A stretch of DNA of 64,000 bases, from IMG/VR virus record IMGVR_UViG_3300008265_000001; one strand, written 5' to 3'. The DNA comes from a virus. This document shows, in pieces, positions 1 through 64,000 of this stretch. A program made the position numbers and the translations under genes. The notes beneath the pieces are model-generated. The model was given only the letters and a program-made list of their open reading frames with translations. It did not search any database and was not told the origin of the DNA. How positions within the stretch are numbered: the first letter of the stretch is position 1; the number at the start of each line of letters is the position of its first letter.

Positions 1-78
1 TGGGATGAAGATGATGACGACGAGGACGAGCCTGTTGTTAAGCCCGACCCCGTTCCCGAAGATAATCGTAAATATTAA
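1..78 (+). CDS. 3' end of a gene starting upstream of the window (acidic tail ...DEDDDDEDEPVVKPDPVPEDNRKY*)
   Basis: Frame +1 is open from base 1 to TAA at 76-78 and converges on the next gene. Confidence 0.3.
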   Translation, partial: WDEDDDDEDEPVVKPDPVPEDNRKY

Positions 79-770
79 GTTGCAGTTCTAGCTTCTGGGA
101 TTAGTTCTCCAGCTAAAAACTGCATCAAGCGATTCCCTGCATCCTTGGTTAGATTCACAGCTTTCCAAGGTTTTGTGGGGATTTCACCTGATAGTCTCAG
201 TCTCTCGAAGTTTTCCAAAATAGTTACGACACTGACTTCATCTTTGGTCAGCCCTGCCTTGCGAGTCTCCACACCGATAAGTTGGTTGTTGTGCTTGTTC
301 ACGGTTGCGAAGTGTATATCCTCGCATTTGTGTTTCCGCAATTCATTCATCAGGTCATGGTAGCCTTCAAGTTGCTTTTGTCGAGCAGCAGACTTAGTGT
401 TGTGCCTTTTTAGCCCTTCAAGGTCATCGGTGCGCTCTACGATGGAATCTGCCAAACTAATATCAGCTTCGATGTAGGCAACAAATACTTCCTTCACAAA
501 GACTTCAAAATCTGGACTCAACCATTCTGCAAGTTTGATTGCAATAAGTGGATGAATCCATGTACCACCACCTCGTCCTTGCTTAGTTTGAATAACCTCG
601 ACTAAATCGAGGCTTAAATTCTTGCAACAAGCTTTGACAAAAATAGTAGTACTGTCTAAATCCTTAAACCTCCACCACTCCTTACCCTTACCGAATTGTT
701 TGCACCATTTCGTAGCGTTAACGTAATTGTCATTTTCGCGCTTAGCGCTACTTACTAATTCATCAAACAT
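75..770 (-). CDS. KilA-N domain DNA-binding protein
   Basis: 231 aa. The N-terminal pattern YVNATKWCKQFGK..W..F...GTWIHPLIAIKLAEWLSPDF is typical of KilA-N. Confidence 0.65.
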   Translation of the reverse strand: MFDELVSSAKRENDNYVNATKWCKQFGKGKEWWRFKDLDSTTIFVKACCKNLSLDLVEVIQTKQGRGGGTWIHPLIAIKLAEWLSPDFEVFVKEVFVAYIEADISLADSIVERTDDLEGLKRHNTKSAARQKQLEGYHDLMNELRKHKCEDIHFATVNKHNNQLIGVETRKAGLTKDEVSVVTILENFERLRLSGEIPTKPWKAVNLTKDAGNRLMQFLAGELIPEARTAT

Positions 771-821
771 TTGTTTTGCTGTTTACAACAACTTCATTGA
801 AGCATCTATAATTTTATAAAA

Positions 822-830
822 CATCTATCT
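822..830 (-). promoter_or_regulatory. class-1 promoter-like motif (minus: AGATAGATG)
   Basis: One of 8 copies of YTTRRGRTAGAKRC. It ends 51 nt upstream of the ATG at 770 and is followed by a CA-rich leader. Confidence 0.4.
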
Positions 831-897
831 GAAGACATATACTAGAAAACCCAACATTGCTGCTGGGTCGTAGAAGGTTATTATCGGATACAGTCAG

Positions 898-1602
898 TTA
901 AAGTTGCCCTTGCTGACGTAAATCATGCTCAGCAAGCAAATACCTTTTGCAAAGACCGCTTCTCACGATGTCTTCGATTTTAAAGTCTACACGTTGAAAG
1001 TCTTCTGGCATATTTGCTAACACCTTGAGGAAAGTAAGTACCCCAGACTTCTCATCTTCAAAACGAAAATCACTCTGGCGGTAATCTCCTGCGAAAATTA
1101 TACGAGAATTTTCTCCGATTCTCGTGATTACGCTGTCTAATTCGTGAAAATTTAAGTTTTGAAACTCATCGACAATGACTACGGAGTTTGAAATGGTAAG
1201 ACCCCTCACGAAAGAAGTGCTTTTGAACTCTAATGTTTTCTCTTTCTTCAGTGCATCATAAGGATTGGAGATTGTAGGTAACAATTCTGAAAATATTGCG
1301 CGATAGCAGTCCTCGAACGGGGCTTGCTTCTCAGACAAATCTCCTTTCAAGAAGCCTTGGTTACGAGTTGGGACTGTTGAACGGAAAATAACTACTCTCT
1401 CGTACTTTTTCAGTAGTAGCGACTTGAGAGCAAGATACAGCGCTAGGAAGGATTTTCCTGTTCCTGCATTCCCGCTTAGTACAAGGTTATAGTTCTCCGA
1501 CCAGTAATCTACAGCGAGTTGCTGGTTCTCTGTCTTCGGCTTTACTGTAAGAAGCTTATCTGTGGAAAATAGTGCGGTGGATTGGTTTCTTTGTTTAGCC
1601 AA
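898..1602 (-). CDS. phoH: PhoH-like ATPase
   Basis: Walker A GNAGTGKS and Walker B VIVDEFQN. Size and layout fit the PhoH family. Confidence 0.85.
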   Translation of the reverse strand: MAKQRNQSTALFSTDKLLTVKPKTENQQLAVDYWSENYNLVLSGNAGTGKSFLALYLALKSLLLKKYERVVIFRSTVPTRNQGFLKGDLSEKQAPFEDCYRAIFSELLPTISNPYDALKKEKTLEFKSTSFVRGLTISNSVVIVDEFQNLNFHELDSVITRIGENSRIIFAGDYRQSDFRFEDEKSGVLTFLKVLANMPEDFQRVDFKIEDIVRSGLCKRYLLAEHDLRQQGQL

Positions 1603-1631
1603 AATCTTTGCCTATGAGTTAGTTTTAATGA

Positions 1632-1862
1632 TTATACATTAAACAAACTACTCCAAGCAGCGTCTTCACTCGTAAACCAATCAAGACAAAGTATGCGAGT
1701 CTTTTTGCTCACAATGCACCATCTAGTCTCCATAAAGTCACCAATCATCTTACAGCCTTGTACCACATCGAATTTGGAGCGAATTTCAGCTTCTCGGTCA
1801 TTAAGGGCTTTTGCAATCTTTTCGAGTCGTTCAATATCGAATTTACTCAGCTTCATAGTCAT
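1632..1862 (-). CDS. hypothetical protein
   Basis: Track ORF 1632-1940 trimmed to the ATG at 1862 (MTMKLSKF) to remove overlap with the upstream gene. Confidence 0.5.
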   Translation of the reverse strand: MTMKLSKFDIERLEKIAKALNDREAEIRSKFDVVQGCKMIGDFMETRWCIVSKKTRILCLDWFTSEDAAWSSLFNV

Positions 1863-2145
1863 CTTGATAAAAATGCCAGTGGCTAAGGTTAGTCCAAAAT
1901 TGCTCCAGTTCTTCCTCTCTAGTACCAAAGTACCGTTCATCGGAAGGTTTGAAAAAGATGTCTACCCAATCAAAAAATAAACAAACCATATAGCCTAGAC
2001 AAATTTGCGTGTCCCAGTACCACTCTACCCACCCCAGAAAGCTCTGAAGTTTTGGTTTGGTTGGATACACCATTTGGTCTTCTTCGGTAGCTTTTAAAGC
2101 ACGTTCAATGAGATTCATGTCACTCCATCCCCTTAAGTAACTCAT
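1843..2145 (-). CDS. hypothetical protein
   Basis: 100-aa ORF in a packed co-directional array. No motif recognised. Confidence 0.55.
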   Translation of the reverse strand: MSYLRGWSDMNLIERALKATEEDQMVYPTKPKLQSFLGWVEWYWDTQICLGYMVCLFFDWVDIFFKPSDERYFGTREEELEQFWTNLSHWHFYQDDYEAE

Positions 2146-2479
2146 AATATTTCTCTTCCCAGTATTGCTCTTTCTTTTCTGCTAAAGCTTGCAACTCAGC
2201 AGGTGATTTACCACTCTTTTTCTGCACAGTCACAAGGATAGTTTCGTGCGTTTCTAGGTGGTCTAGGCTGAACTCGATGTAGTTAGGCGCTTCCATCTCG
2301 TCAAGTAGCTCATGGAATGCTTCAGCCACGATAGGAACGATTTTTGACTTTAGTTTTAGGTCGATACTGTTGTCCTTGATTTGCATACTTTCGAGTGAGA
2401 TTTCGCCACAAATAGCTTGGCGAAGTTGGTCTTCCAGTTGTCTCACGTAGGGGAACAGTCTAAGAAAATGTCTAATCAT
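2120..2479 (-). CDS. hypothetical protein
   Basis: 119-aa ORF in a packed array. Confidence 0.6.
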   Translation of the reverse strand: MIRHFLRLFPYVRQLEDQLRQAICGEISLESMQIKDNSIDLKLKSKIVPIVAEAFHELLDEMEAPNYIEFSLDHLETHETILVTVQKKSGKSPAELQALAEKKEQYWEEKYYELLKGME

Positions 2480-2757
2480 ATTAACTCCATAGCTTTGTAA
2501 ACTTCTTGTGGAATATTTTCAGGCTGCAACCAACCTAAATTAAGGCAAACTCCGTAGTTATACCAATCACGACCGCAAAACTTTTCAAGATAGTACCAAC
2601 AACGTTTTACTGGTATGAAATCTTGTGCGTTCAGTATTTCTCGAACGCTGTAGTGAGGACAACTCTCTTTGATTGACATGATGAGTTTCAGTAAAATCAA
2701 CTCATCGTACTGATACCCCATTACCCTTGTTCGACAACAGTTTTTAGGTTTTCGCAT
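2476..2757 (-). CDS. hypothetical protein
   Basis: 93-aa ORF with a 4-nt overlap with its neighbour. Confidence 0.6.
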   Translation of the reverse strand: MRKPKNCCRTRVMGYQYDELILLKLIMSIKESCPHYSVREILNAQDFIPVKRCWYYLEKFCGRDWYNYGVCLNLGWLQPENIPQEVYKAMELI

Positions 2758-2978
2758 CAGATTGCCGCAAGTGCCTTAAGGAGTTCAGCGCGTTCAGTAG
2801 TTATATAAGTTCCACCCTCTTTAGGTAATTTAAATTCAGTATCAGCAACATCGTAATGCTTAGGTGTGACATCATAAATCCTAAATCTACCTTGCTCAGT
2901 AGTTGGGTGAATAGTGGAGATATGTTCAAGTACAATTACCGTACCGTTTCGTAATGTATATAAGTGTCTTGTGTTCAT
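2757..2978 (-). CDS. hypothetical protein
   Basis: 73-aa ORF with a 1-nt overlap with the downstream gene. Confidence 0.55.
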   Translation of the reverse strand: MNTRHLYTLRNGTVIVLEHISTIHPTTEQGRFRIYDVTPKHYDVADTEFKLPKEGGTYITTERAELLKALAAI

Positions 2979-3059
2979 GTGCTTCTCTCGTAATTAACTA
3001 TTTGATATTACTCACAACACTTATCCATGTCATCATCCCAATGGTAGAATAGTTACACC

Positions 3060-4832
3060 ATGAGCAGACCACCACGCAACGGCTATACGATAAACAGCGA
3101 TTTAGAGCTTTCGGCACTAGAGTCTTCATTATTACCTGAAAATACACCGCTAATCAACTTCGACCGCAAATGTTGGGGCGTTTACACGAACGTCGCCAGC
3201 AGCCTTAACGCATCATCTGGTTTCGAGTACATACCTCAGAACTCAATCGACGCATACACACTCACCTCAATCACCATTTCGACCGACACATACTCTCTTG
3301 ACCTCGCTGGCGCGACCCAATACATCAGTATCACCCTAGCAACCAACACGACCCTCACAATTCTCAATGCTGGCAAGTACACCAAATACTTCATCGAGTT
3401 GGTTCCAAATGGTCACATAATCAAGAATTTCACTGAACTTTTCGCGCTACCTAAGCAATACAGCCAAGCAACACTTCTCACAGCATATTTCGGCAAGCAA
3501 GTACTTGAACTACAATACATTAACAAACTTTACGCAAATATCAACTACTCCGACAACATCACTCCTGCTGGCGCAGTCGGTGCGGCAGAAAAAATAAATT
3601 GGGTAGCTCCTGCATCTGAAATTTTATATCTGGCGTTCGCATCTTCGGTCACGACGTATACAGGAAGCGGCATATCAAGCGTAAGTGCCACTGTAGGAAC
3701 TCCGAGTATCAGCAAGTCGCGCCTCTTACTTGGCTCCACTGGGCGGCTCGAAGCAACTAAGACCAGCGCACTAGATTTTGACGAAACTGATTTCACCATC
3801 TCCTTCTTTTCTGCCAAGACGAGCGTAGGCGAGTACGGTTGTATTCTAGGCAGCCACAAAGCGAGTAGCATAGGCTTTTATGTGGGTGTAGCGGCTGATA
3901 GCACCTTGTTTGCTGTCTTTGGTAGTAACGTACTTTCTTGTGCCTTACCAGACGATATCAAGGAGCATAGCGTCATCATTAATCGAATTGGGCGAGTCTA
4001 CAAAATATTTATAGATGGTATACTGAGCGCTCACCTCAAAGCAGCTAACAATTTCAACAACAACTCAACCGAGCCATTATGTATCGGCACTTTGAAGACT
4101 GCTACTGGAACACCCTCATGGACTTCACAAAGTTGGCAAGGATATCTGCGCCAGCTCACTATCAATACAGCAGCTAGCATTCCTTTTTCTGCCAATGATG
4201 TTCCACCAAAAGATACGTTAACTTCAACAACAGTCTTGCTGCTCAAATATAACGTCAATCACCTCGATTTTGCCCAGTACAGCCTCACAAGAAGTTTTAC
4301 GTCGAATGTTACGGTTCAACCACTCATTTCGTCAGGGAGGCTCAATAAGTACTCGCATATCGGCTATACAAACAGTAACTTGGAGATAACTGGCAATGTG
4401 ACGCTTGAAGCCAAGATATTCAATCCTATTGGCAACACTCGCGGAGCTATTATCGATGTTGAAGGTGGTTTTACGTGGGGCATCTATGACCTCAAGCTCA
4501 GAATCGTCTTTGGCAGCTTCACTTTGGATGGTGTGACTGATATTCCAGATAGTACAGTAGTTGATGTGTCTTTTGTAAAATCTGGTACAACTTGTTCGCT
4601 ATTCTTGAATGGAGTTCTTGAATCTACCAATACAACAAGCGAAGTGATGAATGCAAGCTCGTCAAGCTCGGAGTTCAGCATCAAACGTACTTTCACTCAA
4701 GATAGTGCGATAGCAAGTCTCAATACTTCATTGTTCCGCAGTAGGAGTTGGATTGAGATTGCACAGTTACGAGTCACCAAATCTGCGCGATACACTGGTG
4801 ACTATATTCCTGATGTTTTTTATGGTTCGTAA
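3060..4832 (+). CDS. structural/receptor-binding-type protein with two LamG (concanavalin-like) beta-sandwich-like segments
   Basis: 590 aa, Ser/Thr/Asn-rich. Segments DFDETDFTISFF...IINRIGRVYKIFIDGIL and VTLEAKIF...VSFVKSGTTCSLFLNGVL resemble LamG-fold repeats. Confidence 0.5.
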   Translation: MSRPPRNGYTINSDLELSALESSLLPENTPLINFDRKCWGVYTNVASSLNASSGFEYIPQNSIDAYTLTSITISTDTYSLDLAGATQYISITLATNTTLTILNAGKYTKYFIELVPNGHIIKNFTELFALPKQYSQATLLTAYFGKQVLELQYINKLYANINYSDNITPAGAVGAAEKINWVAPASEILYLAFASSVTTYTGSGISSVSATVGTPSISKSRLLLGSTGRLEATKTSALDFDETDFTISFFSAKTSVGEYGCILGSHKASSIGFYVGVAADSTLFAVFGSNVLSCALPDDIKEHSVIINRIGRVYKIFIDGILSAHLKAANNFNNNSTEPLCIGTLKTATGTPSWTSQSWQGYLRQLTINTAASIPFSANDVPPKDTLTSTTVLLLKYNVNHLDFAQYSLTRSFTSNVTVQPLISSGRLNKYSHIGYTNSNLEITGNVTLEAKIFNPIGNTRGAIIDVEGGFTWGIYDLKLRIVFGSFTLDGVTDIPDSTVVDVSFVKSGTTCSLFLNGVLESTNTTSEVMNASSSSSEFSIKRTFTQDSAIASLNTSLFRSRSWIEIAQLRVTKSARYTGDYIPDVFYGS

Positions 4833-5341
4833 GAATCGTCTACTAGTGAGTCTAGACATATTTCGTTATTTTTAAGCCACGCTTCAGTTTCAAGCACTTT
4901 AGTATAAAGACCTCGCATTTCGGGGGATTCTCTGTACCACGCATAGTAGTTGTCTTCTGCATTCCTTTTCCACGACATTTCATGGTCAGACTTCGCTGTT
5001 AGTTCTGCATAAATTGATTGGCTAGGTGTGGGTGGTTTTTCTCCAGAATCTTTTGCCACTTTCGCTAGTTTTCTGAAATTTCTAATTTCTTCAGATTCTT
5101 GTAGTGGGGCAAATTTATAAATCCCCATCTTAGATGCCAATTCAGGACTAATTAATCTAGGGGAGAGTCCTGATACAGCGTCATAGTCCCACCTTTCCGT
5201 GTTGATGTATACCCAACCTTCAGCCTCCATCTTAGTGACATATAAGGATGTGACTAGTTGTTTCTGTAGCCTTGCGTTCTCTACAGCTTCATCTAGCAAA
5301 GCTATTTGAGATTGATACCAGTCTAAGTCAATTTTTTCCAT
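4820..5341 (-). CDS. hypothetical protein
   Basis: Track ORF 4820-5371. The ATG at 5341 (MEKIDLDW) avoids overlap with the divergent gene at 5359. Confidence 0.55.
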   Translation of the reverse strand: MEKIDLDWYQSQIALLDEAVENARLQKQLVTSLYVTKMEAEGWVYINTERWDYDAVSGLSPRLISPELASKMGIYKFAPLQESEEIRNFRKLAKVAKDSGEKPPTPSQSIYAELTAKSDHEMSWKRNAEDNYYAWYRESPEMRGLYTKVLETEAWLKNNEICLDSLVDDSYEP

Positions 5342-5358
5342 GATGTTAAAATAAATAA

Positions 5359-5868
5359 ATGGCTCATCCAATTACATTCAGTACGCTTACTGAAGTCCTC
5401 AATCTAGATGTCAGCTCAATTCCCCAAGGATTTGCGGTTGTCTGCATTGAATTGAAGTCTTGGCTAATATACGATGCCACAGCTTCAGATGCAACTGTCG
5501 CAGGGCAGATATTCGCGCCTACGGCTGGTGCTGGGCGATGGTTTAGGTCGAACAATACTGCAAACAAACTAGACACGATTACGAGCGTCACAACCACTAC
5601 GTCCACGACTGTAGCTGATTTTACGAGTGTCGAGCAGGTTCGAGTGGTCTTTACACAAAACAGCACCATTAATCTACAGACGGTGCTGAGAAATGGTGCT
5701 GGTAGCTTGTTGTTAGATAGGAATAGTGGGGCTTGGACTATTACGGGATTTGACTCGCGCTTTAGATTTGGGAGTCTTTCTAGTCCTGCTTTTACTAGTA
5801 ATTTCTTGATTGTAAATTTTATATGTATAAATAGTTTGATATATGTTACAGAATATAATTCCTATTAA
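5359..5868 (+). CDS. hypothetical protein (possibly virion-associated)
   Basis: 169-aa ORF, Thr/Ser-rich, next to the fibre-like gene. Confidence 0.5.
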   Translation: MAHPITFSTLTEVLNLDVSSIPQGFAVVCIELKSWLIYDATASDATVAGQIFAPTAGAGRWFRSNNTANKLDTITSVTTTTSTTVADFTSVEQVRVVFTQNSTINLQTVLRNGAGSLLLDRNSGAWTITGFDSRFRFGSLSSPAFTSNFLIVNFICINSLIYVTEYNSY

Positions 5869-5871
5869 CGC

Positions 5872-6768
5872 CTAATTTATTTTCCATTTAATACTTAATT
5901 TATTTTCCATATCAAGTCTCCATGCCAAAGCATCTGCCCTACTAAAGAATGTGGGTGAGTTGTAATGCTTTTTATTAACGACAATTCTCGCTCTAAACTT
6001 TCCATTCCCGATATCATATACACCTTTACCAGAATTATCTCTTGCATTTAGTTTTTTATTTCTTATTAGTGTTTCTAGTTCTTTAATACTTCCCTCCCCA
6101 AACTTGTACACTTTTTCTGCCTCTAACTGTATAGCCAAAGCTTCTTCTCTTGTGGAATATGTTCCACAGCAAATTGTATTTTTATTAAGGTATATTCTTA
6201 CTTGCCATCTACCATCATCAAGTAATTTAATTCCTTTATTTGTCTGGATATTTTTATTTTTTTCTTTTATCTCCGATAAATATTTATAACTATCTCCCTC
6301 GGAAAATGTGCTAAATTTAGAAATTAAATTCTCTTTTTCTTTCAGTGCTTCTTCTTTTGTACAAAATGAGCCTACTCTTGCGGTTATACCTTTAAACTTA
6401 AGTCTTAACCTCCATTTATCATTTCTTTTATCTATGTGGCAGTTTATGTAGTATGACTCTCTTTCTGAAGGTCTAAAAACACTTTTGCAAATATTGTAGC
6501 AAAAATCCCAATTCTCAATACTGTCCAGATAAGTTTGTTCCAAATCTAGTAGCTTTTCTCTAGTAGATTCTTCAACAACAGTAAAATCAAAAACCTTTTC
6601 TCCGTATTTATTCCAAGCTTTTTGTAAATATTTGTTATCATGTATACCCTTTCTTAAATGTAATTTATGAGAGTTCCACCTAGTCCTTATACAAACTGAG
6701 CTGCCAACATAATACTTATTATTAGCAGTATTAGTAATAAAATAAATTCCTGATGTGTTCTTTTCCAT
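5872..6768 (-). CDS. GIY-YIG homing endonuclease with three AP2-like DNA-binding repeats
   Basis: GIYFITN...YYVGSS...R...H motif. There are three repeats of W(R/Q)(L/V/A)R...G(S/T)(F/Y)..(K/R)EEAL. Start set at the ATG at 6768. Confidence 0.8.
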   Translation of the reverse strand: MEKNTSGIYFITNTANNKYYVGSSVCIRTRWNSHKLHLRKGIHDNKYLQKAWNKYGEKVFDFTVVEESTREKLLDLEQTYLDSIENWDFCYNICKSVFRPSERESYYINCHIDKRNDKWRLRLKFKGITARVGSFCTKEEALKEKENLISKFSTFSEGDSYKYLSEIKEKNKNIQTNKGIKLLDDGRWQVRIYLNKNTICCGTYSTREEALAIQLEAEKVYKFGEGSIKELETLIRNKKLNARDNSGKGVYDIGNGKFRARIVVNKKHYNSPTFFSRADALAWRLDMENKLSIKWKIN

Positions 6769-6880
6769 AATCACTATTATAATTTTTTTTTTTTTCTTCG
6801 CTTTTTCAAGTAACTTTGCAATTATTGAGTTTACCTGTATCAACAATCTCATCTATGTGAAATCAGTTACGAGCTACTAG

Positions 6881-8017
6881 TTACTTTTTGCTGTCATATT
6901 CTGGGTTCATGACCTTGACCGACAAATCGTTTGAGTAAAGTGTACGAACTACAATACCTTCAATGACTCGACCAGCCTCTTTCTCTCTTTTAAAAACATC
7001 AGAAGCAAATGAAATAAGTTCATCGTAATTTCTAGGATGTAATTGAAAGAAAAGTCTTGCTGGAGTGTATTGGAGTTTTAGCTCATGACAAATAATTTCG
7101 AGATTGTGAGGTTGTCCATAATGGATTCGAGTTGCAAAACCGCTCGCCAAATCATCAACACCGAAAAGAATTAGTCCTTGCTTCAACTGAGCATGAGGAT
7201 TCAGCTTGTTACCACTTCCTTTCAAACCCTGACCATAGATTTCACCACGAAAAGCGAGTTCGACGTTGTGCTTTTTGCAGTATTCCATACCACGTTCGTA
7301 CAGACCAGAAGACTTAGCCAACTTGACCCAACTATCAGCAGTGTCGTCAGTGATTTTCTTTTCCAGTGAACGAGAACAGATACCAGTGTACCAGTTACCT
7401 TCGACATCCTTCTTGAAATACTCGGTAAAAGAGCTTCCATCAACTTTGATAGTGTATGCAACTTCTGCCCCACTCGCAAGAACCCGATTAATGTGAGATT
7501 TGAGGTTAGCGCAGTTTTCTTCATCTGTGGAGTACAGAAAAGAAGGTAGTGTGCCTCTAGTTAGTCCTGTAGCGCCTTTCTCTGGCTCTTCATACTTAGT
7601 AATGCCCAATGCTGCTGCAAGGTCTTCAGCCGCCAACAATTCGCTTGGAAGCTCATTTGTGTTGAGTAAGATACCGACAGAGTAAATTGGGTCAGAACTG
7701 TTCTCGAAACTGAAATTGAACTTGAGCGCTCGAATGCGATTGTTTTTGCCAAGTCGAGATTTGTTAGGGTCGCCGTTAGGGGCTGTGAAACTTGCAAACA
7801 GAGGTGAGTCGGGCAAACAGTAGTCGGGCTGAATGTAGACTGCCTTGGAACCTACTTGGTAGATGCCCTTTTGCGAGACGACATTATAGCCGCACTCGTC
7901 TCCATTACTGAAGTTGAGGTTGACAACTTGAATGGACGACGCTTCTTCGCCATTTTTGTAGATAGGGATGATGCGGGAGATTGTTACGATTTCGACAGGG
8001 GCAATGGTGTTGGTCAT
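6881..8017 (-). CDS. ATP-dependent RNA ligase (nucleotidyltransferase domain preceded by a ~170-aa N-terminal domain)
   Basis: Motif I IKVDGSS, motif III FRGEIYG, motif IV LFGVDD, motif V EGIVVR...KVMNPEY. Confidence 0.7.
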   Translation of the reverse strand: MTNTIAPVEIVTISRIIPIYKNGEEASSIQVVNLNFSNGDECGYNVVSQKGIYQVGSKAVYIQPDYCLPDSPLFASFTAPNGDPNKSRLGKNNRIRALKFNFSFENSSDPIYSVGILLNTNELPSELLAAEDLAAALGITKYEEPEKGATGLTRGTLPSFLYSTDEENCANLKSHINRVLASGAEVAYTIKVDGSSFTEYFKKDVEGNWYTGICSRSLEKKITDDTADSWVKLAKSSGLYERGMEYCKKHNVELAFRGEIYGQGLKGSGNKLNPHAQLKQGLILFGVDDLASGFATRIHYGQPHNLEIICHELKLQYTPARLFFQLHPRNYDELISFASDVFKREKEAGRVIEGIVVRTLYSNDLSVKVMNPEYDSKK

Positions 8018-8256
8018 AGTTCTTTCACTAGGTTGATTGTGTCGGGAATTTTGGATTGTTTTTCGTTACGGAGCCATTGATTGATTGCAGTTTCGGCAGC
8101 TTCAACGCTTTCGTAATGAGTTATTACTGTAGAACCATCGTAAGCAATAATATCCCTTTCTGTCCTGTACCAAAAGAAACAGAATCGTTCTTTAATGAAG
8201 TAATAATCTTCAGAGACATTGTGGAAAATCTTGAATCGTGGTGGTAATTTAATCAT
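8014..8256 (-). CDS. hypothetical protein
   Basis: Track ORF trimmed to the ATG at 8256 (MIKLPPRF), leaving an 8-nt overlap with the upstream gene. Confidence 0.5.
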   Translation of the reverse strand: MIKLPPRFKIFHNVSEDYYFIKERFCFFWYRTERDIIAYDGSTVITHYESVEAAETAINQWLRNEKQSKIPDTINLVKEL

Positions 8257-8527
8257 CCATGTATTCCTCAAGTTGTTGATGTGCTTGCTGCAATGCCTCT
8301 CGACGGTCACTCCGCTTAGCTGCTCGTTTGTAGGGTAGGTCATTATATCTACTATCTACTCCCTGTTTGTCGCCCCAGTTAGAGCCTCCATAATTTCTGC
8401 TGACCCTGCGCCGTACTTTATTCCATCTAGCTGCGCGTGGGTGCGTGAAGGGACTGCCAAGAGACTTGATGAGTCGATGCAGAAAACGAAGAAAGAATAA
8501 ATCTCTGTGTTTGCGAGTCCGTGACAT
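8249..8527 (-). CDS. small highly basic protein
   Basis: 92 aa, Arg/Lys-rich (RTRKHR, RRRVSR, KRAAKRSDRR). Confidence 0.55.
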   Translation of the reverse strand: MSRTRKHRDLFFLRFLHRLIKSLGSPFTHPRAARWNKVRRRVSRNYGGSNWGDKQGVDSRYNDLPYKRAAKRSDRREALQQAHQQLEEYMDD

Positions 8528-8582
8528 TTTGTTGCTCCTGAATAACTAATGAAAGTATGGCAGAAAGGAAGTATTAAAGCGT

Positions 8583-9059
8583 CTACTCGTAGAGGTAGAT
8601 TTGGTGGTCGGGCATACAATCAGCAAACTGTTCAATCAAAGGTCGCACATCTTCCCAATCAAGACCACCCAGACCGCAGCCAAGCTTAGGTATGTGAATG
8701 TTGTGAGTTTGTCTTCTCCACTCTAGGTAATCTAAATTAGGACTTGCAGCTAGTTCTAATAATCCTGACTTAATCCAGTGTAAATGAGAAGGGTCTTTCC
8801 AGTGCTTTTTAGTTGGGAAAAGTACGATACTTAAACAAGAGTCATCAAAAGATATAAATTCAGGAAAACCTACTCGAAGATAATGTTTTTCGCAGAGATT
8901 CTTATATTGCCAAACTAAATTTGGGTACTTGTTTTTGAAGTCGAGCGCTAAGCCCTTACCCATGACTCCGACCGTGTTCACAGGAATGAAGATGGAGTTC
9001 TCAGGCTTAGTCAGGTCAACATCGAGAATGTCAGAGCCTTTTGGCATTGATTTAAGCAT
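8583..9059 (-). CDS. macro domain protein (ADP-ribose / Appr-1''-p binding-processing fold)
   Basis: IFIPVNTVGVMGKGLALDFK ... IPKLGCGLGGLDWEDV matches the macrodomain signature. Confidence 0.65.
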   Translation of the reverse strand: MLKSMPKGSDILDVDLTKPENSIFIPVNTVGVMGKGLALDFKNKYPNLVWQYKNLCEKHYLRVGFPEFISFDDSCLSIVLFPTKKHWKDPSHLHWIKSGLLELAASPNLDYLEWRRQTHNIHIPKLGCGLGGLDWEDVRPLIEQFADCMPDHQIYLYE

Positions 9060-9333
9060 CTTTAATCTCCAATAATGAATCTATATTGCTTTCAACAAGG
9101 AATTGTATAGCTTCCTTCATGTCGTAAGAAGCATTATCAGCTAGTTTAAAGTAGAATCTAGCATTGTCGTATTTGATTTTAATCTGGCTGTACTGAAACC
9201 CTTCAAGTTTAGTTAGATGGCTTTCAAACAAATCATCGAGAAATTCTGCGACAGAAGCCTCGTTTATATCTAATCCATAATGCCCTTGCTCTAAATATTG
9301 TGCATATTTTGTGTTGAAGTCTTTGTCAAGCAT
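9052..9333 (-). CDS. hypothetical protein
   Basis: 93-aa ORF overlapping both neighbours by 8 nt. Confidence 0.6.
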   Translation of the reverse strand: MLDKDFNTKYAQYLEQGHYGLDINEASVAEFLDDLFESHLTKLEGFQYSQIKIKYDNARFYFKLADNASYDMKEAIQFLVESNIDSLLEIKDA

Positions 9334-10000
9334 CTTGGCGACTCCCGAAAACTCTTTCTATACGTTCATCCATTTCAGCTACAACTTTCTTCAAATTATC
9401 TGTGTTGATTTGAGGGTTAGTGATTTTTCTGGTAGTTTCAGCAAAATTCCCTTGTTTCGGAGGTGAGTCAGGACTGACATCATCGGCAACTTCTTTTTCT
9501 ACATCTGAGGCGTAGCCGAACATAGACTCACCAAGAGATTCTCTCATTTTATTGAGGTGTTTCGATGCTGCATTTTCTATTTTCTCAACTGCAATCGCAA
9601 TTTTTTCTAGGGCGGTTTTTTCTGAAGCTTGGTACTCAAAGTCATTGGGGTGAAACTCTTCGTAACGAATTTCGGGGTACTGTGTCACTGCTTTACCATT
9701 AAAGAACAATGTGCGATATTGACCGCCATATTCACCATCACTGACAGATAAACAGAAACAAGTGTCAGGAAAAGCAGTGAATGCTGGAGCAAGGTCTTCA
9801 ACCACGTTTCGCCAAGTGTAAGGCTCTTCAGTAGTTAAAAAGTTTGTCCCTAACTCTAAATCTTCAATATCTTCAAGAGTGAAGTCGTCTGCGGAAATTT
9901 CCTTTTCAATCTTTTTCGTAACAGCAAGTGCAATCTCTTGTAAGGGCTTCTCAGAGTAGTCTTCGAGAATTGAAATGCTGTAGCGGCGAGGGTCTGACAT
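9326..10000 (-). CDS. acidic hypothetical protein
   Basis: The track start at 10015 is TTG. An ATG at 10000 (MSDPRRY) sits 1 nt after the stop of the upstream small ORF. Confidence 0.6.
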   Translation of the reverse strand: MSDPRRYSISILEDYSEKPLQEIALAVTKKIEKEISADDFTLEDIEDLELGTNFLTTEEPYTWRNVVEDLAPAFTAFPDTCFCLSVSDGEYGGQYRTLFFNGKAVTQYPEIRYEEFHPNDFEYQASEKTALEKIAIAVEKIENAASKHLNKMRESLGESMFGYASDVEKEVADDVSPDSPPKQGNFAETTRKITNPQINTDNLKKVVAEMDERIERVFGSRQDA

Positions 10001-10001
10001 A

Positions 10002-10121
10002 TTATTGAAGCTCAATTAAAGTGCGAACAAATAAAAGTGTAATCTGAAGTGCCAACGTTGTCAACACTATAACGAAAAGATACTCCAACATTAGTTTGTA
10101 GAGTTGGTCGAAATCAAACAT
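10002..10121 (-). CDS. small hydrophobic protein (39 aa)
   Basis: MFDFDQLYKLMLEYLFVIVLTTLALQITLLFVRTLIELQ. Its stop abuts the next ATG. Below the track cutoff. Confidence 0.4.
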   Translation of the reverse strand: MFDFDQLYKLMLEYLFVIVLTTLALQITLLFVRTLIELQ

Positions 10122-10224
10122 GGCTATACCTCTAGATATGAAAAAGGGGCAACGCATCGCCCCTCATTAAGTTCATTGCTTCAGCCTTTCAATAAAGATA
10201 GGGAGAATCAGTTCGCGCAATTCT

Positions 10225-10806
10225 TTACGACTTCGATTCAAGCCGACCAACAAATACCGCTTCATTCTTGCTTCGTGACTCCACTGGAACTCGGATATCA
10301 AGTACACCACCCTCGTAGCTCAACACAGGTGCTGAAGTGGCAATTAGATAGCTGGGAATCTTGCTAGAGAATTTCCCTTTACCTGCACGTTCAGTCCAAG
10401 TAAATTCAAGCTTGTTGTCTTTGGTGAGTGTAGCAGTCGCTGAAGTTTTATCGAGGTCGAAGATGCCTAGAGAGACATAGAATTGATTGTCATACTGGTT
10501 TTCAATGTAATCCCCTGCTTTTCTAGCAGTCAGTAAGACATCGTTGTGGAAGATAGTTACAGGCTCAAGAAACTTCTCTACTTCAGCATTACGAGCAGCG
10601 ATTTTAGCGGAAAGCTTTTCAACAAACTCTTTACCAGCAGTTTTATCTGTCTGGTATCGTTTACCCACGCATTTGTAGTTCTCGTTAGGATTGGGGCTAG
10701 GTAAATCTAGCTCCTGAAAAGCTTTGTTGATTTTGACGGCTGCATTAACAAACTCAGGGTTAACAGCAACACCAATTAGGTCAGAAAGATAAAAACTGTT
10801 GGGCAT
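10225..10806 (-). CDS. hypothetical protein
   Basis: 193-aa ORF in the array. Confidence 0.65.
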   Translation of the reverse strand: MPNSFYLSDLIGVAVNPEFVNAAVKINKAFQELDLPSPNPNENYKCVGKRYQTDKTAGKEFVEKLSAKIAARNAEVEKFLEPVTIFHNDVLLTARKAGDYIENQYDNQFYVSLGIFDLDKTSATATLTKDNKLEFTWTERAGKGKFSSKIPSYLIATSAPVLSYEGGVLDIRVPVESRSKNEAVFVGRLESKS

Positions 10807-10815
10807 AATTATTAG

Positions 10816-11223
10816 TTATTCAGGAAATGCTGCGAAATCGTCATGTACAAGATTGATATTTTCAGTATCGCTTACAGTTGGTTCTGGTGCAATACTTCTT
10901 GGGGTAGGTTTTACCGTCTTTGTGGTAGCGGCTTTCCGAATACGCTTCTCTGTGACGACAGGAGGAGGTGTTTGTTGCTCTTGCACAGGCTCTGGCGCAG
11001 CTTCCAGTGCGCGGAATGCAGAAAGAGAGTTCTGTACCACGTTCAGACGATTTCGTAAGTGCCCTTCACGACTCTTGGCTTCGGCTATATCGAGTAGTTC
11101 ATTTATCAGGTGGGACTCTTCAGCTTCGAGCACAATTATTAAGGTATTGGCTTGTGGCAATACTTCTAGGTCTTGCTGCGTTTGTGGACGAGTGTAGCGC
11201 TTAGTGCTTGTTAGTAGTGACAT
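10816..11223 (-). CDS. hypothetical protein
   Basis: 135-aa ORF. Confidence 0.6.
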   Translation of the reverse strand: MSLLTSTKRYTRPQTQQDLEVLPQANTLIIVLEAEESHLINELLDIAEAKSREGHLRNRLNVVQNSLSAFRALEAAPEPVQEQQTPPPVVTEKRIRKAATTKTVKPTPRSIAPEPTVSDTENINLVHDDFAAFPE

Positions 11224-11815
11224 TTGTTGTTTTTGGTTTACGTGTTGTGCTGGTACGGCGATTCAAGTCCTCGTAAGGATTCTTGATTTTTTCGTTCTCT
11301 TGTTCGGCTAGCGCTTCGTTGAGCCAATCATACTGAGAGGCATCCATATCTTCATCATCATTGTAATGCGAATAGTCGAGGAAGTTATATCCTTTGCCAC
11401 TTTTCAGGTCGAAGCTGACCCAAAATTCGTCTAACGACTCAGCAGAAAAGAATGTTTGGGGCGACAGTAGGATAGCGCTGTGATGGTCAAGTCCGAACTC
11501 TTGACGAAACTTTGCCCCCTTTTTAGATTGGATAAACTCTTTGACGGCTTGGTAATCGAGCCATCCAAAAGTGAAGTATACAGCTACTTTTCTACCGTAG
11601 ATTTGTAGAATGGTGTTGTATGCAGCCAACTCCTCCCAAGTTGTTGCTTCGTTGAGGTCGAATCTGTCGCGCTTGAATTTCTCAACTGCTTTGGGCAAGT
11701 TAATATAGCACCAGTTGCGGAGCTTGTCGATGTCAAGGCGTTTTAGCTTGATTTGTGGGTAATCTAGTTGCCGAATGAGGCTGCTGACTCGAAGTCTAAT
11801 GTCATGTTTTACCAT
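11201..11815 (-). CDS. hypothetical protein
   Basis: 204-aa ORF. Confidence 0.65.
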   Translation of the reverse strand: MVKHDIRLRVSSLIRQLDYPQIKLKRLDIDKLRNWCYINLPKAVEKFKRDRFDLNEATTWEELAAYNTILQIYGRKVAVYFTFGWLDYQAVKEFIQSKKGAKFRQEFGLDHHSAILLSPQTFFSAESLDEFWVSFDLKSGKGYNFLDYSHYNDDEDMDASQYDWLNEALAEQENEKIKNPYEDLNRRTSTTRKPKTTNVTTNKH

Positions 11816-11916
11816 TAAGACTTGTTGCTCCCGTCAGTACCTACAAGCCAAATAATCAACTGACATACAGCTACAGTACCGAAAGTTGCAATGAGAAATA
11901 CTATGAAATTAAACAT
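11815..11916 (-). CDS. small membrane protein (33 aa)
   Basis: MFNFIVFLIATFGTVAVCQLIIWLVGTDGSNKS. It has a TAATG overlap with the next gene. Confidence 0.4.
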   Translation of the reverse strand: MFNFIVFLIATFGTVAVCQLIIWLVGTDGSNKS

Positions 11917-11970
11917 AGAAAAATTACACGATGTTTACTGTTCTCAAGCTAACATCATGTAACTGTGGAT

Positions 11971-11982
11971 TGTATCTATCTA
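11971..11982 (-). promoter_or_regulatory. class-1 promoter-like motif (minus: TAGATAGATACA)
   Basis: Ends 54 nt upstream of the ATG at 11916. Confidence 0.4.
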
Positions 11983-11992
11983 GAGGAATAGA

Positions 11993-12931
11993 TTATAGAA
12001 GCTTAGGTTTGGTTAATACAGTTGGTTTAGGAATTTCACCTTCAATAGTGAAGTCAGCAGCGTTGAATTTTGGTGTGCCAAATGAATCTAGTTCACCAGA
12101 GTAGTTGTAGACCAGCTTTAGAGGCGGGTTCATGGGTGAATTATTGTTGCACGACCCTATAGGTTTATATTTTATAGTGCCGTTACCAAATTCAATAATC
12201 TGTTTAGCAGCTTCAATGTGAGATTCTTCGTTGTAAATATGAGCGTCACCAAATACCCAAGTGAGTGAGCCAACTTTTAAATTGCTGTGGAAAGCGAAGT
12301 AAGTAAGCAAAGCCCAGTATTGTACGATATTTGCCTGAAAACCAAGTAACATATCTTGACTTCTGGCATAATGTTTGATGTGCAATTCACCGTTTACAAC
12401 AAAGAACTGAAGTACTGTGGAATGGCAACAACTTGGGGTTTGAGGGTTATTGTTGGTCTTCGTAATGTTAGCCATCTCTCCTGTGTTCCAAGATGTCAGA
12501 ACTAAGCGGCGGGAGTGTTGGTGATTTTTTAAGCCGTCGAGAATGTAAGCGATTTGGTCAAAACCATCTAGGTCGTACTCATTCATCCCATGCTCATCTC
12601 TGCCATAGGTTGTAGTAGTTTGGTTACGAAATTGTTCAGCATACCCGTTTATGTAGTTGCCGTCCTTGTTAAGTTGTCCAGCCCACCACTTAGATAACTT
12701 CTCAGGGCATTTGAGGCTACCAGACATGAACCACTCCATCTCGGTCAGCGCGAGTTTCCATGCTGTCTTGCGGATAGTGATTAGCGGTAGAGAGTCAAAT
12801 GTTACGTTATCAAGAAAGGGATTGCAGTAGCACGAATGGTTACGTGTTTCGACCACGTTATTGAGTCTCAAAATGTCTTGCAGTAGAAAAGCGTAGGTGA
12901 GGTCGGCGGAAGTGTAGTTAGTTGTTGTCAT
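11993..12931 (-). CDS. divergent ThyA-family enzyme (thymidylate synthase or dUMP hydroxymethylase)
   Basis: Catalytic SCCH...LQFFV, RSQDMLLG, Asn in QANIVQY (dUMP-type specificity) and GDAHIYN. The N-terminal dRTG motif is not conserved. Confidence 0.6.
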   Translation of the reverse strand: MTTTNYTSADLTYAFLLQDILRLNNVVETRNHSCYCNPFLDNVTFDSLPLITIRKTAWKLALTEMEWFMSGSLKCPEKLSKWWAGQLNKDGNYINGYAEQFRNQTTTTYGRDEHGMNEYDLDGFDQIAYILDGLKNHQHSRRLVLTSWNTGEMANITKTNNNPQTPSCCHSTVLQFFVVNGELHIKHYARSQDMLLGFQANIVQYWALLTYFAFHSNLKVGSLTWVFGDAHIYNEESHIEAAKQIIEFGNGTIKYKPIGSCNNNSPMNPPLKLVYNYSGELDSFGTPKFNAADFTIEGEIPKPTVLTKPKLL

Positions 12932-13193
12932 GGTTTTCCCAGCTTATTTCGTAAATTTTACAGTTAGATTCACATCTCGTACCCATATCTGTGATAGTGT
13001 AACCCAAGTCTTGTAAGCGAACTTTAGTTTCATCTAAAAGATATTCGCCTCGCAAAGTAGTATAAACAACACTATTTTGCCCTTCACTCTGTAATTGGAA
13101 GAATAAGGCAGACAAATATTTTAGGCTATTGATTCTGTCTTTAGTTTCAAGTTTGGGGATATCTCTAACCGCACTCGCTGATAGTATTTGCAT
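12918..13193 (-). CDS. hypothetical protein
   Basis: Start moved to the ATG at 13193, which is preceded by GAGGAGAGG. Confidence 0.55.
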   Translation of the reverse strand: MQILSASAVRDIPKLETKDRINSLKYLSALFFQLQSEGQNSVVYTTLRGEYLLDETKVRLQDLGYTITDMGTRCESNCKIYEISWENHDNN

Positions 13194-13659
13194 CGCCTCT
13201 CCTCTGTTGTAGTAATGTACGTCTTGCTTCAAGGTGGTTCAATAACCATCGATATTTGCGGCTTTCGTCAACCACATTTCCATCAGAGTCTACGTGATAG
13301 TACAGAAAAGGAAGTTCTGAGTCAGTGAACTCCTCTTGCCAGTATTCGCTCCACTTGATTTTTTGGTCGAGCGCCTTTTTGATTTTGGCTTGAAGCTCGG
13401 CTGCGGGTAATTGCTGTTTTTTAGGTAGCGCAGTGAGTTGAGTAGCAAGAAGTTCAGTTTCCCAATCGTGGACACGGTTAAGGCGGCTATCTTCTTTGCA
13501 AGTTAGATGATACCAGTAAGCGGCAACACATAGGAATCTCCCTTCAGGCATATTTAATTCGCAGAGAGTGCGGTGTGAAAGAAATTTGCCTAGAAAAGTC
13601 GCGCCCTTAGCCCAAACATTAATATGCCCAACACCATCAAGTTTAGGGTTAATTGCCAT
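13165..13659 (-). CDS. conserved phage protein, tandem paralog 1
   Basis: Shares DG..HIN...KGAT.LG.FL...PEG.F...YWY.LT...QAKIKKA.D.KIK.S.YW.EEFT.SELPF...KYRW..NH.EARRTLL with the next gene. Confidence 0.65.
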   Translation of the reverse strand: MAINPKLDGVGHINVWAKGATFLGKFLSHRTLCELNMPEGRFLCVAAYWYHLTCKEDSRLNRVHDWETELLATQLTALPKKQQLPAAELQAKIKKALDQKIKWSEYWQEEFTDSELPFLYYHVDSDGNVVDESRKYRWLLNHLEARRTLLQQRRGDANTISECG

Positions 13660-14113
13660 TTCTTTTCTGCCTCTCTTTCAGTAATGTGCGTCGTGCTTCC
13701 CAGTGATTCATAATCCATCGGTATTTATCTGTAACGTCCTTCACGACACCTTTGAACACATAATAATGAACAAAAGGTAATTCAGATTTGGTAAACTCTT
13801 CAAGCCAATAAGGACTAGATTTGATTTTCAAGTCCATAGCCTTTTTGATTTTGGCTTGGAACTCTTCTTGTGGTACTTTTACTTGGGTTAACATCATCCC
13901 CAAATTCTTCGCATCAAAGCCTGACAAATGAAATAATTCAGAGGACTTTTCTTTGGTCGTTAAGTAATACCAGTATCCCTCTAAAGATTGGAATGTACCT
14001 TCAGGAAGTACAAGTTCATGTCTTGCAAAGTTCGTAAGAAATCTGCCAAGAGGAGTAGCACCTTTAGAATAGATATTAATGTGGGTCTTGCCGTCGAGTG
14101 TAGGGTCAATCAT
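13649..14113 (-). CDS. conserved phage protein, tandem paralog 2
   Basis: Paralog of 13165-13659. The track start is GTG at 14125. The ATG at 14113 (MIDPTLDGKTHIN) aligns with the paralog start. Confidence 0.65.
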   Translation of the reverse strand: MIDPTLDGKTHINIYSKGATPLGRFLTNFARHELVLPEGTFQSLEGYWYYLTTKEKSSELFHLSGFDAKNLGMMLTQVKVPQEEFQAKIKKAMDLKIKSSPYWLEEFTKSELPFVHYYVFKGVVKDVTDKYRWIMNHWEARRTLLKERQKRNGN

Positions 14114-14253
14114 GTTAGTAAGCACTTACAAATTAAATCACCAAAAGAATCGTAAATTTCGACAAAATCGCCTACGACTTGTGCGGTATTTTTATGTTTA
14201 GTACCAAAGTCAATTGATGCAGGTTTTTGAAGAATTATATTTCGGTCAGACAT
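14110..14253 (-). CDS. small protein (47 aa)
   Basis: An AAGGTGA Shine-Dalgarno (SD) sequence lies upstream, and the ORF has an ATGA overlap with the next gene. Confidence 0.45.
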   Translation of the reverse strand: MSDRNIILQKPASIDFGTKHKNTAQVVGDFVEIYDSFGDLICKCLLT

Positions 14254-14355
14254 AATTCACCTTTTGGTGGAAGCGATAGTTGAAGAATGTCATATTGTCA
14301 CTATAAATAAAAAGAGGGATAATAGCATCCCTCTCAAGTTGTAAATATAAAAATC

Positions 14356-15087
14356 TTAGACGTAGTTCGGTAAATTTTCGTTAGCTTGCTCGAAAAACGC
14401 TGGCATCCGAGATTTACGTGTTTCAACTAGCTCAGGGGCTACTCCACGATACAGTAGCGAATCACTTTGGCGAATCCAAAAATCCTTGCTAGCATGATTA
14501 AGGTTAGCTGCTGCGGTTACTTCACCAACCTTGTCCACCATCCAAGCGACAGTAGTTTTACGAAGACGGTCAAGATTAGCGGTTAAGTCGATACCCATAT
14601 CTTTGCAGAAAAGAGAATTGGTAACAACATGAATCTGTTCATCCATTGAGATGTCACTAGAAACGGTTCTAAGGGCGCTGTTACCTAGAAAACGTAGGAT
14701 AGGGAGCAGGACAAAAAATACAGAGCGCTCAAGCACCATAGCCTTGAGTACAGGATGTTCGGGAGCATTTACCCAAGCATTGACGATGGCGGCTGCTTCT
14801 TTGTCATAGTTCGGCAGTTTACCACCGAATGAGTCTGCGGCGAATTGCAGTGCTTGGTCATGGCGAATCTCGTCAACAATATTGCTTTCAAGAAGTTCGA
14901 GGCTATTTGCAGGGATTTCCTTCTTAGTAGCAGCTTCGATAAAGTTACCAACAGGGATTTCGAGCGCTCTTAGGGACAAGGCTCTGGCAAGTACATCTTC
15001 AGCCCCTTCCACTACGGGTTCATAAGTTGGGCGAACAGGTGTCCATTTGCGTTTTTTGGTGAGTAGGTCGGTGTAATTAGAAGTCAT
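14356..15087 (-). CDS. nrdB: ribonucleotide reductase small (beta) subunit, compact ferritin-like di-metal protein
   Basis: Two ExxH motifs (VDEIRHD, MDEQIHV) plus ERSVFF. The ATG at 15087 lies 5 nt after the alpha-subunit stop. Confidence 0.65.
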   Translation of the reverse strand: MTSNYTDLLTKKRKWTPVRPTYEPVVEGAEDVLARALSLRALEIPVGNFIEAATKKEIPANSLELLESNIVDEIRHDQALQFAADSFGGKLPNYDKEAAAIVNAWVNAPEHPVLKAMVLERSVFFVLLPILRFLGNSALRTVSSDISMDEQIHVVTNSLFCKDMGIDLTANLDRLRKTTVAWMVDKVGEVTAAANLNHASKDFWIRQSDSLLYRGVAPELVETRKSRMPAFFEQANENLPNYV

Positions 15088-15091
15088 GGCG

Positions 15092-16801
15092 TTATTCCGA
15101 GCAAGATGTGCAGTGTGTACGAGAAGATTCAGCAGATGGTTCAAAACCGAATAGAGAAAAGTCAATAATTTCGCCACTAGGGACAGCAAAAGAACTTTTA
15201 TTTTGTGTGTCGGGCATTACTGGTAAAGAATAGTAAAGCGACTTGATTGGACTATCGAGGAAATCTTGGATGAATTGTTGGTCGGCATAAATTATGTCGC
15301 TCCACCAGTTCATGCTAATCGAGTGACCAAGACCTGTTGAGTCCATCAAGCGTTGGAAATAGCTGTTCAACTTAAAGAAGGTTTCCCAGCCTACTTCGGC
15401 AGCGATTTCAGTCTTGGGGTGATAGTCGTAGCTCTTGACACCAAAAGTAGCAGAGTCTCGTTCTACTAAACGATTGATTGGAGGTGCAATTTCGGGGGCA
15501 GTCGTGTATCCTTCACGGTCTACATAGTTATAAGAGCAAGTTGCCGTCGGTGCGATAGTGAATGCGCGTTCCATTCCATAAAGTTTTGCAATTTCAGCTC
15601 CTTGGTGATACCCCGATACAAGATTTTCAACAATTTTTAAAGCTTTGGCATTTACTGTTGGTTCATAGTATAGAAAGGAGTCAGAAAAGAAGTACTCAAA
15701 AGCTTCTACAAACTCTTTGTAACTTACCTCTTCAATAGCCAGTAGATTAGCCAAACCAAGGAAGCCGTAACCAATCTGACGGTCTTCTTCTGGTTTAAGG
15801 TAAATTCCAGAGTCGCCAACACCTGTAATTGCGTGAAGTTGGCATAGGATTTCTACACCTTCTTTCATTACTTGAGGAATCTCTTCGATGGTACAAGCGC
15901 CAAGATTTCCGTGCATTAACAAACACGTTGCTTTGTGTTTTATTGCGATTTCAAGGCAAACTTGCAGATAGATTCGTTCGCCCTTAGCGTCGTACAACTT
16001 CTTAACAAGCCAAACATCACCACCTTGCATTTTCTCGATTAAGTCAGCGAGAATTTCAGGATGAGAAGTAATGAGATGTTCATCAACATTGAGAGCGCGT
16101 TTTGCCCATGAGACTTGTTCGCGAGTCATGTTTAAAAACTCGGAAACGTATGGGTAGTCATAGTCGTAATGGAGTGTGATTGCACCATTTTTGAAGATGC
16201 CTCCACGACGAAGTACCTGATTTAGAGTGCTGTAGACACCAGAAAGAGTGGTCAGTGAAGTATCGGAAATGTAAGCGTATAGTGCAGAATAAATCGCCTT
16301 GAAGCTGCTTGCACCAGAAGCGGTCAATCCTTGTGGGTTAGTGGTTCCTTTTTTGCGTAGGCGGCTCAAATCGACGACAACAAATTTATCGCCAGAGTAG
16401 TTAAGGAACGCCAACCAAGAGTTCTCAATTGACAAAATATTATCTTTACCTTGTTCCATCGAATCAGCAACAGAAATTACATACTCGTATGATTTGGGGG
16501 GTGTAGTTAATTCTTCGTAAGAGGCATCATAATCACCAGAGCAGTTCTCACCCAGATAAACGCGCCAGCTAAACTTACGATTGATTGGAACGATATTTTC
16601 AGGTAAATGAATCGCCACACCTGCCGCATTGCGTAACGCCTTCGAGGTGAAAATGAAGCTTTCGTCGATGTTGTTGTCGTCGCACACAAACACTGTACAG
16701 CTAACTGGTAAGCGTGAGCCGCTATTCTTCATCCAGTCTTTGATTCTGCCTGTCACAGCCTGTTTTTCCCATGTCGGGAACTTAGTAATATCTAAAGTCA
16801 C
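15092..16801 (-). CDS. nrdA: ribonucleotide reductase large (alpha) subunit, class I-like, no ATP-cone
   Basis: Active-site loop GNLGACTIEEI, YY pair in KSLYYSLP and C-terminal CTSC pair. GTG start. Confidence 0.75.
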   Translation of the reverse strand: MTLDITKFPTWEKQAVTGRIKDWMKNSGSRLPVSCTVFVCDDNNIDESFIFTSKALRNAAGVAIHLPENIVPINRKFSWRVYLGENCSGDYDASYEELTTPPKSYEYVISVADSMEQGKDNILSIENSWLAFLNYSGDKFVVVDLSRLRKKGTTNPQGLTASGASSFKAIYSALYAYISDTSLTTLSGVYSTLNQVLRRGGIFKNGAITLHYDYDYPYVSEFLNMTREQVSWAKRALNVDEHLITSHPEILADLIEKMQGGDVWLVKKLYDAKGERIYLQVCLEIAIKHKATCLLMHGNLGACTIEEIPQVMKEGVEILCQLHAITGVGDSGIYLKPEEDRQIGYGFLGLANLLAIEEVSYKEFVEAFEYFFSDSFLYYEPTVNAKALKIVENLVSGYHQGAEIAKLYGMERAFTIAPTATCSYNYVDREGYTTAPEIAPPINRLVERDSATFGVKSYDYHPKTEIAAEVGWETFFKLNSYFQRLMDSTGLGHSISMNWWSDIIYADQQFIQDFLDSPIKSLYYSLPVMPDTQNKSSFAVPSGEIIDFSLFGFEPSAESSRTHCTSCSE

Positions 16802-16865
16802 GTTGGATTTTCTCGTTTTAAGTTTTACAATTCTAGCATCTAAGCTTTCTTTTCTGCAAGCATTT

Positions 16866-17531
16866 TTAGAATGCAGCTAGGTCGTACTTTTCCTCTAGCC
16901 AGTCGAGGTGAGACTCATTGGTACTAGCCTCAAGTGATGCACGTTTCATACTGTAAGTCCAGTTGTCGATTTGCTCAGGATGAATCTTGAAATAATTATC
17001 ATCAGAGCTAAAATAAGCGTAGTCAGGAAACTTAGAGCGAACCTTTTCAATATATGGGTCGTCGTCTTGATAGTTAGGATGTACGCGCACAATAGACTTG
17101 TTGTTAACACCAGCGTCAAATTCAGGAGTTGTGCTGATTGTTCGGTGCTTATACCATGTTAGAGATAAGTTGACAGCAAAGGAACTTAAAACCGAATCGT
17201 GCGTCTTTTGTCCCATCATCATTAGTTGAACGGGAATAGCAGTGTCTAGAGGCTCAAAAATCACCTTAGTTTCAGGAGACTTGCCGTAGCCTATACCTAC
17301 TTCACCAAAATCTTTGTATCCGTCCAACTTGAACCCAACGTCTATCAACAAATCGTAGATTGTCTTAGTACTTCTGCCACCAGCATAGAAATAAACATCA
17401 AGGTCAGTAGCTTCTCGTCCTAGATACCAATCGCGAGGCGCTCCACCAGCAATAATGGCGTGGCGGTCAATTTGCTCAATCATTGCGAGAACTTGGTCAG
17501 CGTAAGCTTGTTGCAGTTTAATAATCGACAT
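16866..17531 (-). CDS. nucleotidyltransferase of the CCA-adding / poly(A) polymerase head-domain type
   Basis: IIAGGAPRDWYLGREATDLDVYF matches the GG.(V/P)RD...D.D signature. Confidence 0.6.
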   Translation of the reverse strand: MSIIKLQQAYADQVLAMIEQIDRHAIIAGGAPRDWYLGREATDLDVYFYAGGRSTKTIYDLLIDVGFKLDGYKDFGEVGIGYGKSPETKVIFEPLDTAIPVQLMMMGQKTHDSVLSSFAVNLSLTWYKHRTISTTPEFDAGVNNKSIVRVHPNYQDDDPYIEKVRSKFPDYAYFSSDDNYFKIHPEQIDNWTYSMKRASLEASTNESHLDWLEEKYDLAAF

Positions 17532-17585
17532 GACGTTCTCCTTTTGTGTGTAATTAATGTAATTGAATGTGCGAGGCTAGGGCAA

Positions 17586-17813
17586 CTATCTTAGGGGTGA
17601 GATTGTAAACTCGTCTTGGATAATCTCTACAAATTGAGAGTAAGGTTTATTAAGAAAAAGCACTTCCTTGACAAACTTGAAGGCATCTTCATAAGAGTCA
17701 AAGTTTATAGGAAAAGAAAAACCTTCCCAGTCTGACTGTGATTCAATCGTCTTCCAGTAGTACCACCAAAGGAATTTACGCTGCTCTAAGACAGTCCAGT
17801 GAGTTTTAGCCAA
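17586..17813 (-). CDS. hypothetical protein
   Basis: 75-aa ORF. Confidence 0.5.
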   Translation of the reverse strand: MAKTHWTVLEQRKFLWWYYWKTIESQSDWEGFSFPINFDSYEDAFKFVKEVLFLNKPYSQFVEIIQDEFTISPLR

Positions 17814-17865
17814 TTGACCATACTCGTCTCAATACTCGTTGCGAACAATGCGAAATAATTTCATG

Positions 17866-18072
17866 TTAGACCTCTTTTTTCAGTTGTAAGAACCAATTTT
17901 CAAGTATTTTGAACAGTTTGCGCTCTTGTTCAGGTGTCAACTGTGTTTTCGTCTCGATTTCAACGCGACTGTACGAGTAATTTGCATCTGGAGGAAACAG
18001 TCGAACGCCAATAGGTAGCCCGACTGTCGATTTTTGTGGTGTGCCGCGATATGAGCAGATAATTTTACTCAT
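17866..18072 (-). CDS. hypothetical protein
   Basis: Start trimmed to the ATG at 18072 (MSKIICSY). Confidence 0.5.
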   Translation of the reverse strand: MSKIICSYRGTPQKSTVGLPIGVRLFPPDANYSYSRVEIETKTQLTPEQERKLFKILENWFLQLKKEV

Positions 18073-18364
18073 TAGGCTTTGATTTACGAACTGAAGTTTT
18101 ACCGAGGATATATGCACCTTGAAATCCTTGCCCAAGAACCTCCCCAAGTTGCCTTACAAATTCAGGGTTTTGCAACATTTGGTGAATTTGAGGGGTATTT
18201 AGAATAGGAAGTACCTTGTTCTTGAAAAAGTCCCTAGCCATTTCACTAGCTACATAGTCTTGCTCAGAAATAGCTGAGGTGGAGGTTTTTACTTCGGCAA
18301 TACGCTTGCTAAGTACTGAAAAGTCGAGTTGGGATTCGGGCTGGTCGGGGGGTTCTGCTAGCAT
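18065..18364 (-). CDS. hypothetical protein
   Basis: Start trimmed to the ATG at 18364 (MLAEPPDQ). Confidence 0.5.
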   Translation of the reverse strand: MLAEPPDQPESQLDFSVLSKRIAEVKTSTSAISEQDYVASEMARDFFKNKVLPILNTPQIHQMLQNPEFVRQLGEVLGQGFQGAYILGKTSVRKSKPNE

Positions 18365-18414
18365 GGGTTTGTAGGTAGTATAATTGTTGTAAATAATAAC
18401 ACAGAAAAGAGAAT

Positions 18415-18837
18415 ATGCAACACTTTGCAAACTTTGAGCTAAGCCCAGAGCAAAAAAGAACTGCTGATAGTCTGAACTACCTTAGACAAAATGACCCAGA
18501 AGAATTTAATAGGGTAAAAACTGCTGGGCAAGCCGTCAGAAAAAGAAATCAGAATGTAAATGTGCCGATTATCCAAAAACAAGTAGCTGCTGGCGGAGAT
18601 GCGAAGGAGTTGTTTGCAAATAACCGCCAAAACTACAATCAGACGTTTACGAAAGCTACTAATGCAAATCAAGCGGCTGGGGCTATGGGCAAAATTGGCA
18701 ACACAGCTAAGCGTTGGGGTGGTAAGGTTGCTGGGCTTGGAGGAGCCGCAGTTACAGCCTCGATGCTGCTTCCTATGGCATCTTCCCTGCTTCCTTTTGG
18801 TAAAGGTCAGACTAAAGAAGAAAACCAACCCTATTAG
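18415..18837 (+). CDS. MQHFANF-leader protein with Gly/Ala-rich hydrophobic C-terminus
   Basis: 140 aa, on the opposite strand to its neighbours. A TATAAT-like box lies at ~18378. The N-terminus MQHFANF is shared with 60601, 62157 and 63943. Confidence 0.6.
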   Translation: MQHFANFELSPEQKRTADSLNYLRQNDPEEFNRVKTAGQAVRKRNQNVNVPIIQKQVAAGGDAKELFANNRQNYNQTFTKATNANQAAGAMGKIGNTAKRWGGKVAGLGGAAVTASMLLPMASSLLPFGKGQTKEENQPY

Positions 18838-18843
18838 ATTAAC

Positions 18844-20016
18844 CTAAGCCGAATAATCTGACATCTCTCTAATGACAGAAGAGATTAAATTTTGATTGTC
18901 AAAATAAAAACATTCAGACTTACCATCGAAAGTCTTTTTAGGAGTATATTTGTATTTCTTGAAGATTCGCTGAAGATGGTTCTCTAATTTAAATATTAGG
19001 CTAGGGTCGTCACTAGATATAACGTGGATAAGTTCGTATGCATAAGGCATATCGTTTTTAAAACGTCTCTTTATGGTGTTGTAAGTCCTCCCTACCTTAT
19101 AGAAGTTTTCTTCTTCGCCCGATAATTTTACAAAATATACTTTGTAACTATCGAAATATTTAGAGGATTTTGCATTTTTCTTCCAAGCTATTAATCCCCA
19201 ACCATGAGGGTTTTCATAGTTAGCTATATTAGTTTTATCTCTACCACAAACACTACAACCAGTACCTTGCAAATGACCACTTGGCAAGATTTTAAAGTCT
19301 CCGTGTTTAGGGCAGGTGACAGTTATCTTATCGGCTGCGGTTGTATAGATTAACTTATCGTAACTATAAAAGCTTGAGTGTTTTTCATTTGCCCTTTCTA
19401 TAAACTCTTGTCGCGTATATCTTTTCGCTTCCCCAACTCTCTCACCCCCACATTGGGGGCAACCATCTCCATCCAAATGCCCCATAGCAGATTGTAGAAA
19501 ATCTCCATGTTTAAGGCAAGTAATCTTACTTTTAGAGCCATAAAGAGTATATTCAAACCTATCGTAGCTATAAGTATTTCCGTGTATTTCTCTAGCCTTG
19601 TTTATAAAGTACAGGTTTTTATTGGTAGCACTTCTAAACGACGGGGAAGCTCCTCTTAGTATTGAGGCTGGCAACATTTCATGTAATCCATACTTATCTT
19701 TTAATGTTATTGGGCTATAAAGTCCTTTGCAATTAGACAAGAATTTATAGGGGAAGTTAGGGAATTTATTATATAAGCGTTTTAAAAATTCTTCGTGACT
19801 AACCCTACGTTTAGCTGCTGTCGCTTCGCAACCGCATTTATTACAACCCTCTCCCTGCATATGACCACTAGGCATCTGCTCAAATAAACCGTGAATCGGA
19901 CAAATTATTTTTACGGGAAAGGTACTAGATATGTACTCAGACAAAGAGTAGTCATATTTGTTACTATGACTTTTATTAGACCTCTCAATAAATGATGTGG
20001 TTGTTACTTTTGGCAT
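18844..20016 (-). CDS. T5orf172/GIY-YIG-like endonuclease with three Zn-ribbon repeats
   Basis: Three repeats of C(P/L).HG.F...GH..G.GC..CG. The C-terminal FYKVGRTYNTIKRRF...YELIH is T5orf172-like. Confidence 0.6.
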   Translation of the reverse strand: MPKVTTTSFIERSNKSHSNKYDYSLSEYISSTFPVKIICPIHGLFEQMPSGHMQGEGCNKCGCEATAAKRRVSHEEFLKRLYNKFPNFPYKFLSNCKGLYSPITLKDKYGLHEMLPASILRGASPSFRSATNKNLYFINKAREIHGNTYSYDRFEYTLYGSKSKITCLKHGDFLQSAMGHLDGDGCPQCGGERVGEAKRYTRQEFIERANEKHSSFYSYDKLIYTTAADKITVTCPKHGDFKILPSGHLQGTGCSVCGRDKTNIANYENPHGWGLIAWKKNAKSSKYFDSYKVYFVKLSGEEENFYKVGRTYNTIKRRFKNDMPYAYELIHVISSDDPSLIFKLENHLQRIFKKYKYTPKKTFDGKSECFYFDNQNLISSVIREMSDYSA

Positions 20017-20204
20017 ATTGGCAGTATTAGTTTTAGTAGCCTAGTTATACTAACATACAAATACGTCAGCATGATTTTACCAAACCTCATGAGCTTAATG
20101 CCCCAGAAGCCTCAACCTGAACAAGAACCTCCTTACTAAGCGCTTGGCTCCGTATCGTAGGGATATGGCTTCTTTTACAAAAACCTCTGAAGTTGTTTTC
20201 ATAC

Positions 20205-22772
20205 TTAGTGACATCCTGCCCATGAACGGGAAATTTTGAACTCAAAACCAAGATTGACTCTTAATTTTAAAGTTGATACTGATTTTGCAAGAGACTCAGT
20301 AATAGTTCTGGATATTACGCTAGGCATTGCCACGTAATAGCCACGTTTGCCTTTAGAGATAGGACTGATTTGCTCGCCTTGCCAAGAAGATACAAACTCT
20401 TCTGCAAGTTCTTTTGTTTCAAAATTACGAATTTCAACCATATTTTTAGTAATAGCAAGTTGGACTTCATCGTGCATTTCTATCATTGGACAGATTTCAG
20501 GCTTATTAACAAATGGGTCTGTGCAATACCCCTGCTCTTCAAAACTCTGCATCATGAATACAGTAGCATACTTAACAGAGATAACACCACCACTTTGAAA
20601 TAAGGCATTCAACAATGAATGTTTGCTTCGAGTCATAATTTTTCGCTTGTCCAAACCGAGAATATGTTGCTTTCCAGACTTCTCCCAGTAAGCCTCTAAT
20701 TTTTCTTTCAATGCCTTCAATGCTGGCATACCATTCCAGAAATCGTTATAGAGTTGTTGCGCTTTTTTCAAGCTAATTGATAGCATCTTTGCAAGTTTAG
20801 CTGGTTGCGCTCCGTATAGGCAAGCATAGCTAAAACTTTTAGCATCATCTCTACTAATTCCTAACTTCTTAGCGTTCAAAGAATGCAAATCATTTGGTTT
20901 TGCAGCTACCATTGCTTGAGCTAGTTCTTCTCCTCCTTGAAACGGTATTACATAGTGTCCAGATATACAATTTTCGAGGGAGTTTATATCGAAACCACCT
21001 TCCCAAAACTCGCTACCAGAGCCAAACAAGCCTCTAATAACTTCACCGTAAACACTTGATACTCTAGGTATATTGCAAACACCAATATGTTTGTATCGCG
21101 TTGTATTGCAGCCTATAGTAATGCAAGGGGTTGGTATTCTGCCATCTACCTCACGGAACTGAGCTAAGTATCCAGACGGAGGGCTTTCTTCATCGAAATC
21201 AAAATCCTCGGAGATGCCCCCCGCTATCGAATTTTTACGATGCTTATATGTCAAGTACAAAGCAAAATCTCCAGCAAAAGAAACAGCAGAACCCAACTTA
21301 GTTAAATTGGGGCAAAGCTCTTTTTCAACCCCTAAGCGCACCATCGGGCTTGTTGGGACTAAAACTGGTTTGTTTGATTTTATTTTCTCAGCCAGCACAG
21401 AAAAAAGACTATTCTCATCAAGCTCAAGAACTTCCAATCTCTGCTCTTTGTATTTACCATCTTCCAGAGTTTCTTTAACGTATCTTTGGAGCGCTGCAAG
21501 ACGTTTTTCATAAGGGATAGACTGTTTTTTAGAATCACAGATGAGATTTCTTTGTCTGTATTCGAGAGGATGCCAACCACACTCAATAAGGTAACTCTTC
21601 ACCCAATCTATATTATCGATATCAGCTTCAATATGAGTCTCTAGCGGCTCGTTATAGGGAAGAGGGTACATTTGCCCTTTATAAAATAAAATCCACTCTC
21701 CATCGATTTCATCAAGCGTTCCGTTAACTTTTTTAGCGAACTTCACCATAGATTCGGTAGGTTCAGTAAATTCTGGCACTAACGCCTCGTAATATGGCAA
21801 TTCATAGCACGTTGCATTGAACCAAAACGAAAAACTTCCTTCTTCATAGGCAATTTCTTCTTGGTTTTTTAGAAACTTTACAACCGCAGCCGACAATGTA
21901 CCATCTTTTTTCACCTGCACTTTAGGAAGATAGATAGCTTTGTGGGTTTTTAGCTGATTTGCTGGGGGGGTAACTTCCGCTAATTCGCCTTTATTACGAG
22001 GTTTGGGGGGTAATAGAGGATTAATGCTATCTGCAATCACCTTCATCTTTTCTTGTAAGTCTTGGACTGCTTCACGCGCTGCCTTTTCATCAAATGCAAA
22101 ACCAAAATGCTCTCTTCTAAGTGCCAAATCGCAAAGCTTCGATTCCATCTTAAAGGCTTGATGCCATCCTGAATACTCTAAATACTCAGACCACAAACGT
22201 TGAAACAGCTTGCAAGTGACTACAGTATCCTGAATACAATAATCGAGTAAAAGTGGTGTCCAGTTTAGGAATTGTTCACTTTTACCAGAATTTTTTTCAA
22301 TGTAACCTGCCTCAATGCAAGCACTTCTGTAGTCTTGCTTGTGTTCGCCAAGCCTCGCCCCCCAAGCTTCGAGCGAATGCCCCATTCCTTCAGGAGTATA
22401 GCGGTCAGGACTTAGCAAACGAGACAAGAGCAGTGTATCAACAATTTGGCAAGGCTGACCAAATACTTCATCGCTTTGGTCGAGGTATCCAATTCTATAG
22501 TCAAGAACACCAAATAGCTTCAGTGCTGGAAAGTCAAATGAGATGCCATTGTGAGCAACCAAGTGTGTGCAACCCTTGAGAACACCAGCAAGCCAATCCC
22601 TAGTAACACTTTCTTTTTCTGCACTCCAAGTCTCGCCTGTGTTCACATCACGCACAACAACACAGTGCAACTTCGCACTAGGCAGTAGTTTGTAAGGGAA
22701 GCTAGAATAGTCGAGCATCCCTGAGAGGAGGTTGTCAGTTTCAATATCCAGAACTAAAATTCTATCTGTCAC
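20205..22772 (-). CDS. family A DNA polymerase with 3'-5' exonuclease domain
   Basis: ExoI LDIETDN, motif A FDINSLE, motif B RDDAKSFSYACLYGA, motif C MHDE. Confidence 0.9.
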   Translation of the reverse strand: MTDRILVLDIETDNLLSGMLDYSSFPYKLLPSAKLHCVVVRDVNTGETWSAEKESVTRDWLAGVLKGCTHLVAHNGISFDFPALKLFGVLDYRIGYLDQSDEVFGQPCQIVDTLLLSRLLSPDRYTPEGMGHSLEAWGARLGEHKQDYRSACIEAGYIEKNSGKSEQFLNWTPLLLDYCIQDTVVTCKLFQRLWSEYLEYSGWHQAFKMESKLCDLALRREHFGFAFDEKAAREAVQDLQEKMKVIADSINPLLPPKPRNKGELAEVTPPANQLKTHKAIYLPKVQVKKDGTLSAAVVKFLKNQEEIAYEEGSFSFWFNATCYELPYYEALVPEFTEPTESMVKFAKKVNGTLDEIDGEWILFYKGQMYPLPYNEPLETHIEADIDNIDWVKSYLIECGWHPLEYRQRNLICDSKKQSIPYEKRLAALQRYVKETLEDGKYKEQRLEVLELDENSLFSVLAEKIKSNKPVLVPTSPMVRLGVEKELCPNLTKLGSAVSFAGDFALYLTYKHRKNSIAGGISEDFDFDEESPPSGYLAQFREVDGRIPTPCITIGCNTTRYKHIGVCNIPRVSSVYGEVIRGLFGSGSEFWEGGFDINSLENCISGHYVIPFQGGEELAQAMVAAKPNDLHSLNAKKLGISRDDAKSFSYACLYGAQPAKLAKMLSISLKKAQQLYNDFWNGMPALKALKEKLEAYWEKSGKQHILGLDKRKIMTRSKHSLLNALFQSGGVISVKYATVFMMQSFEEQGYCTDPFVNKPEICPMIEMHDEVQLAITKNMVEIRNFETKELAEEFVSSWQGEQISPISKGKRGYYVAMPSVISRTITESLAKSVSTLKLRVNLGFEFKISRSWAGCH

Positions 22773-23447
22773 TTAACCTTCCTCCAAATAGTTTAAAACA
22801 AACTTCACAAAATCATCAAAAGGCTGCGTAGCGCTGAAATCATTATTATCAAGCCAGTAGTCAGGTATCTCCACCTTGTTATAAAAATCCCACTGTAACA
22901 ACTCACTCTCTGGTGGGCGATGTGTACCGTACCGCATACTCTTGTTAGGTTCTACCCAACCATGAAGAGTCTCTCTTGCCTTCTGAGCCTTAGCAGCAGC
23001 TTCGTTGTGAATGTACACAACTTTACCACCTTGTCGCTTCACCCAATCGAGTTCATTCTGGTAACGTAAATCTGAAATGAGCAAAATACTTGCAGAATTA
23101 CCATACTTCCTATCGAGGGCATTAATAAACACATCTTCGCCAAGATTTTCGCGAAGTAATTGCCCTACTCTTTTCTGCACATCTCTTGAAGACCACTTAG
23201 ACTCGATGCCAGAACGGTTAGCGCCAAATACAAATCGTTTCTCTTCTTTCAAGCTGCGGTCTTGCAATTCCTTACCACTAATGCCAAGAATCGGAGCTAT
23301 GGCTTCATTCAACGAGTCTGCAAAGCGAGTTCTTACAGTAGACATGGTGTAGCGATGCTGATAAATCAATCGGGACTGCAAGCGATTCATGATGAAGTCT
23401 TTACCTCCGTTGATTGAAGATATAGCAGCTATAATTTTTCTAGTCAT
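22773..23447 (-). CDS. dNMP kinase-like P-loop protein
   Basis: The N-terminal IIAAISSINGGKDF resembles the T4 gp1-type dNMP kinase P-loop. Confidence 0.45.
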   Translation of the reverse strand: MTRKIIAAISSINGGKDFIMNRLQSRLIYQHRYTMSTVRTRFADSLNEAIAPILGISGKELQDRSLKEEKRFVFGANRSGIESKWSSRDVQKRVGQLLRENLGEDVFINALDRKYGNSASILLISDLRYQNELDWVKRQGGKVVYIHNEAAAKAQKARETLHGWVEPNKSMRYGTHRPPESELLQWDFYNKVEIPDYWLDNNDFSATQPFDDFVKFVLNYLEEG

Positions 23448-24042
23448 TTTGTCTACTCTCTATTATCATTTTTACAAATTTCAAAGCTTCGTCATTAGTG
23501 TGATTATTCTTCATAAGGTTAGCACCTTTACAAACAAATTGAACATTCCCTTGGGCATATTCTTTACTGGAGTCAATCCTATCTAAACTAGCTCCCCATA
23601 AAGGTGTTCTAGGTCGTTTCTTTACCTCTAAAGTAGTTGCTCTAATCTCCATAGGTACACCCGTTAAAGCACATATACCTTTCTGACTGTCCCAGACATC
23701 CTTAAGGTATTGTAAAGTTAAATTTTCGTATTGTCTATGCCCTTTTTTGCGGGAACCATTTAGAAATAATCTAAAAGGGCTGAACTCATCTAAATTTTTC
23801 AATTTTCTTTGTATGTTTATATATCTTTTTTGTTCTGGTGATAGGGCTTTAGACCCTTTTAATCCCCTCAATCTAAGTTCTTCCTTATCGGTTAATTTTT
23901 GGGCAGTACAACTCACGCTACAGAATGTCATTTTAGACTTGTTTCTAGATAGTCTGTATTTCAATTCCGATTCAGTAAGTGAAATTAAAACCCCACAAAA
24001 ATCACAAGGGTAATTTACCCTCTTCTTAAAAGGTCTAGACAT
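23440..24042 (-). CDS. HNH endonuclease
   Basis: N-terminal CxxC...C..C and C-terminal DRIDSSKEYAQGNVQFVCKGANLMKNNH. Confidence 0.7.
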   Translation of the reverse strand: MSRPFKKRVNYPCDFCGVLISLTESELKYRLSRNKSKMTFCSVSCTAQKLTDKEELRLRGLKGSKALSPEQKRYINIQRKLKNLDEFSPFRLFLNGSRKKGHRQYENLTLQYLKDVWDSQKGICALTGVPMEIRATTLEVKKRPRTPLWGASLDRIDSSKEYAQGNVQFVCKGANLMKNNHTNDEALKFVKMIIESRQND

Positions 24043-24592
24043 TACTCATTACCTCTTTGTTTAATCTTCGTATATCTTCGACATTCGCCAAATTGTAAAT
24101 CGGAACCCCGAAATCCTGAGCAATTTTCATCGCTTGCGCTGTTCCGCCAACCAGTTTACCACCTTTTGTCCAACAAATTACAAAATCTACTGGGTCTTTA
24201 AGTGTAGTGCTGAGGACTTGGTAAGCATTTCTTGCTTGAAGTTTCCTTGCTCCTTGACTAAGTTTGTCAGGAGAAGGGTGATATTTGTTGACCAACTCTA
24301 AGGCTTCGTTCCAAGTAGAAGCAGTTGATGAATCAAAAAAACCTCTTGAGGGGTTATGTTCAAGGTCATTAAATCCGTTCCAAGGTAGGTACACTTTGTA
24401 AGGTATCTTAGAACTGCCAAAAGAAGCTTCAGCAGCCCCCATTGCAAACGCAGAGTCAGCACCGTTAGCACCTCCAGACCGAAGTATGTAACCCTTCTTA
24501 TAGAGTGTGCCAGCAATATACTGCATAGATTCAAGTACATCTTGGGGGGTTTCACGACTACCAATACCAGCGTAGAATTTTTTAGTAGCCAT
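24035..24592 (-). CDS. DprA/SLOG-like Rossmann-fold protein
   Basis: YAGIGSRETP...LRSGGANGADSAF...GGTAQAM. Start set at the ATG at 24592. Confidence 0.5.
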   Translation of the reverse strand: MATKKFYAGIGSRETPQDVLESMQYIAGTLYKKGYILRSGGANGADSAFAMGAAEASFGSSKIPYKVYLPWNGFNDLEHNPSRGFFDSSTASTWNEALELVNKYHPSPDKLSQGARKLQARNAYQVLSTTLKDPVDFVICWTKGGKLVGGTAQAMKIAQDFGVPIYNLANVEDIRRLNKEVMSNV

Positions 24593-24791
24593 TTTTCTTT
24601 GCCCTGTTACCGACAACAGAAATACCTATACTGGAGCCAAGAGCGATTCCAGATTGAGTAAAATAATTCCAAGCATTTTTTGGGTAGCCCATTGCTAAAA
24701 TAAGTGCAGATAAACTTACACCAAGAAGAAAGGCAGAAGCAGTTAGATAGTGGCGCAAAAACAATCTTTTCATCTTAAAACTCATCTTCAA
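24582..24791 (-). CDS. small membrane protein
   Basis: 69 aa with two hydrophobic segments. Confidence 0.5.
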   Translation of the reverse strand: MKMSFKMKRLFLRHYLTASAFLLGVSLSALILAMGYPKNAWNYFTQSGIALGSSIGISVVGNRAKKNGY

Positions 24792-26439
24792 TACTCTCCT
24801 CAGTAATAACCGAACTTTCTACAGCAACTACATTACCAGCAATACCATCGATTAACATCTCCTCTAGGACATACTCTGTCCCAGCTTCATCTACGACCGT
24901 GTAGGTAACATCGCGCAGACTTGCTTTCTCGCTTCTTGAAGTTACGGTGAAATCTTCGCCATTGTGGGATACAACATCACCAACTTGATATAAGAACGAA
25001 GTTGTCAGTTGCTTCAGTCGCTCACGCTCCTCGTCAGAAAAGAGAAGTTTGAGGGCAGCTTTGCGACGTTCGGTAGTCCAATCATGCGTTAAGTTGTAGA
25101 GAGCGCGTTTGTCCTTGCACAGCATTGCGTTATGTGCGTCAAGAACCGCAGGGGAGTATTGCTTGGCAGCTTTCTCAGGCTCAACCATCCAAAGTGACTC
25201 AGAGGGCATAACATAAGTCATTTGAGTGCCATCATGAACTGCAATAATTGTCTGGTTTTCAGTTAAATATCCCAAACTCTGCTTGACTTCAAATGTGCCT
25301 CCAAAAGATAGTAGGTCTTTCACGATATACGCTTTGCCATGATTCGCAGCAAAATGTCTAAGTAGTTTTCCAGTGAGTTCATGATTAGAATCAGCACTCT
25401 CAGATAGCACTTCAAGCCCGTCTAGCCCGTTTTCCAATTTAACCATGTTGTATTCGATTGTCATTGGCTTACCTTGCCTTGGAAGCGTTGTTAGGGTAAG
25501 TGGGGAGTTGGTATCTTTGTTGTAGTCTTCTTTTTTAGTCTTGAAAAGGGCAATAATGCCATCACTATTAGATGAAATTGAGGTTGAACCACTCAGAGCG
25601 TTGACCAAACTACCTTTTTGACCGTTTTTAGCTCCTTCTTTCGATAAATGGTGAATCACAACCCCGCAAGTATCTGTCTGCGTGAAAACTTGCTTCAATT
25701 TAGCTACAATTTTACCGAACTCACTAGAATTTTCTGAAAACTCGCTGTTAGCTGTTGAAGCTCGAAGACTGTCGATGATAACAAGTGTGGGCGAATACTC
25801 CATTATTCTCTTTTGCAAGTATGGAATCTCAATCGTCGCATCAAAAATTCTCTCGACTACTAAGGCATCAGGGTCAAAGTTGACTAGTAAGCTAGTTCCT
25901 TTATCATTCTTGTTACCAAACCCAGCCATGTAGACTCTGCTGGCAATAGTTTTTCTGTTTTCTTCCAATTGCCAATAAAGTACGCGACCTTTTTTAACTG
26001 GAAGACCTAAAAAGCGTCCAGAAATTGCGAACGAATAAGCTAGTTGGTATGCTAGGAGCGACTTTCCGCATTTTGGCTCAGCACCGAAGATGTACATACC
26101 GCCAGCTTGAAGGAGATTAGGAATAAGCCACTGGTCGGAGGGGTCGTAGCTCTCAAGTATTTTTTTGAGGTTCATGCTGCGTTCAAATACTGGAGTAGGA
26201 TTCATCAGTTCTTGAATGTCAGCACTGATGTTTTTAGGCTCGAAACCAAGAAGAGGATACCACTTAGAGGCTATCTTGTTGCGGAGTAACCTCAAAGCTT
26301 GTTTTTTGTTCTCAACCCCCTCTTCCTCCATGAACTTGACAAACCCTCGAAGGTCTTGAGCATACTCTGCCAATAATGCTTTGTGGTTATCAAGTGTGAA
26401 ATCAATTTTCTCTAACCCAAGGCTTTCTGTGTATTGCAT
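24775..26439 (-). CDS. replicative helicase (RepA/AAA_25-like ATPase)
   Basis: Walker A GAEPKCGKS and Walker B LVIIDSL. It lies downstream of, and overlaps, the primase gene. Confidence 0.75.
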   Translation of the reverse strand: MQYTESLGLEKIDFTLDNHKALLAEYAQDLRGFVKFMEEEGVENKKQALRLLRNKIASKWYPLLGFEPKNISADIQELMNPTPVFERSMNLKKILESYDPSDQWLIPNLLQAGGMYIFGAEPKCGKSLLAYQLAYSFAISGRFLGLPVKKGRVLYWQLEENRKTIASRVYMAGFGNKNDKGTSLLVNFDPDALVVERIFDATIEIPYLQKRIMEYSPTLVIIDSLRASTANSEFSENSSEFGKIVAKLKQVFTQTDTCGVVIHHLSKEGAKNGQKGSLVNALSGSTSISSNSDGIIALFKTKKEDYNKDTNSPLTLTTLPRQGKPMTIEYNMVKLENGLDGLEVLSESADSNHELTGKLLRHFAANHGKAYIVKDLLSFGGTFEVKQSLGYLTENQTIIAVHDGTQMTYVMPSESLWMVEPEKAAKQYSPAVLDAHNAMLCKDKRALYNLTHDWTTERRKAALKLLFSDEERERLKQLTTSFLYQVGDVVSHNGEDFTVTSRSEKASLRDVTYTVVDEAGTEYVLEEMLIDGIAGNVVAVESSVITEESIEDEF

Positions 26440-27389
26440 CCTTTTAATAATCCTAATAATTCTTCTCTAGTACAAATTTCCCAATTCTCAATTGCATCAG
26501 CCGCGTCGTAATTCTTTTCTGCACCTCGTCCGAGTAACTGCGCGATGTTGTAGCTTGATGCTGAGATGCCGCTTTTCCATGCTTCCTGTAAGAACTTCTG
26601 CGCTTTCTGTTTTCCAGTTTCATCATTGTCTTCCAAATAGATAATGTTTTTCACTTTGTAGGATAAGCATCTTAAGAACTTAGCTAGGTGTGACTGTTGG
26701 TAAACAAAAGAAGGAAAACTGACAGCATTTATACCAAGCTCTTGAAGATAAGAAGCGACCTTTTCCCCCTCGACAAAGACCACGAAAGCCGCCAAATAAC
26801 AAGACCTGTATACTGGGACATGATTGAACTTTGTAGGAACTTCATTTGACCATTCTCCATTGTCTTTTTTAATGCGAAAGTAAAAAAACTTTTTTTCATG
26901 TCTTGGGTCACACCTAATTAATTGAAAATCGTCGTAGGGATAGATAGTAAACTTTGTTTCATTCTCAAAGTAGGTAGACCAAGGTTTCTTGTAAGAGATA
27001 GAAGAGAAAAATTGGGTAACATCTATTTCACTAAGGTTAAGTGGCAGAGGCTTTATAATATCGCGAAGTTTTGGTATGCGTATCTGCCTTGGGGATGAGC
27101 TACGGCGAGGTCGAAACTCACCCTCTTGCAATTTGGCTGCAATCAGACTCGGTTGGTAGCCTGTGCCTTCTTTGCGGAGAAGATGACATTGACTGCTTGA
27201 ATAGCATGAGTATGCACCTTTCTTGGTTCCCTCCGCAACGATTTTAAGCTTATGTTCACCGCAAATAGGGCAATCTGCTGATATCCAACTCCTGTGGTTT
27301 GAGACATTCTCCAGCTTGTGCAAATAGGTTAGGATTTGAAAGTCATGCTGCTTTACTTCTATTCTGCCGTCAGAGTGTCTAATTCTCAT
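26412..27389 (-). CDS. DNA primase (Zn finger + Toprim)
   Basis: CPICGEH...C...C zinc motif, plus Toprim FVEGEKVA and LEDNDETG. Confidence 0.75.
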   Translation of the reverse strand: MRIRHSDGRIEVKQHDFQILTYLHKLENVSNHRSWISADCPICGEHKLKIVAEGTKKGAYSCYSSSQCHLLRKEGTGYQPSLIAAKLQEGEFRPRRSSSPRQIRIPKLRDIIKPLPLNLSEIDVTQFFSSISYKKPWSTYFENETKFTIYPYDDFQLIRCDPRHEKKFFYFRIKKDNGEWSNEVPTKFNHVPVYRSCYLAAFVVFVEGEKVASYLQELGINAVSFPSFVYQQSHLAKFLRCLSYKVKNIIYLEDNDETGKQKAQKFLQEAWKSGISASSYNIAQLLGRGAEKNYDAADAIENWEICTREELLGLLKGCNTQKALG

Positions 27390-28324
27390 TTTATTGACTC
27401 AATCTCTTTAGGAATATTGCTTGTATACCCACCATTAACATAATCTGGTCGCCAGTTCGCATCACTTATCATCTGCTTCCAATTTCTCTCTAGTGGCTTA
27501 ATACCATAGAAATCTCGTAGAATATCCTTGAAAATCCTCCAATAATAGTTTAAATCCGAATGTGATAGATAAGCCAGCTTACTTCGTTCTTCGTTAACGT
27601 ATACGAGAACTGCACCCGTTATTCCAGCACCGTATCTTTCTTTAAAGTCAGTGCCTAAAGTCAAAGCAGCAGCGTAGAATGATGCCTGTAAGCAATTTTT
27701 AAACATAAAATCCACATTGTCTGAGCGACCTAGACTCTTCAGCTTAACACCGCCTTTTTTAAGTTTTTCGTAGCTTCTTTTAGTTTTTAAATCGCATATA
27801 ACAAATTTTTCTGAGATTATTTCTCCTGTTTTTACGGTTTTGAAAGTATTATCTGGGATTTTTACGAGATTATCATATCTACCAGCTAACATGAAATTTT
27901 CTGGATTTTTTTGGATATTACCGTGAAAAAATAATGGTTGCTCGACTTGTGCGTATTCGGGGTCTACGTGACTATAGAAGTTATCAATGGCAGTACAGGC
28001 TAACTTTTGCTCTACAAGGCTTCCTAGAGGGTATACGCCATCTATCAAGTAACTTTCGATTAAAGCATGAGCAGCAGTACCCACTCGCGCTGACTCTTGA
28101 CTGATTAAATCTGGGTCTTGACCTAATTTTCGCATTTTGTTACCCCACACTTCAAGGATATCCTCCCCCTTATCATTCGTTAAATCTTCGTATTGGCTTA
28201 ACACAGTCGTTGTCGAGGCACAGGACAAACCACATTTACTCGTATACTGGCGTTTCCCTGATTCTTCAGTTATTTCACCAGCATACTCAATGAACGGACG
28301 ATATTCAAACAGTTTCTTAGCCAT
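27386..28324 (-). CDS. PD-(D/E)XK family exonuclease (RecB/YqaJ-like)
   Basis: GTAAHALIE ... RYDNL ... ICDLKT motif series. Start set at the ATG at 28324. Confidence 0.5.
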   Translation of the reverse strand: MAKKLFEYRPFIEYAGEITEESGKRQYTSKCGLSCASTTTVLSQYEDLTNDKGEDILEVWGNKMRKLGQDPDLISQESARVGTAAHALIESYLIDGVYPLGSLVEQKLACTAIDNFYSHVDPEYAQVEQPLFFHGNIQKNPENFMLAGRYDNLVKIPDNTFKTVKTGEIISEKFVICDLKTKRSYEKLKKGGVKLKSLGRSDNVDFMFKNCLQASFYAAALTLGTDFKERYGAGITGAVLVYVNEERSKLAYLSHSDLNYYWRIFKDILRDFYGIKPLERNWKQMISDANWRPDYVNGGYTSNIPKEIESIK

Positions 28325-28985
28325 TAGTACGAACCGAAGTGCTGCCAAATCCGCCTCTATTCTTGTTACCAATCACTTCACTCCAGAACACACAATTCTC
28401 TTCCGTGAAGTCCAACCTAATATGCAGTATGTCGTCAAGGCTAGGAGCCACAACCTGCAACAATCGGTCGCCAGCATCAATATATGGCTTACGTCTGTGT
28501 AGAGGAGCTTTACCGAGTTGGGGATGATAGTCGAGATAGCAACCTAAAGTGTCCCCAGAAATAAGAGAGGAGCCTTGTAGTTCAATTCCTCGATAGGTCT
28601 TGTCAATTGTACCTACTGCATTAGATAAACGAAATGGAGATTTTCCAATACTACTGCGAGGTCGGATATCGAAATGGGTTGGGCATACAGTTTCAGGTCT
28701 ATCTTTTAGGTAGTAATGAAGATAATCCAAATCTGATTCTGAATTTGTAATATTATTTTGAATGCTGTCTATGAATGCAGGGTAGAGACTGTCATACATC
28801 GCAAAAACAGTCTCAAAACTGATAACACCAATAGTCTCGACAACTTCAGCATCATAAGGCTTCACATCCGTGACAAATGGAAGGTCAATACCTGCATCAC
28901 CAACTTTGTTGTACGCAGGTGCAGAGCTACCGTAGAATCGCTGTGCTGCGTCAGAAAGAGGAAGGGAGATTAGTAGTTTAGTCAT
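28317..28985 (-). CDS. dUTPase/dCTP-deaminase-fold protein
   Basis: GDAGIDLPF, RPRSS and VGTIDKTYRGE motifs. Confidence 0.65.
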   Translation of the reverse strand: MTKLLISLPLSDAAQRFYGSSAPAYNKVGDAGIDLPFVTDVKPYDAEVVETIGVISFETVFAMYDSLYPAFIDSIQNNITNSESDLDYLHYYLKDRPETVCPTHFDIRPRSSIGKSPFRLSNAVGTIDKTYRGIELQGSSLISGDTLGCYLDYHPQLGKAPLHRRKPYIDAGDRLLQVVAPSLDDILHIRLDFTEENCVFWSEVIGNKNRGGFGSTSVRTNG

Positions 28986-29158
28986 AGTACCTAAAAATAA
29001 ATAAATTGAAAGGGCGAGAACTTAATCATCGCTCCTCTTTAAAATGTCGAACCAACCTTGTCGAGAGTCACTGGTTACAGCACTTGTCAAACAGCTTCTG
29101 GATGCCATCCTGTAGGACAGAATGAAGGTCGCTTTTTTCATGCCAGCCGACATTGAGA

Positions 29159-29425
29159 TTAAATGGTAGTAGGTAGTTGTTGTTGAAGTAAATAACCTTC
29201 CAGTTGCCACAACTTGTTCTCGACCTGTTCTCTGGCAACTTTACGACCAATTTCAATGTCGAAGTTTTGCGGGTCAACACAAGCACCACGACCGATAATA
29301 GAGAATCCATTGCGAGTAGGGAATCGATAAGAGACAACAACTTCCTTATTCCAAAAAACAGCTTCTTGGGTTTCGGCAGAGTTTAGTAAATCTTGAATGT
29401 CTTGGGGTGTAATTTTGTTTTTCAT
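29159..29425 (-). CDS. N4 gp49 / Sf6 gp66-family protein
   Basis: 88 aa. GACVDPQNFDIEIGRKVAREQVENKLWQLEGYLL matches my recollection of that family. Confidence 0.5.
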   Translation of the reverse strand: MKNKITPQDIQDLLNSAETQEAVFWNKEVVVSYRFPTRNGFSIIGRGACVDPQNFDIEIGRKVAREQVENKLWQLEGYLLQQQLPTTI

Positions 29426-29487
29426 TTTAGTTGGTGAGTGAAGGGCAAAGGACTAGCCAATGCCCATGTTACAATTACGAATTAAAC

Positions 29488-29880
29488 CTAAAAGTCCTCG
29501 TCGTCCTCTACCGCAGGAGCCGCAGACTTAGTTGCAGTCTTGGTAGTAGTAGCTGCACCATCTTTAGCTTTTTCAAGTACAACAATAGGGAACAACTGAA
29601 AAGGAGAAAGTTGGTAGTAAGTTTTACCGTTGTATTCCCGACTTGTCAGGATGCCTTCAATTACAACCTTATCTCCCTTCTCAATGCTGTCGTCAGTGGT
29701 GAGTGCCGAGATGAAGATGCTTGGAGCGTACTGTTCGCCATCTCGCTTTGCAGCAGTGTTTACCGAAACCGAGACATCAGTGTATTCAGAGAAGTTACCG
29801 TTAGCTTGCTTAGTTCCAGTCACACGACCGAAGAACTTTTCAACTTTGCCAGAACCGATTGCAGAAAATAAAGGAGCCAT
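29488..29880 (-). CDS. ssb: single-stranded DNA-binding protein
   Basis: OB-fold-sized core followed by a low-complexity linker and an acidic tail VEDDEDF. Confidence 0.7.
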   Translation of the reverse strand: MAPLFSAIGSGKVEKFFGRVTGTKQANGNFSEYTDVSVSVNTAAKRDGEQYAPSIFISALTTDDSIEKGDKVVIEGILTSREYNGKTYYQLSPFQLFPIVVLEKAKDGAATTTKTATKSAAPAVEDDEDF

Positions 29881-29935
29881 GTGTTTTTGTCTTTTGTTTG
29901 AGTAAATTTAATGTAGCAGTGAGTCAGTAGTAAAA

Positions 29936-29944
29936 GTATCTATC
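29936..29944 (-). promoter_or_regulatory. class-1 promoter-like motif (minus: GATAGATAC)
   Basis: Ends 55 nt upstream of the ssb ATG at 29880. The leader is CA-rich with no SD. Confidence 0.4.
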
Positions 29945-29954
29945 GAAAGACTGA

Positions 29955-30662
29955 TTAAGCAGCCACTTCGGGAGCCGCGCTTTTGTTAGGGTTGTAGCGG
30001 TCACGATTTTCCCAGCAAAGCATCTTCCACTTACCTGCTGTATCGTAGTGACCCTTCTTAGCGAAAGCGTCGAACTTGAGAGCGCGTTCGTCAGCACTTG
30101 CATGACAGTAAGGTGCATTCTTTTCTGCCCATTCCAAACACTCTTTTTTAGAGTACGCTAAAGGTTGTACTTCAGCTTGAGCAGTCACAGCAGCATTACC
30201 ATCATCATCGGCATCAGCAGACAAGTTAAGCAGCGCACAGATGGAGTAGCGTCGAGCGTAGGTTAGTGCAGAACCTTTTTGTTGCTCGTTAGCTGGGAGT
30301 GTGATTGGGTAGTCAATCTGAAAACTTTCACCAGTTGGAGCAAAAGTGATTCTCGTCACCAAATTCGTTTGCTCTTCTATTTTCTCGAAAAAGCTGAACA
30401 GAACCAAGTTATGTCTCAGCAGAGGTTCACGAATAGACTTCATGATAGAGTCTAAATCGGCATACTTGCTTTTGAAGTGCGGGTTGAGTTTGTCCTTGAT
30501 GATTGGCGTAAACTCAAGTTGTGCCTTGACAAGTGCAGAAAAGAGATTATCGGGCTGGTGTGAGTATGGCGCGTAAATTTCTGGTTGCGGCGAGACAACG
30601 AGTTCGGACGACTCTTGGCGGTCGTCGATTTGGTCGGTCGTAGCTGGTTTTCTAGGAGCCAT
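29955..30662 (-). CDS. erf: ERF-family single-strand annealing protein
   Basis: NPHFKSKYADLDSIMKSIREPL...QQKGSALTYARRYSICALL. Confidence 0.8.
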   Translation of the reverse strand: MAPRKPATTDQIDDRQESSELVVSPQPEIYAPYSHQPDNLFSALVKAQLEFTPIIKDKLNPHFKSKYADLDSIMKSIREPLLRHNLVLFSFFEKIEEQTNLVTRITFAPTGESFQIDYPITLPANEQQKGSALTYARRYSICALLNLSADADDDGNAAVTAQAEVQPLAYSKKECLEWAEKNAPYCHASADERALKFDAFAKKGHYDTAGKWKMLCWENRDRYNPNKSAAPEVAA

Positions 30663-30720
30663 TTTGTTTTTCCTTGTAATAGTAGGGGTAGGTATCTCGC
30701 CTACCCAATTTAGTTGCGGT

Positions 30721-31044
30721 CTAGCTGTTTAGTTTAGCGGTCTTTACATCGGTCAAGCTGCTGCGAACTGCTTCGAGGCGACCATTGCGAACTGCACCAT
30801 TCAATTTAGTGCCTTTGATTTTCTCGCCATTGTCAATTTTTTCAACTAGGCGCTCTGCTTGAGATACCCAAACTTCAGCATCGTTAATTGCAAGAATGAG
30901 AAGTGCGCGATATTCATCGTTTGAGATAACTTCGGGTTCTTCGGTGATTGTCTCGGCTTCTTCAATTGCGGCTAAGGCTTGTTGTGCAACTTCAGGCTGA
31001 TATGCGACTGTGGTTTCGACTTCGTTGGTTTCTAGTGTAGGCAT
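30721..31044 (-). CDS. hypothetical protein
   Basis: 107-aa acidic ORF with a class-1 motif upstream. Confidence 0.6.
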   Translation of the reverse strand: MPTLETNEVETTVAYQPEVAQQALAAIEEAETITEEPEVISNDEYRALLILAINDAEVWVSQAERLVEKIDNGEKIKGTKLNGAVRNGRLEAVRSSLTDVKTAKLNS

Positions 31045-31102
31045 TTGTTTTCGGTGTTTTGCTCGATTGCTTAGTTAATATATCGTGTTGAGCAGGGTAG
31101 GT

Positions 31103-31111
31103 CATCTATCT
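31103..31111 (-). promoter_or_regulatory. class-1 promoter-like motif (minus: AGATAGATG)
   Basis: Ends 58 nt upstream of the ATG at 31044. Confidence 0.4.
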
Positions 31112-31120
31112 TGCGACTGA

Positions 31121-31372
31121 TTAGTACCGAGGATTTCCGAGAATATCTTTGCCCTTCACTTGCGGCTCCTTGACTCGCCAAGACTTGAGTTGCCAATCGC
31201 GGTAGTTCCCCTTTCTGCCACGATAACTAGCCACTACCTTCTCATTTTCGAGGTCTACGCTGACGATTCGGAGAGTATCGAGAACTTGACGAGTCATTGT
31301 TGTGTGTCCAGCTTTCTCTTTTCTGACCTTGTATAGAATTTGGTCGGGTTTTAAATTTCTAAGTGTTGCCAT
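31121..31372 (-). CDS. hypothetical protein
   Basis: 83-aa ORF. Confidence 0.55.
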   Translation of the reverse strand: MATLRNLKPDQILYKVRKEKAGHTTMTRQVLDTLRIVSVDLENEKVVASYRGRKGNYRDWQLKSWRVKEPQVKGKDILGNPRY

Positions 31373-31718
31373 CTGTCTTTCTCCAATTTATTGATTTGAA
31401 CTCTTTCAAGATTTTCAGTTTGATGGGGGTTCTAGCTATTTGCTTGCCATTGATTTCCATGCAGTAAGGATTTGAAGTAATTGTCCCGTCTGGATTTAGT
31501 TTAGTCTGACATACTCCGTCAAAACTGATATCGTAGTATTTTATCTTCGTTGTTTTCAGAGATGAAAATAGTCTAGCAACAGCTTCTAGGGGATAGTGAT
31601 TTAAAGTCAGAACCAGTGTGTCAGGAGGATAGACTGTAACGTCCTGCGGGAATACTTGGAACCCAAAATCTGTAATTTCTTTAAGGTCTTCGGGCAGTTG
31701 GAATTTATTGTTACTCAT
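31359..31718 (-). CDS. hypothetical protein
   Basis: 119-aa ORF. Confidence 0.6.
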   Translation of the reverse strand: MSNNKFQLPEDLKEITDFGFQVFPQDVTVYPPDTLVLTLNHYPLEAVARLFSSLKTTKIKYYDISFDGVCQTKLNPDGTITSNPYCMEINGKQIARTPIKLKILKEFKSINWRKTDGNT

Positions 31719-31932
31719 CTGTTTTGTTTACCCAATCTTTGTTGATTTCAAGCCATTCTTTTAATTTAGTCATACATTTTACATGAGAGTCACCACAAAA
31801 AGCAACATCAGCACATGACTCTTCTTCTGGGGGATTGGAGGCAACCCACACCATTATTTTGTAGCGACCGTTCGGGAATATTTGGCGGTAGACGTAGTGA
31901 CCTTGGAAGCGAAAACCGCAAGTTGTTCTCAT
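31711..31932 (-). CDS. hypothetical Cys-rich protein
   Basis: 73 aa, with GGAG 7 nt upstream of the ATG. Confidence 0.55.
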   Translation of the reverse strand: MRTTCGFRFQGHYVYRQIFPNGRYKIMVWVASNPPEEESCADVAFCGDSHVKCMTKLKEWLEINKDWVNKTDE

Positions 31933-32092
31933 AATTATCTCCAGATATAGAGAAAGACAGCGTTTTTAGGACTGTCTTTCGGGTGGTCTAGGCGGCTACA
32001 GGGGTAGCTTTCCTAGAAAAAGAAACGATGTTGTTGACGTTTATTTTTTCGCTATTTTAGCTGTCGCTCGTAAAGTCCCAGCGTGTTCTAGG

Positions 32093-32169
32093 CTTCCTTA
32101 CCTGTCGAAACCGTTAGCCTCACTTGAAGTGTAAGGCAAGAGAGTCGAACTCTTGTCCAGCCAAGGAAG
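32093..32169 (-). ncRNA. tRNA-like module C (7-bp closing stem, T-arm-like hairpin, 7-bp capped hairpin)
   Basis: Minus strand: CTTCCTT GG CTGGAC AAGAG-TTCGACT-CTCTT GCCTTAC-ACTTCAA-GTGAGGC TA ACGGTTTCGACAGGT AAGGAAG. A G.U pair exists only on the minus strand. Confidence 0.45.
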
Positions 32170-32212
32170 TACCTAAACTCTCAATAACACTTATATACTA
32201 ACACAACTACCA

Positions 32213-32926
32213 TTAATTACATCTACCATTAGAAATAATTTCTTCAACCTTCTTTTGTGCATCTTTCTCAAACTTAAAACTTCCAAAGTTGGCTGTTTTA
32301 CCCTTTACGGGAAACCTTACCCTCCAAACATTTCTTTTCTTGTCAAAAGAATACCCCTTGAAAGACCTCCGCCTAGCCTCTCCCATAATTACCAAGTTGT
32401 TATTATTTTTCCTAGTAAGTTTACATGGGTCAATATTTTTATGGTACTCAATAAGTTGTAATTTTGTAAGTGACTTTAGATAGTCTACTTTACATTTAGC
32501 GTCTTCCTCATCTTCAAAATACCCGAATTTCAATTGGATTCCATTAACTCTGTAGGCTACAACAAATACCTTCTTTTCTTTATTCCAAGAGTAGTAGTTT
32601 GAGTCTTTATATTTTATTCCTAATACCCAATTTGTAGTGTCTCTTGATATATTGTAAACCGAAGCCCAATCCTTAACAGCATCTAAATAAAATTGCTCTA
32701 ATGAAAACACCGTAGCTGCGTTAGCTGAAGATAATTTGTCTACTATCGAGAATACAAACGAAGATTGACCAAAACTATTCCACTCGAATTGCAGAGAACG
32801 ATTATGGTGCTTGTTTTTATTTAGTCCATTTAAATGCTCTTTAAATCTACGTTCAATATGAAGACTAGAACCGATATAATACTTGCCATTGACTACATTA
32901 GTTATGTAGTATATCCCTATTGTCAT
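32213..32926 (-). CDS. GIY-YIG homing endonuclease with two AP2-like repeats
   Basis: GIYYITN..GKYYIGSS...R..EH. Repeats VAYRVNGIQLKFGYFEDEEDA and WRVRFPVKGKTANFGSFKFEKDA. Confidence 0.8.
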   Translation of the reverse strand: MTIGIYYITNVVNGKYYIGSSLHIERRFKEHLNGLNKNKHHNRSLQFEWNSFGQSSFVFSIVDKLSSANAATVFSLEQFYLDAVKDWASVYNISRDTTNWVLGIKYKDSNYYSWNKEKKVFVVAYRVNGIQLKFGYFEDEEDAKCKVDYLKSLTKLQLIEYHKNIDPCKLTRKNNNNLVIMGEARRRSFKGYSFDKKRNVWRVRFPVKGKTANFGSFKFEKDAQKKVEEIISNGRCN

Positions 32927-33034
32927 TAATTCTTTACTGGTTAATCTGGTAGTTGGAAAAGCGACAGGGTTCCAGAGCCTTTTCGAGTTGCAATCTCTAT
33001 TCGCTTACTACCATAGTAACATACATAAAAATGA

Positions 33035-33421
33035 CTACACCAAGTCCCAAAAATTATCGCAAAGAATCTTAGCAAACTCTGCTGGTATCGGCTTTTGTTT
33101 TTCGAGTAGCTTCTTAGCGAAATCATCAACTATATTTTGCTTTTCCGCAGCATCTTTACAAATAGCCTCAAACTCCTGCTTTACCTTCGACTCGAAGCGC
33201 GACTCCTCGATAAAGTTCTGCTCAGAATCAACTCTGCCCCACATCAACACGTTTTGACCAGTACTAGCATCTCGTTGTAGTACAAAACTCCAACCAAGCT
33301 TAGTTAGCTCATCCATAACCATAATGCCAGTAGATTCAGCAGTTTTTATTACTTGAGCATCTCGCCATGCCCATTCTTCTTCTACCATGAGCGAGGAGAT
33401 TTTTTCGATTGTGTCATTCAT
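33035..33421 (-). CDS. hypothetical protein
   Basis: The track start is TTG at 33466. The ATG at 33421 follows the terminator hairpin. Confidence 0.5.
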   Translation of the reverse strand: MNDTIEKISSLMVEEEWAWRDAQVIKTAESTGIMVMDELTKLGWSFVLQRDASTGQNVLMWGRVDSEQNFIEESRFESKVKQEFEAICKDAAEKQNIVDDFAKKLLEKQKPIPAEFAKILCDNFWDLV

Positions 33422-33446
33422 AATATTAAAGGGGCATAAAGCCCCC
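33422..33446 (-). terminator. intrinsic terminator
   Basis: Minus strand: GGGGC-TTTAT-GCCCC followed by TTTAATATT, 28 nt after the stop at 33475. Confidence 0.6.
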
Positions 33447-33474
33447 TGTAATGTGTACCAAATCAAGCGTGAGA

Positions 33475-34098
33475 CTAGCGGTTATTGGGTGTGCCAACGT
33501 TAATAGAGCCAACAGAGCCAGCCTTAGCCACTTCCGCAGTCAAGTTACGTTGAGCTTCGATTTCTCTGAACAACTTGGCGATTTCATTACTGAGCGCGCC
33601 GTTACGTTCGGTGAGAGATTCGATTTGTGCAAGTTGCTTGGCTGTAGACGTTTCAAACTGGCTTTGAAGTAGTGCTTTCTCGGAGGCAAAATCGCGAGTC
33701 AAACGGCTATTTTCGATTGTAACTGCCTTTTTGACTTCAGCATCACGCTCTTGCTTGACGGCAACAAGTTCGGTCTGCAATGCTTTGTAAGCTGCCGATT
33801 CAATTGCTTCCTTGCCAACAGACTTCAAGTACTCGTTGACGGTCACATCTTTCTTTTCTGCCAGCTTCAGATTGAAATCAACTTCAGACTGACGGTATTT
33901 GGTCTGATATACTTCGGTCAAGCCTTCAATTTCAGCTCTCTTGTTAGCGATGTCGCGAGTTAGATTCTCTGCGGTTTCGGTGAGACTATCAACTGACTTG
34001 AATGCTTCTTGAATATTTGCTGTTGCTTTGACGAGTGCTGCTGCTGCGGAGGAAATTACTACGTCGGTGTTATCGGACTTGGTTTTAGCTGTTGCCAT
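33475..34098 (-). CDS. coiled-coil protein, apparently monocistronic
   Basis: 207 aa, heptad-rich and Ala/Glu/Lys-rich. It has its own class-1 motif upstream and a terminator downstream. Confidence 0.7.
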   Translation of the reverse strand: MATAKTKSDNTDVVISSAAAALVKATANIQEAFKSVDSLTETAENLTRDIANKRAEIEGLTEVYQTKYRQSEVDFNLKLAEKKDVTVNEYLKSVGKEAIESAAYKALQTELVAVKQERDAEVKKAVTIENSRLTRDFASEKALLQSQFETSTAKQLAQIESLTERNGALSNEIAKLFREIEAQRNLTAEVAKAGSVGSINVGTPNNR

Positions 34099-34151
34099 GT
34101 GATTAGTTGTTTTGTGTTTGTTTTACAAGTGTAGAGGGTTGTGGTGATGAT

Positions 34152-34163
34152 TGTATCTATCTT
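34152..34163 (-). promoter_or_regulatory. class-1 promoter-like motif (minus: AAGATAGATACA)
   Basis: Ends 53 nt upstream of the ATG at 34098. The leader is CA-rich. Confidence 0.45.
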
Positions 34164-34290
34164 AAGGTACATATAGTGAACCCCCGCAAATATCCGATGC
34201 GAGGGTTCTTTTTAGTTTGTACGACTAAAACATATAGGTGTACAGTACTTATATTTTACTTCCTGATTTTGCCTTGTTAATATCCTGTGG

Positions 34291-34391
34291 TCAAGCTTTA
34301 GACTTATATTAGCCGTATTACCATTATACTGATTCTGCCATGATAAGGCAGAAATGAGAATTGAACTCACATCGCTAATTATTAAGCTTGA
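34291..34391 (-). ncRNA. tRNA-like module A (inverted arm order; Y-RNA-like mimic or permuted tRNA)
   Basis: Minus strand: TCAAGCTT AATA ATTAG CGAT GTGAG-TTCAATT-CTCAT TTCTGCC-TTATCAT-GGCAGAA TCA GTAT-AATGGTA-ATAC GG CTAAT ATAAGTCTA AAGCTTGA. Confidence 0.6.
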
Positions 34392-34463
34392 AACGTCGAT
34401 ACAAAAGGGAAGGTTTTAAAATGAACTTGGAGCAATAACTTCAATTTCACTTTCAGATTGAGC

Positions 34464-34556
34464 CACTTCTCTAGACCCCAGATGTTTACCAGTTACATCA
34501 CCCTCCGATAGTCGGAGAAGTTCGGCTCGAACGAACAAGACTGCGGTTTAGAAGTG
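34464..34556 (-). ncRNA. tRNA-like module B (inverted arm order)
   Basis: Minus strand: CACTTCT AAA CCGCA GTCTT GTTCG-TTCGAGC-CGAAC TTCTCCG-ACTAT-CGGAGGG TG ATGT-AACTGGTAA-ACAT C TGGGG TCTAG AGAAGTG. Confidence 0.6.
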
Positions 34557-34612
34557 TTGTATAAGCTTTAACTTACGCTCTTTAATTAATATACTCGACC
34601 AACTTACTACCT

Positions 34613-34635
34613 CGCATCTACCTAAAGACAGATAT
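34613..34635 (-). promoter_or_regulatory. class-1-variant motif heading the ORF-free RNA locus (minus: ATATCTGTCTTTAGGTAGATGCG)
   Basis: Matches 37273-37295 at 20 of 23 positions. It ends 56 nt upstream of module B. Confidence 0.45.
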
Positions 34636-34660
34636 AAAAAAGCGCTCCCGAAGGAACGCT
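34635..34660 (-). terminator. intrinsic terminator
   Basis: Minus strand: AGCGTTCC-TTCG-GGAGCGCT followed by TTTTTT, directly after the stop at 34672. The stem has a G.U pair only on the minus strand. Confidence 0.8.
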
Positions 34661-34671
34661 CTCTCTCTCTC

Positions 34672-35436
34672 TTATTGCAATGGTTGAGTCAGATAGTTAG
34701 TTATATCTTTTCCAATCTTGAATTGAATCACCTCAATGGCATTTGCACCTTCCCTTGCCACTACAACAGCCTCTAGAAGCTTCTGAGCGCGACTGACGAG
34801 TGCTTGCTTGGTTGTCTGATAAATTGCACCACTGTAGCTGATTTGCTCCCACACACCTTCGTTAATGTCTTGACTGTACTCTTTAACTTGAGCAGGGTGC
34901 TTGTCGGTCAGCGTACCTTCAATGACTTTCCAATCGGTGATTTTCTTGGTCTTGTTGGTACGGCGAACTTCGGATTCATACAAACCAGTGTTGGGGTCAA
35001 CACTCCACTTTTCTGCGCTGTCAAGGACAGGTAATGAATCGAAAAATGTAACGATGTCAGTTAACTGCTTTTCGAGAAACAACAAGCTTGAGACAGGTAC
35101 ATTCTCGGCGATTGTAGCTCCGTTAACCACAATGTTGCCAACTGCGGCTTGATTGGTTTTGTCGAGTGTTGTGATTGTGTCGAACAACTCGGTTAATAAC
35201 GAAGTGAATGCTGCAACTTGGTCTTTGACATTAGTTTGAGTCAACTTCGATTCAGGAGGATACACATACCCATCTTCAGCATTGGGGCGATAAGTTTTGC
35301 TCAAACCACCAAACAAATCTCGCTTTTGAATTGTCTTGTAGATTTCAGTCTTTGCCTTACTGACGCGAGATTTAACGCCTTCGGTGATGGCAAGCAATTG
35401 GTGTAGAAGAAGTCCAGATGCAGTTGATTTAGCCAT
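34672..35436 (-). CDS. hypothetical protein, apparently monocistronic and highly expressed
   Basis: 254-aa ORF bracketed by a class-1 motif (35493-35504) and a strong terminator. Confidence 0.75.
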   Translation of the reverse strand: MAKSTASGLLLHQLLAITEGVKSRVSKAKTEIYKTIQKRDLFGGLSKTYRPNAEDGYVYPPESKLTQTNVKDQVAAFTSLLTELFDTITTLDKTNQAAVGNIVVNGATIAENVPVSSLLFLEKQLTDIVTFFDSLPVLDSAEKWSVDPNTGLYESEVRRTNKTKKITDWKVIEGTLTDKHPAQVKEYSQDINEGVWEQISYSGAIYQTTKQALVSRAQKLLEAVVVAREGANAIEVIQFKIGKDITNYLTQPLQ

Positions 35437-35492
35437 GACAGTTTTAGATTAATTTTGATAGTTTAATTAGATTACAGAAAAGAATGTCGAAA

Positions 35493-35504
35493 TGTATCTA
35501 TCTA
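35493..35504 (-). promoter_or_regulatory. class-1 promoter-like motif (minus: TAGATAGATACA)
   Basis: Ends 56 nt upstream of the ATG at 35436. Confidence 0.45.
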
Positions 35505-35680
35505 AAGTTAGGTATAGACAATTGCGCCAGTATTTAGGTCGATGATGCGGCGCTTAATACGAGGCTCAAAGTAGCACATAACTTCAAAAAGTCTGGTTAG
35601 TCTAGCTAGACTTTCCTCTCCACGATGCCACATTAAAAGCCAACGATTATGTTTGGCAGAAAAGAATTGTATTTGATACA

Positions 35681-35869
35681 TTACAACACCTTAACTAAAA
35701 TAATGTCGTTGACCAACAATACTAAAAATGCAATAGGAATAATGACTTTCGCAAGTTGCCAGCCATTTTGGGTGAATCGCGCTTCATGTGCCTCTACAGC
35801 TTCTCGCGCAATCTCTTCTGTTGACTTGTAGGGTAAGTAAATGTCATTTTTGCCAGTCAGTCGTGCCAT
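35681..35869 (-). CDS. small membrane protein
   Basis: 62 aa with a C-terminal hydrophobic helix. Confidence 0.5.
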   Translation of the reverse strand: MARLTGKNDIYLPYKSTEEIAREAVEAHEARFTQNGWQLAKVIIPIAFLVLLVNDIILVKVL

Positions 35870-35870
35870 G

Positions 35871-36050
35871 TTAAAAATCTCCTTCGTAGTTAGGGTCAGC
35901 GAGTAGTCCTAAAACAATCTGCTGCAAACAAGTAATGAACGGGAGCAACCTTGCCGAATATTGAATCGAGTAGATGTAATCCTCAGCGAAGCGGTCTTGC
36001 AACCATCCTGAAGCTAATGAATAGACTTGAGCATCATATTGGTCATCCAT
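35871..36050 (-). CDS. small protein (59 aa)
   Basis: MDDQYDAQVYSLASGW... Its stop lies 1 nt before the next ATG. Below the track cutoff. Confidence 0.45.
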   Translation of the reverse strand: MDDQYDAQVYSLASGWLQDRFAEDYIYSIQYSARLLPFITCLQQIVLGLLADPNYEGDF

Positions 36051-36192
36051 TTTTTCTGCTCCATCTGTAATCAGCGTATTGTTTAGCGTACTCGTAAGTC
36101 TTGAAAGGTAGTGGACATTCAGGGTCTTCGACTGAAAAAGTTAACAAACCATCAAAGTTGAAATAAGGGCGTATAAGATAAGGTAACTTCAC
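36043..36192 (-). CDS. small protein (49 aa, GTG start)
   Basis: Fills the gap between 36194 and 36050 and overlaps the next start by 8 nt. Confidence 0.35.
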   Translation of the reverse strand: MKLPYLIRPYFNFDGLLTFSVEDPECPLPFKTYEYAKQYADYRWSRKNG

Positions 36193-36193
36193 A

Positions 36194-36763
36194 TCAAACC
36201 TCCGATGTATAAATTAAATCGTTTACTTTCAAATCTTTAGGGAATACTAACTCAGTATTAGTTGTAAAACTGCTCTCTTTGAACAAAACGTAATTTGTTG
36301 GTTGAATTGTTAATCTCCCATTATCAAGTCGAATAAACATGAACTCTTTGGCTTGCTCAGGGTACTCAGTGAAACCATCGTCTAGAGGACAGACAGAAAA
36401 GAGATAAGTGCCTAGAAGAGCTGTTTCAGCGTCAATGGCAGCTTTGCATCGTAAGTTGGCTAGATACTTATACTCAATTGCAGACCAGTTTTGGCTGTAG
36501 CAGTCCCAGCGTTGAGCTTGCTTAATGTCCCAAGTGTCGGCAGAGAAAGATAACGGGTCTTCAAACAATATTGCATGAGGTGGCAAATTACGAAAAAATG
36601 CCCCACACTCCAACATAACGTGTAAGCCCCAACTCCGACCACACACACTGTTGAGAGCAAACCAAACAGCAGGGATGTAGCCAATAAATTGCTTGTGAGT
36701 GAAATTAGTGTCTATCCAAATATATTTGTGTTTTGGGATGTCGCCCACTGCAATGTTTTTCAT
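36194..36763 (-). CDS. hypothetical protein
   Basis: 189-aa ORF immediately after the terminator at 36781-36810. Confidence 0.65.
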   Translation of the reverse strand: MKNIAVGDIPKHKYIWIDTNFTHKQFIGYIPAVWFALNSVCGRSWGLHVMLECGAFFRNLPPHAILFEDPLSFSADTWDIKQAQRWDCYSQNWSAIEYKYLANLRCKAAIDAETALLGTYLFSVCPLDDGFTEYPEQAKEFMFIRLDNGRLTIQPTNYVLFKESSFTTNTELVFPKDLKVNDLIYTSEV

Positions 36764-36780
36764 TTGTTAAGTTTAGATAT

Positions 36781-36810
36781 AAAAATGCCCCTAACCAATG
36801 TTCAAGGGGC
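36781..36810 (-). terminator. intrinsic terminator closing the ORF-free locus
   Basis: Minus strand: GCCCCT-TGAACATTGGTT-AGGGGC followed by ATTTTTAT. Confidence 0.7.
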
Positions 36811-37272
36811 GCTTCTCGTTGAGGTTATCTTAGATGGTGCTAATTGTCTCCAAGTGGTAAGGTTATGTCGAAGGAGTAACGGATTCATGACTTCTCTTCT
36901 CCCCTAAGACTAGAGCTTACTTGCTGCTTCATGTATTGTAAAACCTAAAAACAATACACTACAGAGTGGGTGGTTAGGTTCCTCAGCCCGTGCCGATATG
37001 CACCTACACCTTGGGTTGTTGCTGGATAGCCCTGTCCTAGACCCAACTTCGCAGAGCTTGATTACTTAGGCTCAAGTTGCGGCTGGGGTTAGCAGGAACA
37101 CGCCCACAGATTGCATATTGACTATTTTGCAAATATCCAGATTGCAAAGAGGGGAACCCTAAGACCGCAACCTCTTTGCTTTGTTTAGCTGGTAATTGAA
37201 GAGTCACCTCCTTACTTACTTGCTACACTGCATTGCTGCATCTCTTTTAATATAACTCAACTTCTTTTTCTG
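36811..37272 (-). ncRNA. candidate large structured ncRNA (~460 nt, GC-rich, ORF-free)
   Basis: No ORF of 60 aa or more on the minus strand. There are 83 G+C in 36961-37110 (55%). It has nested helices, a promoter-like motif at the 5' side and a terminator at the 3' side. Confidence 0.5.
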
Positions 37273-37295
37273 CGCCTCTATCCAAAGACAGATAT
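37273..37295 (-). promoter_or_regulatory. class-1-variant motif (minus: ATATCTGTCTTTGGATAGAGGCG)
   Basis: Near-identical to 34613-34635. Both head ORF-free structured loci. Confidence 0.45.
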
Positions 37296-37363
37296 CTACA
37301 TGGCAAAACTCAGTTTCAGTTACTAAACACATACAATCAGTCCGAGAGAAAGATACTGCCATG

Positions 37364-37777
37364 TTAATCCTTAAAAAGTTCTACAAGTTCACGCAAATTA
37401 CTGATAGCTTCATCTTCGTTGTCAGCGCCGTCCCAAGCTTTTTGCCAGAGCTTTGTCGCCTTCTTTTCTGACAATCCTAGTTTTGATAGACCTACATCAT
37501 TGAAAATCAAATCAGTTACTTGTTTTTCTATAGAAGCACATAGAGGTTGCGCTTCATCATAAACCTTTTTCGCCGCCGTGAACTCTTTTTCAAACACTTC
37601 CCGTTTATCAGCATATTCTAATAGAGATGCTGCCATTTTCCTTACCTCATCTACAGACTTAAAAGCTGTACCCGCAGGTGATTTAGGGGGTTTTGGGATT
37701 TCTAATACAGGTTTTGCTTTGCGTATTGCTGCAATTCTTTGCTTCAAAGGTAATTCAAAAACACCATCGTCTAACAT
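37364..37777 (-). CDS. hypothetical protein
   Basis: 137-aa ORF. Confidence 0.6.
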   Translation of the reverse strand: MLDDGVFELPLKQRIAAIRKAKPVLEIPKPPKSPAGTAFKSVDEVRKMAASLLEYADKREVFEKEFTAAKKVYDEAQPLCASIEKQVTDLIFNDVGLSKLGLSEKKATKLWQKAWDGADNEDEAISNLRELVELFKD

Positions 37778-37780
37778 AAC

Positions 37781-38284
37781 TTAATCCTTCCAAAATGTTT
37801 TCAAGCCGTCTTGTTCAATCTCAAAACAGTATCGAGTAAAACAGGCAGAAAAGAAATCTGCCCAAGGACATAAGTAGCCTCCAGCCGTATAATTGTTGCT
37901 TTTATGCGTAAATTTACGGAAATGCAGCTTTTCTAACTCAATACACAACAACATTTGAGCATCTATGAAGCCAATTTGCTGCGATTGTGGAAAAACAAAG
38001 GCAAAAACAATCTTACTATTAGGTTTTATCTTACGAATAAAGCCTAGACCATCACCAACTTCAGTTTCGAGGAATATATTGCCCGTTTTAGCGGCTGCGT
38101 AGTCGGTTTTTACCTCAATTAGCAGGTCTTTTTTGCCGACCACACGAAAATCCCAGCTTTCATTGATTTGTTGGTCGAGAGTAGCTGGAATTACTTCGTA
38201 TTTTTTGCTGAGGAAGAACTCTTTTACGACTTTTTCACCGAAATTACCTTTAGCGAAGGACTTTGAGCGCTCAGAGTTAGTCAA
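37781..38284 (-). CDS. PD-(D/E)XK nuclease-like protein
   Basis: GEKVVKEFF...WDFRVV...LLIEVKTD matches an E..D..E.K arrangement. Confidence 0.45.
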   Translation of the reverse strand: MTNSERSKSFAKGNFGEKVVKEFFLSKKYEVIPATLDQQINESWDFRVVGKKDLLIEVKTDYAAAKTGNIFLETEVGDGLGFIRKIKPNSKIVFAFVFPQSQQIGFIDAQMLLCIELEKLHFRKFTHKSNNYTAGGYLCPWADFFSACFTRYCFEIEQDGLKTFWKD

Positions 38285-38733
38285 AATTGCGAACTTCCAT
38301 GTTCAAGGTCTTTCAATACCAACAAGATTTCCTCTGCATCGACACCAAGAAATTCTAAGTCGGTAATTTCAGCAGTACTCCACTTATCAAAGGTGGCGCG
38401 AATTGCTGCACAAATTTTATTTTCGGTATATGGAGACATCGCGTAATCACCTTCACCTCCAAACAATCCAAAAATAGTATCATTCTCGAATCGATAGTGG
38501 AAATCTCGTTTTGTTTTGCTAACTTTGTAACCAGCTTTCACCAGCACAAGAACCAAGTCTTCTATACTGTTGATTTTTTCGAGTCGATTCTCTTCTACAA
38601 GTGTAGCAATTTCTTCGCGCCAATCTAGCCGTTTCAATTTGTGAGCGCCACGTTTTCCTTTGGGTCGCTGATGCCGACACCAAGCATACGCTGACGTTCG
38701 GTAGCGTCGGTAGTCGTTGCTTTTATCTCTCAT
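38281..38733 (-). CDS. hypothetical protein
   Basis: 150-aa ORF with a 4-nt overlap. Confidence 0.6.
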   Translation of the reverse strand: MRDKSNDYRRYRTSAYAWCRHQRPKGKRGAHKLKRLDWREEIATLVEENRLEKINSIEDLVLVLVKAGYKVSKTKRDFHYRFENDTIFGLFGGEGDYAMSPYTENKICAAIRATFDKWSTAEITDLEFLGVDAEEILLVLKDLEHGSSQF

Positions 38734-38947
38734 AGTATTTCCTCAAATCATTCATCTGTGCATCACCACCTTCGATTACTACTCTAGGGTTCTTGTTTTT
38801 GGTTACAACTTTAGGAGCTAAAACTGGACTGTATTGAGTTTCTTGTCCTTCAAACTGGTAGCGTTGTTTGCGAACTACAGGAATGTCGTCGCCATACTTA
38901 GCTGCAAGAGCTTCAAGTTGTTGAATATATTTGCGAAGTGTTTTCAT
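38723..38947 (-). CDS. hypothetical protein
   Basis: 74-aa ORF. Confidence 0.55.
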   Translation of the reverse strand: MKTLRKYIQQLEALAAKYGDDIPVVRKQRYQFEGQETQYSPVLAPKVVTKNKNPRVVIEGGDAQMNDLRKYYER

Positions 38948-38948
38948 T

Positions 38949-39395
38949 TCAGTGATTAGTATACAAAGGTTTCCAATCCAAATTTTTCAAGTGATGATAC
39001 ATTCTATCCATCAACCACTCTGCAAGACGCAGTTTCTTGGGGTTGTAGCCAGCCTTGAGGCAAGCAGCCATCAAACTATACCCAATCTCTACATCGCCTG
39101 TCAAGCGTTCTCTATAGTGTTGGAACCGTTGCAGTTGTTTCTTCGAGCGACTGGTTTTAGGTAACGGGTCACATCTGAAAATGAAATCTGGGTCGTTACT
39201 TCGTGTCAAACCCCAATCTCCCCAGAACATATATACATCATTGTGCAGTTTTGTAGAGTGTTGATTATAGCTTGTAAGACCTTCAGGCGATTTGTAGTTG
39301 GTAGGTCGAACCAATCTTACAAGAGTCCAACCTTCGACAACTTCGCCATACACTTCTTCGTCTCCGAGACAATTAATTGCTGACACTTTTTTCAC
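38949..39395 (-). CDS. hypothetical protein
   Basis: 148-aa ORF. Confidence 0.6.
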   Translation of the reverse strand: MKKVSAINCLGDEEVYGEVVEGWTLVRLVRPTNYKSPEGLTSYNQHSTKLHNDVYMFWGDWGLTRSNDPDFIFRCDPLPKTSRSKKQLQRFQHYRERLTGDVEIGYSLMAACLKAGYNPKKLRLAEWLMDRMYHHLKNLDWKPLYTNH

Positions 39396-39795
39396 TCCAA
39401 TATTTTACACAACGTACAACCGTATCTAAATGACATCGAGGTACAAGTTCGACAGCATCACTTCGACGACACCAACAACGTACTCGGTATACTTTTTTCT
39501 CTTTATACAAGGGAACAAGCTGGTGTAACTTGAAGACGATATCTTTCGTTGAGGGTGTTTTCCAAACTTTCGAGATTGGTAGTGTTTTACTAATCTCTCT
39601 AGGGTCAACATACTGGTCTTTCATGCCAGCATTGTAACGTCTAATTACCAATTTCAAATAAGCTTCATGAGCATCACAAACTTTATCGCGAAACTCTTCA
39701 CTAACTAGGTCAAAAGGGTTGCCAAGTGCGGTTGCTCGGTCACACCTGATGTCGGAATCACGTTGACGCTCTTTGAGATGCCCTACAACCAACAT
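39373..39795 (-). CDS. DUF4326-like protein
   Basis: ALGNPF...AYL...VRCWC......CHLD resembles the DUF4326 pattern, from my recollection. Confidence 0.45.
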   Translation of the reverse strand: MLVVGHLKERQRDSDIRCDRATALGNPFDLVSEEFRDKVCDAHEAYLKLVIRRYNAGMKDQYVDPREISKTLPISKVWKTPSTKDIVFKLHQLVPLYKEKKVYRVRCWCRRSDAVELVPRCHLDTVVRCVKYWSEKSVSN

Positions 39796-40187
39796 TACAA
39801 CGACTCCAACAATTCAGCTTTACTTGCAAACAAACGAGCTTCCTCGACTTGCCAATTTGGGTCAAGTTCTCGATTACCTTTTTGAAGACAATACAACACC
39901 AGAACTTTCGCATCAGTGTTTCGAGAAAAATAATCAGACTCTTCTTTGAGATTTTGACTGCTCTCGGTAATTTGACGAAGACGTACAATTCCTGTCTGTA
40001 CCTTGTCATTCTTGATAAAATATACCGCTTGACCGATTGCAAACTTGAAAGTTGGGTTTGTGGGTAGATTATTGTAAGCTGCGCGTAAATTATCGTAGGC
40101 AATTAGAGAGTCGTCTTGATTAACTACATCATTTGTGAGTTCAAGACGCAACTTAATGAATAATTCTTTGATTCTATCTTCCAGCAT
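39795..40187 (-). CDS. hypothetical protein
   Basis: 130-aa ORF with a 1-nt overlap. Confidence 0.6.
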   Translation of the reverse strand: MLEDRIKELFIKLRLELTNDVVNQDDSLIAYDNLRAAYNNLPTNPTFKFAIGQAVYFIKNDKVQTGIVRLRQITESSQNLKEESDYFSRNTDAKVLVLYCLQKGNRELDPNWQVEEARLFASKAELLESL

Positions 40188-40246
40188 AATACCTCGCGTT
40201 AACCCTGATATACTAGTATAAAAATAACAAAAACTCCATCTATCAA

Positions 40247-40747
40247 ATGACAGATTATAAGTTCATGAACTCGCCACTCGAAGCGGATTTTGCTATTGGC
40301 AATCTTGACCGTTTACTAACTCGCGCCAAAGCAGATATCAAAACAACCATCGGTGCAGCTAAGGACATCGCTAGCAAAGCAGCATGGAAAGACCCCAAGA
40401 AGAACGCCAGCTACACCGATTTAGGTAAAGGTGCATCTGAAGCCAAGGGTCGTGCCAACAAAGCTCTCAGCGAGAAAAACGCAGCTAACAAAGCGGCAGA
40501 AAGAGAGAAAACTGCCAAGGATACCACTTTGAAATATGTTGAGCCTCGCAAACCCAGAGCAACCGCAGGAGCAGGAACTAGCGACCCCACAAAGGAAATC
40601 GCTGACCGCTACAGAAAAGAAGGTAAGGAGAATTACGAGAAAAATGGGGCGCGAGATTTAAGCCGTGCAAGTGCCGATGGAACGCTCGAACTTGATAAGC
40701 GCTTCAAGACTGGCGAAAAACGTTATGAATCTAATAAATCTAAGTAA
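40247..40747 (+). CDS. Lys/Ala-rich, probably disordered basic protein (opposite-strand island gene)
   Basis: 166 aa. TTAACC-N17-TATAAA lies upstream in the divergent gap 40188-40246. Confidence 0.55.
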   Translation: MTDYKFMNSPLEADFAIGNLDRLLTRAKADIKTTIGAAKDIASKAAWKDPKKNASYTDLGKGASEAKGRANKALSEKNAANKAAEREKTAKDTTLKYVEPRKPRATAGAGTSDPTKEIADRYRKEGKENYEKNGARDLSRASADGTLELDKRFKTGEKRYESNKSK

Positions 40748-40931
40748 CGGCACTCAAATCGCTCTCCAGTGACCACTGAAGGTAGCTGGGTGTAGTTACA
40801 ACACTCTTTAGATAGTATTGATGCTCTGAGCCGTCATCTGGTGCGATGTGCGAGTACACTTCGTAGATGCTTGCTTGTTTGCCAAACCGTACACGTTGTC
40901 CTACACTGAATTTGAATTTAGGATTGCTCAT
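40740..40931 (-). CDS. hypothetical protein
   Basis: 63-aa ORF. Confidence 0.5.
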   Translation of the reverse strand: MSNPKFKFSVGQRVRFGKQASIYEVYSHIAPDDGSEHQYYLKSVVTTPSYLQWSLESDLSAVT

Positions 40932-41259
40932 CTGGTCTATCTCCTAGCAATTTTTTTGCCATCTCTAAATAGTACTCGTCATTAGGTAAATCCAGCTCAA
41001 TTGCGTTGTTGTTGACACGAACAAACTCATGTAACTCTGCGGGTGTCTTTTGCAGCAGCCCTAAATCAGATTCGTGCAGTTGCTTAGCGAGACAAGGTAC
41101 GTTTTGCTTGTCACCATGTCCTGCGGTCGGAATACAAACTTTCGCCAACACTTGCTCAGGAGTTGTAGGTCGATTCTTGTAGCTCCAATGGAATACGCCA
41201 TCGATGTTTGCGATACCACATTTTTGACAATAAGTTATTGAGGGAAGTTTATCAGTCAT
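40918..41259 (-). CDS. hypothetical protein
   Basis: 113-aa ORF. Confidence 0.6.
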   Translation of the reverse strand: MTDKLPSITYCQKCGIANIDGVFHWSYKNRPTTPEQVLAKVCIPTAGHGDKQNVPCLAKQLHESDLGLLQKTPAELHEFVRVNNNAIELDLPNDEYYLEMAKKLLGDRPDEQS

Positions 41260-41263
41260 ATTG

Positions 41264-41527
41264 CTAAAACTCCTGATTGTAGATGTAATAAGAAATTTCC
41301 TTTTCTGCCTGAGCCTTCAGTTTCAGAAGTTCGGGATGGTTAGGAAATTCTTGTAAAGCGGTATAAACATACACAGAAGCGTCAACATACTTCTTTTCTG
41401 CAATCAGGCGCTCGATGTAGTGTAATTTGTATGAGACAGTGTGGCGGCGAAAGAGCCAATTGATTAGGCGGCTAACCATGTGAGATTCCTGTGGGTAGTT
41501 GGGCAATACTGAGATGCGAGAATGCAC
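41264..41527 (-). CDS. hypothetical helical-repeat protein (start uncertain; internal Met17 MVSRLINW likely)
   Basis: 87-aa track ORF whose first codon is non-ATG. Confidence 0.5.
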   Translation of the reverse strand: MHSRISVLPNYPQESHMVSRLINWLFRRHTVSYKLHYIERLIAEKKYVDASVYVYTALQEFPNHPELLKLKAQAEKEISYYIYNQEF

Positions 41528-41731
41528 TCTCGACGAGTAACTTGATGTTTATGAATAGTCTTGAAAATCGTTTGTGCGGTGGAATCATCGACGACGTATT
41601 TTTTGGTATTCATTGCAAATAATGGTAGATAAGTTTACTCAGAACATCATCTAGCTAGAGGAAGATATGTCTGTACAATCATTAGCGAAAATGAAACCGT
41701 TAAAAGTCTTATGATGAAGAATTTCTAACTT

Positions 41732-41998
41732 CTAAGCATACTCTTCTTTAGTAAGTACTTTAGTTGCTGTTGGTTGATAAACGCTAAACAATCGGTCAAC
41801 TTCTTTAGCTTGAGTATCACTGTTATTCAACGGGTTATCGTCGTCCCAATCCCCAACCTCAACGCTCTGAGACTTGATTACGCTAGGGGCAATGCAATCG
41901 TTCGGGTAGTTCGCATCTTCGATAACACGCTCGATTTCATCGGCTCCTAGATGGTCATGGTCGATTATCAAAACTTGCAGTAAATATGCTTTAGTCAT
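41732..41998 (-). CDS. hypothetical acidic protein
   Basis: 88-aa ORF. Confidence 0.55.
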   Translation of the reverse strand: MTKAYLLQVLIIDHDHLGADEIERVIEDANYPNDCIAPSVIKSQSVEVGDWDDDNPLNNSDTQAKEVDRLFSVYQPTATKVLTKEEYA

Positions 41999-42224
41999 TG
42001 AAAATATCTCCGATATGCATACTGCCAGTGACCGTACCGATGCTAATAACCTTGGAATTGCCAGAAGCCTTAATGTTTGTGCGAATGTTTTTACGCGAGT
42101 CTGAAATTTTCACTTGAGAATTTTCGGAACTCACAATAAAACCAGTAGCTTCAGTCCAAGTCACAGCAAGATGTTCGTTTTCCTGTGTGTAGATGTCGAT
42201 TGTTTGACCAGATTTTATTTCCAT
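41991..42224 (-). CDS. hypothetical protein
   Basis: 77-aa ORF. Confidence 0.55.
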   Translation of the reverse strand: MEIKSGQTIDIYTQENEHLAVTWTEATGFIVSSENSQVKISDSRKNIRTNIKASGNSKVISIGTVTGSMHIGDIFND

Positions 42225-42225
42225 G

Positions 42226-42381
42226 TTACTTTTCTCCGTACTTTCCCAATAGTGCCTTGAGTTCTCTGTGTGGTGTTTTCACAACCAACGCTTTTGTTTC
42301 TGAATTATAAGTAATGATAATCTTTTTATCATCGATTGTGAATAGCTCTAGCGGAACATTGTTTTGTAGCTGCTGTGGCAT
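42226..42381 (-). CDS. small protein (51 aa)
   Basis: MPQQLQNNVPLELF... It sits between the stops and starts of its neighbours. Below the track cutoff. Confidence 0.4.
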   Translation of the reverse strand: MPQQLQNNVPLELFTIDDKKIIITYNSETKALVVKTPHRELKALLGKYGEK

Positions 42382-42383
42382 AA

Positions 42384-43145
42384 CTAGATTTCCCATAAAG
42401 TAGTTGTATCAAACTGTTCGTTACTGTCGTTGTAACCTCTAGGATTACTAATAACTCGCGTATCACCTAGCTCGTAGTTCACAGACTCATGTAGATGACC
42501 ATGAAACCAATATTTTGCACCAGAGTATGCAACAAAACCATCGAGATTGCTTGCATACGCTGCGCTAACAGGGTCAGAAAAGAACTGTGGGCTTAGTGAC
42601 TTGGGTGAGGGGGCATGATGAGTGCAAATTACCTTTTTAGAGTCGGGTGTACGGTCAAATAAAGCCTGTCGTAGCCAATTAACTGAACGATGATGCCATT
42701 TTTCCGTGTCTGAAGGTGTTATTTTTCGATATCGGTCATCATTTCCGAGTCGAATTTGCTTGTAGTCGTTCAATTTATCGTAACAATCAAGTTTCCCTAT
42801 AGTTGAATCACCAAAAAGCGCGAAGTCTGTCCATAAGGTTGCCCCAAAAAAGGTGACATCATCAATAACCACACTCTCATTCTCAAGAACGTGAAAGTTT
42901 GGGCTATATTTTTCCGCCTCGGCGCGAATTTTGTCTGGTGTGTCGGGGTATTTGCCACCATAGTACTCATGATTGCCAAGAATATAGATAATATGCTTCG
43001 ACTCGATGGTATTAGCTGCCCACTGAACTCCTTTAATACTTGTGTGGATGTCGCCAAGCAGTATAGTGACATCGGCTTTGTCGGTGCTGGGGATGTGTAG
43101 GGCTGAAAATTCGAGATGAAGGTCTGAAAGAGCTAGGATTTTCAT
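42384..43145 (-). CDS. calcineurin-like metallophosphoesterase
   Basis: LSDLHLE, GDIH, GNHEYY, HHAP and GHLH motifs in canonical order. Confidence 0.85.
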   Translation of the reverse strand: MKILALSDLHLEFSALHIPSTDKADVTILLGDIHTSIKGVQWAANTIESKHIIYILGNHEYYGGKYPDTPDKIRAEAEKYSPNFHVLENESVVIDDVTFFGATLWTDFALFGDSTIGKLDCYDKLNDYKQIRLGNDDRYRKITPSDTEKWHHRSVNWLRQALFDRTPDSKKVICTHHAPSPKSLSPQFFSDPVSAAYASNLDGFVAYSGAKYWFHGHLHESVNYELGDTRVISNPRGYNDSNEQFDTTTLWEI

Positions 43146-43469
43146 TTAACACACCAAAACATTTAGTTGAGAGTTCAAGTATTCTCGAACAGCCGCATTA
43201 TCAGCTATCCAGTCGCCATGCAAGCTGTACTCCTTGCAGTCGTTCAGGATAGTCCATTTTGTATCGTTAGTACCGCCGAAGCTCATATAAGCTGACAAAG
43301 TACTCGGATTGCCCTTCTGAAGCTCAGAGACGATTTTAGCCTCATCTCTGGAGCTAAGTACTACTTTGAATGCACCTTGCTGCTCAGAACGGATGATGTG
43401 AATTTTCTTGGGTGTAGTGATTGGCACTTGTTCGACTTGACAGAACGTCATTTGCTCGTAGTTAGACAT
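43146..43469 (-). CDS. hypothetical protein
   Basis: 107-aa ORF. Confidence 0.6.
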   Translation of the reverse strand: MSNYEQMTFCQVEQVPITTPKKIHIIRSEQQGAFKVVLSSRDEAKIVSELQKGNPSTLSAYMSFGGTNDTKWTILNDCKEYSLHGDWIADNAAVREYLNSQLNVLVC

Positions 43470-43716
43470 AATAACTGCTACCTAACTCATCAGTGTGTAA
43501 ATTTAGCATCGATTTGTCATCAATCCAAGCTTGCTCTTGCGGTGACATTGAGTTGTAGCACTCACGCATATCTTGTTCGCATTCTAGGACGTAAGACAGT
43601 GCATCGACAACCATGAAAAAGATGAGTCGTGTGTTAATGAAAAATGGCAGGAAGCTATTAGTGATGTCGCAAGAACCTCCAAGCCCGAAAAATAGTTTAG
43701 GTCGCATCGATTCCAC
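43462..43716 (-). CDS. hypothetical protein
   Basis: 84-aa ORF. Confidence 0.5.
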   Translation of the reverse strand: MESMRPKLFFGLGGSCDITNSFLPFFINTRLIFFMVVDALSYVLECEQDMRECYNSMSPQEQAWIDDKSMLNLHTDELGSSYYV

Positions 43717-43909
43717 AACTGTAGCCTCCGAGATTATCTCGCTTGTGTTTTTGTTTCAGGTCATCAAGTGTGATTCCGTCTTCTAATGTAACTTTCACTG
43801 GCATTTTTTGATATATACCACGAGACTGATTGTAAACGTGAAGCTCGATTACTTCTTGACCAGTGAAGGACTGACCGCGAGAAACGAGGCGATACTGTGG
43901 TTGACTCAT
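43697..43909 (-). CDS. hypothetical protein
   Basis: 70-aa ORF. Confidence 0.55.
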   Translation of the reverse strand: MSQPQYRLVSRGQSFTGQEVIELHVYNQSRGIYQKMPVKVTLEDGITLDDLKQKHKRDNLGGYSCGIDAT

Positions 43910-44139
43910 ATCTTTTTCATCTCTCTATAAGTTGATTCAATATCTGGTGCTGCATCGACTTTGAACTTCTTCTCTTGGTCAACGTACCACCATTGCCTTT
44001 CGATGGCTCTGTAGGCATAGTAGTAATCTGCGAATAGTGGAATCCACATGATGTTGTCACCATCAGTCTTGCGGAGCCAATCTCGGCTGTCTACGGTGAT
44101 ATGTGCAGAAGAGGAATTGATGCGGTTGGGTTGTGTCAT
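43906..44139 (-). CDS. hypothetical protein
   Basis: 77-aa ORF. Confidence 0.55.
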   Translation of the reverse strand: MTQPNRINSSSAHITVDSRDWLRKTDGDNIMWIPLFADYYYAYRAIERQWWYVDQEKKFKVDAAPDIESTYREMKKI

Positions 44140-44140
44140 G

Positions 44141-44281
44141 TTATTTTTTCGGTTTAAGGTAAACTACATTCCCACTGGCGTAAGTCTTCTTAGTCCATCC
44201 CAGCTTCTCTAAGGCGTTTGCAATCTGCTTTTTGGAAATACTTTCAGTCCCTTTATATATTTCAGGTATAGTTACTAGATA
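44141..44281 (-). pseudogene. start-less ORF remnant (…IPEIYKGTESISKKQIANALEKLGWTKKTYASGNVVYLKPKK*)
   Basis: 46 open codons with protein-like composition. There is no ATG, GTG or TTG between the upstream in-frame stop and the end. Confidence 0.3.
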
Positions 44282-44305
44282 TTACTAAGCCGTCGGCGCA
44301 TGAGA

Positions 44306-44389
44306 CTAGGCAAGCGCCAATGAGCTAGAACTCACTCCGTTCGTGTGCAGAAAAGAAGGTAAGCGACAGTGAAAAAGGAAATGCTGCAT
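44306..44389 (-). CDS. 27-aa mini-ORF beginning MQHF (degenerate copy of the MQHF leader cassette)
   Basis: GGAGG lies 7 nt upstream. The peptide is MQHFLFHCRLPSFLHTNGVSSSSLALA. Its DNA shares ~35 nt with 62911-62945. Confidence 0.35.
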   Translation of the reverse strand: MQHFLFHCRLPSFLHTNGVSSSSLALA

Positions 44390-44407
44390 AACAACACCTC
44401 CACACTA

Positions 44408-44842
44408 CTATTCGCAATACTCCCGCCAAATTTGCTCGACTTCAGGTTCTTCGCAGTCAAATCTGTAACCTAAAGCATCACATCTAATCCAACGTTTATT
44501 TTTGTATCTGTAGATGTCTCCACGAACTGTATCCACTCTATTCCAGACAATCAAATCCTCCTCCTCTCTCCTCAGCCAAGCACTACCAGCTATCTCTAGT
44601 GATACTGTTTGATTAATGACCTTTACGACATCCTTCGCGCTGACCTCGACCTCGCGGCTGATTGTTTTAATGCTGATATTTTTAGTTCTTTTCAAAATAC
44701 TGGCAACACCTAAGCTTGCCGATTCTCTTGATTCCCAACCTTCGTGCGGGTTGTGGGCAGAGTCAATCCATTGCCCTCTAGCATCGTCGTGCTGAATAAA
44801 CCATCGTGTCATTTTCATAGTGCTTGTGTAGTCCCGTACCAT
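44408..44842 (-). CDS. hypothetical protein
   Basis: 144-aa ORF. Confidence 0.6.
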   Translation of the reverse strand: MVRDYTSTMKMTRWFIQHDDARGQWIDSAHNPHEGWESRESASLGVASILKRTKNISIKTISREVEVSAKDVVKVINQTVSLEIAGSAWLRREEEDLIVWNRVDTVRGDIYRYKNKRWIRCDALGYRFDCEEPEVEQIWREYCE

Positions 44843-44973
44843 TCTGCATCTTCAAAATTCGTGAAAGCTTCCAAAAATTCGTTCTCGCCGCTAGGATGCA
44901 CAGCAATAACGAACCACCAGCCGCAGTTTTGTATAGCGGTCAGGTAAGTATAATCGCACTTCTTTTCTGGCAT
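44815..44973 (-). CDS. hypothetical protein
   Basis: Start trimmed to the ATG at 44973 (MPEKKCDY). Confidence 0.45.
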   Translation of the reverse strand: MPEKKCDYTYLTAIQNCGWWFVIAVHPSGENEFLEAFTNFEDAEWYGTTQAL

Positions 44974-45063
44974 ATCAATAACTCCAAAATTTACTCTTGA
45001 TGTATTCTCTCGTTTCTTCACTACAAGCAAAAGGGCAAGAACCGTCAACGTGACAAACTCCAC

Positions 45064-45540
45064 TCATAGCTGCACTTCTCCTTCTACATAATATGGTTTA
45101 GTTTTGATATAAGCCCGATAACTTTCAACTACATCATCAGTCTTGAACTCGTCAGGCATGGCAGAAACAAATGGTGTGTGATTACTCCAATAGCATTGTA
45201 TTGTGTTGAAAGCAATCGATACAAGTACTTCGTTTAATGCAAGATAGTGTGCTGGCATTTTCCCGTAAACTTCTAGATGACGTTTACAAAGAGCAATACC
45301 GTGTAGAGCCAACCATTGCATATTTTCGCGACTCTGGCAAGCCCATTTAGTGCAAGGATGATTAACGTGCGATTTTGGTGAATACTCGTTACCATCTTTT
45401 TTGTGGGGTAGAGCCAGACCGTGATGAGCGCAAGCGACTGCAAGCATCTGAGCAGCTTCAAGAGCCATCTTGCTGGCTACTTTAACTGGAACAAGACGCG
45501 CAGCTTCGATTGGAGTTTCGTGAAGTACGAAGATGTTCAT
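45064..45540 (-). CDS. conserved phage protein
   Basis: Start set at the ATG at 45540 (MNIFVLHETPIEAAR...), with HPCTKW downstream. I recall this pattern in a widespread phage family of unclear function. Confidence 0.5.
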   Translation of the reverse strand: MNIFVLHETPIEAARLVPVKVASKMALEAAQMLAVACAHHGLALPHKKDGNEYSPKSHVNHPCTKWACQSRENMQWLALHGIALCKRHLEVYGKMPAHYLALNEVLVSIAFNTIQCYWSNHTPFVSAMPDEFKTDDVVESYRAYIKTKPYYVEGEVQL

Positions 45541-45547
45541 GTTGCAC

Positions 45548-45802
45548 CTAGTAACTTGGTAGTTTTGCTGCTTCGACATAATCTTTAGGAATTAAACAAC
45601 CTTCAGGAAGTTGGAACTCACAGCCCAACATTCCATCAATGTATCCAGTATTACGGTAAGTCCTAAACTCAATATCGTCATCTGTCAAAGTGGGGAAATC
45701 CTTCCTTGCCTCTTCTGCCAATTGTTTGATAGTTGAGAGTGAGTGTCCATAGGGGCTATTTAGCATATAGACATGAGGCATCGTAGGCTTGAGGCTCAGC
45801 AC
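45548..45802 (-). CDS. hypothetical protein
   Basis: 84-aa ORF. Confidence 0.55.
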   Translation of the reverse strand: MLSLKPTMPHVYMLNSPYGHSLSTIKQLAEEARKDFPTLTDDDIEFRTYRNTGYIDGMLGCEFQLPEGCLIPKDYVEAAKLPSY

Positions 45803-45839
45803 ATGGTTAGATGGTAAGGGATGACGTAGTTTTTTCTAA

Positions 45840-46184
45840 TCATTTTTTCGGTTCTCGCAAATAGGGGTATCCGTCTGAGTAATCATCGCGCAAGTGGAAA
45901 CCGTATCGTTCATACCAATTTTCAAGTTGAAAAACTGTCGGGCAATGGTCGTCAAGCGAGACAGGCACTAATACAACCGTGAAGCCAAGTGAATCAGCTA
46001 ACCAACACACTTGAGCTAACAGACGACTGCCAAGTTTCATGCCACGATACTGAGCCTCTACTTCTATTTCTTCTAAGATAATTTTCTTGTTGGTGTGGTC
46101 AATGAGTAAACTAGCATTACCGCGACCTTGGGGGTCACTTATGGTTGTGATGATGTAATGCGAAAGTAGTAAAGCAGTCATCAT
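45840..46184 (-). CDS. GNAT-family N-acetyltransferase
   Basis: EEIEVEAQYRGMKLGSRLL (acetyl-CoA loop) and the C-terminal YERYGF. Confidence 0.65.
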   Translation of the reverse strand: MMTALLLSHYIITTISDPQGRGNASLLIDHTNKKIILEEIEVEAQYRGMKLGSRLLAQVCWLADSLGFTVVLVPVSLDDHCPTVFQLENWYERYGFHLRDDYSDGYPYLREPKK

Positions 46185-46354
46185 CCTTGAGGCAGAAAGA
46201 AAACAACTGAGTAGATAATCCAAGCATCAACAATAAGAAGCGCCCAGAACCAATACCAATCAATCTGAAACTCGAAACGAACTTCGGGGAGAACATCGTG
46301 CGCCAACTTCAGAGCCAGTGCAGCTAGGGCAGAAAAGAATATGTAGAGCTTCAT
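46181..46354 (-). CDS. small membrane protein (57 aa)
   Basis: MKLYIFFSALAALAL...WYWFWALLIVDAWIIYSVVFFLPQG. It has an ATGA-type overlap with the GNAT gene. Confidence 0.45.
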   Translation of the reverse strand: MKLYIFFSALAALALKLAHDVLPEVRFEFQIDWYWFWALLIVDAWIIYSVVFFLPQG

Positions 46355-46380
46355 GTCAGTTCCTTATAGCTCCTATGTTA

Positions 46381-46411
46381 AATAAAGCGGTACTTGCACT
46401 CTAAGTACCGC
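46381..46411 (-). terminator. intrinsic terminator
   Basis: Minus strand: GCGGTACTT-AGAGTGC-AAGTACCGC followed by TTTATTT. Confidence 0.65.
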
Positions 46412-46419
46412 GAGAGTGA

Positions 46420-46566
46420 TTATCGTGTAATGAGTCGAAACATCTGAGCTATTTCTTCAAGAGGCGTAACAGGAGGTCGCTGCACCTTGAGTTTGGTTGG
46501 GGTTGGTACTGTAGGTTTGGGTACGATACCGTACTTACGTTTACCAAATCCAAGTGACTTTTTCAT
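46420..46566 (-). CDS. small basic protein (48 aa)
   Basis: GGAG SD upstream. MKKSLGFGKRKYGIVPKP... It is followed by the terminator. Confidence 0.45.
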   Translation of the reverse strand: MKKSLGFGKRKYGIVPKPTVPTPTKLKVQRPPVTPLEEIAQMFRLITR

Positions 46567-46666
46567 TTAGTATTTATCTCCGACACCATACAAACCAGAA
46601 GGAACAATCACAAAACTACTCAAACCATAATAATTGAGCCATTCTAGGGTATTGGGGTGGTCGAGT

Positions 46667-47101
46667 TTAGTCTGAACAATTTTTTTTCACTTTGGCAGGT
46701 TTAGTGTCCCAATCAATAAGAAGAATGTCATACAACTCAGCTTCGCCATCATCGTCAGCAACTAGCGGCAACTCACCAACAACACCTTCCCACACTTCTT
46801 TTTCTGCCTCTGCTTTAGCAAAAGTCTCTTGCACCAGACGAACTCTGCGCCGAATCTCTGCAAGTGGGTTAGCATTTGTTTTATCGGAGTTAAAGGAATG
46901 CTGAAAGTCTATGGCTAGTGTCCTTGCGCCATCAGAGAATTTGACTACGAAACCAGAAGAGAAAATGCCACTACGAAAATCTTCGGTAGCTTCAATAGGC
47001 GATGTTAGTAAGTCAGATGATTCACGATTGAACTGTTTAGCCTGACCATCGATTTGTAGATAGAAATTGTCACCAAACTTTTCGACTCGAACTCTAGACA
47101 T
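46667..47101 (-). CDS. hypothetical protein
   Basis: Start set at the ATG at 47101 (MSRVRVEKF), which is preceded by AGGAG. Confidence 0.6.
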   Translation of the reverse strand: MSRVRVEKFGDNFYLQIDGQAKQFNRESSDLLTSPIEATEDFRSGIFSSGFVVKFSDGARTLAIDFQHSFNSDKTNANPLAEIRRRVRLVQETFAKAEAEKEVWEGVVGELPLVADDDGEAELYDILLIDWDTKPAKVKKNCSD

Positions 47102-47253
47102 AATGAATACTCCTAAATAAGTGTTGAAGAAGAAAGAACCTATAAGCAACCGCCAACCGTTCTTTGTTGGATACGGGTAGTTGCGACTCTTGCTCAGCGC
47201 AAGTCGTCTTTTTCGGGTTCTGTGGTAGGACTTATTGACATTGCCTGAAGATG

Positions 47254-47418
47254 TTACCACTTAGCCTGAACTTTTGAAGCTAGACCAGAAAGAATGATTG
47301 AGGAATACCAAAAACTAGGATAGCCCTGACAAGCATCTTTAACTTGGTCACACTTGTCGTTCCAGTCGCTTTCAGATGTAGCACTATTCATCAAATCGAT
47401 TACTTGTTGTTGTGTCAT
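47254..47418 (-). CDS. hypothetical protein
   Basis: Start trimmed to the ATG at 47418 (MTQQQVIDL). Confidence 0.5.
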   Translation of the reverse strand: MTQQQVIDLMNSATSESDWNDKCDQVKDACQGYPSFWYSSIILSGLASKVQAKW

Positions 47419-47489
47419 AATACTTTTTTGATTGGTAATAAAAATTGTAGAGTGAGGGAGGATTTGTGTCACTCCCTCTGAAGACTTAA

Positions 47490-48599
47490 CTATGCTCCAA
47501 TGTGCTTAGCAGGTAATAGCTCGTCTAGGTAGTCGAATGCATTCTTGCGAACCTTGCCAAACATATTGCCCTTGAAGCCAGCTAACGGGTCAAAACCTGC
47601 GTCCTTGCCAGTGGTTTTGACATAGGAAGTCGCAGCATTGGCATAGCGATATCCTGTGTGCTGATTTGCATCGAAGATATCAACGTCAGATAAGCTTCTA
47701 TAGATGTCCATGAACTTGTGGTAATTCTTGACTGCGGAAGGGTAAGTCTCGTCTTCGTCTAGAACCGCAGGTATTTCTTGTGTGCGGCGAATTGCAAAGA
47801 GGTCGCGAGTGAGAGTGTCAACCACTTTTTCATCGAGCTTCAGGTCACGCAATGCCTCTAGGTGCGGCGCAGTCTCGTTATGGAATCGGGTTTTAGCCAA
47901 GTCGATGTTCTGTTTAGCCATCGCCATGAGTTCTTGTGGTGACTTGTGACTGCCCTTTTTGGGGTCAAAGCCGAAGAATTTCTCAGTGCCTTTTGCCGAA
48001 GCTAACGCCATCGTCAAAGTGTTTTTGCAGATAGCTCGGAATGAACTGAAAAAGACTGCGCGAGGTGTCGTTCCGTCATGGGAGAGTGTGAAAATCATAT
48101 AAGGGGTGATTTTATCTGCTTCACCTTGGATTGTGATAACTTCGTCGGGAATGAGATTGTTGACTGCGAGAATTGCACCAGAGTCAAGCAAGAGCCAGTC
48201 TTGAATCTCAATCAGACTTTCATCGGTGTAATTCTCTAGCCAGCGCAAGCCATCCTGATATTGGATGATACGGTATTTGCTGGGAACTTTTAGTGCAAAA
48301 TTACGTCCGTGATGGTCGATGTGTTCTTGTTCGAGATAGGTTGGATTGATGCCAACTGCCTCTTCTGTCAGAAATTCTTGGCGAATGTAGTTGGACTTGA
48401 GAGCGTCTACGGGTGTGTTGTCTTCATTCATGTTGGGGTACATGAACGCTTGCCACTCTTCGAGTTTAGCTTCAGCGATGATGTCGATTGGAAACATCTT
48501 AGGGACTACTCTGGAGGTTTCGAGTTGACCGAAAGCACCAGTCGTACTAACGTGTAGTGACTTCGGTGTATTGTCGATAGTGGGAGTGGTTGTGGTCAT
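47490..48599 (-). CDS. DUF932-like protein (family common on plasmids, ICEs and phages)
   Basis: 369 aa. YRIIQYQD...LSHDGTTPRAVFFSSFRAICKNTL resembles the DUF932 core, from my recollection. Confidence 0.5.
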   Translation of the reverse strand: MTTTTPTIDNTPKSLHVSTTGAFGQLETSRVVPKMFPIDIIAEAKLEEWQAFMYPNMNEDNTPVDALKSNYIRQEFLTEEAVGINPTYLEQEHIDHHGRNFALKVPSKYRIIQYQDGLRWLENYTDESLIEIQDWLLLDSGAILAVNNLIPDEVITIQGEADKITPYMIFTLSHDGTTPRAVFFSSFRAICKNTLTMALASAKGTEKFFGFDPKKGSHKSPQELMAMAKQNIDLAKTRFHNETAPHLEALRDLKLDEKVVDTLTRDLFAIRRTQEIPAVLDEDETYPSAVKNYHKFMDIYRSLSDVDIFDANQHTGYRYANAATSYVKTTGKDAGFDPLAGFKGNMFGKVRKNAFDYLDELLPAKHIGA

Positions 48600-48944
48600 T
48601 TATTTAATCCTGAGTGAATAGATGCAGAAAAGAAAAGCGAGACTATTTTTCGTCGTTCTTGTCAGATGGTGTGAGTAAACAAATAGTGACAGCACCAACC
48701 CAAACAACAGCGTAGAAAGTCCAGATAGGGAAAAACATCATGCAGGAATACCTAGTTAGAGATTATTAAAAGTTTGCTTGGAGCCATCGTTAGATGGTGT
48801 TGCCCTTTTTAGGGGCGTTCGCATAAGTTTCACCAGACCTATTCAGAGTTAAGTTCCTGCGAGTTGTCTTTTTACCAGTTTTGAAAATCTTTAAAGGCTC
48901 TGCCTGTATATCGGAGGAGGTCGGGCTAAGGCATAAGTCATGAT

Positions 48945-49163
48945 TTATTCCTGTGAAAAATCGATTGCGTTTTCTTCGATGAACTCGATAACATAACTTA
49001 AATCTTGCTCGGAAATTGGTAGCTCGATGAGTTCGTGGTCGTACTCGTTACGAAGTTCTACAAATTCTCCTGATGAGCTAGTAGTTACTGTGATTGGGTA
49101 CTCTAAGCTACGTTCGTGATTCTGTACGATGTGTTCTTTGACTTGCTCAATTGTAGTAATCAT
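48945..49163 (-). CDS. small acidic protein, MITTI(E/A)QVKE paralog 1
   Basis: 72 aa. It shares its N-terminus and overall pattern with 51675-51890. Confidence 0.6.
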   Translation of the reverse strand: MITTIEQVKEHIVQNHERSLEYPITVTTSSSGEFVELRNEYDHELIELPISEQDLSYVIEFIEENAIDFSQE

Positions 49164-49642
49164 CGGCTGTACCTATCTTTCTGTAGTGTTGAGTGAGTAT
49201 CATTCTTGTCGTTCAAGTACCAAGTGACCAATCGTACATATCGGTAATCGAGTCGGTCAGCCTGAAGTCTACCTCCCAATACCAGTATGATATCGGTATC
49301 AGGGGATGTTGGTAAATCTACCCGCAGAGCTAGTTTAGTCACCTCGTAGTTGACATCCAAGACAATCTCAAAGATGTCTTCATGAGACGCTTGCGCTAGA
49401 AGGGCAGAAAAGAGGGTGAGGTTACGAATGGAATGTTCATCGGCGTAGCTGACGTTAAAGCATTGACTGTTCTTGTAGACTCCATACTCTGACCAGACGT
49501 AGCTGAAATGCTTGTGTTTGGCATGATTGGAGATGATGAGAGACTTCTGTGCGTGAGTGAGTAGCGCGAGTTGCTGCGCGATGATGTATGGGTCGCGGAA
49601 CTTTTGTGGTGCGAGTAGGCGATGGTGCAAGGATGTAGTCAT
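49160..49642 (-). CDS. hypothetical protein
   Basis: 160-aa ORF with a 4-nt overlap with the paralog gene. Confidence 0.6.
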   Translation of the reverse strand: MTTSLHHRLLAPQKFRDPYIIAQQLALLTHAQKSLIISNHAKHKHFSYVWSEYGVYKNSQCFNVSYADEHSIRNLTLFSALLAQASHEDIFEIVLDVNYEVTKLALRVDLPTSPDTDIILVLGGRLQADRLDYRYVRLVTWYLNDKNDTHSTLQKDRYSR

Positions 49643-49929
49643 TACAGTGTCACCCCAAATCTATTTTCTGCAAATTCGAGCGTAGCGTCAACATCGGTAA
49701 ACACTTTCTCAATCAAGCGTCCTGAATGTCTGTAGAGCAGCACCAATTCTTTTTCTGTGTGCAAGAGGATGAACTCTTTTACTGCGAGAGGTCTACCAGC
49801 GATTTTAGACGGCTTGTAGCCCGTTGCAAGCTTGCCGAAGGTACATTCTAGGCTTTGACGCAAGAACAAGTCGTGGAGGCTGAAATCTTGAAGTGTGAGA
49901 GGGTTTTTGGGTAGTGTGGCGAGAGTCAT
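49642..49929 (-). CDS. hypothetical protein
   Basis: 95 aa, with an AGGAG SD upstream. Confidence 0.6.
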   Translation of the reverse strand: MTLATLPKNPLTLQDFSLHDLFLRQSLECTFGKLATGYKPSKIAGRPLAVKEFILLHTEKELVLLYRHSGRLIEKVFTDVDATLEFAENRFGVTL

Positions 49930-49992
49930 TTTGTTCTCCTGAGAAGTAGTGGAATGAATAGCCCCGTCTAGCCGCTAGGTCAGCTTGTGAGA

Positions 49993-50589
49993 CTAAAATA
50001 AATCGCTTGCTACCCGTTCATCCCAAGTAGCTGAAAGGATTTGTGAACCAGTGTAGAGGTAGTAGTGGGAGCTAGGCGCACCGTAGAGTCTGCCAGAGTA
50101 ACGAGTGCGGAAGACTACATTCTTTTCTGCTACTGCAATCAACTGTTGACCAGAACCCATGTAGCCAGCAGCACCTTGAGCAATACGTCCCTCTGCAAGA
50201 ATCTCACAAGGGAAAGGAAGGAACTCGATATTATCTGGGTCGTAGTCTGGCACACAGTCGCCTGTGTGAGAATTACTGCCACGAAATCCGATTGAGGTAC
50301 GAAAAGTAATTAGACATTTATCATTTGTCAACGTATTGGCAGCTTCGATAAGCTTTTGACCACCTTTTTGAGTTTTGCCTAGAGATACATGATTGATACT
50401 TACTTGCCCTTCAGCATCGAATTTAGCACGACTGGAGGTGTTTAGTTCAACAGGCAGAAAGGAGAGTTGTCTACCTCGACCTTCTTCCCCTACTTGAACG
50501 ACTGGGATTTTGATACCACTTGATAATTCACGGGCTTGGACAAGAATACCTTCAGTCGGTTTTCCGTTTTCAATTGTGTATGTTTTCAC
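49993..50589 (-). CDS. hypothetical protein
   Basis: 198-aa ORF. Confidence 0.65.
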   Translation of the reverse strand: MKTYTIENGKPTEGILVQARELSSGIKIPVVQVGEEGRGRQLSFLPVELNTSSRAKFDAEGQVSINHVSLGKTQKGGQKLIEAANTLTNDKCLITFRTSIGFRGSNSHTGDCVPDYDPDNIEFLPFPCEILAEGRIAQGAAGYMGSGQQLIAVAEKNVVFRTRYSGRLYGAPSSHYYLYTGSQILSATWDERVASDLF

Positions 50590-50678
50590 GGTGTTTGTTT
50601 CCTTGAGTAATTAACGTGTGAAGTAATGAAAGCGATTTTAGTATGCGTTGTGATGAGACGTAACTTAGAATCTAGGGC

Positions 50679-51122
50679 TTATTGACATTGCCTAGCTGGA
50701 TAGTTAGGGGAATGGTGATTTTCTATATGAGTCCAACTTTTACCAAGTTTAATAGTAGAAATTACACTTGAATTTATTTTGTACATCTTAGCTATAGAGG
50801 CTTGAGTAAACCCTAAATGCAACAATTCAAAAATTGTGGGTATATCAAAATCTGTAAGTTTTGACATTGAATTTTTTTCGCCTTTTACCCTCCCTTTTCT
50901 AACCTTATCTTTGCAATTGTCTGAAACACTGCCAAGAAACAAATGTTCAGTATTTGTGCAAGCAGGGTTATCACACTTATGGCAAACAAGCATACCTTTG
51001 GGAATTTCGCCATTAGCTAAAGTCCAAGATAAACGGTGCGCTCTCCATTCTTTACCTTGATACCTTGCCCTTCCATAACCATCCCTATCTTTAATACCCT
51101 CGAAATTTATACAATCGTCCAT
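50679..51122 (-). CDS. HNH endonuclease with C-terminal HTH-like segment
   Basis: HRLSW...CHKCDNPACTNTEHLFLGSVSDN. Confidence 0.75.
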   Translation of the reverse strand: MDDCINFEGIKDRDGYGRARYQGKEWRAHRLSWTLANGEIPKGMLVCHKCDNPACTNTEHLFLGSVSDNCKDKVRKGRVKGEKNSMSKLTDFDIPTIFELLHLGFTQASIAKMYKINSSVISTIKLGKSWTHIENHHSPNYPARQCQ

Positions 51123-51194
51123 AAAATCATTTACTGCTTTATTCGTCTTATTAGTCTAACAAGAGGGAGCTTTGTTGTCACTCCCTCCAAAGTT

Positions 51195-51581
51195 TTAACC
51201 TACTGCCAGAGCTAAACATCCGCAAGGCTTGATATCGCTAGCAGAGTAAACTGTATCAGTCACAGTAGCTAACTTTGATGTGTCGCCGCCAAGAGCTTGC
51301 ACAGCAGAGCGATAGAGATTGGACACGATGTAGATATCGTAACCGTCTGGAAGTGCATCGTAGGAAGTGAACTGAACAGCACCAACAACAGGTACAGGGC
51401 AGTTCTCAATGGTTGGAGTAGGGGCGTTAGCTGTCTTGCAGTTGACAGGTGTACCTTTAGCAATTGTGAAGATTGGTTCTGCTCCAACAGCAGCAATGTA
51501 TTTCCGTTGGGCTACATCGAACTCTACATCAGACTTGTTGTAGAAGTTGATTTGGTGTGGTGTTGCGTTGTAGATAGTCAT
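51195..51581 (-). CDS. hypothetical protein
   Basis: 128-aa ORF. Confidence 0.6.
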   Translation of the reverse strand: MTIYNATPHQINFYNKSDVEFDVAQRKYIAAVGAEPIFTIAKGTPVNCKTANAPTPTIENCPVPVVGAVQFTSYDALPDGYDIYIVSNLYRSAVQALGGDTSKLATVTDTVYSASDIKPCGCLALAVG

Positions 51582-51674
51582 GTTTTTTATTCGGGTGATT
51601 GGTAAAGGGTAACTAGCGTCAGCTAATCACTCCACACGATGCACTAACACAAGCTAATGCATCGTGTGGAAAGA

Positions 51675-51890
51675 TTAATCACAGTATTCGGAGGCAACTT
51701 TTTCAATTACTTCGATTGCGTCATCTATAGAGGAATCTTCAGTAGGGAGATGAAGTGTTTGCCAATAATACTTATTGTGAAGCGATACTGCGTTAGGGTA
51801 GCTTTCTGGCTCTACTACTACGATAGGAAATCTTGGTCTAGGCTCAATCTTTTTTACATATTCTTTGACCTGTGCGATTGTTGTAATCAT
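51675..51890 (-). CDS. small acidic protein, MITTI(E/A)QVKE paralog 2
   Basis: 71 aa. Paralog of 48945-49163. Confidence 0.6.
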   Translation of the reverse strand: MITTIAQVKEYVKKIEPRPRFPIVVVEPESYPNAVSLHNKYYWQTLHLPTEDSSIDDAIEVIEKVASEYCD

Positions 51891-52477
51891 GATGCTTCTA
51901 GCTCCTGTTGTAGTCTTGTGTACTCTTGGAAGTGATACTGAGCCGCTACTTGTTTTTTAGTGCGCTCAAGTTGCTCTTGTTGTTTTTGTTTTGTTTCGTA
52001 CTGTGTTGCATCGAACTCAAAATTGAATAACGTTGCAATGTATTGTGTTGAATCAATCAATGCGTGAATGCTTTCATAGCTTATATTTTTTTCTATAGCT
52101 TTGTCAAGTACTTTTTGAGCTTGTTTGAAGATGTTTATAGGATTTACATCTTTAGGCGTACATCTAATTGGGTAGGTAACTAAGCGCTCAACCCAAAGAA
52201 ATTCAGCAGTCGGAGCAAGAGCAAATTCGTTATAAGGTACGTGAGGGATGTTTTTCTCTTCTGCCATCAGGCGAAGCGAATGAACTCGATTGCGATTGCA
52301 TACTTGAGAGCTACCGCAGTCGATGAATAAGATATCTTTTTGCCAAGCTGCTATCATTTCGCCCGAAGCATAGAGATAGCCTTCAGAATCGATTTGTAAG
52401 CCACTGGAAGAAAGGTCTTTACTTCGTAACAGAAAAGAATCGATGAGTTGTTCTTTTGAGAGATTAGTTTTTGCCAT
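51887..52477 (-). CDS. hypothetical protein
   Basis: 196-aa ORF with a 4-nt overlap. Confidence 0.6.
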   Translation of the reverse strand: MAKTNLSKEQLIDSFLLRSKDLSSSGLQIDSEGYLYASGEMIAAWQKDILFIDCGSSQVCNRNRVHSLRLMAEEKNIPHVPYNEFALAPTAEFLWVERLVTYPIRCTPKDVNPINIFKQAQKVLDKAIEKNISYESIHALIDSTQYIATLFNFEFDATQYETKQKQQEQLERTKKQVAAQYHFQEYTRLQQELEAS

Positions 52478-52640
52478 CAGATTGTAGTTTTAGGTATTCT
52501 TCTTTAGTAATTTCATGTAAGCCCCAGTGATTACCAAGAGTGACATTTTGAGTCAAGCAGTCCTCAGCCTGTTCAATACTAGGGGCAGTGATTGTATTGG
52601 CATAGAAATAGTCTGGAATGTAGTAAGAAAAGTATTTCAT
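52464..52640 (-). CDS. small protein (58 aa)
   Basis: ATGA overlap with the stop of 52637-53032. MKYFSYYIPDYFY... Confidence 0.4.
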   Translation of the reverse strand: MKYFSYYIPDYFYANTITAPSIEQAEDCLTQNVTLGNHWGLHEITKEEYLKLQSDGKN

Positions 52641-53032
52641 AGGTCGAGTGCCTCACATTTGATTGCTTGGTATTCAGAGTCAGGTGAGACTTGCCTCCAG
52701 TAATCTAAAGCCAACTCTACTGCTTTCGTAGTCTGGAAAATCTCTTCGAGAAACTGCCAACCATTCTTCGTTCTTAGCTGAATTTTAAAGAACGGTCTGC
52801 TTAGTATCTCTAGATATTCACTTCTAGGTATTTGAATCAGACCAGAGCATCTATAGGGAAGATGTTTGACCTTCTCTTGTGCTTCAGCTAAGGACTGAGC
52901 CTTAACCACTTGTGCGCCGATTGTGTCTACAAGATGGTAGGAGTAATATTGCATAGGTTCAATTTCAAAATAATAGTGTTCGGTATTTCCAAAGTCAGCC
53001 GAGTTCTTTTTCGGTGAATGTTTGTTAGCCAT
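52637..53032 (-). CDS. hypothetical protein
   Basis: 131-aa ORF. Confidence 0.6.
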   Translation of the reverse strand: MANKHSPKKNSADFGNTEHYYFEIEPMQYYSYHLVDTIGAQVVKAQSLAEAQEKVKHLPYRCSGLIQIPRSEYLEILSRPFFKIQLRTKNGWQFLEEIFQTTKAVELALDYWRQVSPDSEYQAIKCEALDL

Positions 53033-53486
53033 CAGCTATATCTTCTTCTGATAGACAGTAATCCTCACTGTTAACCACAGAGTAAGTGAATTGAATCAAT
53101 ACCTTTCTAGGGAATTTTCCAATAGTCTCTACTCGTAGTGTTATATCGCTGCTGGGTTGATGGCAGTAATCCAGAACTACAATTTGAGCATTGTATTTTT
53201 CGAGAAGCTTACGCAAGTCCCTGCGGATATCAGGCTTAGGCTCTTCTTTGGGGAGTTCAACAAACACGAACACATCATTACCGTTAGACAGGAAACCATG
53301 CTCTAGGCGATACTTGACTACGCCGTTGAACGTTAGCCAGTTGTACTTATCTGCAAGCTCCTGAGCGATGCGCGAAGCAGTATAGCCACCGTCTTGTTCG
53401 ACGCTGCGAGAGATAGCGGGAACACCTTCAGCTTTAGCGCGATACTTGTGAGTGATACTGGAATAGGAAACTTGAATTGCTTTCAT
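53025..53486 (-). CDS. hypothetical protein (C-terminal segment paralogous to 54052-54501)
   Basis: DLRKLLEKYNAQI...PSSD aligns with ALRKLLEEYNASI...PSSD. Confidence 0.6.
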   Translation of the reverse strand: MKAIQVSYSSITHKYRAKAEGVPAISRSVEQDGGYTASRIAQELADKYNWLTFNGVVKYRLEHGFLSNGNDVFVFVELPKEEPKPDIRRDLRKLLEKYNAQIVVLDYCHQPSSDITLRVETIGKFPRKVLIQFTYSVVNSEDYCLSEEDIADG

Positions 53487-53487
53487 T

Positions 53488-53694
53488 TTATTTAAAGTTT
53501 TGGTTATAGTGATAATTGTCTTGGGAGAAATCGAAAGCCTTGTTGGGTGAGTTGGTGAAGTTCAAGAAACCTTCTAGTTGATTAGTAGTGTCAAAGCGAT
53601 ATACAGGAGTGCAAGGCATGATTAGCTTCGCTGTACTCTTGCGTAATTGCTTGTCAGCTTCGATTTGAAAAGGGAGTCTAGTGTCTTGTGGCAT
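53488..53694 (-). CDS. hypothetical protein
   Basis: 68-aa ORF. Confidence 0.5.
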   Translation of the reverse strand: MPQDTRLPFQIEADKQLRKSTAKLIMPCTPVYRFDTTNQLEGFLNFTNSPNKAFDFSQDNYHYNQNFK

Positions 53695-53760
53695 AATTTT
53701 CTCCGAAAAAGTTGGCAGAAAGAGAGGGGAGTTAAGGGGTGTACCCTCTCAAGTAATGCT

Positions 53761-53934
53761 TCAAGATTTGATTAGCGGATGTGATGCTTCGATGTTCAGT
53801 GTCGATGCTTCGCGCAGTTCCCAAGCTGTGCGATGTGAATTGTTGCGGACGATAGCTACATCAGGTAAATTACCTGTTAGCTTTGCGTGTTCAAGGTTTA
53901 GAAATGCTTCTCTTGATGGTGAATGTTGAGACAT
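53761..53934 (-). CDS. small protein (57 aa)
   Basis: GGAG 9 nt upstream. MSQHSPSREAFLNLEHAKL... Confidence 0.4.
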   Translation of the reverse strand: MSQHSPSREAFLNLEHAKLTGNLPDVAIVRNNSHRTAWELREASTLNIEASHPLIKS

Positions 53935-54051
53935 GACGTAATGCTCCGTGATGTGAATGTTTTTGTTGTTGAGCGTTTGACTGCTCTTGTCTGTTCGTTA
54001 AGGGTAGCTTCTCACGAACAGATAGGAAAAGTCAACTGCGTAGGCTATTTC

Positions 54052-54501
54052 TTAGGGGATATCTTTTGGTGATGTAATAATTACTTCACAGTTATCGTCA
54101 ATTTCATGAATATCGATATACTCATTATTGAAAACTAGGATAGGCTTTTCTTGAATATCTGAGTTGTCTAGAATCTCAAGATGAGCATCGAAGACGCAAG
54201 CTAAATCAGAGCTAGGGTCACAAGTCCAATTAATAGACGCATTGTATTCTTCAAGAAGCTTACGCAAAGCCGTCTTGAAATTCTTTTTTCTGATATTTAG
54301 CATTTCTTTATTCCAAAACTTGATTTGTATATCGTTAATTTCGACTTGTTGGGCGACAGTTCCTTTGTAGCCCCAAAGTTTGCCCCCTTTTCTTTGGCAG
54401 ACAGGACACTCTAGATAAGCGTAAGGCATAGTTCGATTCACAAAAACATCTATGCCTCTCTGCACAATTGGTTCAGTGTTGCAACAATGGGTTATAGACA
54501 T
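54052..54501 (-). CDS. hypothetical Cys-containing protein
   Basis: 149 aa. CxxC at LECPVCQRKG. Paralogous segment with 53025-53486. Confidence 0.6.
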   Translation of the reverse strand: MSITHCCNTEPIVQRGIDVFVNRTMPYAYLECPVCQRKGGKLWGYKGTVAQQVEINDIQIKFWNKEMLNIRKKNFKTALRKLLEEYNASINWTCDPSSDLACVFDAHLEILDNSDIQEKPILVFNNEYIDIHEIDDNCEVIITSPKDIP

Positions 54502-54905
54502 TAATCAATTTTCCTTGCGAATTTTGCACCAGACTTCGACAAACGTTCGATATTGTCTAGAAAACGATTGGCACTTTCTTCATCATCAAAGTAGCGCCCA
54601 GAATGAAAATCAACAAAATCTTTTGTGATGTGACATACAATTGGATTGACTGTACTGTTACTCTCACGCAAGCAAACGAAGTCAGGTGTCGATAAATCGC
54701 GCACCACGACACGAATACACTTTGGCTGTATATTCTCAAGCCAAAAGCGATATTGTGTCTTGACAGCTTCAGGATGTGGCAATTCTGCGATGTGCTTTTT
54801 ATTGCCATGCTGAAAATCTACAGGAAGCGAAGCTAGAAATATATCTAAATTGTTGATGAAGCTAGCTAAAGTGTAGGGTTCTGTTGTGTTGTTATATGTT
54901 GCCAT
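54501..54905 (-). CDS. hypothetical protein
   Basis: Start trimmed to the ATG at 54905 (MATYNNTTEP). Confidence 0.55.
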   Translation of the reverse strand: MATYNNTTEPYTLASFINNLDIFLASLPVDFQHGNKKHIAELPHPEAVKTQYRFWLENIQPKCIRVVVRDLSTPDFVCLRESNSTVNPIVCHITKDFVDFHSGRYFDDEESANRFLDNIERLSKSGAKFARKID

Positions 54906-54963
54906 GATTTTAATCTCTAATAGTTTATCAATGCCCCGTATAGCCGATAGGTCAGCACCAAAA

Positions 54964-55482
54964 CTAGAATACGATTTTTTGGGCTGCAAATTCCCCTGTG
55001 TAATGCCTTACAGCAGCTTGTAAGACAATCTCAGAAAAGAGAATTTTGTCCAAGATAGGGAATATCTCAAGCGTAGGGACGTTTTCATGTTTCCACAAGT
55101 AATCGAACAAATCATCTTTTGCTTTCTGGTAAGCTTCAAATTCACTATGCAAGCTAAACCCAAGTTCAGAACGTCCAGACTCAAAATGATGTCTGTAATC
55201 ATGGACAGCACGAAACTTCTGGTTGGTAGCTTCATCCCACAAAGGATGCTCATTGAATAGCGAGAAAATGAATACATGATTGTTTTGAGCGATGTCATCA
55301 AACAGCGCTTTACTGTTTTCATAGCTGTCTGCTTGTTCAGTTAACTCAACTTTCAAGCCCTTGGCAACAATGGCATCATATTCATGATTAATCCATTTTG
55401 TCAAAATGTCCCCTGTAAGTTCAGGCAAGTTTGGGGTTTGGTCAACACCGTCTAGATATCTTTGTGCTAATGCTTCTAACAT
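54964..55482 (-). CDS. hypothetical protein
   Basis: 172-aa ORF with a GGAG SD. Confidence 0.6.
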   Translation of the reverse strand: MLEALAQRYLDGVDQTPNLPELTGDILTKWINHEYDAIVAKGLKVELTEQADSYENSKALFDDIAQNNHVFIFSLFNEHPLWDEATNQKFRAVHDYRHHFESGRSELGFSLHSEFEAYQKAKDDLFDYLWKHENVPTLEIFPILDKILFSEIVLQAAVRHYTGEFAAQKIVF

Positions 55483-55588
55483 CTTTTTTTTATAGCTCCA
55501 ATTTAGGGTTAACGAGTAGTGTGAATACTCTTAGCTGTGCAATAGCTTACACTACACAGCTAGGAATAATCAACGATATGTTTCAGGT

Positions 55589-55933
55589 CTATAGCACCGT
55601 GTTAATATCAGGGTATTCTACATAAGCCCAAAAATAATCACCATCATACGAATCTAAAAAAGACCATGTAGAATCTGTATGGTAGATAACACCTTTATGG
55701 AGCGAATTAGCTGATGCAAGGTCAGCAAGAAAATCGATTTTCTCTTGTTCACTGAAACCTTTAGATAAAGTCAATACACGGTCAGGGGTGTATACATACT
55801 CACCAGTTTCCCAACTGCCCTTATAACTAGCTTGAACTTTAGCGGCTATAATTCCGAATTTCTTGATAAGTTCTAGAGTAGGGAAGATAAATTGTGAATT
55901 GTAATTTCTATCAATGTCAAAATGTTTCAGCAT
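55589..55933 (-). CDS. hypothetical protein
   Basis: 114-aa ORF. Confidence 0.6.
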   Translation of the reverse strand: MLKHFDIDRNYNSQFIFPTLELIKKFGIIAAKVQASYKGSWETGEYVYTPDRVLTLSKGFSEQEKIDFLADLASANSLHKGVIYHTDSTWSFLDSYDGDYFWAYVEYPDINTVL

Positions 55934-55937
55934 ATTT

Positions 55938-56618
55938 TTATACCAGATTCAAATCAAATTTAAGTTGCACAGGCTTAGGAATGCCGTAGACTTTAGCACA
56001 CCAAATCATAGCTTGCAATTGGTGGCTTAGCAATCCCTTTTCCCTAGCAATGCGGTTGAAGACTACTTCAAATTCACGATATGCCGCCTTAGTGAAACTA
56101 GCAGAACCCACAATTTCAGGTACAAAGATTTGTCCCATGTGAGAGTCTAGAGTACAACCCGTCTCAACTTTAGGGTAAAACCCGTTCAGAAAGAAATGGG
56201 ATGTTTTGGGCGCATTCAAAATCTTCAAGATATTGGTTTCTAAAAGCTCATCCTGCGGCAGTGAAAGCACTGCTAGAGACTTTCTCAAGTTCAGGGAGAA
56301 CAAACACCTAATACCAGAGTTGTAGAGCGTCTCACAGTCATTTATAACTGTTTGCGTCAACTCACATAACAACAGAGCGAACTCTTTGTTTTTTTCCCAG
56401 CTTGTAGAGGGACTAAGGCAAGAGATTACACCGCACCACTGCAAGAGCGAAAATTTGGGGTTTACGCTATGGCAGAATTTTGCAGTTTCGTGAAATTCTG
56501 TAGAATACCAGTCTTTGCATTCTGGATAATACCTGATTGCCAGATTGTAGTAATAGTCAACACGTTTTCTAATGACAGATTCATTGAGATGCTTTAATGT
56601 TACAGAGGTTTTTTTCAC
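55938..56618 (-). CDS. hypothetical protein (GTG start, no SD)
   Basis: 226-aa ORF. A class-2 motif abuts the start codon. Confidence 0.6.
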   Translation of the reverse strand: MKKTSVTLKHLNESVIRKRVDYYYNLAIRYYPECKDWYSTEFHETAKFCHSVNPKFSLLQWCGVISCLSPSTSWEKNKEFALLLCELTQTVINDCETLYNSGIRCLFSLNLRKSLAVLSLPQDELLETNILKILNAPKTSHFFLNGFYPKVETGCTLDSHMGQIFVPEIVGSASFTKAAYREFEVVFNRIAREKGLLSHQLQAMIWCAKVYGIPKPVQLKFDLNLV

Positions 56619-56724
56619 AACTATCTAGCCTATACAGACTAGCCTAAAGGATAGTAGAGACATTCAACAGAATGAATGCTCTTAATGGGATAGTCTTGCA
56701 CTATCCGCATAGGAGAACTCATTA

Positions 56725-56892
56725 TTAAAATTCTTTCTTTTTCATTACAGATAGAACCGTCTCAAACGTCTCTACCTTTGTTTCAAGATTCCGAATTTTG
56801 TCATCTTTTTGCATACCAGAAATAAACAGATTCAAGGCTACAAAGCTAGGAGCAACAGCGCCGAATAGGGCAGCTCCAATTAGAGTTCCCAT
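56725..56892 (-). CDS. small membrane protein (55 aa)
   Basis: MGTLIGAALFGAVAPSFVALNLFISG followed by a charged tail. TAATG overlap with the upstream gene. Confidence 0.45.
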   Translation of the reverse strand: MGTLIGAALFGAVAPSFVALNLFISGMQKDDKIRNLETKVETFETVLSVMKKKEF

Positions 56893-57197
56893 TACGCATC
56901 CCCCCTAATAAATTTGGGGCGTGAATTCACAGAAAGAAGCATTACAGCTTCTTGGTGGAATTGCTTAGCAAGCCATCCTGCAAGGTGTTTTGCTTGGCTG
57001 TCAGTAATACCAAACACTTCAAAGCGAATTGTATTTTCTGGTATACCTTGCCAATAACCTTTCCCTTCATAGACCGAGAAAGAATTGCAGTCTAGTGTTT
57101 TGAGACATAGAGCGAAATAGTCTACAGCCCTAGTAACGTCTATAGCGTCAACTGTATCGCCAACATTGCGACCGAGTGTTACTTGATGTGTTTGCAT
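56892..57197 (-). CDS. hypothetical protein
   Basis: 101-aa ORF. A class-2 motif ends 6 nt before the ATG. Confidence 0.6.
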   Translation of the reverse strand: MQTHQVTLGRNVGDTVDAIDVTRAVDYFALCLKTLDCNSFSVYEGKGYWQGIPENTIRFEVFGITDSQAKHLAGWLAKQFHQEAVMLLSVNSRPKFIRGDA

Positions 57198-57325
57198 CGT
57201 ATCATCTAGCCTTATAGACTAGCCTTAGTAGGATGAAAGCGTAGCAAGTAATGTTATTAGCATCACTCCGCACGATAGCTAACGCTAGTTGCCAAGTTAT
57301 TAGCTACCGTAGGGAAAGATATTAA

Positions 57326-57766
57326 TTAATCAGGGAAAACAGGAGCTAAACCGTGTTCTATCCAATCATAGCCAGAAACATAATATCCAACTTCATCATC
57401 AGTACGTTGCTCTTGCAATTCTGCCCATGTACCATCTTTATACCAGATAATACATTTTTCAGTATCGTAACCAAGAACCTTTGGAAATTCATTCCTGTAC
57501 CATTCATGAGAATGTCTAGAAAAATCAGTGAATGCAAGATTAGCTTTAAGCTTTTCTAAAGTTTCTTCATTGAGTTCACTGATTTTGACAACAAACCTAC
57601 CACAATCATACCCTTTTGTAGAAATTACAGAATCAGGGTAAGGGAAACAATCTACAGGAACACTGTAAGATAATCTCACAGATAGCACTATTGAAGTAGC
57701 TTCAATACCTTCATCATTAGTTAGAGGGATGTAGATATCTTTCAACAAGCACTTAGTATTTGACAT
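57326..57766 (-). CDS. hypothetical protein
   Basis: 146-aa ORF. Confidence 0.6.
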   Translation of the reverse strand: MSNTKCLLKDIYIPLTNDEGIEATSIVLSVRLSYSVPVDCFPYPDSVISTKGYDCGRFVVKISELNEETLEKLKANLAFTDFSRHSHEWYRNEFPKVLGYDTEKCIIWYKDGTWAELQEQRTDDEVGYYVSGYDWIEHGLAPVFPD

Positions 57767-57926
57767 TTTTCTATCTTGCTAAAAAGCAAGCCGTAAAGGA
57801 TAGAATTTTTTTGGGGGAATTGGAAAAGTTGTATAGGGTAAATAACCCCTATGGGTACTCTACATAATGTTACAAGCTTTCCACTTGTACGGACTAGTGC
57901 TAGTCTTAGCTGTGCTGTCAGCTTAT

Positions 57927-58091
57927 TTATAATCGTTCTAGATGATTGATTGCTATTCTTATATAGCTATTAGCGTACTGTAGACTTTTCTCAGAATCTC
58001 TTTTACAGACATCATTAGGAAATTCGTTAATCTTAAAGTCAATTTCAGATATTAACTTTTCAATTCGCTTTAATTTTTCTAAATTACTCAT
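57927..58091 (-). CDS. small helical protein (54 aa)
   Basis: GGAG SD upstream. MSNLEKLKRIEKLISEIDF... It is flanked by a 27-nt imperfect inverted repeat. Confidence 0.45.
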   Translation of the reverse strand: MSNLEKLKRIEKLISEIDFKINEFPNDVCKRDSEKSLQYANSYIRIAINHLERL

Positions 58092-58326
58092 TGTCTTATC
58101 TCCTATGTTTTCAAGTGATGCCTTACGGTAGTTAGCTTTACAGCACAGTTAGGACTAGACTAGACTTAACCAAGTTACAGTAGCAAGGATAGTAATAGAT
58201 TCTAAAATTGTAGAATCTCTAGCAGTATTACAGCTATATAGCCTATAGCTTGCCTGAACAGTCGTGGTTAAGTAGTTTTTGTCTCAGTTACTTCTTTCCA
58301 TACTCTTTGCTGCGATGTAGTTGATT

Positions 58327-58476
58327 TTACATACTTTGTATCGTATCGTAGTTATCCCAATAATCTTGATTGTATATACCGAATTTATCCGCTAAGTATT
58401 TTGCATACTCTATAGCGGTTTCTAATCTCTCTTGAGCTAATTTTCTGGTTAGTTCAATTCGTTTTTGTTCAGTCAT
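58327..58476 (-). CDS. small protein (49 aa)
   Basis: MTEQKRIELTRKLAQERLETAIEYAKYL... This is the first gene of the minus-strand array. Confidence 0.4.
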   Translation of the reverse strand: MTEQKRIELTRKLAQERLETAIEYAKYLADKFGIYNQDYWDNYDTIQSM

Positions 58477-59826
58477 TATCTTATTTTCCTTATAGTAGCG
58501 AGTGAATTACATCGCAGTAAGGAATACAGAAAGAAGTAACGCGATTATTTAAGGTCATCGCAGTGTTTTGTTATAGCGCCCTAATCAGTATTACAAGCGC
58601 TGATAGTTTCAGTACTCTATCAAACTAACCGCTATCTAAAGATATCTTAAATTACTTTAGAATCATAGCTTTTATGCTTAAGTGTTATATCTTAGTGACT
58701 TGCTATCATCACGACACGCCCTTACAGCCCTTTACAGGCATACAGCATTTTTCAACTGTCGGAATTATGTGTATTCAATTTTCAAGGTACTAGAGATGCG
58801 ACCGCTTGGCTTGCGTCTTACCGCTTGCTTTGCTTATCTCGTATCTCATGTAAATTAAGTTATCAGGTTATCTCTAGAATGTAAAGCCCCCTCGCAGTAT
58901 GTAAACGGATAAAAGTGGTTAAAAGTCTTACAGTGTATAGAGAAAAAAGTTTGAAAATTCTTTTTAGTCCTGCAATTTTCGTATTAACATAATATAGCGT
59001 GTATGTATTTCTATGCTTGTATGTGTATTCGCTAGAGATGTATATATGCTTAGCAGCTACCTCTAGATTGACCTGTAAGACTTGTTTACATACATTCAGG
59101 AGTATTTGTACCCTAGCAATTTTGCTAGTCTTAAAATCGATTTTAGAGCTATGCAACAAATTGCATATAGTAAGTATCGTTAAATAATCATTAGAGTGAA
59201 ACATATATAATAATCTAAAAGGATGAGTGATTTAATATCAATCATCTCAAATGATTATACAGTAGGATATACACGTTATACGGTATCATATAATACAATC
59301 TGATGCTGATATATAAACGAATAAGCTGATATTTGTCTTAGGGAAGTAGATGAGTTAAGAGATAGAATGTGAAGTTTGTGCGAGAGATAGAACGGATTTG
59401 TTCGTGTGCTTCTCGTATATACGAGAATTATACGAGAGAAATAATATGCCCCACTTGCTTCGACTAAGTGTAAATCTGACACTAACATATAGTTGCAACT
59501 GCAATCATCTACACATATACCAACGAGTTTGCGCCATCACAGCATTGTTTGATAGTACTCGAACATTCATACATACAGTGAAATGCACAAAGATTGTCCT
59601 CCAGAAGAAGAAGTAGAAGTATATAGGTTAAGTTTATTCGATTAGCAACTCGACTGTGTAAGGGTTTCAGCCTCAACATCGATTAGCAAAACAGCTTATT
59701 CGATTAGCAAATTCTTCATAACTAACCCAAACAATTATGAAACTGCCCTATTTGATTAGCAACATAATCGCAAAAATACTGCTAACAGGTATGCTAATAT
59801 AATAATAGTAAGCTACTTAAATAAAT
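58477..59826. other. ORF-poor AT-rich divergent control region (candidate early promoters, origin or genome-end region)
   Basis: 1.35 kb with no convincing ORF and many short palindromes and direct repeats. Gene polarity switches here. Confidence 0.6.
59640..59798 (+). repeat. iteron/operator array: 4 direct GATTAGCAA plus 2 inverted ATTAGCA/GTTAGCA cores
   Basis: Direct copies start at 59640, 59681, 59702 and 59754. Inverted copies lie at 59780-59786 and 59792-59798. The array ends 29 nt before the ATG at 59827. Confidence 0.65.
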
Positions 59827-60474
59827 ATGGACGAGACTTCGGCGCTTGTAGCCCAACTAGAAAAAAGCCTGTGGCGTAATCCCACAGATGAAGAAGGGGT
59901 TTTAGGACTTTTCAGTGACTCAGATAAACCATTAGCCAGTGTGCTTCTTGGTGGTGTTGTAAGTATGCAAAAACAACTGTCAGAAATAAAATCCCTGATA
60001 ACAGCTATTGCAAGTAACAAGACCAATTCAGTAACACCCACAGAGCTAGGTATGTTCTTCATCATGGACGCTTACAAGTACCTTATCGAAGACTTTACCC
60101 TTATAGGCGACAAAGTGGCTTACAGGGGAGAAATATGCGGTCAGAGTGATTCGGTAATTTTGCAGTTATCTATACGTCTCGAAGACTTCTTTGGTTCTAA
60201 GGATGTCCACTTTGCAAATCTGTTCAAGGGATTGCGCCGAGCCTTAACCAAACGTGATAACGTGCATCAAGACTATAAATTACTATTGCAGAATGAGTTG
60301 GACGAATACTTCAGCCAACATAAAAAAGCTAAGCGAATTAAGTTCAAGGTCATAGCAGACATCTTCTCTGAACTACCTGATGTCACAGAACAAAAACTAA
60401 AAGTGTGGCTTGAAGAATTGGGATACAATCCTAAACCAGACGTTAACCGAGTATTATGGTACACCAATAAATAA
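59827..60474 (+). CDS. hypothetical protein (first gene of the plus-strand block)
   Basis: 215-aa ORF directly downstream of the iteron array. Confidence 0.65.
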   Translation: MDETSALVAQLEKSLWRNPTDEEGVLGLFSDSDKPLASVLLGGVVSMQKQLSEIKSLITAIASNKTNSVTPTELGMFFIMDAYKYLIEDFTLIGDKVAYRGEICGQSDSVILQLSIRLEDFFGSKDVHFANLFKGLRRALTKRDNVHQDYKLLLQNELDEYFSQHKKAKRIKFKVIADIFSELPDVTEQKLKVWLEELGYNPKPDVNRVLWYTNK

Positions 60475-60600
60475 AAATATGAAAAAGCTAATATTAGCGA
60501 CCCTAAGTAGTAATCCGCAAGTTCTATACCCCGACTCCCGCCTACATAGTCGAGTGCGATACAATAAACATTGGAGACACTTGTTCTAACTAACACCCTT

Positions 60601-61512
60601 ATGCAACACTTCGCAGATTTTAGTAACGCAGCTAGAAAAACATTTACAAGAACAAAACAAGCTACCCTGCTTGGTGGTCTAGGTAATGTCAAGGAAGGTG
60701 CGCCAGTACCTAAAGAACAAAGGCGAACAGTTACAAGAGAAGTGCCTACACCTCCCCCTAAATACAAAGGACTTCTATCCTTCCTTAACCCTAAGAAACC
60801 TGCTACACCTGCAACCTACACAGCAACTGAAAAATTTACACCTGAAAACCCTTTAAATGATAGGATAGGTTATGTAGATGCAATACAAACTGCCAGAAGA
60901 GGTAGTACTAACCCCATAAAATCCAACAGCTATATCGACAGACAGGGTTACATGAACACACCTCAAGATAACACTGTGCTGGCGGGAACCATAGATAAAT
61001 TAAGAAAGACAGCCAGCGTAGACCCTAAAAATGAATATGGAGCTTTATTGTATAAAGATGACCCTAGAGTCACTTTAAAAACCACACCTATAACGGGAGG
61101 TGGTAGTCATTCAATAAAGCTCTATAGTGGAAACACAGAACAAGATAAGAAATCGTTGGTCAATATCCATACTCACCCACCATACGCAAAAACAATTGCA
61201 GGTGTCACACCCTCACCTAGAGATTTTCAAATGGATGCTAATCAAAGATACGATACTCCTAATACAACATCTTTGATTTTAGCAAATAACCCTATAACTG
61301 GTCAAAATCATATCACACAATATAAAACTAGCAAACACCCCTCTTCAAGAATTGCTAAGCATTTAGATGAAAAAATGTATTCAGATGCCAATCACCAAAC
61401 TTATGCTGAGACTGATAGACAGGATTTCCTAAACACTTTTAGAAATTACAGGCAAAATGTCAAAAATCTTGGCGGAGACTATAAAGTAATTAGCAATAAA
61501 ACTAATCAGTAA
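60601..61512 (+). CDS. MQHFADF-leader protein with C-terminal JAB/MPN (RadC-like) metalloprotease-type motif
   Basis: The track start at 60571 is TTG and the ATG is at 60601. The motif is NEYGALLY...NIHTHPPYAKTIAGVTPSPRD, i.e. E...HxH...SxxD. Confidence 0.55.
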   Translation: MQHFADFSNAARKTFTRTKQATLLGGLGNVKEGAPVPKEQRRTVTREVPTPPPKYKGLLSFLNPKKPATPATYTATEKFTPENPLNDRIGYVDAIQTARRGSTNPIKSNSYIDRQGYMNTPQDNTVLAGTIDKLRKTASVDPKNEYGALLYKDDPRVTLKTTPITGGGSHSIKLYSGNTEQDKKSLVNIHTHPPYAKTIAGVTPSPRDFQMDANQRYDTPNTTSLILANNPITGQNHITQYKTSKHPSSRIAKHLDEKMYSDANHQTYAETDRQDFLNTFRNYRQNVKNLGGDYKVISNKTNQ

Positions 61513-61521
61513 TATAAACAA

Positions 61522-61737
61522 ATGAACACTGACGACACCACCACCCCCACTACAACCAAGAAGCCCTCGACCAAGCTGCCTGACATCTTTCCTCCCAAAC
61601 TAACCGACCTCAAAGGACTGACGGGCAAAAAAGCTGACAAGAAGATGCTGAAAAGTATCGCAAAGCCGCCCCTTATGCCCAAGGCGTTGCAAAAGAAAAA
61701 TGCCAGTGCAGAACTCATCGAACGTATTAAAAGTTAG
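61522..61737 (+). CDS. small Lys/Pro/Thr-rich basic protein
   Basis: 71-aa ORF. Confidence 0.5.
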   Translation: MNTDDTTTPTTTKKPSTKLPDIFPPKLTDLKGLTGKKADKKMLKSIAKPPLMPKALQKKNASAELIERIKS

Positions 61738-61785
61738 TGGCAAGCGAATACTGGAACAATAATGACCAACTAGAGGAGTCTATCA

Positions 61786-62133
61786 GTGAATAAGCTCCCA
61801 TTAGAAAAAGAAACGAGAAATAAAGTTGCGAATTTCTTTAAATCTCAAGGTTACGTTGTGCAGATGGAATACAAGACCCCCTACGGTTTTATAGATATCC
61901 TTCTCAAAGAATATAAACCAAGCGGTGAAGTCATTTATCACCTAATTGAATGTAAAAGAAAAAATGACAGCACAGCCATCAAAAATAGTATAGGACAACT
62001 CATCTGCTACGCTAAGCACTTCCCTAAATCTCAAGTGCAATTATATTTTTGCACCAGTTGTAAAAAACCTCTGTCTCAGGAATCACTCAGAATAATGCAA
62101 GCAAACCCCGACATCCTCTATAAGGTATTCTAG
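61786..62133 (+). CDS. minimal Mrr-cat / PD-(D/E)XK nuclease-like protein, paralog 1
   Basis: GTG start with a GAGGAG SD. GFIDILLKEY...HLIECKR...GQL..YA....LYFCTS. About 50% identical by eye to 63006-63362. Confidence 0.6.
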   Translation: MNKLPLEKETRNKVANFFKSQGYVVQMEYKTPYGFIDILLKEYKPSGEVIYHLIECKRKNDSTAIKNSIGQLICYAKHFPKSQVQLYFCTSCKKPLSQESLRIMQANPDILYKVF

Positions 62134-62156
62134 TAATATACAGAATAAATAAAATC

Positions 62157-62903
62157 ATGCAACATTTTGCCAATTTTATCCGCCTCAGTGACAAGAACAT
62201 CAATGCAGCCCGAAAGAAAATCACAGAGTTGCAACCTAACGGCTGGACAGAACTAAGCGGCTTCAAATCCGACAACACACCATCAGCACTGAAGCTACAC
62301 GATACACTTCAGCATAGGCTCATTGACAAACCCATATTCAAAGCAGCAACAGGCATAGACCCCAATACACTATTTCCTAGTGGCTCACCTCAACAAGCTA
62401 CCAAGATGATGCCGCTAGTTCAACAATCTCCCAGCATTTCAAGAGACAGGCGCAATGTCCTTAACGAAACTATCGAGAAGATGGTAGATGTAGGTACTTT
62501 CCCCAGCTACCGCAGCAGATTACCCGTAGATACTATGGAGTTACTACCTAACACCAAGTTCGACGCTGTGATGCCTTACATACGCAAGAAAGCTAAGCCA
62601 GCAGATAGGTTAGCTGCTGAGGCTATTAGCATGACATTCCTACCAACCAGCAGCAATGAAGAGTTTCGCAACATCTATCTCGACACAGCACAACGCGATA
62701 GCAGAATACGTGCAGCAATGAAAGAGCGACTACCCAAACTAGCGACCGAGAAATTGCAGCCTAATGCCAGTGCTGGTCAACGCTTAAGGGCTAAGCTCGA
62801 AGACAGAAAAAATTACAGCAAGCAATTTGACTGGACTAGAGACTTGAGCGCAAGGGAAGACCGACTCAACCAATATAGACAAACAGGACTAATGCCAAGA
62901 TGA
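62157..62903 (+). CDS. MQHFANF-leader protein
   Basis: 248-aa ORF. The N-terminus is MQHFANF...NINAARKKI. Confidence 0.6.
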   Translation: MQHFANFIRLSDKNINAARKKITELQPNGWTELSGFKSDNTPSALKLHDTLQHRLIDKPIFKAATGIDPNTLFPSGSPQQATKMMPLVQQSPSISRDRRNVLNETIEKMVDVGTFPSYRSRLPVDTMELLPNTKFDAVMPYIRKKAKPADRLAAEAISMTFLPTSSNEEFRNIYLDTAQRDSRIRAAMKERLPKLATEKLQPNASAGQRLRAKLEDRKNYSKQFDWTRDLSAREDRLNQYRQTGLMPR

Positions 62904-63016
62904 TGCACTTTACTTCTTTTCTGCCAACGAACGTAGTGAGTGACTTCAGCAACAGCGCTCGTAAGTCATTCACACGACAAAAGCAAGCCACACTACTTGG
63001 TCAAAATGTCAAGTAA
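62900..63016 (+). CDS. 38-aa mini-ORF: interrupted or truncated MQHF leader
   Basis: MMHFTSFLPTNVVSDFSNSARKSFTRQKQATLLGQNVK. Its tail matches residues 6-24 of the 60601 protein. It has an ATGA overlap upstream and overlaps the next start. Confidence 0.35.
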   Translation: MMHFTSFLPTNVVSDFSNSARKSFTRQKQATLLGQNVK

Positions 63017-63362
63017 AAAAACTAAAGTCCCCCTCGAAAAAGTTACCAGAGAGAAAGTGGCGAGTTTCATGAGAGCAAGCGGATTTGTTGTCCAACAAGA
63101 AGTGGTCGTGCCAACTGGTCGTATCGATATTTTGGTCAAAGAGTACAAACCAAACGGGGAAATTACCAACTACATTATCGAGTGTAAACGTTATGGAGAC
63201 AGCAATTCAATCAAAAATGCAGTGGGTCAGTTGAGAACTTACGCCACCCACTATGGTAAAAATACTAAATTGTATATATGTACCAGCGACCCCACACCCT
63301 TAAACAAGGAAGCCCGAAAAGTTCTATCTTTGAATCCCGATATCCTCTACAAAGTATTCTAA
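63006..63362 (+). CDS. minimal Mrr-cat / PD-(D/E)XK nuclease-like protein, paralog 2
   Basis: The ATG at 63006 (MSSKKTKVPLEK) aligns with the paralog 1 start. GRIDILVKEY...YIIECKR. The C-terminus NPDILYKVF is identical in both. Confidence 0.6.
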   Translation: MSSKKTKVPLEKVTREKVASFMRASGFVVQQEVVVPTGRIDILVKEYKPNGEITNYIIECKRYGDSNSIKNAVGQLRTYATHYGKNTKLYICTSDPTPLNKEARKVLSLNPDILYKVF

Positions 63363-63366
63363 CTAT

Positions 63367-64000
63367 ATGAACACTTCCTCATTCGCTCGTATCCGTAACG
63401 CCAAAGCACTTCTCCTCACATCAGACAAGCGTGTAATGCACTTCCCTGCCACAAACAAGGTACGCATCGACAACATACTTCCTGACAATCCCAACTATAA
63501 AGCAGCAGCCAGACGCGCCAGCGTGAAAGAATATGAGAACGCAAGTAAAGCAGCCTCTACGACAGGGTTAGTTCCACCAGTGCAAAACTACCGTGAACGA
63601 GGGAACATGACCTCCTACACGCAAGACTATGCTGGTAAGCCATTACCTGACAAACTAGAAGGAATCTCACCAAAGGAACAATATAAAATTGGTAGTCAAG
63701 TAGGGCGTATGCAAAATCGCCTATACGAGAAAGGTATGGGTCACATGGATATACATGAAGGCAATGTAGTTAGACCAAACCCAAATAAAAAACAACTAAA
63801 ATTGGTGGATAATGCTTCAGTAAGACCTATTGAAGTTGAATATGATACAGGCGAGATGAAAAATCCATACTCTCGTCACTGGTTGGGTAAGCCATTTATG
63901 ACAGGCTATAATAGCAGAATAAACTTTTCGCAACATAAACAGATGCAACATTTCGCTCACTTCGGTTCGCAGGATGCAAATTTCGCACCATTTACAGTAA
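63367..64000 (+). CDS. protein with kinase-like catalytic-loop motif and an internal MQHFAHF (partial, runs off the window)
   Basis: Frame open from the ATG at 63367 to the window end. GMGHMDIHEGNVV...KLVDNAS resembles the HxDxxxxN...D of protein-kinase-like folds. MQHFAHF lies in frame at 63943. Confidence 0.5.
   Translation, partial: MNTSSFARIRNAKALLLTSDKRVMHFPATNKVRIDNILPDNPNYKAAARRASVKEYENASKAASTTGLVPPVQNYRERGNMTSYTQDYAGKPLPDKLEGISPKEQYKIGSQVGRMQNRLYEKGMGHMDIHEGNVVRPNPNKKQLKLVDNASVRPIEVEYDTGEMKNPYSRHWLGKPFMTGYNSRINFSQHKQMQHFAHFGSQDANFAPFTV

What the first reader, a model, noticed from the sequence alone, without database searches (positions are those of the whole stretch)
34291..34556. 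Two tRNA-shaped modules with inverted arm order (T-arm, loop-capped acceptor stem, D-arm) in an ORF-free locus: tRNA mimics of the Y-RNA-like type, or permuted tRNA genes
The 540 nt between the terminator at 34635-34660 and the promoter-like motif at 34152-34163 contain no credible ORF. On the minus strand they contain two elements with near-canonical tRNA parts.

Module B (34556->34464), listed in 5'->3' order:
- T-arm GTTCG-TTCGAGC-CGAAC, with loop TTCRANY.
- 7-bp stem TTCTCCG/CGGAGGG capped by ACTAT.
- TG, i.e. U8 and N9.
- D-arm ATGT-AACTGGTAA-ACAT, with A14, G18G19 and A21 in place.
- 5-nt strands CCGCA/TGGGG that pair 4 of 5, as an anticodon stem would.
- A 7-bp outer helix CACTTCT/AGAAGTG.

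Module A (34391->34291) repeats the plan:
- T-arm GTGAG-TTCAATT-CTCAT.
- Capped acceptor TTCTGCC-TTATCAT-GGCAGAA.
- D-arm GTAT-AATGGTA-ATAC.
- A perfect 5-bp ATTAG/CTAAT stem and an 8-bp outer helix TCAAGCTT/AAGCTTGA.

Positions 15 and 48 can form an A-U Levitt pair in both modules. G.U pairs occur only when the sequence is read on the minus strand.

The arm order (39-43 strand, variable region, T, acceptor 3', cap, acceptor 5', D, 27-31 strand) is what results when a tRNA fold is entered through the anticodon stem. This is the topology reported for bacterial and phage YrlA-type Y-RNA-like RNAs. It is also the order of a circularly permuted tRNA gene broken in the anticodon loop.

The locus starts 56 nt downstream of a conserved promoter-like motif. 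That is the same spacing the motif keeps from start codons of protein genes.
Basis: partly seen in the sequence, partly recalled or inferred. Interest (0 to 1): 0.88.

Follow-up and report, generated by a model that had tools for sequence, protein, structure and literature searches.

The report
Tandem tRNA-mimic RNA linked to DUF7873
The two tRNA-shaped modules are real and belong to one roughly 400-nt phage RNA that almost always sits just downstream of an uncharacterised protein gene (DUF7873) in at least 552 bacterial species and 144 viral contigs, which suggests an undescribed RNA-protein pair resembling bacterial Y RNAs.

Summary
On the minus strand, 34556->34464 and 34391->34291 each fold as a tRNA entered through the anticodon stem, in the order T arm, 7-bp loop-capped acceptor stem, D arm.

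Eight cyanophage homologues give 98% pairing, and 23 of 36 pairs change on both sides. All 15 modules, once un-permuted, are called tRNAs by ARAGORN. Across 81 modules the universal tRNA positions are kept: U8, A14, the A15-U48 pair (replaced by G15-C48 in two), G53-C61, and the UUCRA T-loop.

The architecture matches YrlA-type Y RNAs. My model finds a mycobacteriophage YrlA, and Rfam's YrlA model gives weak hits in register. Family membership fails, however. Rfam scores stay far below threshold, and no Ro60/TROVE gene lies in the window, in the whole Pam2 genome, or within 5 kb of 89 related loci.

Instead the RNA follows a DUF7873 gene on the same strand in 76 of 80 bacterial loci and 72 of 76 viral loci. 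DUF7873 has no structural match in the PDB or BFVD libraries and appears in no paper in the library searched.

The nucleotide after the first module's acceptor strand is A in 37 of 37 cases. CCA follows that position in 13 of 80 modules, which suggests the caps are removed by tRNA-processing enzymes. The function is inferred, not shown.

The parts
34672..35436 (-). DUF7873 protein gene (254 aa). It is the conserved upstream neighbour and candidate protein partner of the RNA.
   Evidence: Pfam PF25283, E 3.4e-87. An R2 model hit follows the gene on the same strand in 76 of 80 bacterial loci and 72 of 76 viral loci. AlphaFold2 model has pLDDT 87 and no Foldseek match with E <= 0.001.
34635..34660 (-). 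Hairpin followed by a T-run that ends the DUF7873 transcript (GAGCGTTCCTTCGGGAGCGCTTTTTT).
   Evidence: Read from the sequence. Present in all 8 homologues. Not called by the terminator scan.
34616..34627 (-). Promoter-like motif CTTTAGGTAGAT belonging to the RNA gene.
   Evidence: One of three exact matches to CTTWAGRTAGAT in the window. All three are intergenic and on the minus strand. Conserved in all 8 homologues.
34588..34593 (-). -10-like hexamer TATATT (TATACT in some relatives). It places the inferred transcription start near 34582.
   Evidence: Alignment A1. This is an inference, and the sigma-70 scan did not call it.
34557..34581 (-). Conserved 5' leader AGAGCGUAAGUUAAAGCUUAUACAA, containing the small hairpin UAAG...CUUA.
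   Evidence: RNAalifold pairs at columns 59-64/69-74. The motif GAGYRYAAG is present in 20 of 37 diverse loci, against a shuffled mean of 0.09.
T arm 34520-34536. Acceptor 3' strand 34513-34519. Cap ACUAU 34508-34512, with the A at 34512 in the discriminator position. Acceptor 5' strand 34501-34507. D arm 34482-34498. Anticodon-like stem 34542-34546 with 34476-34480. Outer helix 34550-34556 with 34464-34470.
   Evidence: R2 hit at 34463-34558, 41 bits, E 1e-7. Called a tRNA by ARAGORN after un-permuting. The discriminator position is A in 37 of 37 first modules.
34392..34463 (-). Linker. It holds a conserved hairpin core UUGAAGUUAUUGCUCCAAGUUCAU (34421-34444), the 5' strand of a long-range stem (UUUUGU, 34401-34406), and the AUCGAC motif (34395-34400) at the position where YrlA carries GNCGAA.
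   Evidence: Linker consensus is CUCCAG..UUCAG..GAUCGCCG.AUCGA. AUCGA is present in 19 of 37 loci, against a shuffled mean of 1.7.
Outer helix 34384-34391 with 34291-34298. Stem 34375-34379 with 34308-34312. T arm 34354-34370. Acceptor 3' strand 34347-34353. Cap UUAUCAU 34340-34346. Acceptor 5' strand 34333-34339. D arm 34315-34329.
   Evidence: R1 scores 106 bits and R2 95.7 bits, but both models were trained on this sequence. Called a tRNA by ARAGORN after un-permuting.
34267..34290 (-). Conserved tail CCACAGGAUAUUAAC, plus the 3' strand (GCAAAA, 34267-34272) of the long-range stem that encloses module 2.
   Evidence: Invariant in the 8 close homologues. Compensatory changes at columns 241/385 and 246/380. 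UUAAM is present in 30 of 37 diverse loci, against a shuffled mean of 4.3.
34181..34205 (-). 3' terminal hairpin CCCUCGCA-loop-UGCGGGGG. This is the probable end of the RNA and is followed by the next gene's promoter-like motif at 34155-34166.
   Evidence: Covarying pairs at columns 447-477. There is no clean U-tract, and the scan did not call it.

Best explanation
The locus encodes one stable non-coding RNA of about 400 nt (roughly 34582->34180, minus strand). It has its own promoter-like motif and its own 3' hairpin.

The RNA contains two L-shaped tRNA mimics. Each is entered through an anticodon-like stem. Each has a canonical 5-bp T arm and a canonical D arm, and a 7-bp acceptor stem closed by a variable cap. 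The two modules are joined by a conserved leader, linker and tail.

It belongs to a large, previously uncatalogued RNA family that follows the DUF7873 gene in bacteria and phages. The module architecture is that of YrlA-type Y RNAs, but the RNA is not Ro60-linked.

Inferred mechanism, none of it shown experimentally:
1. The host tRNA-maturation machinery treats each module as a pre-tRNA. RNase P cuts at the cap/acceptor junction, before C34507 in module 1 and before G34339 in module 2.
2. The 3' side is trimmed to the discriminator (A34512 and U34346), and CCA is added or retained.
3. This leaves a nicked, three-piece, base-paired RNA carrying two tRNA-like ends.
4. The RNA then acts together with the DUF7873 protein as a ribonucleoprotein. 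The tRNA mimics serve as handles for a tRNA-binding partner, as Y RNA does with Ro60 or tmRNA with SmpB.
For: Shown:
- Structure and strand: covariation.
- tRNA-likeness: 15 of 15 un-permuted modules are called tRNAs. Across 81 modules: U8 81/81, A14 79/81, A15-U48 76/81 plus G15-C48 in 2, G53-C61 80/81, U54 80/81, U55 73/81, C56 80/81, R57 81/81, A58 79/81.
- YrlA-like architecture.
- Link to DUF7873: all 8 close phages, plus L024, L026 and L027 at 76, 60 and 45% protein identity. 76 of 80 bacterial loci, with 141 hits all on the gene's strand, from at least 552 species spanning Planctomycetota, Chloroflexota, Actinomycetota, Myxococcota, Acidobacteriota and Armatimonadota. 72 of 76 viral loci, down to 32% protein identity.
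- Not in Rfam.

Supporting the processing step:
- The acceptor is 7 bp in every module listed except one off-locus hit (L048:655-739, 6 bp), which was left out of the counts. Seven base pairs is the length that Chen et al. 2014 (PMC4201824) link to RNase P cleavage and in vivo CCA addition in M. smegmatis YrlA.
- The discriminator position is A in 37 of 37 first modules.
- CCA sits exactly after the discriminator in 13 of 80 modules, against 0-2 at other offsets.
- +1 is G in 66 of 80 modules, and -1 is U in 31 of 43 second modules.
- In L026 and L027 the RNA lies inside tRNA gene clusters.
- The caps vary freely in length (5-131 nt) and sequence.
Against: - There are no expression, processing or binding data.
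- Gene adjacency does not prove physical partnership.
- Three Herpetosiphon loci, one Spirulina MAG and two viral loci have DUF7873 without a detectable RNA.
- DUF7873 has no recognisable RNA-binding or catalytic fold.
- Most caps lack an encoded CCA.
- S. Typhimurium YrlA, the best-studied relative, is not cleaved by RNase P.
- In the window a terminator and a separate promoter motif lie between the gene and the RNA. In PA-SR01 about 500 nt are inserted there. The two are therefore separate transcription units in these phages.
Confidence: 0.6

Rival explanations
1. It is a genuine Y RNA (YrlA orthologue). It would bind a host-encoded Ro60/Rsr and tether it to PNPase or another effector, and the phage would supply only the RNA.
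For: The module architecture is the same as Rfam's YrlA model. The models cross-detect each other. An AUCGA(A/C/G) motif sits where YrlA has GNCGAAN0-1G, and exact GUCGAAG occurs in Pam2, PA-SR01 and L008. Tandem Y-like RNAs also occur upstream of Ro60 in phage Cali.
Against: No Ro60 was found in the window or in the whole Pam2 genome. None of the 357 Ro60-carrying phage records is listed as a Pseudanabaena phage; two single-record genera were not named. No Ro60 lies within 5 kb of 89 DUF7873 loci, whereas YrlA lies within 4 kb of rsr. DUF7873 is absent from the two Ro60 loci examined. The motif is not GNCGAA in the window (AUCGACG) or in most family members. Rfam scores are 13-29 bits against a threshold of 69.
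Confidence: 0.12
2. The modules are circularly permuted or split tRNA genes that mature into decoding tRNAs, for example a two-piece tRNA-Leu.
For: The 3' half precedes the 5' half. In PA-SR01, L003, L004, L008 and L018, module 1 is a complete permuted class II tRNA-Leu-like sequence. It has D arm GCGGAACUGGUAGACGC, an anticodon-like hairpin whose loop contains UAA, and an opened variable arm. The discriminator is A, and CCA is sometimes encoded.
Against: Both window modules and all second modules lack an anticodon loop. The class-2 hairpin loop is 8-9 nt. The hairpin is deleted in Pam2 and replaced in the window and L005. No mechanism is evident for joining the ends. Pam2 and PA-SR01 carry ordinary tRNA genes elsewhere.
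Confidence: 0.04
3. It is a decoy or sponge that titrates a tRNA-targeting host factor, such as a defence nuclease, a toxin or a tRNA-modifying enzyme, independently of DUF7873.
For: Only the elbow and the acceptor/T minihelix are under strong constraint. The gene sits in an early/replication region of a lytic phage. The phage also carries an RNA ligase and a phosphoesterase.
Against: The same RNA is conserved in free-living bacteria of many phyla, where an anti-defence decoy makes little sense. Most known tRNA-directed defence nucleases cut anticodon loops (from my own knowledge), and these are absent here. The strict linkage to DUF7873 would be left unexplained.
Confidence: 0.1
4. It is a cis-acting 3' element of the DUF7873 mRNA: a tRNA-like processing or stability signal, not a trans-acting RNA.
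For: It is always immediately downstream on the same strand, often only 60-120 nt after the stop codon in bacteria. tRNA-like 3'-end processing signals are known, for example MALAT1/mascRNA (from my own knowledge).
Against: In the phages a strong terminator and a separate promoter motif intervene, and PA-SR01 has about 500 nt inserted there. About 330-400 nt with two modules and conserved leader, linker and tail is far more than a processing signal needs. In L181 the hits lie upstream of the gene.
Confidence: 0.08

Closest known systems
YrlA-type bacterial and phage Y RNAs (Rfam RF02553; Chen et al. 2014, PMC4201824)
   Same: - Same order of elements: basal stems, 4-nt variable region, T arm, loop-capped acceptor-like stem, two nucleotides, D arm, return strands.
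- The Levitt pair and T-loop/D-loop identities are conserved.
- Both are often found as two tandem RNAs.
- The 7-bp-stem version in M. smegmatis is cut by RNase P and receives CCA.
- The covariance models detect each other.
   Different: - No Ro60 neighbour; the neighbour is DUF7873 instead.
- Both tRNA-like modules lie in one transcript, with a conserved leader, linker and tail.
- The GNCGAA motif is only approximated (AUCGAN).
- Rfam scores are 13-29 bits against a threshold of 69.
Two-piece (permuted) tmRNA with SmpB
   Same: - Same permuted order: T arm, acceptor 3' strand, removable loop, acceptor 5' strand. R2 scores the window's own permuted tmRNA at 36.6 bits.
- A small dedicated protein gene sits directly upstream on the same strand, as smpB does before ssrA in E. 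coli (from my own knowledge).
   Different: - These modules have full D arms and anticodon-like stems.
- No conserved tag reading frame: the linker ORF is not conserved, and substitutions among relatives are non-synonymous.
- No G3:U70 pair.
- DUF7873 has no detectable relation to SmpB.
Circularly permuted tRNA genes (Cyanidioschyzon merolae type) and split tRNAs
   Same: The 3' half is encoded upstream of the 5' half, and the acceptor strands are joined by a short intervening loop.
   Different: Those genes regenerate an intact anticodon loop and function in decoding (from my own knowledge). Here the anticodon loop is missing or degenerate and is replaced by an extended helix.
Other tRNA-like processing substrates (mascRNA, viral 3' tRNA-like structures)
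   Same: [quoted passage not shown]
   Different: Those elements are single, terminal, and not permuted. None is linked to a dedicated protein family.

Membership tests
YrlA / bacterial Y RNA (RF02553) | tRNA-like domain in the order stem, V, T arm, capped acceptor-like stem, D arm, stem | tested here: met
   for the structure. One search shows the Rfam consensus. R1 finds the Cali YrlA at L019:3695-3768 (25.1 bits, E 0.004).
YrlA / bacterial Y RNA (RF02553) | Score at or above the Rfam gathering threshold (69 bits) | tested here: not met
   No hit in the window at E <= 10. 13.8 and 13.1 bits in Pam2 and L004. 29 bits in L030 and L031. The control, phage Cali, itself reaches only 36 bits.
YrlA / bacterial Y RNA (RF02553) | Encoded within about 4 kb of a Ro60/Rsr (TROVE) gene on the same strand | tested here: not met
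   Pfam on 20 window ORFs found no TROVE domain. tblastn with three Ro60 proteins against the window, the whole Pam2 genome and 89 DUF7873 loci found nothing, while the Cali control gave 8e-95.
YrlA / bacterial Y RNA (RF02553) | GNCGAAN0-1G motif 5' of the tRNA-like domain | tested here: inconclusive
   GUCGAAG in Pam2, PA-SR01 and L008. AUCGAAG in L004 and L018. AUCGACG in the window. GUCAAAG in L003 and L005. The family-wide core is AUCGA, present in 19 of 37 loci.
YrlA / bacterial Y RNA (RF02553) | Bound by Rsr; carries pseudouridine-55 and dihydrouridine | not testable with these tools
   Needs immunoprecipitation and modification mapping. Whether Pseudanabaena encodes Rsr could not be checked.
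Canonical tRNA gene | Contiguous cloverleaf detected by ARAGORN or the Rfam tRNA model | tested here: not met
Canonical tRNA gene | Universal tertiary and conserved nucleotides and stem lengths (7/4/5/5) | tested here: met
Canonical tRNA gene | 7-nt anticodon loop | tested here: not met
   In both window modules an internal loop and an outer helix take its place. The class-2 relatives have an 8-9-nt loop.
Two-piece tmRNA | Conserved tag reading frame, and a match to the tmRNA_permuted model | tested here: not met
   Rfam matches only 31988-32191. The linker ORF is not conserved.
DUF7873-associated tandem tRNA-like RNA (family defined here) | Two tRNA-like modules, with leader GAGYRYAAG, linker and UUAAM tail, downstream of DUF7873 on the same strand | tested here: met

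The most novel reading that the evidence does not exclude
DUF7873 and this RNA form a widespread, undescribed ribonucleoprotein, comparable in standing to Ro60-Y RNA or SmpB-tmRNA. After RNase P and 3' processing, the RNA would present two CCA-ended tRNA-like acceptor arms. The first has an invariant A73 and a tRNA-Leu/class II-like D arm. At least one arm would be aminoacylated or would engage the translation or tRNA-quality-control machinery. Phages would have captured the pair to manipulate that process during infection.
Probability: 0.25. Interest if true: 0.95.

Novelty: new variant of a known kind. Interest (0 to 1): 0.85.

Why it matters
Y-RNA-like tRNA mimics have so far been tied to Ro60. 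Here the same RNA design is coupled to a different protein of unknown fold. It is conserved from Streptomyces, Nocardia, Sorangium and Planctomycetes to cyanophages and jumbo-phage contigs, yet it is absent from Rfam and from the literature searched.

This gives a function-less protein family (DUF7873) a concrete, testable partner. It suggests that tRNA mimicry with a removable acceptor cap is a more general way of building bacterial RNPs than was known.

The cyanophage relatives also capture stages between a complete permuted tRNA-Leu-like sequence and an anticodon-less mimic. That bears on how such RNAs evolve from tRNAs.

For annotation, the region is unannotated in Pam2 and PA-SR01 apart from a small hypothetical-protein call in PA-SR01.

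Tried and rejected
- Rfam at gathering and at permissive thresholds found no family above threshold for this locus or for 12 bacterial loci.
- Exact-pattern scans of IMG/VR with two conserved stretches found nothing. A shorter core found 3 contigs. The single metagenome scan found 1.
- I looked for antisense targets of the leader, linker and tail within the window. Nothing of 12 nt or more turned up apart from the locus itself, and the output of that script was poorly designed.
- A tag-like ORF in the linker (AQSESEIEVIAPSSF* in the window) was rejected. Its stop codon is lost in PA-SR01, L004 and others, substitutions are non-synonymous, and no reading frame is conserved in bacteria.
- The idea that module 1's 5' acceptor strand pairs with module 2's 3' strand, making one giant tRNA/tmRNA-like molecule, holds only in Pam2, where the two stems are identical.
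- DUF7873 function could not be assigned. PHROGs, NCBIfam, PADLOC, PDB sequence and profile searches, and Foldseek against PDB and BFVD all gave nothing credible. The weak Cas7-like Foldseek rows have TM scores around 0.15 and are not meaningful.
A narrower alignment worked.
- The terminator scan found no sites in 33900-34900, not even the obvious hairpin at 34635-34660. The transcript ends therefore rest on reading the sequence and on covariation.
- Whether Pseudanabaena encodes Ro60 could not be determined with these tools. The supplementary tables of Chen et al. 2014 are not held.
Full report
**Source and setting.** The window comes from a cyanophage related to Pseudanabaena phages Pam2 and PA-SR01, at about 72% nucleotide identity over this locus and about 82% over the surrounding 10 kb. 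The finding lies between a 254-aa gene (34672-35436, minus strand) and a 207-aa gene (33475-34098, minus strand). ARAGORN and Rfam report only one RNA gene in the window, a permuted tmRNA at 31988-32191.

Single-sequence folding is not decisive (z = -1.96 and -3.49), so I collected homologues:
- Pam2 (L001) and PA-SR01 (L002).
- Four IMG/VR contigs (L003, L004, L005, L008).
- One metagenome contig (L018).

RNAalifold on these eight sequences recovers both T arms, both 7-bp capped acceptor stems, both D arms and the stems below them without being told them. It also finds a 5' hairpin, a central hairpin, a long-range stem enclosing module A, and a 3' hairpin. 41 pairs show compensatory change.

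For the 36 tRNA-like pairs, 98.3% of cells are paired. 23 pairs change on both sides, against 6-8 when the partner column is slid, and 0 of 500 shuffles reach the observed values. G.U pairs fit only the minus strand. The small ORFs are broken by indels in the relatives.

**How tRNA-like are the modules?** I rotated each module back to the normal order, closing it with an artificial anticodon loop or, for one class, an artificial variable-arm loop. All 15 constructs are called tRNAs by ARAGORN at default thresholds.

On 81 modules from phages and bacteria, aligned by a covariance model, the universal positions hold:

| Position | Count |
|---|---|
| U8 | 81/81 |
| A14 | 79/81 |
| A15-U48 | 76/81, with G15-C48 in two |
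| G53-C61 | 80/81 |
| U54 | 80/81 |
| U55 | 73/81 |
| C56 | 80/81 |
| R57 | 81/81 |
| A58 | 79/81 |
| GG in the D loop | 65/81 |

Neither window module has an anticodon loop. An internal loop and a 7-8-bp outer helix take its place.

**Variation among the close phages.** Module B comes in three forms:
- PA-SR01, L003, L004, L008 and L018 carry what is effectively a complete class II tRNA-Leu-like sequence, permuted in its variable arm. It has D arm GCGGAACUGGUAGACGC, an anticodon-like hairpin UUYGG-AUUAAAAAC-CCRAA with a compensatory change, and the helix CACAAC/GUUGUG as the opened variable arm.
- Pam2 has lost the hairpin altogether.

The anticodon region is therefore dispensable. The elbow and the acceptor/T minihelix are what selection keeps. 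This argues against decoding tRNAs. The likeness of the D arm to tRNA-Leu rests on my own recollection of tRNA-Leu sequences, not on a tool result.

**Comparison with YrlA.** Chen et al. 2014 (PMC4201824) define YrlA by three features:
- A tRNA-like T / acceptor-like / D domain.
- A GNCGAAN0-1G motif near the 5' end.
- Location within 4 kb of a Ro60/Rsr gene on the same strand.

They also showed that M. smegmatis YrlA, which has a 7-bp acceptor-like stem, is cut by RNase P in vitro and is cleaved and CCA-tailed in vivo.

Rfam holds this family as RF02553. As a positive control it finds the YrlA of mycobacteriophage Cali just upstream of that phage's Ro gene (36 bits, E 1e-4), and its consensus has exactly the arm order seen here. 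For my locus:
- Rfam gives no hit in the window.
- It gives 13-14 bits in two relatives, in the correct register.
- My model R1, built only from the eight copies of module A, finds the Cali YrlA (25.1 bits, E 0.004). It also finds several copies of module B (25-35 bits).
- R1 gives two instructive weak hits: a junction between two tandem tRNAs in Pam2, and the permuted tmRNA.

The architecture is YrlA-like, but membership fails:
- Pfam on 20 window ORFs finds no TROVE domain.
It finds 357 phage records, none listed as a Pseudanabaena phage; two single-record genera were not named.
- tblastn with human, Cali and Phosso Ro60 finds nothing in the window or in the complete Pam2 genome, while the control scores 8e-95.
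- The GNCGAA motif is exact in three relatives but reads AUCGACG in the window.

**The turn: DUF7873.** The upstream gene is Pfam DUF7873 (PF25283, E 3e-87). A protein search gave 290 homologues. In every context fetched, a gene-free gap of 230-750 nt follows the gene.
- R1 finds two tandem modules in that gap in phage-like contigs at 76, 60 and 45% protein identity (L024, L026, L027).
- It also finds modules in bacterial contigs (L030, L031, L032), where Rfam's YrlA model reaches 29 bits. The Spirulina MAG locus (L029), with the shortest gap, gave no hit.

I rebuilt the model from 22 modules (R2). On these, all 28 pairs change on both sides, and the T and acceptor stems are 100% paired.

They include Planctomycetota, Ktedonobacterales and other Chloroflexota, Nocardia, Streptomyces, Kitasatospora, Sorangium, Blastocatellia and Armatimonadota.
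- In the best 80 loci, R2 gives 141 hits, all on the strand of DUF7873, in 76 loci.
- There are usually two tandem hits starting 60-300 nt after the stop codon.
- The exceptions are three Herpetosiphon loci and one 1.1-kb contig.

In IMG/VR, 144 contigs encode DUF7873. Of 76 loci not closely related to the window, 72 have hits. There are 138 hits in total, all on the gene's strand, with protein identity down to 32% and GC content from 25 to 68%.

No Ro60 lies within 5 kb of any of 89 such loci. DUF7873 is absent from the two Ro60 loci examined. Rfam finds nothing above threshold in 12 bacterial loci. The terms DUF7873 and PF25283 occur in no paper of the library, and later papers that mention YrlA do not describe this association.

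**Family features.** The first module has:
- A long D loop of 8-11 nt containing GGYAG.
- T loop UUCGAAU.
- A in the discriminator position in 37 of 37 cases.

The second module has:
- A 7-nt D loop.
- Discriminator U (25), G (16) or A (2).
- U at -1 in 31 of 43 cases.
- G at +1 in 34 of 43 cases.

CCA follows the discriminator directly in 6 of 37 first modules and 7 of 43 second modules, against 0-2 at neighbouring offsets. Caps range from 5 to 131 nt.

Outside the modules, three blocks are conserved far above shuffled expectation:
- A leader, GAG.GCAAGCU.
- A linker, CUCCAG..UUCAG..GAUCGCCG.AUCGA.
- A tail, UUAAACG.

This is therefore one RNA of roughly 330-420 nt, not two independent small RNAs.

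**The protein.** An AlphaFold2 model of DUF7873 built from 42 sequences is confident (pLDDT 87, pTM 0.73). It has no Foldseek match with E <= 0.001 in PDB or BFVD. There are no hits in PDB by sequence or profile, nor in PADLOC, NCBIfam or PHROGs. Its role is unknown.

**Mechanism: what is shown and what is inferred.**

Shown:
- A conserved, structured, minus-strand RNA carrying two tRNA mimics.
- YrlA-like architecture.
- Tight, strand-specific linkage to DUF7873 across phyla and phages.
- No Ro60 nearby.

Inferred:
- Each module is processed like a pre-tRNA, with RNase P cutting at the cap/acceptor junction and the 3' side trimmed to N73 with CCA.
- The basis for this is the uniform 7-bp acceptor stems, the invariant A73, the position-specific CCA, the G+1 / U-1 preferences, the freely varying caps, the placement inside tRNA clusters in L026 and L027, and the M. 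smegmatis precedent.
- The resulting nicked RNA then works with DUF7873 as an RNP.

Whether it is aminoacylated, which tRNA-binding factor it engages, and why a phage carries it all remain open.

**Verdict.** The locus belongs to a large, apparently undescribed RNA family partnered with DUF7873.

Noticed in passing
window 31897-32223 (-): A permuted (two-piece) tmRNA gene (Rfam tmRNA_permuted, 62.6 bits), with ARAGORN tag peptide VNNIVSFSRKATPVAA. A 2-mismatch variant of the promoter-like motif lies at 32221-32232. A GIY-YIG homing-endonuclease gene lies immediately upstream at 32213-32926. R2 scores its tRNA-like domain at 36.6 bits because it has the same permuted topology.
   Followed up: partly
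window 34155-34166, 34616-34627, 35496-35507 (-): The 12-mer CTTWAGRTAGAT matches exactly three times, all intergenic and on the minus strand. One-mismatch copies lie at 823, 11974 and 29938. The motif sits about 57-60 nt before start codons, so it is probably a phage promoter or regulator site. The motif before the RNA and the one before the next gene are partly complementary to each other.
   Followed up: partly
window 6881-8017 (-) and 42384-43145 (-): An RNA ligase (PF09414; closest NCBIfam is the Deinococcus DRB0094-type ligase, below its cut-off) and a metallophosphoesterase. Together they could form an RNA-repair pair. Pam2 annotates an RNA ligase and a phosphoesterase, and also an Appr-1-p processing (macro-domain) protein.
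   Followed up: no
L002 (PA-SR01) about 2850-3340: About 500 nt, containing small ORFs, are inserted between the DUF7873 terminator and the RNA's promoter motif. This shows that the gene and the RNA are separable transcription units that nevertheless stay adjacent.
   Followed up: no
L001 (Pam2) 3650-3690 and 3800-3850: Both Pam2 modules carry the identical acceptor stem GGGCGAG/CUCGCCC, which suggests gene conversion between the modules. A region about 400 nt downstream (about 4380-4650) looks tmRNA-like by eye and is unannotated.
   Followed up: no
alignment A1 (8 phage loci), columns 20-100: The evolution is mosaic. Two unrelated leader-proximal spacers and three forms of module 1 are combined differently with the module 2 variants among the phages. 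For example, L005 has the window's module 1 but L003's module 2.
   Followed up: no
L030 1689-1975: Four copies of the Acido-Lenti-1 RNA motif (RF01687, 38-55 bits, on both strands) lie between the DUF7873 gene and the tRNA-like modules in a Gemmataceae MAG.
   Followed up: no
L027 4137-4296 and L026 5016-5214: In two divergent phage-like contigs the DUF7873-RNA pair is embedded in, or directly followed by, clusters of ordinary tRNA genes.
   Followed up: no
L128 355-759, L123 859-958, L151 1028-1125, L181 2135-2395, L131 5159-5258: Some viral loci have additional R2 hits upstream of DUF7873 or further downstream. Copy number and arrangement of the modules are therefore not always two-downstream.
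   Followed up: no
L014 about 1700-2950: In a related phage contig that lacks both DUF7873 and the RNA at this position, the 207-aa gene is instead preceded by a large ORF. By eye it has TerD-like sequence features; this was not tested.
   Followed up: no

Follow-up and report, generated by a model that had tools for sequence, protein, structure and literature searches.

A probable modular structured noncoding RNA gene in phages of the cyanobacterium Pseudanabaena

The ORF-free locus and its homologues

The window analyzed here is a 64,000-nt stretch of viral DNA (IMG/VR record IMGVR_UViG_3300008265_000001). On its minus strand, the stop codon of a 137-aa gene (37364–37777) and the ATG of a 189-aa gene (36194–36763) enclose a gap that contains no ORF of 60 aa or more; the longest minus-strand ORFs within 36763–37364 encode 56, 48, 33, and 28 aa. 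Our ORF listing thereby reproduces the gap noted in a preliminary description of the sequence. The G+C count given there (83 of 150 nt at 36961–37110) is exact and is also the highest value over all 150-nt segments of the 64 kb (mean G+C 0.41, SD 0.049; 0.016% of the segments reach 83).

Searches of phage records with blastn matched the Pseudanabaena phages Pam2 and PA-SR01, in which the syntenic ORF-free gaps are larger (1.5 and 0.9 kb, respectively). Together with IMG/VR, JGI, ENA, and Logan contigs, they form a set of ∼12 distinct, closely related sequences. Contigs L003 and L006 were found by pattern scans, and L007–L010, L040, and L041 via the flanking proteins; L042–L054 came from contigs in which the upstream protein has a homologue. 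Exact-pattern scanning of viral contigs returned one locus, and scanning of metagenomes returned one true locus plus two chance matches in AT-rich sequence, apparently a eukaryotic kinase gene. Two exact core patterns gave no match in 185,579 bacterial and archaeal species (one genome each). As far as these data reach, the family is confined to one freshwater cyanophage clade, the Pseudanabaena phages. In the literature, we found no mention of this RNA; it is described neither in the PA-SR01 paper, nor in a paper on related Pseudanabaena phages Pan1–5, nor in a catalogue of >10,000 viral structured RNAs (29–151 nt each).

The homologues share no conserved ORF over the body of the putative RNA; the frame is interrupted by indels, and entire domains are exchanged. 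Coding potential was rejected for the 56-, 48-, and 28-aa ORFs, which lack both conservation and Pfam matches. No homologue has a suitably spaced start codon downstream of the Shine–Dalgarno-like GGAGGT at the locus. A coding remnant lies upstream of the promoter-like block described below (37296–37363, minus strand). It begins with MAVSFSRTDCMC and represents the first ∼14 codons of a truncated small gene, a homologue of Pam2_141, after which the ORF continues through the promoter. The gene is complete in L041, L006, and Pam2, where one or two further small genes follow. Its identity is based on comparing ATGGCAGTATCTTTCTCTCGGACTGATTGTATGTG from the window with the L041 and L006 genes; a tblastn match of Pam2_141 residues 1–27 to the window is weak (E = 0.048). 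The objection that the locus could be a decayed gene, with an intact ORF in homologues, is thus true of the 5′ 70 nt (37296–37363) and does not extend to the RNA body.

Folding of the single sequence is unremarkable. The minimum free energy (MFE) of the 583-nt minus strand has a z-score of −0.41 relative to dinucleotide shuffles, 36 of 100 of which fold equally well, and the plus strand does not reach significance either (z = −1.64). Complementarity within one sequence is therefore not by itself above chance, and the locus is not “helix-dense” in the thermodynamic sense, as had been claimed. The structure derived below from comparison is not the MFE structure (−117.6 kcal/mol, with pseudoknot stem S1 left out, versus −132.0 kcal/mol). 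Judging by the alignments, the structural signal comes solely from the homologues and is comparative rather than thermodynamic.

Promoter-like block and transcript ends

The predicted primary transcript is ∼463 nt long (36781–37243, minus strand), with its 5′ end placed from a −10-like box and its 3′ end at the U-run that follows a hairpin. The box, TATATT (37249–37254; TATAGT in relatives), belongs to a TTATAKT block that is invariant in alignment A1. It is preceded by ATATCTGTCTTTGGATAGAGGCG (37273–37295, minus strand), an element that all relatives share ahead of the RNA. The complete block, ATATCTGTCTTTGGATAGAGGCG-N18-TATATT (37295–37249), precedes the RNA in every relative.

A likeness between ATATCTGTCTTTGGATAGAGGCG and positions 34635–34613, reported previously as 20 of 23 identical positions, was reproduced. 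The core of the element, TCTTTnGnTAGAnG, occurs nine times in the window versus 1.8 times expected (∼5-fold enrichment). A TAnAnT box also follows the copies near 34628, 40250, and 29950, and several core copies are succeeded by such a box and then by a gene or by another ORF-free RNA-like locus. At a spacing of 17 nt from TATATT, a TTGACA-like −35 hexamer is absent, the sequence reading AGGCGC at this position, and a consensus promoter scan called no site at the box. Lacking a TTGACA-like −35, the block does not look like a canonical sigma-70 promoter, and we term it promoter-like. The conserved upstream element apparently stands in place of the −35. Transcription would most likely start a few bases past the TATATT box, near position 37243, with this phage-specific element ahead of the box.

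The 3′ end is marked by the hairpin GCCCCU-N12-AGGGGC, followed by A and U5 (36781–36810, minus strand). Its stem (36810–36787) has 6–7 pairs and runs into CATTTTT, a feature of intrinsic terminators. The stem is 100% paired in six sequences and shows two compensatory pairs, GCCCCU/AGGGGC being replaced by GUCUCU/AGAGAC. In some relatives the U-run after the hairpin is missing, and the sequence continues into tRNA or tRNA-like genes. The hairpin was scored as terminator-like: it resembles an intrinsic terminator and is predicted to be one, and transcription in the window would end at this conserved hairpin and its U-run. An earlier suggestion that the locus has its own promoter-like motif and intrinsic terminator is in keeping with these findings, as the block and the hairpin are conserved in the homologues, T5 is present, and the stem covaries.

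Terminal helix P1 and an accessory hairpin

The two ends of the RNA can pair as helix P1. Its 5′ strand, GAGGTGACTCTT (37199–37210, minus strand; GAGGUGACUCUU in the RNA), pairs with AAGAUAACCUC (36821–36831, minus strand) and includes the GGAGGT mentioned above, which is invariant. All six sequences compared keep the five outer pairs (100% paired), with changes from G-C to G·U only, and the inner six pairs are 86% paired. In relatives, the 3′ strand reads AAUCUC or AAUUUC, and pairing is kept through G·U pairs that are possible solely on the minus strand. The complementarity of P1 persists in every relative, but the helix shows no compensatory change and thus has conserved complementarity only.

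A 9-bp hairpin pointed out previously, GCAAAGAGG-N18-CCTCTTTGC (37144–37179, minus strand), recurs in some of the relatives. Its stem is identical in L010/L048, L042, and L043 and has one changed base in L052 (CCTCTTTGT, with a G·U closing pair). It does not covary, and the hairpin is absent from Pam2, PA-SR01, and L003; we regard it as accessory.

Domain M2 is a covarying three-way junction

P1 encloses domain M2 (37021–37140, minus strand), a three-way junction supported by covariation in the homologues. Helix H1 (CUGGAUA/UAUCCAG, 37140–37134 with 37028–37022) leads into the 5-bp stem H2 (37132–37128 with 37115–37111) and into helix H3 (UCCUG/CAGGG, 37097–37093 with 37034–37030), which closes a variable sub-domain (37092–37035). 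H2 is capped by the 12-nt apical loop AAAUAGUCAAUA (37116–37127).

In seven sequences, all 17 pairs of M2 are always paired (119 pair cells, all standard), and 6 of the 17 are compensatory. None of 500 shuffles reaches the observed score, and sliding the register leaves no compensatory pair. When this alignment was turned into a covariance model, the model retrieved all close relatives. The resulting alignment of 17 distinct rows, itself fitted to the model, has 98% of its cells paired and compensatory changes at 9 of 17 pairs.

The loop AAAUAGUCAAUA is nearly constant over four different stem sequences (GCA/UGC, CGG/CCG, GAG/CUC, and AGG/CCU). A second, weaker M2-like domain with a similar hairpin loop, RAAUAGGCAAUA, lies upstream in Pam2, PA-SR01, and L043. 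Complements of the 12-nt loop within the window do not occur beyond chance, and no partner or target was found there. The invariant loop and the junction nucleotides of M2 would be contact sites for a partner. Candidate contacts are the 12-nt loop and the GGAGGU of P1, which faces a freely varying tail.

Domain M3 contains a pseudoknot and a palindromic loop

Domain M3 (36850–37014, minus strand) is closed by the helices CCAAG/CUUGG (37014–37010 with 36854–36850) and GUAG/UUAC (37007–37004 with 36860–36857) and contains hairpin H7, an H-type pseudoknot, and a distal stem-loop. It was evaluated in alignment A3, a concatenation of conserved segments from six sequences whose pairs represent nine tested helices across P1, M2, and M3. 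Pairing over the 45 pairs of this alignment is 97%, and 11 of the pairs are compensatory, versus 0–2 in slid controls; slid-register controls are ∼0 throughout.

Hairpin H7 (GUGC-AUAUCG-GCAC, 36990–37003, minus strand) changes to GUAC/GUAC and GCGC/GCGU-type pairs. It corresponds to a previously proposed GTGC/GCAC helix (37003–37000 with 36993–36990), which thereby gains the support of covariation. The pseudoknot (36931–36980, minus strand) consists of stem S1 (AACCUAA, 36980–36974, with UUAGGUU, 36948–36942, in the loop of S2) and stem S2 (36958–36951 with 36939–36932). In four type-A sequences, its 19 pairs are 92% paired with nine compensatory changes (three in S1 and five in S2), a result not reached in any of 500 shuffles. 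S2 is the hairpin noted before at 36931–36939/36951–36959, now backed by covariation. Type-B relatives have an unrelated sequence, in which the same interleaved topology is possible (ATCACC/GGTGAT and TCTTGG/CCAAGA; read by eye and uncounted).

All M3 types contain a C-rich stretch that could reach back to M2. In the window, CCCAC (36966–36970, minus strand) is complementary to GUGGG of M2 (37107–37103), and the other M3 types offer CGCCC against GGGCG and CGUCC against GGGUG. This long-range M2–M3 contact, proposed earlier as a GTGGG/CCCAC helix, is plausible. Its register varies between M3 types and its M2 side is invariant, which leaves the pairing itself unproven.

The distal M3 hairpin has the palindromic hexamer UCAUGA (36885–36890, minus strand) in its apical loop. 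All eight M3-bearing variants have a palindrome in this loop: UCAUGA in five, including the window, UCAUGG/CAUG in two, and UAGCUA in L043, where the distal stem and the loop are both replaced. In a loop of 7–9 nt, such a palindrome cannot pair with itself. For L9.3 of OLE and L21a of GOLLD, a switch from one palindrome to another served as an argument for intermolecular kissing loops (PMC12286853). The switch seen here is one independent case, to which we assign a ∼3% chance in a random 7-nt loop. We propose self-association through symmetric kissing of the M3 loop, tentatively and as less likely than not.

The seven helices listed in the preliminary description are each complementary as given there, with G36959·U36931 as the sole wobble pair. 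The comparison gives covariation support to two of them and leaves one plausible; another is conserved but does not covary, and the remaining three either conflict with the comparative evidence or lack conservation. This last group comprises GTTCCT/AGGAAC, which overlaps the covarying H3 and S1 and is broken in L001, L042, and L043; CAGCC/GGCTG, which has no counterpart in relatives; and CAACTT/AAGTTG, in which a G-to-A change in L003, L041, and L042 is instead compensated in a competing pairing (ACC-C-CA/UG-GGU to ACC-C-UA/UA-GGU).

One-sided changes on the minus strand convert G-C to G·U or U-A to U·G. Because all wobble substitutions are G·U on this strand, the signal is at the RNA level and specific to the minus strand. 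The compensatory pairs in M2, in the M3 pseudoknot, and in the 3′ hairpin speak against a lack of covariation, which had been named as grounds for abandoning the RNA. Several of these changes may be single events that were inherited by descent or moved by recombination.

Modularity of the gene and its neighbors

Natural variants separate the parts of the RNA. L052 has P1, M2, and the tail and lacks M3; M3 is also absent from L010 and L048–L051, and the L010/L048 type has another module in its place. In L053, half of M2 is deleted. M2 is found in all relatives except one decayed copy. On this distribution, M2 is the common core and M3 an accessory domain. The gene evidently tolerates loss and insertion in nature, being dispensable in some phages or decaying there.

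An insertion is seen in L041, where a 1.35-kb element splits the RNA gene between M2 and M3. The element matches HEARO/omega-RNA (5345–5524, E = 2.4e-7, below the gathering score) and encodes a 362-aa RRXRR protein without HNH. IsrB elements are common in these phages, and solo hairpins related to the IsrB/HEARO element also occur within the locus.

The downstream neighbor varies between the 189-aa gene, tRNA-Lys and tRNA-Met (directly 3′ of the RNA in L006), and tRNA-like genes (L003, L041, L042, L043, and L052), so that the RNA is not tied to any one gene. In PA-SR01, tRNA-like pseudogene pieces follow. Of the tRNA-like island elements that lie 3′ of the RNA in relatives, none was found in the window.

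Comparison with known RNA families

At gathering score, Rfam 15 identified only a permuted tmRNA in the 64 kb (31988–32191), which ARAGORN calls at 31897–32223, ∼4.6 kb from the RNA. Relaxing the threshold to E = 10 on 1.6 kb and on 486 nt produced nothing credible over the interval, the only matches there being structure-less lncRNA models on the opposite strand, far below threshold. The RNA locus in three relatives gave no match at E up to 1. No Rfam scan returned GOLLD, ROOL, OLE, or raiA, and the HEARO model gave no match in the window either. ARAGORN and Rfam detected no tRNA, tmRNA, RNase P, SRP, or 6S RNA within 36775–37260, in agreement with a previous failure to match RNase P, tmRNA, SRP, or introns by eye.

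Particular assignments were considered and rejected. A group I intron has no Rfam match, and the flanks are separate complete ORFs, with a promoter block of the RNA's own and a varying downstream neighbor. Some strings resemble group I Q/R/S elements or RNase P CR motifs by eye, but the likeness was set aside because the helices are arranged differently and Rfam gives no match. HEARO/omega-RNA identity was dismissed because no HEARO match and no RRXRR homologue (best tblastn E = 3.6) were found in the window. Membership among riboswitches or cis leaders was discarded for want of a constant downstream gene.

The tRNA region of phage T4 encodes the stable RNAs species 1 and 2 (bands C and D), which have tRNA genes around them and no known role. 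These RNAs are likewise phage-encoded but much smaller (∼140 nt and below). The omega-RNAs of IscB and IsrB (HEARO) share the locus with the cyanophage RNA in L041; there, however, the element is an insertion into the ncRNA gene and not the ncRNA itself.

The cyanophage RNA appears closest to GOLLD and ROOL, which it resembles in its setting, its complexity, and the absence of a protein partner. GOLLD and ROOL are encoded by phages and prophages, often beside tRNA islands, and the cyanophage RNA lies near tRNA or tRNA-like genes in relatives. Each of the three runs to hundreds of nucleotides, has numerous helices and pseudoknots, and joins a conserved part to a variable one (PMC12286853). None has a known associated protein, and a symmetric kissing loop is a possible further likeness (PMC12286853). 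In contrast to GOLLD and ROOL, the cyanophage RNA is smaller (body ∼390 nt), can dispense with one whole domain, and is found in one clade of Pseudanabaena phages; neither Rfam model matches its sequence or structure. OLE is also a large multi-domain RNA, in which a palindromic loop with switching palindromes marks a dimer-forming kissing loop (PMC12286853). It differs in occurring in Gram-positive extremophiles (Bacillota), in its length of ∼600 nt, and in working with proteins such as bS21; the cyanophage RNA has no Rfam match to it. GOLLD, ROOL, and OLE have been described as RNA-only homo-oligomers held together by kissing loops and A-minor contacts.

Discussion

The absence of a conserved ORF and a covarying multi-domain fold support the central proposal of the preliminary description, a large structured ncRNA. 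As far as can be read from aligned sequences, the locus is non-coding, its fold is conserved, the signal is strand-specific, and the domains are modular. We conclude that it is very probably a transcribed gene for a structured ncRNA of a new family. It would be a separate gene, ∼460 nt here and part of an ORF-free locus of 0.9–1.5 kb in relatives. The ends of its product would pair as P1 and enclose two autonomous domains, M2 and an optional, pseudoknotted M3, and the RNA would act in trans as a folded scaffold, neither encoding nor regulating a neighboring gene.

The gap could alternatively be intergenic debris made of decayed small genes, scars of mobile elements, and tRNA fragments. The truncated gene in the 5′ 70 nt, the coming and going of modules (with L052 and L053 as deletion variants), the IsrB/HEARO element with its related solo hairpins, and the tRNA-like pieces after the RNA in PA-SR01 would all fit such an origin. 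Debris, however, would not retain at least 45 base pairs through 11–20 compensatory substitutions, nor would it hold loop and junction sequences nearly invariant or preserve the promoter block and the 3′ hairpin, and we consider this explanation improbable. A distance of 18 nt separates the end of the terminator-like hairpin from the start codon of the 189-aa gene (36194–36763), which is on the same strand, as would be expected of a cis-acting leader, that is, an attenuator or riboswitch-like 5′ UTR of this gene. Yet L006, L042, L043, L044, and L052 have tRNA or tRNA-like genes after the RNA and no 189-aa gene called downstream, and conversely, loci with 43–66% identical homologues of the 189-aa protein have no RNA homologue upstream by nhmmer and covariance model. 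A length of 460 nt and paired ends are moreover atypical of leaders, which makes a leader quite improbable.

Large size, a pseudoknotted core, strings that recall group I Q/R/S elements by eye, and the frequency of IsrB elements in these phages might suggest a diverged catalytic or guide RNA (a group I or II intron, RNase P, or an omega-RNA of IscB, IsrB, or TnpB) that Rfam has missed. We give this reading very little weight: the search at E up to 10 on 486 nt was silent, although Rfam does detect HEARO in the L041 insertion; the locus has its own promoter instead of a split host gene around it; the helix order, H1[H2,H3] then H5[...], is unlike the P3–P7 topology of group I introns; and the window contains no RRXRR gene. 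The least plausible alternative, to which we attach hardly any credence, is an element acting as DNA, for example an origin of replication, a packaging site, or a hotspot of recombination. Its attractions are the G+C maximum of the window, the ORF-free sequence, and the concentration of insertions and deletions. Against it, variation keeps G·U pairs, which in the opposite strand would read as A·C mismatches; pairings that are long-range or pseudoknotted make no sense for a DNA element; and no repeats or iterons were seen.

If the locus encodes a structured ncRNA, it would join a small group. Large, intricate RNAs of bacteria and phages without a known role are few, with GOLLD, ROOL, OLE, and raiA as the main examples, and each opened new structural biology. 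Comparative support for the fold is strong at the sequence level, and the distribution is narrow. The RNA is short enough for probing and cryo-EM, and natural deletion variants already separate its core (M2) from its accessory domain (M3). Unlike most candidates, which are known from metagenomes only, it is present in two cultured phage–host systems (Pam2 and PA-SR01 on Pseudanabaena), so that expression studies, knock-outs, and partner searches are feasible. The locus also marks a cyanophage RNA-gene region that includes a permuted tmRNA and unusual tRNA-like genes and that annotations have left blank or filled with doubtful ORFs.

Palindromic M3 loops would kiss symmetrically and join two or more copies of the RNA, as in OLE, GOLLD, and ROOL. 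A wider and still more speculative proposal, which we rate as unlikely, is that the RNA represents a new, protein-independent class of “ornate” phage RNA in which M2 binds a host or phage macromolecule through its invariant 12-nt loop and its junction, M3 links copies into dimers or larger assemblies by a symmetric kissing loop, and the gene is a safe harbor for IsrB that lends its promoter for the guide. In L041, the 11 nt immediately preceding the HEARO match on its 5′ side, the expected position of the guide, repeat ACTCCAAGGTG of the ncRNA itself; a candidate IsrB/omega-RNA target in the uninterrupted ncRNA gene would be ...CAACAACTCCAAGGTG...

Variation in the ncRNA Gene of Related Phages

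In one related contig (L041), the gene for the ∼460-nt structured RNA (ncRNA) is interrupted between its core domain, M2, and its accessory pseudoknotted domain, M3, by an IsrB-type element (5300-6645). This element comprises a match to HEARO/omega-RNA (5345-5524) and a gene for an RRXRR protein of 362 amino acids without HNH (5549-6637). The HEARO match is directly preceded on its 5′ side by an 11-nt copy of the target sequence ACTCCAAGGTG. Further RRXRR genes are found at other places in L048-L050.

A small hairpin module of the form CGTTTYRG-stem-AYCGTAA-stem recurs in related loci (L002 ∼2870-2900; L010 ∼3590-3620 and 3786-3815; L047 ∼1421-1452; L041 5302-5330), where it directly precedes M2 or occupies the junction of M2 with M3. 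Covariation is seen in its stems (GGGAGAT/ATCTCC, GGGGGAT/ATCCCC, GGGGAAT/ATTCCT, and GAGGGT/ACCCTC). The module, which is not found in the ncRNA of the window, may represent the end or scar of an IsrB element, or else another RNA module.

Parts of the ncRNA are also lacking in some relatives. M3 is cleanly missing from L052, and comparison of L053 with this locus reveals a natural deletion variant (L053 4290-4300) in which the 5′ half of M2 is gone, the deletion junction falling within two similar strings, GGTCTTAGG and CCTAAGTAAT. Four loci possess a weaker M2 paralogue upstream (L001 2306-2352, L002 2771-2859, L006 7194-7276, and L043 4377-4432), in which CTGGAT is followed by a hairpin with the loop RAATAGGCAATA and a closing TCCAG; this paralogue is absent from the window.

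Pam2_140, annotated as a hypothetical protein of 71 amino acids in the cultured Pseudanabaena phage Pam2 (L001 3160-3375), lies antisense to a module of the ncRNA locus. Because its reading frame is disrupted in PA-SR01, a second cultured phage, the annotation is probably spurious.

Other RNA and RNA-like Loci and Promoter-like Sites

In relatives, tRNA-like genes are located 3′ of the ncRNA (L052 4505-4625, L042 4981-5115, L043 5016-5184, L003 10440-10580, and L041 6911-7040). Their acceptor stem pairs GGAGAG with CTCTCC, the D-arm (GGCGGAATTATTAGACGC) is of class-II type, the T-arm reads GCAGGTGAAAATCCTGC, and an insert of 60-150 nt takes the place of the anticodon arm; none of the five is called by ARAGORN. 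In PA-SR01, the gene is reduced to a 5′ fragment.

A second ORF-free locus of the window (34100-34635, minus strand) is preceded by a terminator and headed by the same promoter-like motif as the ncRNA (ATATCTGTCTTTAGGTAGATGCG-N19-TATATT). It contains T-arm-like strings, is called by neither ARAGORN nor Rfam, and shows no homology to the tRNA-like genes of relatives. The motif belongs to a family of promoter-like sites (window 835, 29950, 34628, 37288, and 40250 on the minus strand, and others) with the consensus TCTGTCTTTnGATAGAKG, followed 16-22 nt on by TAnAnT. Nine copies of the core occur in the window (1.8 expected), and the sites may constitute a phage-specific promoter class or bind a regulator.

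The window also encodes a permuted (two-piece) tmRNA (31897-32223, minus strand), recognized by the Rfam model tmRNA_permuted (62.6 bits) and by ARAGORN, which assigns the tag peptide VNNIVSFSRKATPVAA. A weaker tmRNA copy is present in L003 (13618-13893), with a tRNA-Trp embedded.

Follow-up and report, generated by a model that had tools for sequence, protein, structure and literature searches.

A shared heptapeptide marks candidate virion-recruited proteins in an accessory cassette of a Pseudanabaena siphophage

The cassette that closes the 64,000-nucleotide stretch of DNA analyzed here (the window) is best read as a fast-shuffling accessory locus in which untagged genes are mixed with genes bearing a shared heptapeptide tag, and we favor, with moderate confidence, its interpretation as a locus of tag-recruited virion proteins for which the heptapeptide serves as docking motif. 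The tag most likely recruits proteins into the particle, because in the related phage Pam2 it marks the proteins that are detected in virions. The window derives from a siphophage of Pseudanabaena that is akin to Pam2 and PA-SR01, and the cassette lies directly ahead of the terminase and structural genes of this Pam2-like phage. An ORF scan of the window recovered all eight plus-strand ORFs (A–H) listed in the first-pass annotation (Table 1). The gene series coding for 215, 303, 71, 115, 248, 118 and 367 residues is also called by independent gene callers on at least 24 public contigs, and the arrangement is therefore not an assembly artifact.

Table 1. Cassette genes, upstream repeats and the lone tagged gene, in window coordinates
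Feature	Position	Strand	Description
Four GATTAGCAA (TTATTCGATTAGCAA-type) repeats, clustered	59631-59762	+	just 5' of gene A
Gene A	59827-60474	+	215 aa, ORF
Gene B	MQHF start 60601, to 61512; ORF 60571-61512	+	303 aa
Gene C	61522-61737	+	71 aa, pI 10.1
Gene D	61786-62133	+	115 aa, GTG start
Gene E	62157-62903	+	248 aa, MQHF start
ORF F	62900-63016	+	38 aa, MMHF start
Gene G	63006-63362; ORF opening at 62940	+	118 aa
Gene H	63367-64000, cut by window end	+	367 aa in full (P0014), ~470 nt more
Lone tagged gene	18415-18837	+	140 aa, MQHFANF start, Gly/Ala-rich C-terminus

The MQHF leader noted earlier in several of these genes proved real and comprises seven residues with the consensus (M)QHF[A/T]xF. 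Five six-frame matches occur in the window, against a mean of 0.92 and a largest count of 4 in dinucleotide shuffles, and 14 occur in Pam2, against a mean of 2.06 and a largest count of 5; the copies use differing synonymous codons, so the tag is conserved at the peptide level. Two copies are additional to those of the first-pass annotation: gene H contains one (63943-63963), and the other opens a lone ORF, the sole plus-strand gene amid minus-strand replication genes, whose product is 38% identical to residues 55-213 of Pam2 gp118, itself detected in virions by mass spectrometry. The tag is mostly N-terminal; it is internal in gp118 and in gp189/H, and it forms the extreme C-terminus of gp46. 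All tagged proteins have a pI of 9.8-10.1 and contain no cysteine. In an exact-pattern scan of IMG/VR, the tag was almost confined to contigs of ~140-146 kb from this clade, which carry several copies each on at least five distinct protein types. Distant homologues of B start with MYLLVDF or MYLMCDF, a leader that is common to unrelated neighbor genes there. No prior description of the heptapeptide was found in the literature.

Its link to the particle comes from mass spectrometry of Pam2 virions, in which 27 of 191 CDSs were detected (Supplementary Table 2, PMC9382816). These data stem from Pam2 and not from the phage of the window, and they give a plain yes or no per CDS, telling neither peptides nor copy numbers nor head from tail. 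Ten Pam2 CDSs are tagged by the pattern xHF[ATSV][NDHS]F (gp37, 39, 41, 42, 44, 46, 118, 186, 187 and 189), nine of which were detected compared with 18 of the 181 others (Fisher p = 5.5e-8, a test that overstates independence, as some of the tagged genes are paralogs of one another: gp41/44, gp42/187). With a looser motif that includes gp52 the count is nine of 11 (p = 2.8e-7). Outside the Pam2 structural block, all four tagged proteins were detected against two of 117 untagged ones (p = 1.8e-6), and within gp71-191, which has 15 forward-strand genes, the fractions for that strand are 4/4 and 1/11 (hypergeometric p = 0.004, worked out by hand). Within the Pam2 cassette, the putative operon gp183-189, the three tagged proteins were detected and the four untagged ones were not.

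Among the untagged genes, A encodes an acidic protein (pI 5.7) that matched no Pfam, PHROG, NCBIfam or PADLOC family and is 28% identical to Pam2 gp183, which occupies the same position. The Lys-rich product of gene C is 85% identical to Pam2 gp185; C is a conserved core gene, usually immediately 5' of the nuclease gene and adjoining it in the related loci L002, L003 and L004. Neither gp183 nor gp185 was detected in Pam2 virions by mass spectrometry.

Gene B carries the N-terminal tag MQHFADF followed by a predicted JAB/MPN+ (JAMM) metallopeptidase domain, and is a homologue of Pam2 gp37, which mass spectrometry did not detect in virions. The JAB/MPN metal site read from its sequence at first pass is borne out by the JAMM residues, of which E145, H190-x-H192-P193 and P204-S205-x-x-D208 show little or no variation across 13 homologues, and by family and fold matches. 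Within the B family (n = 13), six members match DUF4329, three Prok-JAB and one RadC, none reaching a Pfam gathering score. When an AF2 model of B (pLDDT 68) was compared with the PDB using Foldseek, 50 of 50 among the matches listed were MPN/JAB1-domain proteins or complexes containing them, and its best viral fold matches include entries titled 'Minor capsid protein'. B thus resembles the JAMM families (Prok-JAB, RadC-like JAB, DUF4329) in its MPN fold and E...HxH...SxxD zinc site. The spacer between HxH and S, usually about 7 residues in JAMM metallopeptidases, measures 11 in B and more in some homologues, and B adds the virion tag and ~120 residues of unassigned N-terminal sequence.

Outside the leader, B is unrelated to E, a basic protein with the N-terminal tag MQHFANF that found no match in family profile searches and is the orthologue (81% identity) of the virion-detected Pam2 gp186. 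The position between E and the nuclease gene is taken by a tagged gene that differs from relative to relative; in Pam2 it is occupied by gp187 and here by F, and both start in an ATGA overlap with the preceding stop. F, which gene finders did not call, shares 81% identity with the N-terminus of B across 21 aa, and its start (MMHFTSF...) aligns with the N-termini of P0011 and P0012. It had been described as a leader remnant and, judged by these alignments, is the dead 5' end of a second tagged JAB gene of the gp37/P0011 type.

Gene H comprises a kinase-like domain (aa 1-192), the internal tag MQHFAHF and a glycine-zipper tail. The earlier recognition of a kinase-like catalytic loop holds: H126, D128, N133 and D148 are invariant in 44 homologues, as are M193, H195, F196 and F199 of the tag, after which the sequence becomes variable. 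Weak matches to ABC1, RIO1, Kdo, Pkinase and Bud32 were obtained, and a profile search from H extends to proteins that are genuine members of Pkinase, Kdo and APH, one relative having the same kinase plus glycine-zipper architecture. We predict that H joins an atypical protein-kinase-like domain to a glycine-zipper tail, a fold assignment made from sequence evidence only because the AF2 model (pLDDT 40) was unusable. With atypical kinases (Bud32, RIO, ABC1/UbiB, Kdo/WaaP) H has the HxDxxxxN catalytic loop and downstream D in common, but its domain of ~190 residues scores below every curated cutoff and is fused to tag and glycine zipper. Phage T7 gp0.7 kinase, a functional analogue, is made after infection, whereas the H orthologue gp189 was detected in Pam2 virions. 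In L017 and L018 the glycine-zipper module is encoded on its own, by a gene that lacks the kinase domain and begins exactly at MQHFTHF.

D and G are predicted minimal PD-(D/E)XK/Mrr-cat nucleases, in agreement with the first-pass assignment. D matches PDDEXK_9 with E = 1e-7 (32.3 bits; cutoff 25.5), and G matches PDDEXK_9 (E = 3.9e-9) and Mrr_cat (E = 5.4e-8), both beyond the cutoffs. Their predicted catalytic residues are E7, D37 and E55-x-K57 (D) and E11, D41 and E59-x-K61 (G), in columns (E, D, ExK) that are invariant in 18 homologues. While D and G pass the gathering thresholds of Mrr_cat/PDDEXK_9 (the Hjc and YraN size class) and retain these residues, they have neither a DNA-recognition domain nor a methyltransferase partner. 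Stand-alone domains of this kind had been called unusual, a view that we would contest, as PD-(D/E)XK nucleases of ~120 aa (Hjc, YraN/UPF0102 types) are not. One homologue bears the JGI name 'Holliday junction resolvase-like predicted endonuclease'; the family was found in this phage clade only, and no PDB relative was found by sequence. The proposed paralogy of D and G (then put at ~50%) stands at 56% identity with a common C-terminus, NPDILYKVF. This distance is comparable to that between any two orthologues in the family, and D and G belong to separate allelic clades, D being closest to P0094 (77% identity) and G to P0078 (92%). Repeat analysis of the window found no DNA-level repeat linking the two genes, which are probably diverged alleles stacked through recombination between related phages and not products of a recent duplication.

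The repeats upstream of gene A lie at the end of a gene-free, AT-rich region of ~1.3 kb (GC 0.346). All four GATTAGCAA matches in the window fall in this cluster (0.91 expected), to which repeat families D1 and D6 correspond. The element is kept in other contigs of the same phage and is not conserved in Pam2 or PA-SR01; it is a candidate for the cassette's promoter or operator.

A rather different account had been given at first pass, namely that the alternation of leader protein and small nuclease reflects a duplicated two-gene unit with a toxin-immunity-like or host-takeover role. On such a model the leader protein would control its nuclease or act as its partner. Although each nuclease in the window has a tagged gene 5' of it (B, or E plus remnant F) and its catalytic residues are intact, the pairing is not conserved. 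In relatives what precedes the nuclease is always the 71-aa protein or else a variable insert, and what follows it is always a kinase or glycine-zipper gene; it keeps the 71-aa protein and the kinase as constant neighbors, with MQHF genes variable in presence. L002 and L003 have the nuclease without any upstream MQHF-leader gene, L004 has its E-like gene before C, and the corresponding part of the Pam2 cassette contains one nuclease and two tagged genes. The unrelatedness of B and E, the divergence of D from G without a common DNA repeat, and the finding of tagged Pam2 proteins in virions but not of the nuclease (gp188) by mass spectrometry all argue against a duplicated unit, and the cassette matched no defense or toxin-antitoxin family apart from a weak PD-(D/E)XK match. 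We regard this account as very improbable.

The tag could instead anchor proteins to the virion exterior (tail, baseplate or head surface), the tagged proteins then being structural or adsorption parts and not cargo. Tail fibers and tailspikes have conserved N-terminal anchors, lambda tail protein K has a JAB domain, and five tagged Pam2 genes (gp39, 41, 42, 44 and 46) are interleaved with tail-fiber and tail genes, a setting that an external tail location fits as well as the capsid does. Furthermore, gp41, 42 and 44 have the extended N-terminus HFANFGYVKQANKQLKRL in common and differ in their C-termini, much like interchangeable fiber modules. Several tagged proteins, however, are of enzymatic or membrane type (kinase, JAB peptidase, glycine zipper) or are highly basic with low complexity, a composition that suits internal or ejected proteins better, and the tag may be internal or C-terminal. 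In Pam2 the small tagged proteins were also detected while gp36, 43 and 45, which are large tail proteins, were missed, which suggests that the former are fairly abundant. On balance an exterior anchor seems unlikely. Less probable still would be a tag with no role in virion incorporation (a site for a protease or other processing, a signal for chaperones or assembly, or simply an N-terminal module passed on by descent), the detection of tagged proteins reflecting only late, abundant expression of a single gene family. The partial paralogy of the tagged genes, the placement of all of them on the forward strand, which also carries the structural genes, and the qualitative nature of the mass spectrometry would fit such a tag; the forward-strand comparison within gp71-191, the restriction of detection to tagged proteins in gp183-189, the spread of the tag over at least five unrelated protein bodies and the different shared leader of a more distant lineage speak against it.

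Recruitment into the particle, the reading we prefer, has precedents. The T4 capsid targeting sequence (CTS; IPI-III, Alt), about 10 residues of MKTYQEFIAE type, is likewise a short peptide shared by unrelated, basic, fast-evolving virion proteins, although its sequence is unrelated to (M)QHFAxF and the present phage is a siphovirus of a cyanobacterial host. The prohead protease cleaves the CTS, whose position is strictly N-terminal, whereas our tag is also found internally and C-terminally; no internal or C-terminal instance of a T4-type targeting sequence is known. Encapsulin cargo-loading peptides, which dock inside an HK97-fold shell, are short and placed at either cargo end, as is the tag, but encapsulins are not viruses and show no sequence similarity to it. 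In P1, an N-terminal signal brings DarB, a large enzymatic cargo, into the capsid for delivery with the DNA against host defense; this packaging signal has >9 and <=30 residues, and the Dar proteins have no common consensus (PMC9024508), unlike the clear consensus across many proteins seen here. T4 internal proteins are injected as counter-defense and, like the tagged proteins, encoded in hyperplastic loci (PMC3012670).

By this mechanism the heptapeptide would act as a short docking motif, with its H and two F residues on one helix face, and would recruit unrelated, basic, cysteine-free proteins into the virion, B presumably included. The tagged proteins may reside in the capsid interior and enter the host with the DNA, where the glycine zipper would work at the membrane and the kinase and peptidase on host targets. 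The host-takeover or anti-defense function first suggested for the cassette is possible, via virion delivery instead of the mechanism originally proposed.

Pseudanabaena phage Pam2 (ON014754, 142.9 kb), a siphovirus whose head measures about 100 nm (PMC9382816), and PA-SR01 (MT234670) match the window in patches at about 82% nucleotide identity, the counterpart in Pam2 being roughly 81-142 kb. The cassette lies at the right end, beyond a gene-free AT-rich stretch of ~1.3 kb (GC 0.346) where plus-strand transcription takes over from minus-strand transcription; past the window end lie a pair of minus-strand genes and, after them, the large terminase. All ORFs listed in the first-pass annotation are present (genes A to H in the table), and at least 24 independent public contigs carry gene calls in the same series. 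Searches of Pfam, PHROGs and NCBIfam gave no recognisable family for A, C and E; none of the eight cassette proteins had a usable family in PHROGs, PADLOC returned a weak PD-(D/E)XK match on the cassette and nothing more, and NCBIfam gave matches to NucS and Bud32 only, both sub-threshold. An Rfam scan of 57500-64000 found no match, and promoter and terminator scanning stayed at background level. Just upstream of A, the element GATTAGCAA occurs four times within about 130 bp, two of the four as TTATTCGATTAGCAA, and nowhere else in the 64-kb window; it is kept in other contigs of the same phage, has no exact match in Pam2 or PA-SR01, and may serve the cassette as an operator or promoter. The large terminase of this phage (contig loci L013/L014, 10207-12321, about 2.2 kb beyond the window end) has 704 aa and Intein_splicing/Hint matches versus 561 aa for Pam2 TerL, which suggests an intein insertion.

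Positions of the cassette genes and of other window features discussed in the text
Feature	Position	Strand	Description
A	59827-60474	+	215 aa
B	60601-61512	+	303 aa counted from MQHF
C	61522-61737	+	71 aa, pI 10.1
D	61786-62133	+	115 aa
E	62157-62903	+	248 aa
F	62900-63016	+	38 aa
G	63006-63362	+	118 aa
H	from 63367	+	runs off window; full protein (P0014) 367 aa
GATTAGCAA cluster	59631-59762		upstream of A
Lone gene 1	18415-18837	+	140 aa, MQHFANF start, Gly/Ala-rich tail
Lone gene 2	40247-40747	+	166 aa, 89% identical to Pam2 gp146

The heptapeptide (M)QHF[A/T]xF, hereafter the tag, is found five times in the window, namely in B, E, F, H (residues 193-199) and lone gene 1, a count that exceeds every shuffle. 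It is carried by at least five unrelated protein bodies and by ten Pam2 CDSs, mostly at the N-terminus, internally in gp189 (the H orthologue) and gp118, and as the last seven residues of gp46, the only C-terminal tag seen. The tagged proteins are all strongly basic and cysteine-free, and their C-terminal domains swap between two loci, gp42 and gp187 having one domain and gp41 and gp44 another. Within the 44 homologues of H, M193, H195, F196 and F199 are invariant and the sequence beyond is highly variable; in the model of B, residues 2-23 are predicted to be helical, which would place H3, F4 and F7 on one face. Scanned for the exact pattern, 2.9 million IMG/VR contigs gave matches essentially confined to this clade's contigs of about 140-146 kb, several per contig, together with about ten further, chance-like matches in short ORFs. 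A signal acting in the RNA or DNA, for example a translation-initiation element, was considered and rejected, given the synonymous codon variation between copies and the internal and C-terminal positions. Clamp-binding and PIP-like motifs follow the patterns QL[SD]LF or QxxLxxFF; since the spacing of the tag does not match these, that reading was rejected as well. Distant B homologues open with MYLLVDF or MYLMCDF, and in the same phages unrelated terminase-adjacent neighbours open likewise (MYILADF, MIYLLVDF): a leader that differs by lineage yet is common within a genome is as expected for a signal co-evolving with its receptor. No paper came up when the literature was searched in full text for the motif string, and the tag goes unmentioned in the Pam2 (PMC9382816) and PA-SR01 (PMC10286775) papers.

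Mass spectrometry of purified Pam2 particles flagged 27 of 191 CDSs (Supplementary Table 2 of PMC9382816). Among these are nine of the ten annotated Pam2 bearers of the tag (gp37, 39, 41, 42, 44, 46, 118, 186, 187 and 189; Fisher p = 5.5e-8), an association that rests on published Pam2 proteomics and not on the window's phage; a looser motif that adds the 55-aa gp52 gives 9/11 (p = 2.8e-7). Outside the main structural block, the tag occurs in 4/6 flagged proteins and 0/115 unflagged ones, and among the 15 forward-strand genes of gp71-191, 4/4 tagged genes are flagged versus 1/11 untagged (a hand-calculated hypergeometric p of about 0.004). Of the Pam2 cassette proteins, gp186 (the E orthologue), gp187 and gp189 carry a flag; gp183, the GIY-YIG product, gp185 and the nuclease gp188 carry none, gp188 being the orthologue of D and G, which likewise lack the tag. 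The one bearer not detected in virions is gp37, the Pam2 homologue of B.

Several further observations concern individual bearers. Pam2 gp46 (ON014754 48276-48671) is a highly basic, low-complexity, virion-detected protein of 131 aa that ends in ...FQHFANF. Lone gene 1 stands alone on the plus strand amid minus-strand replication genes, and a 129-aa minus-strand ORF that overlaps it is probably spurious; its Pam2 homologue gp118, which is virion-detected, is extended at the N-terminus by a segment that bears a second tag copy. Lone gene 2 is also a solitary plus-strand gene, and gp146 is virion-detected though without a strict tag; the N-terminus of the window protein (MTDYKFMNSPLEADFAIG) has an 'ADF' element resembling the post-tag element of gp41, gp187 and the homologue P0011, and may be a degenerate tag. 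Members of the E family (window E; gp186; PA-SR01, locus L005, 3335-4114; related contig L017, 3070-3828) all end in ...GLMPR, a second conserved terminal motif, although their overall identity is 40-80%. In PA-SR01, size was the sole basis for assigning a 28-kDa virion band to ORF9 (PMC10286775); the E-like tagged protein of that phage (259 aa, roughly 29 kDa by estimate) would suit the band equally.

For B, a JAB/MPN RadC-like metal site had been proposed, of which the JAB/MPN part stands and the RadC placement does not. Across 13 homologues, E145, H190-x-H192-P193 and P204-S205-x-x-D208 are invariant or nearly so, and the JAMM zinc/catalytic residues E145, H190, H192, S205 and D208 are kept in at least 90%, the sole exception being P0013, in which the motif is lost. 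With the AF2 model (pLDDT 68 overall, 77-90 in core blocks), the best 50 Foldseek matches in the PDB are all MPN/JAB1 proteins or complexes containing them (E = 2e-4 to 6e-3), Prp8 Jab1, AMSH/Sst2, Rpn11, BRCC36 and CSN5 included, and a viral structure library gave entries named 'Minor capsid protein' and 'JAB domain-containing protein'. A sequence search of the PDB with B found nothing significant, curated Pfam gave DUF4329 at 15 bits, below the cutoff of 28.6, and the 13 family members gave sub-threshold matches only (DUF4329 in 6/13, Prok-JAB in 3/13, RadC in 1/13). Because the profile matches are all sub-threshold, B is filed under the JAB superfamily and not under RadC; by conserved residues and modelled fold it is a JAB/MPN+ metallopeptidase with predicted peptidase activity. 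In a more distant phage lineage (L009 7-4318 and L011 4361-11612), tandem JAB-like genes, one of which has lost the metal site, adjoin an HU-like gene and the terminase, and several unrelated neighbours there open with the alternative leader MYLLVDF / MYILADF.

The kinase-like catalytic loop noticed in H at first pass is borne out: H126-x-D128-x4-N133 (HxDxxxxN) is invariant in 44 homologues, and so is D148, in the place of the metal-binding D that kinases have about 15-20 residues downstream. A PDB sequence search with H gave nothing significant, its useful output being an alignment of this loop to those of TBK1 and SalKC. Direct profile matches are all sub-threshold (ABC1 in 23/44 members, best 0.007; RIO1 0.0015; Bud32 0.013), and the weak matches are all to kinase-like families (ABC1, RIO1, Kdo, Pkinase, Bud32, LanKC). 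Transitive support comes from an N-domain profile (aa 1-192) which, run on 1.84 billion representatives, reaches unambiguous Pkinase, Kdo or APH members: P0102 (Pkinase 2e-9), P0111 (Pkinase 8e-45), P0097 (Kdo), P0108 (APH) and P0100, which combines Kdo with a Gly-zipper in the same architecture as H. The full-length AF2 model of H, at pLDDT 40, is too poor for use; the secondary-structure order is kinase-compatible at low confidence. The Pam2 authors' HHpred label for the H orthologue is 'casein kinase I homolog', with probability 0.94 (PMC9382816); the database name 'casein kinase I-like' claims more than is established. The C-terminal third of H matches glycine-zipper families, and in related contigs L017 (4262-4696) and L018 (2304-2777) this module is a stand-alone gene of 144/157 aa, without kinase domain, that opens exactly at MQHFTHF. 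This start at the tag explains the internal copy in H, where a kinase domain has been joined to the front of a tagged glycine-zipper module, and the stand-alone version makes an internal start in H, yielding a separate tagged glycine-zipper protein, plausible. The conserved core of the module reads G-x-G-E-[TS]-E-E-E-[KR]-A-N-T-T-x-L-G-R-x-G-K, and P0075 instead has two glycine-zipper repeats.

The untagged D and G were described at first pass as paralogous PD-(D/E)XK/Mrr-cat nucleases with a common C-terminus, and are indeed 56% identical with the same C-terminal nonapeptide. Both exceed Pfam thresholds (PDDEXK_9, cutoff 25.5: D 32.3 bits, G 36.9 bits; Mrr_cat, cutoff 21: G 33.4 bits), and the proposed check of catalytic residues shows E11, D41, E59 and K61 (G numbering; the E, D and ExK of the core) invariant in 18 sequences of 56-93% identity, all from one phage clade and thus a test of limited depth. 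A nuclease profile found nothing significant among PDB sequences. Both are single-domain proteins of 115-118 aa without a DNA-recognition or modification-sensing domain, and neither the cassette nor the syntenic loci hold a methyltransferase; a restriction endonuclease in the strict sense would have a cognate methyltransferase or such a domain. The database name 'restriction endonuclease' claims more than is established. Junction resolution, host-DNA degradation and packaging help are candidate roles, the only clue being how closely the nucleases are linked to C and to the kinase or glycine-zipper gene.

The alternation of leader protein and nuclease had been taken for a duplicated two-gene unit, possibly toxin-immunity-like, and neither idea survives comparison with relatives. 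D and G are as distant as any two members of the nuclease family, and each is closer to a gene of another phage (D-P0094 77%, G-P0078 92% versus D-G 56%); a DNA repeat search for a link between the two units gave only short chance matches among direct repeats, and B and E are alike in the leader only. A recent tandem duplication would have left D and G as each other's closest relatives, or a residual DNA repeat, and neither is seen. Nor is the adjacency of the partner genes kept: the tagged gene upstream of the nuclease is absent or different in L002, L003, L004, PA-SR01, Pam2 and L017. Six relatives retain a synteny core of A, C, nuclease and kinase with variable genes inserted around it. L002 and L003 read C-nuclease-kinase with no tagged gene upstream, L004 reads E-C-nuclease-kinase, Pam2 C-E-gp187-nuclease-kinase, PA-SR01 C-E-(121-aa tagged)-(46-aa tagged)-nuclease-kinase, and L017 and L018 C-GIY-YIG-E-nuclease followed by the tagged glycine-zipper protein. 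Between E and the nuclease, no two relatives have the same tagged gene; in PA-SR01 this slot includes an unannotated 46-aa ORF (L005 4484-4624) with an MQHFANF start, between the annotated 121-aa MKHFANF gene and the nuclease. F, which matches the N-terminus of B at 81% over 21 aa, is a leader remnant as supposed, and is what is left, in the variable slot, of a JAB gene of the gp37/P0011 type. The window order B-C-D-E-F-G-H can be read as two arrangements, 'C-nuclease' and 'E-x-nuclease-kinase', placed end to end, the outcome expected of recombination between two diverged relatives. This corrects the reading of the locus: D and G are probably alleles stacked at a hot spot of recombination and do not represent a toxin module in duplicate.

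The heptapeptide is most likely a docking motif that would recruit diverse proteins into the virion. Five Pam2 bearers are located among tail-fibre genes, which makes an external, tail-attached location the main rival; we favour the capsid interior, with delivery alongside the DNA, by analogy with the T4 capsid-targeting sequence (CTS) and the P1 DarB signal and because the bearers are basic, enzyme-rich and membrane-active. With delivery from the capsid interior, the membrane would be the site of action for the glycine zipper of H, and host proteins or other host targets that for the kinase and JAB peptidase; for B, packaging is suggested by the tag alone, gp37 not having been detected. As with the T4 CTS, a short peptide is common to otherwise unrelated proteins of one phage and its bearers are present in virions (from Pam2 proteomics); the T4 peptide is strictly N-terminal and is removed by the prohead protease, whereas the present tag is also internal (H/gp189, gp118) and C-terminal (gp46). 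Capsid-targeting peptides are already known from T4 and P1, and the enzyme family calls are by themselves ordinary; what differs is the sequence, the kind of host and phage, the positional freedom and the cargo. In its full form, our proposal is that in one clade of large freshwater cyanosiphophages a position-independent (M)QHFAxF cargo tag (MYLLVDF in a sister lineage) packs rapidly shuffled effectors (among them a protein kinase, a JAB metallopeptidase and glycine-zipper membrane modules) into the capsid, to be injected with the DNA for host takeover or counter-defence. We advance this tentatively, as a possibility that falls short of probable. If true, effector injection would be delivery of the T4 internal-protein or P1 Dar type but in a siphovirus, with a flexibility of tag placement like that of encapsulins.

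Should the tag load virions, virion proteins, possibly injected ones, would become readable from sequence across a bloom-associated cyanophage clade in which about 90% of genes are 'hypothetical'. A siphovirus would then be shown able to bring enzymes (kinase, metallopeptidase) into its host, and the tag would offer a very short handle to load foreign proteins into cyanophage particles.
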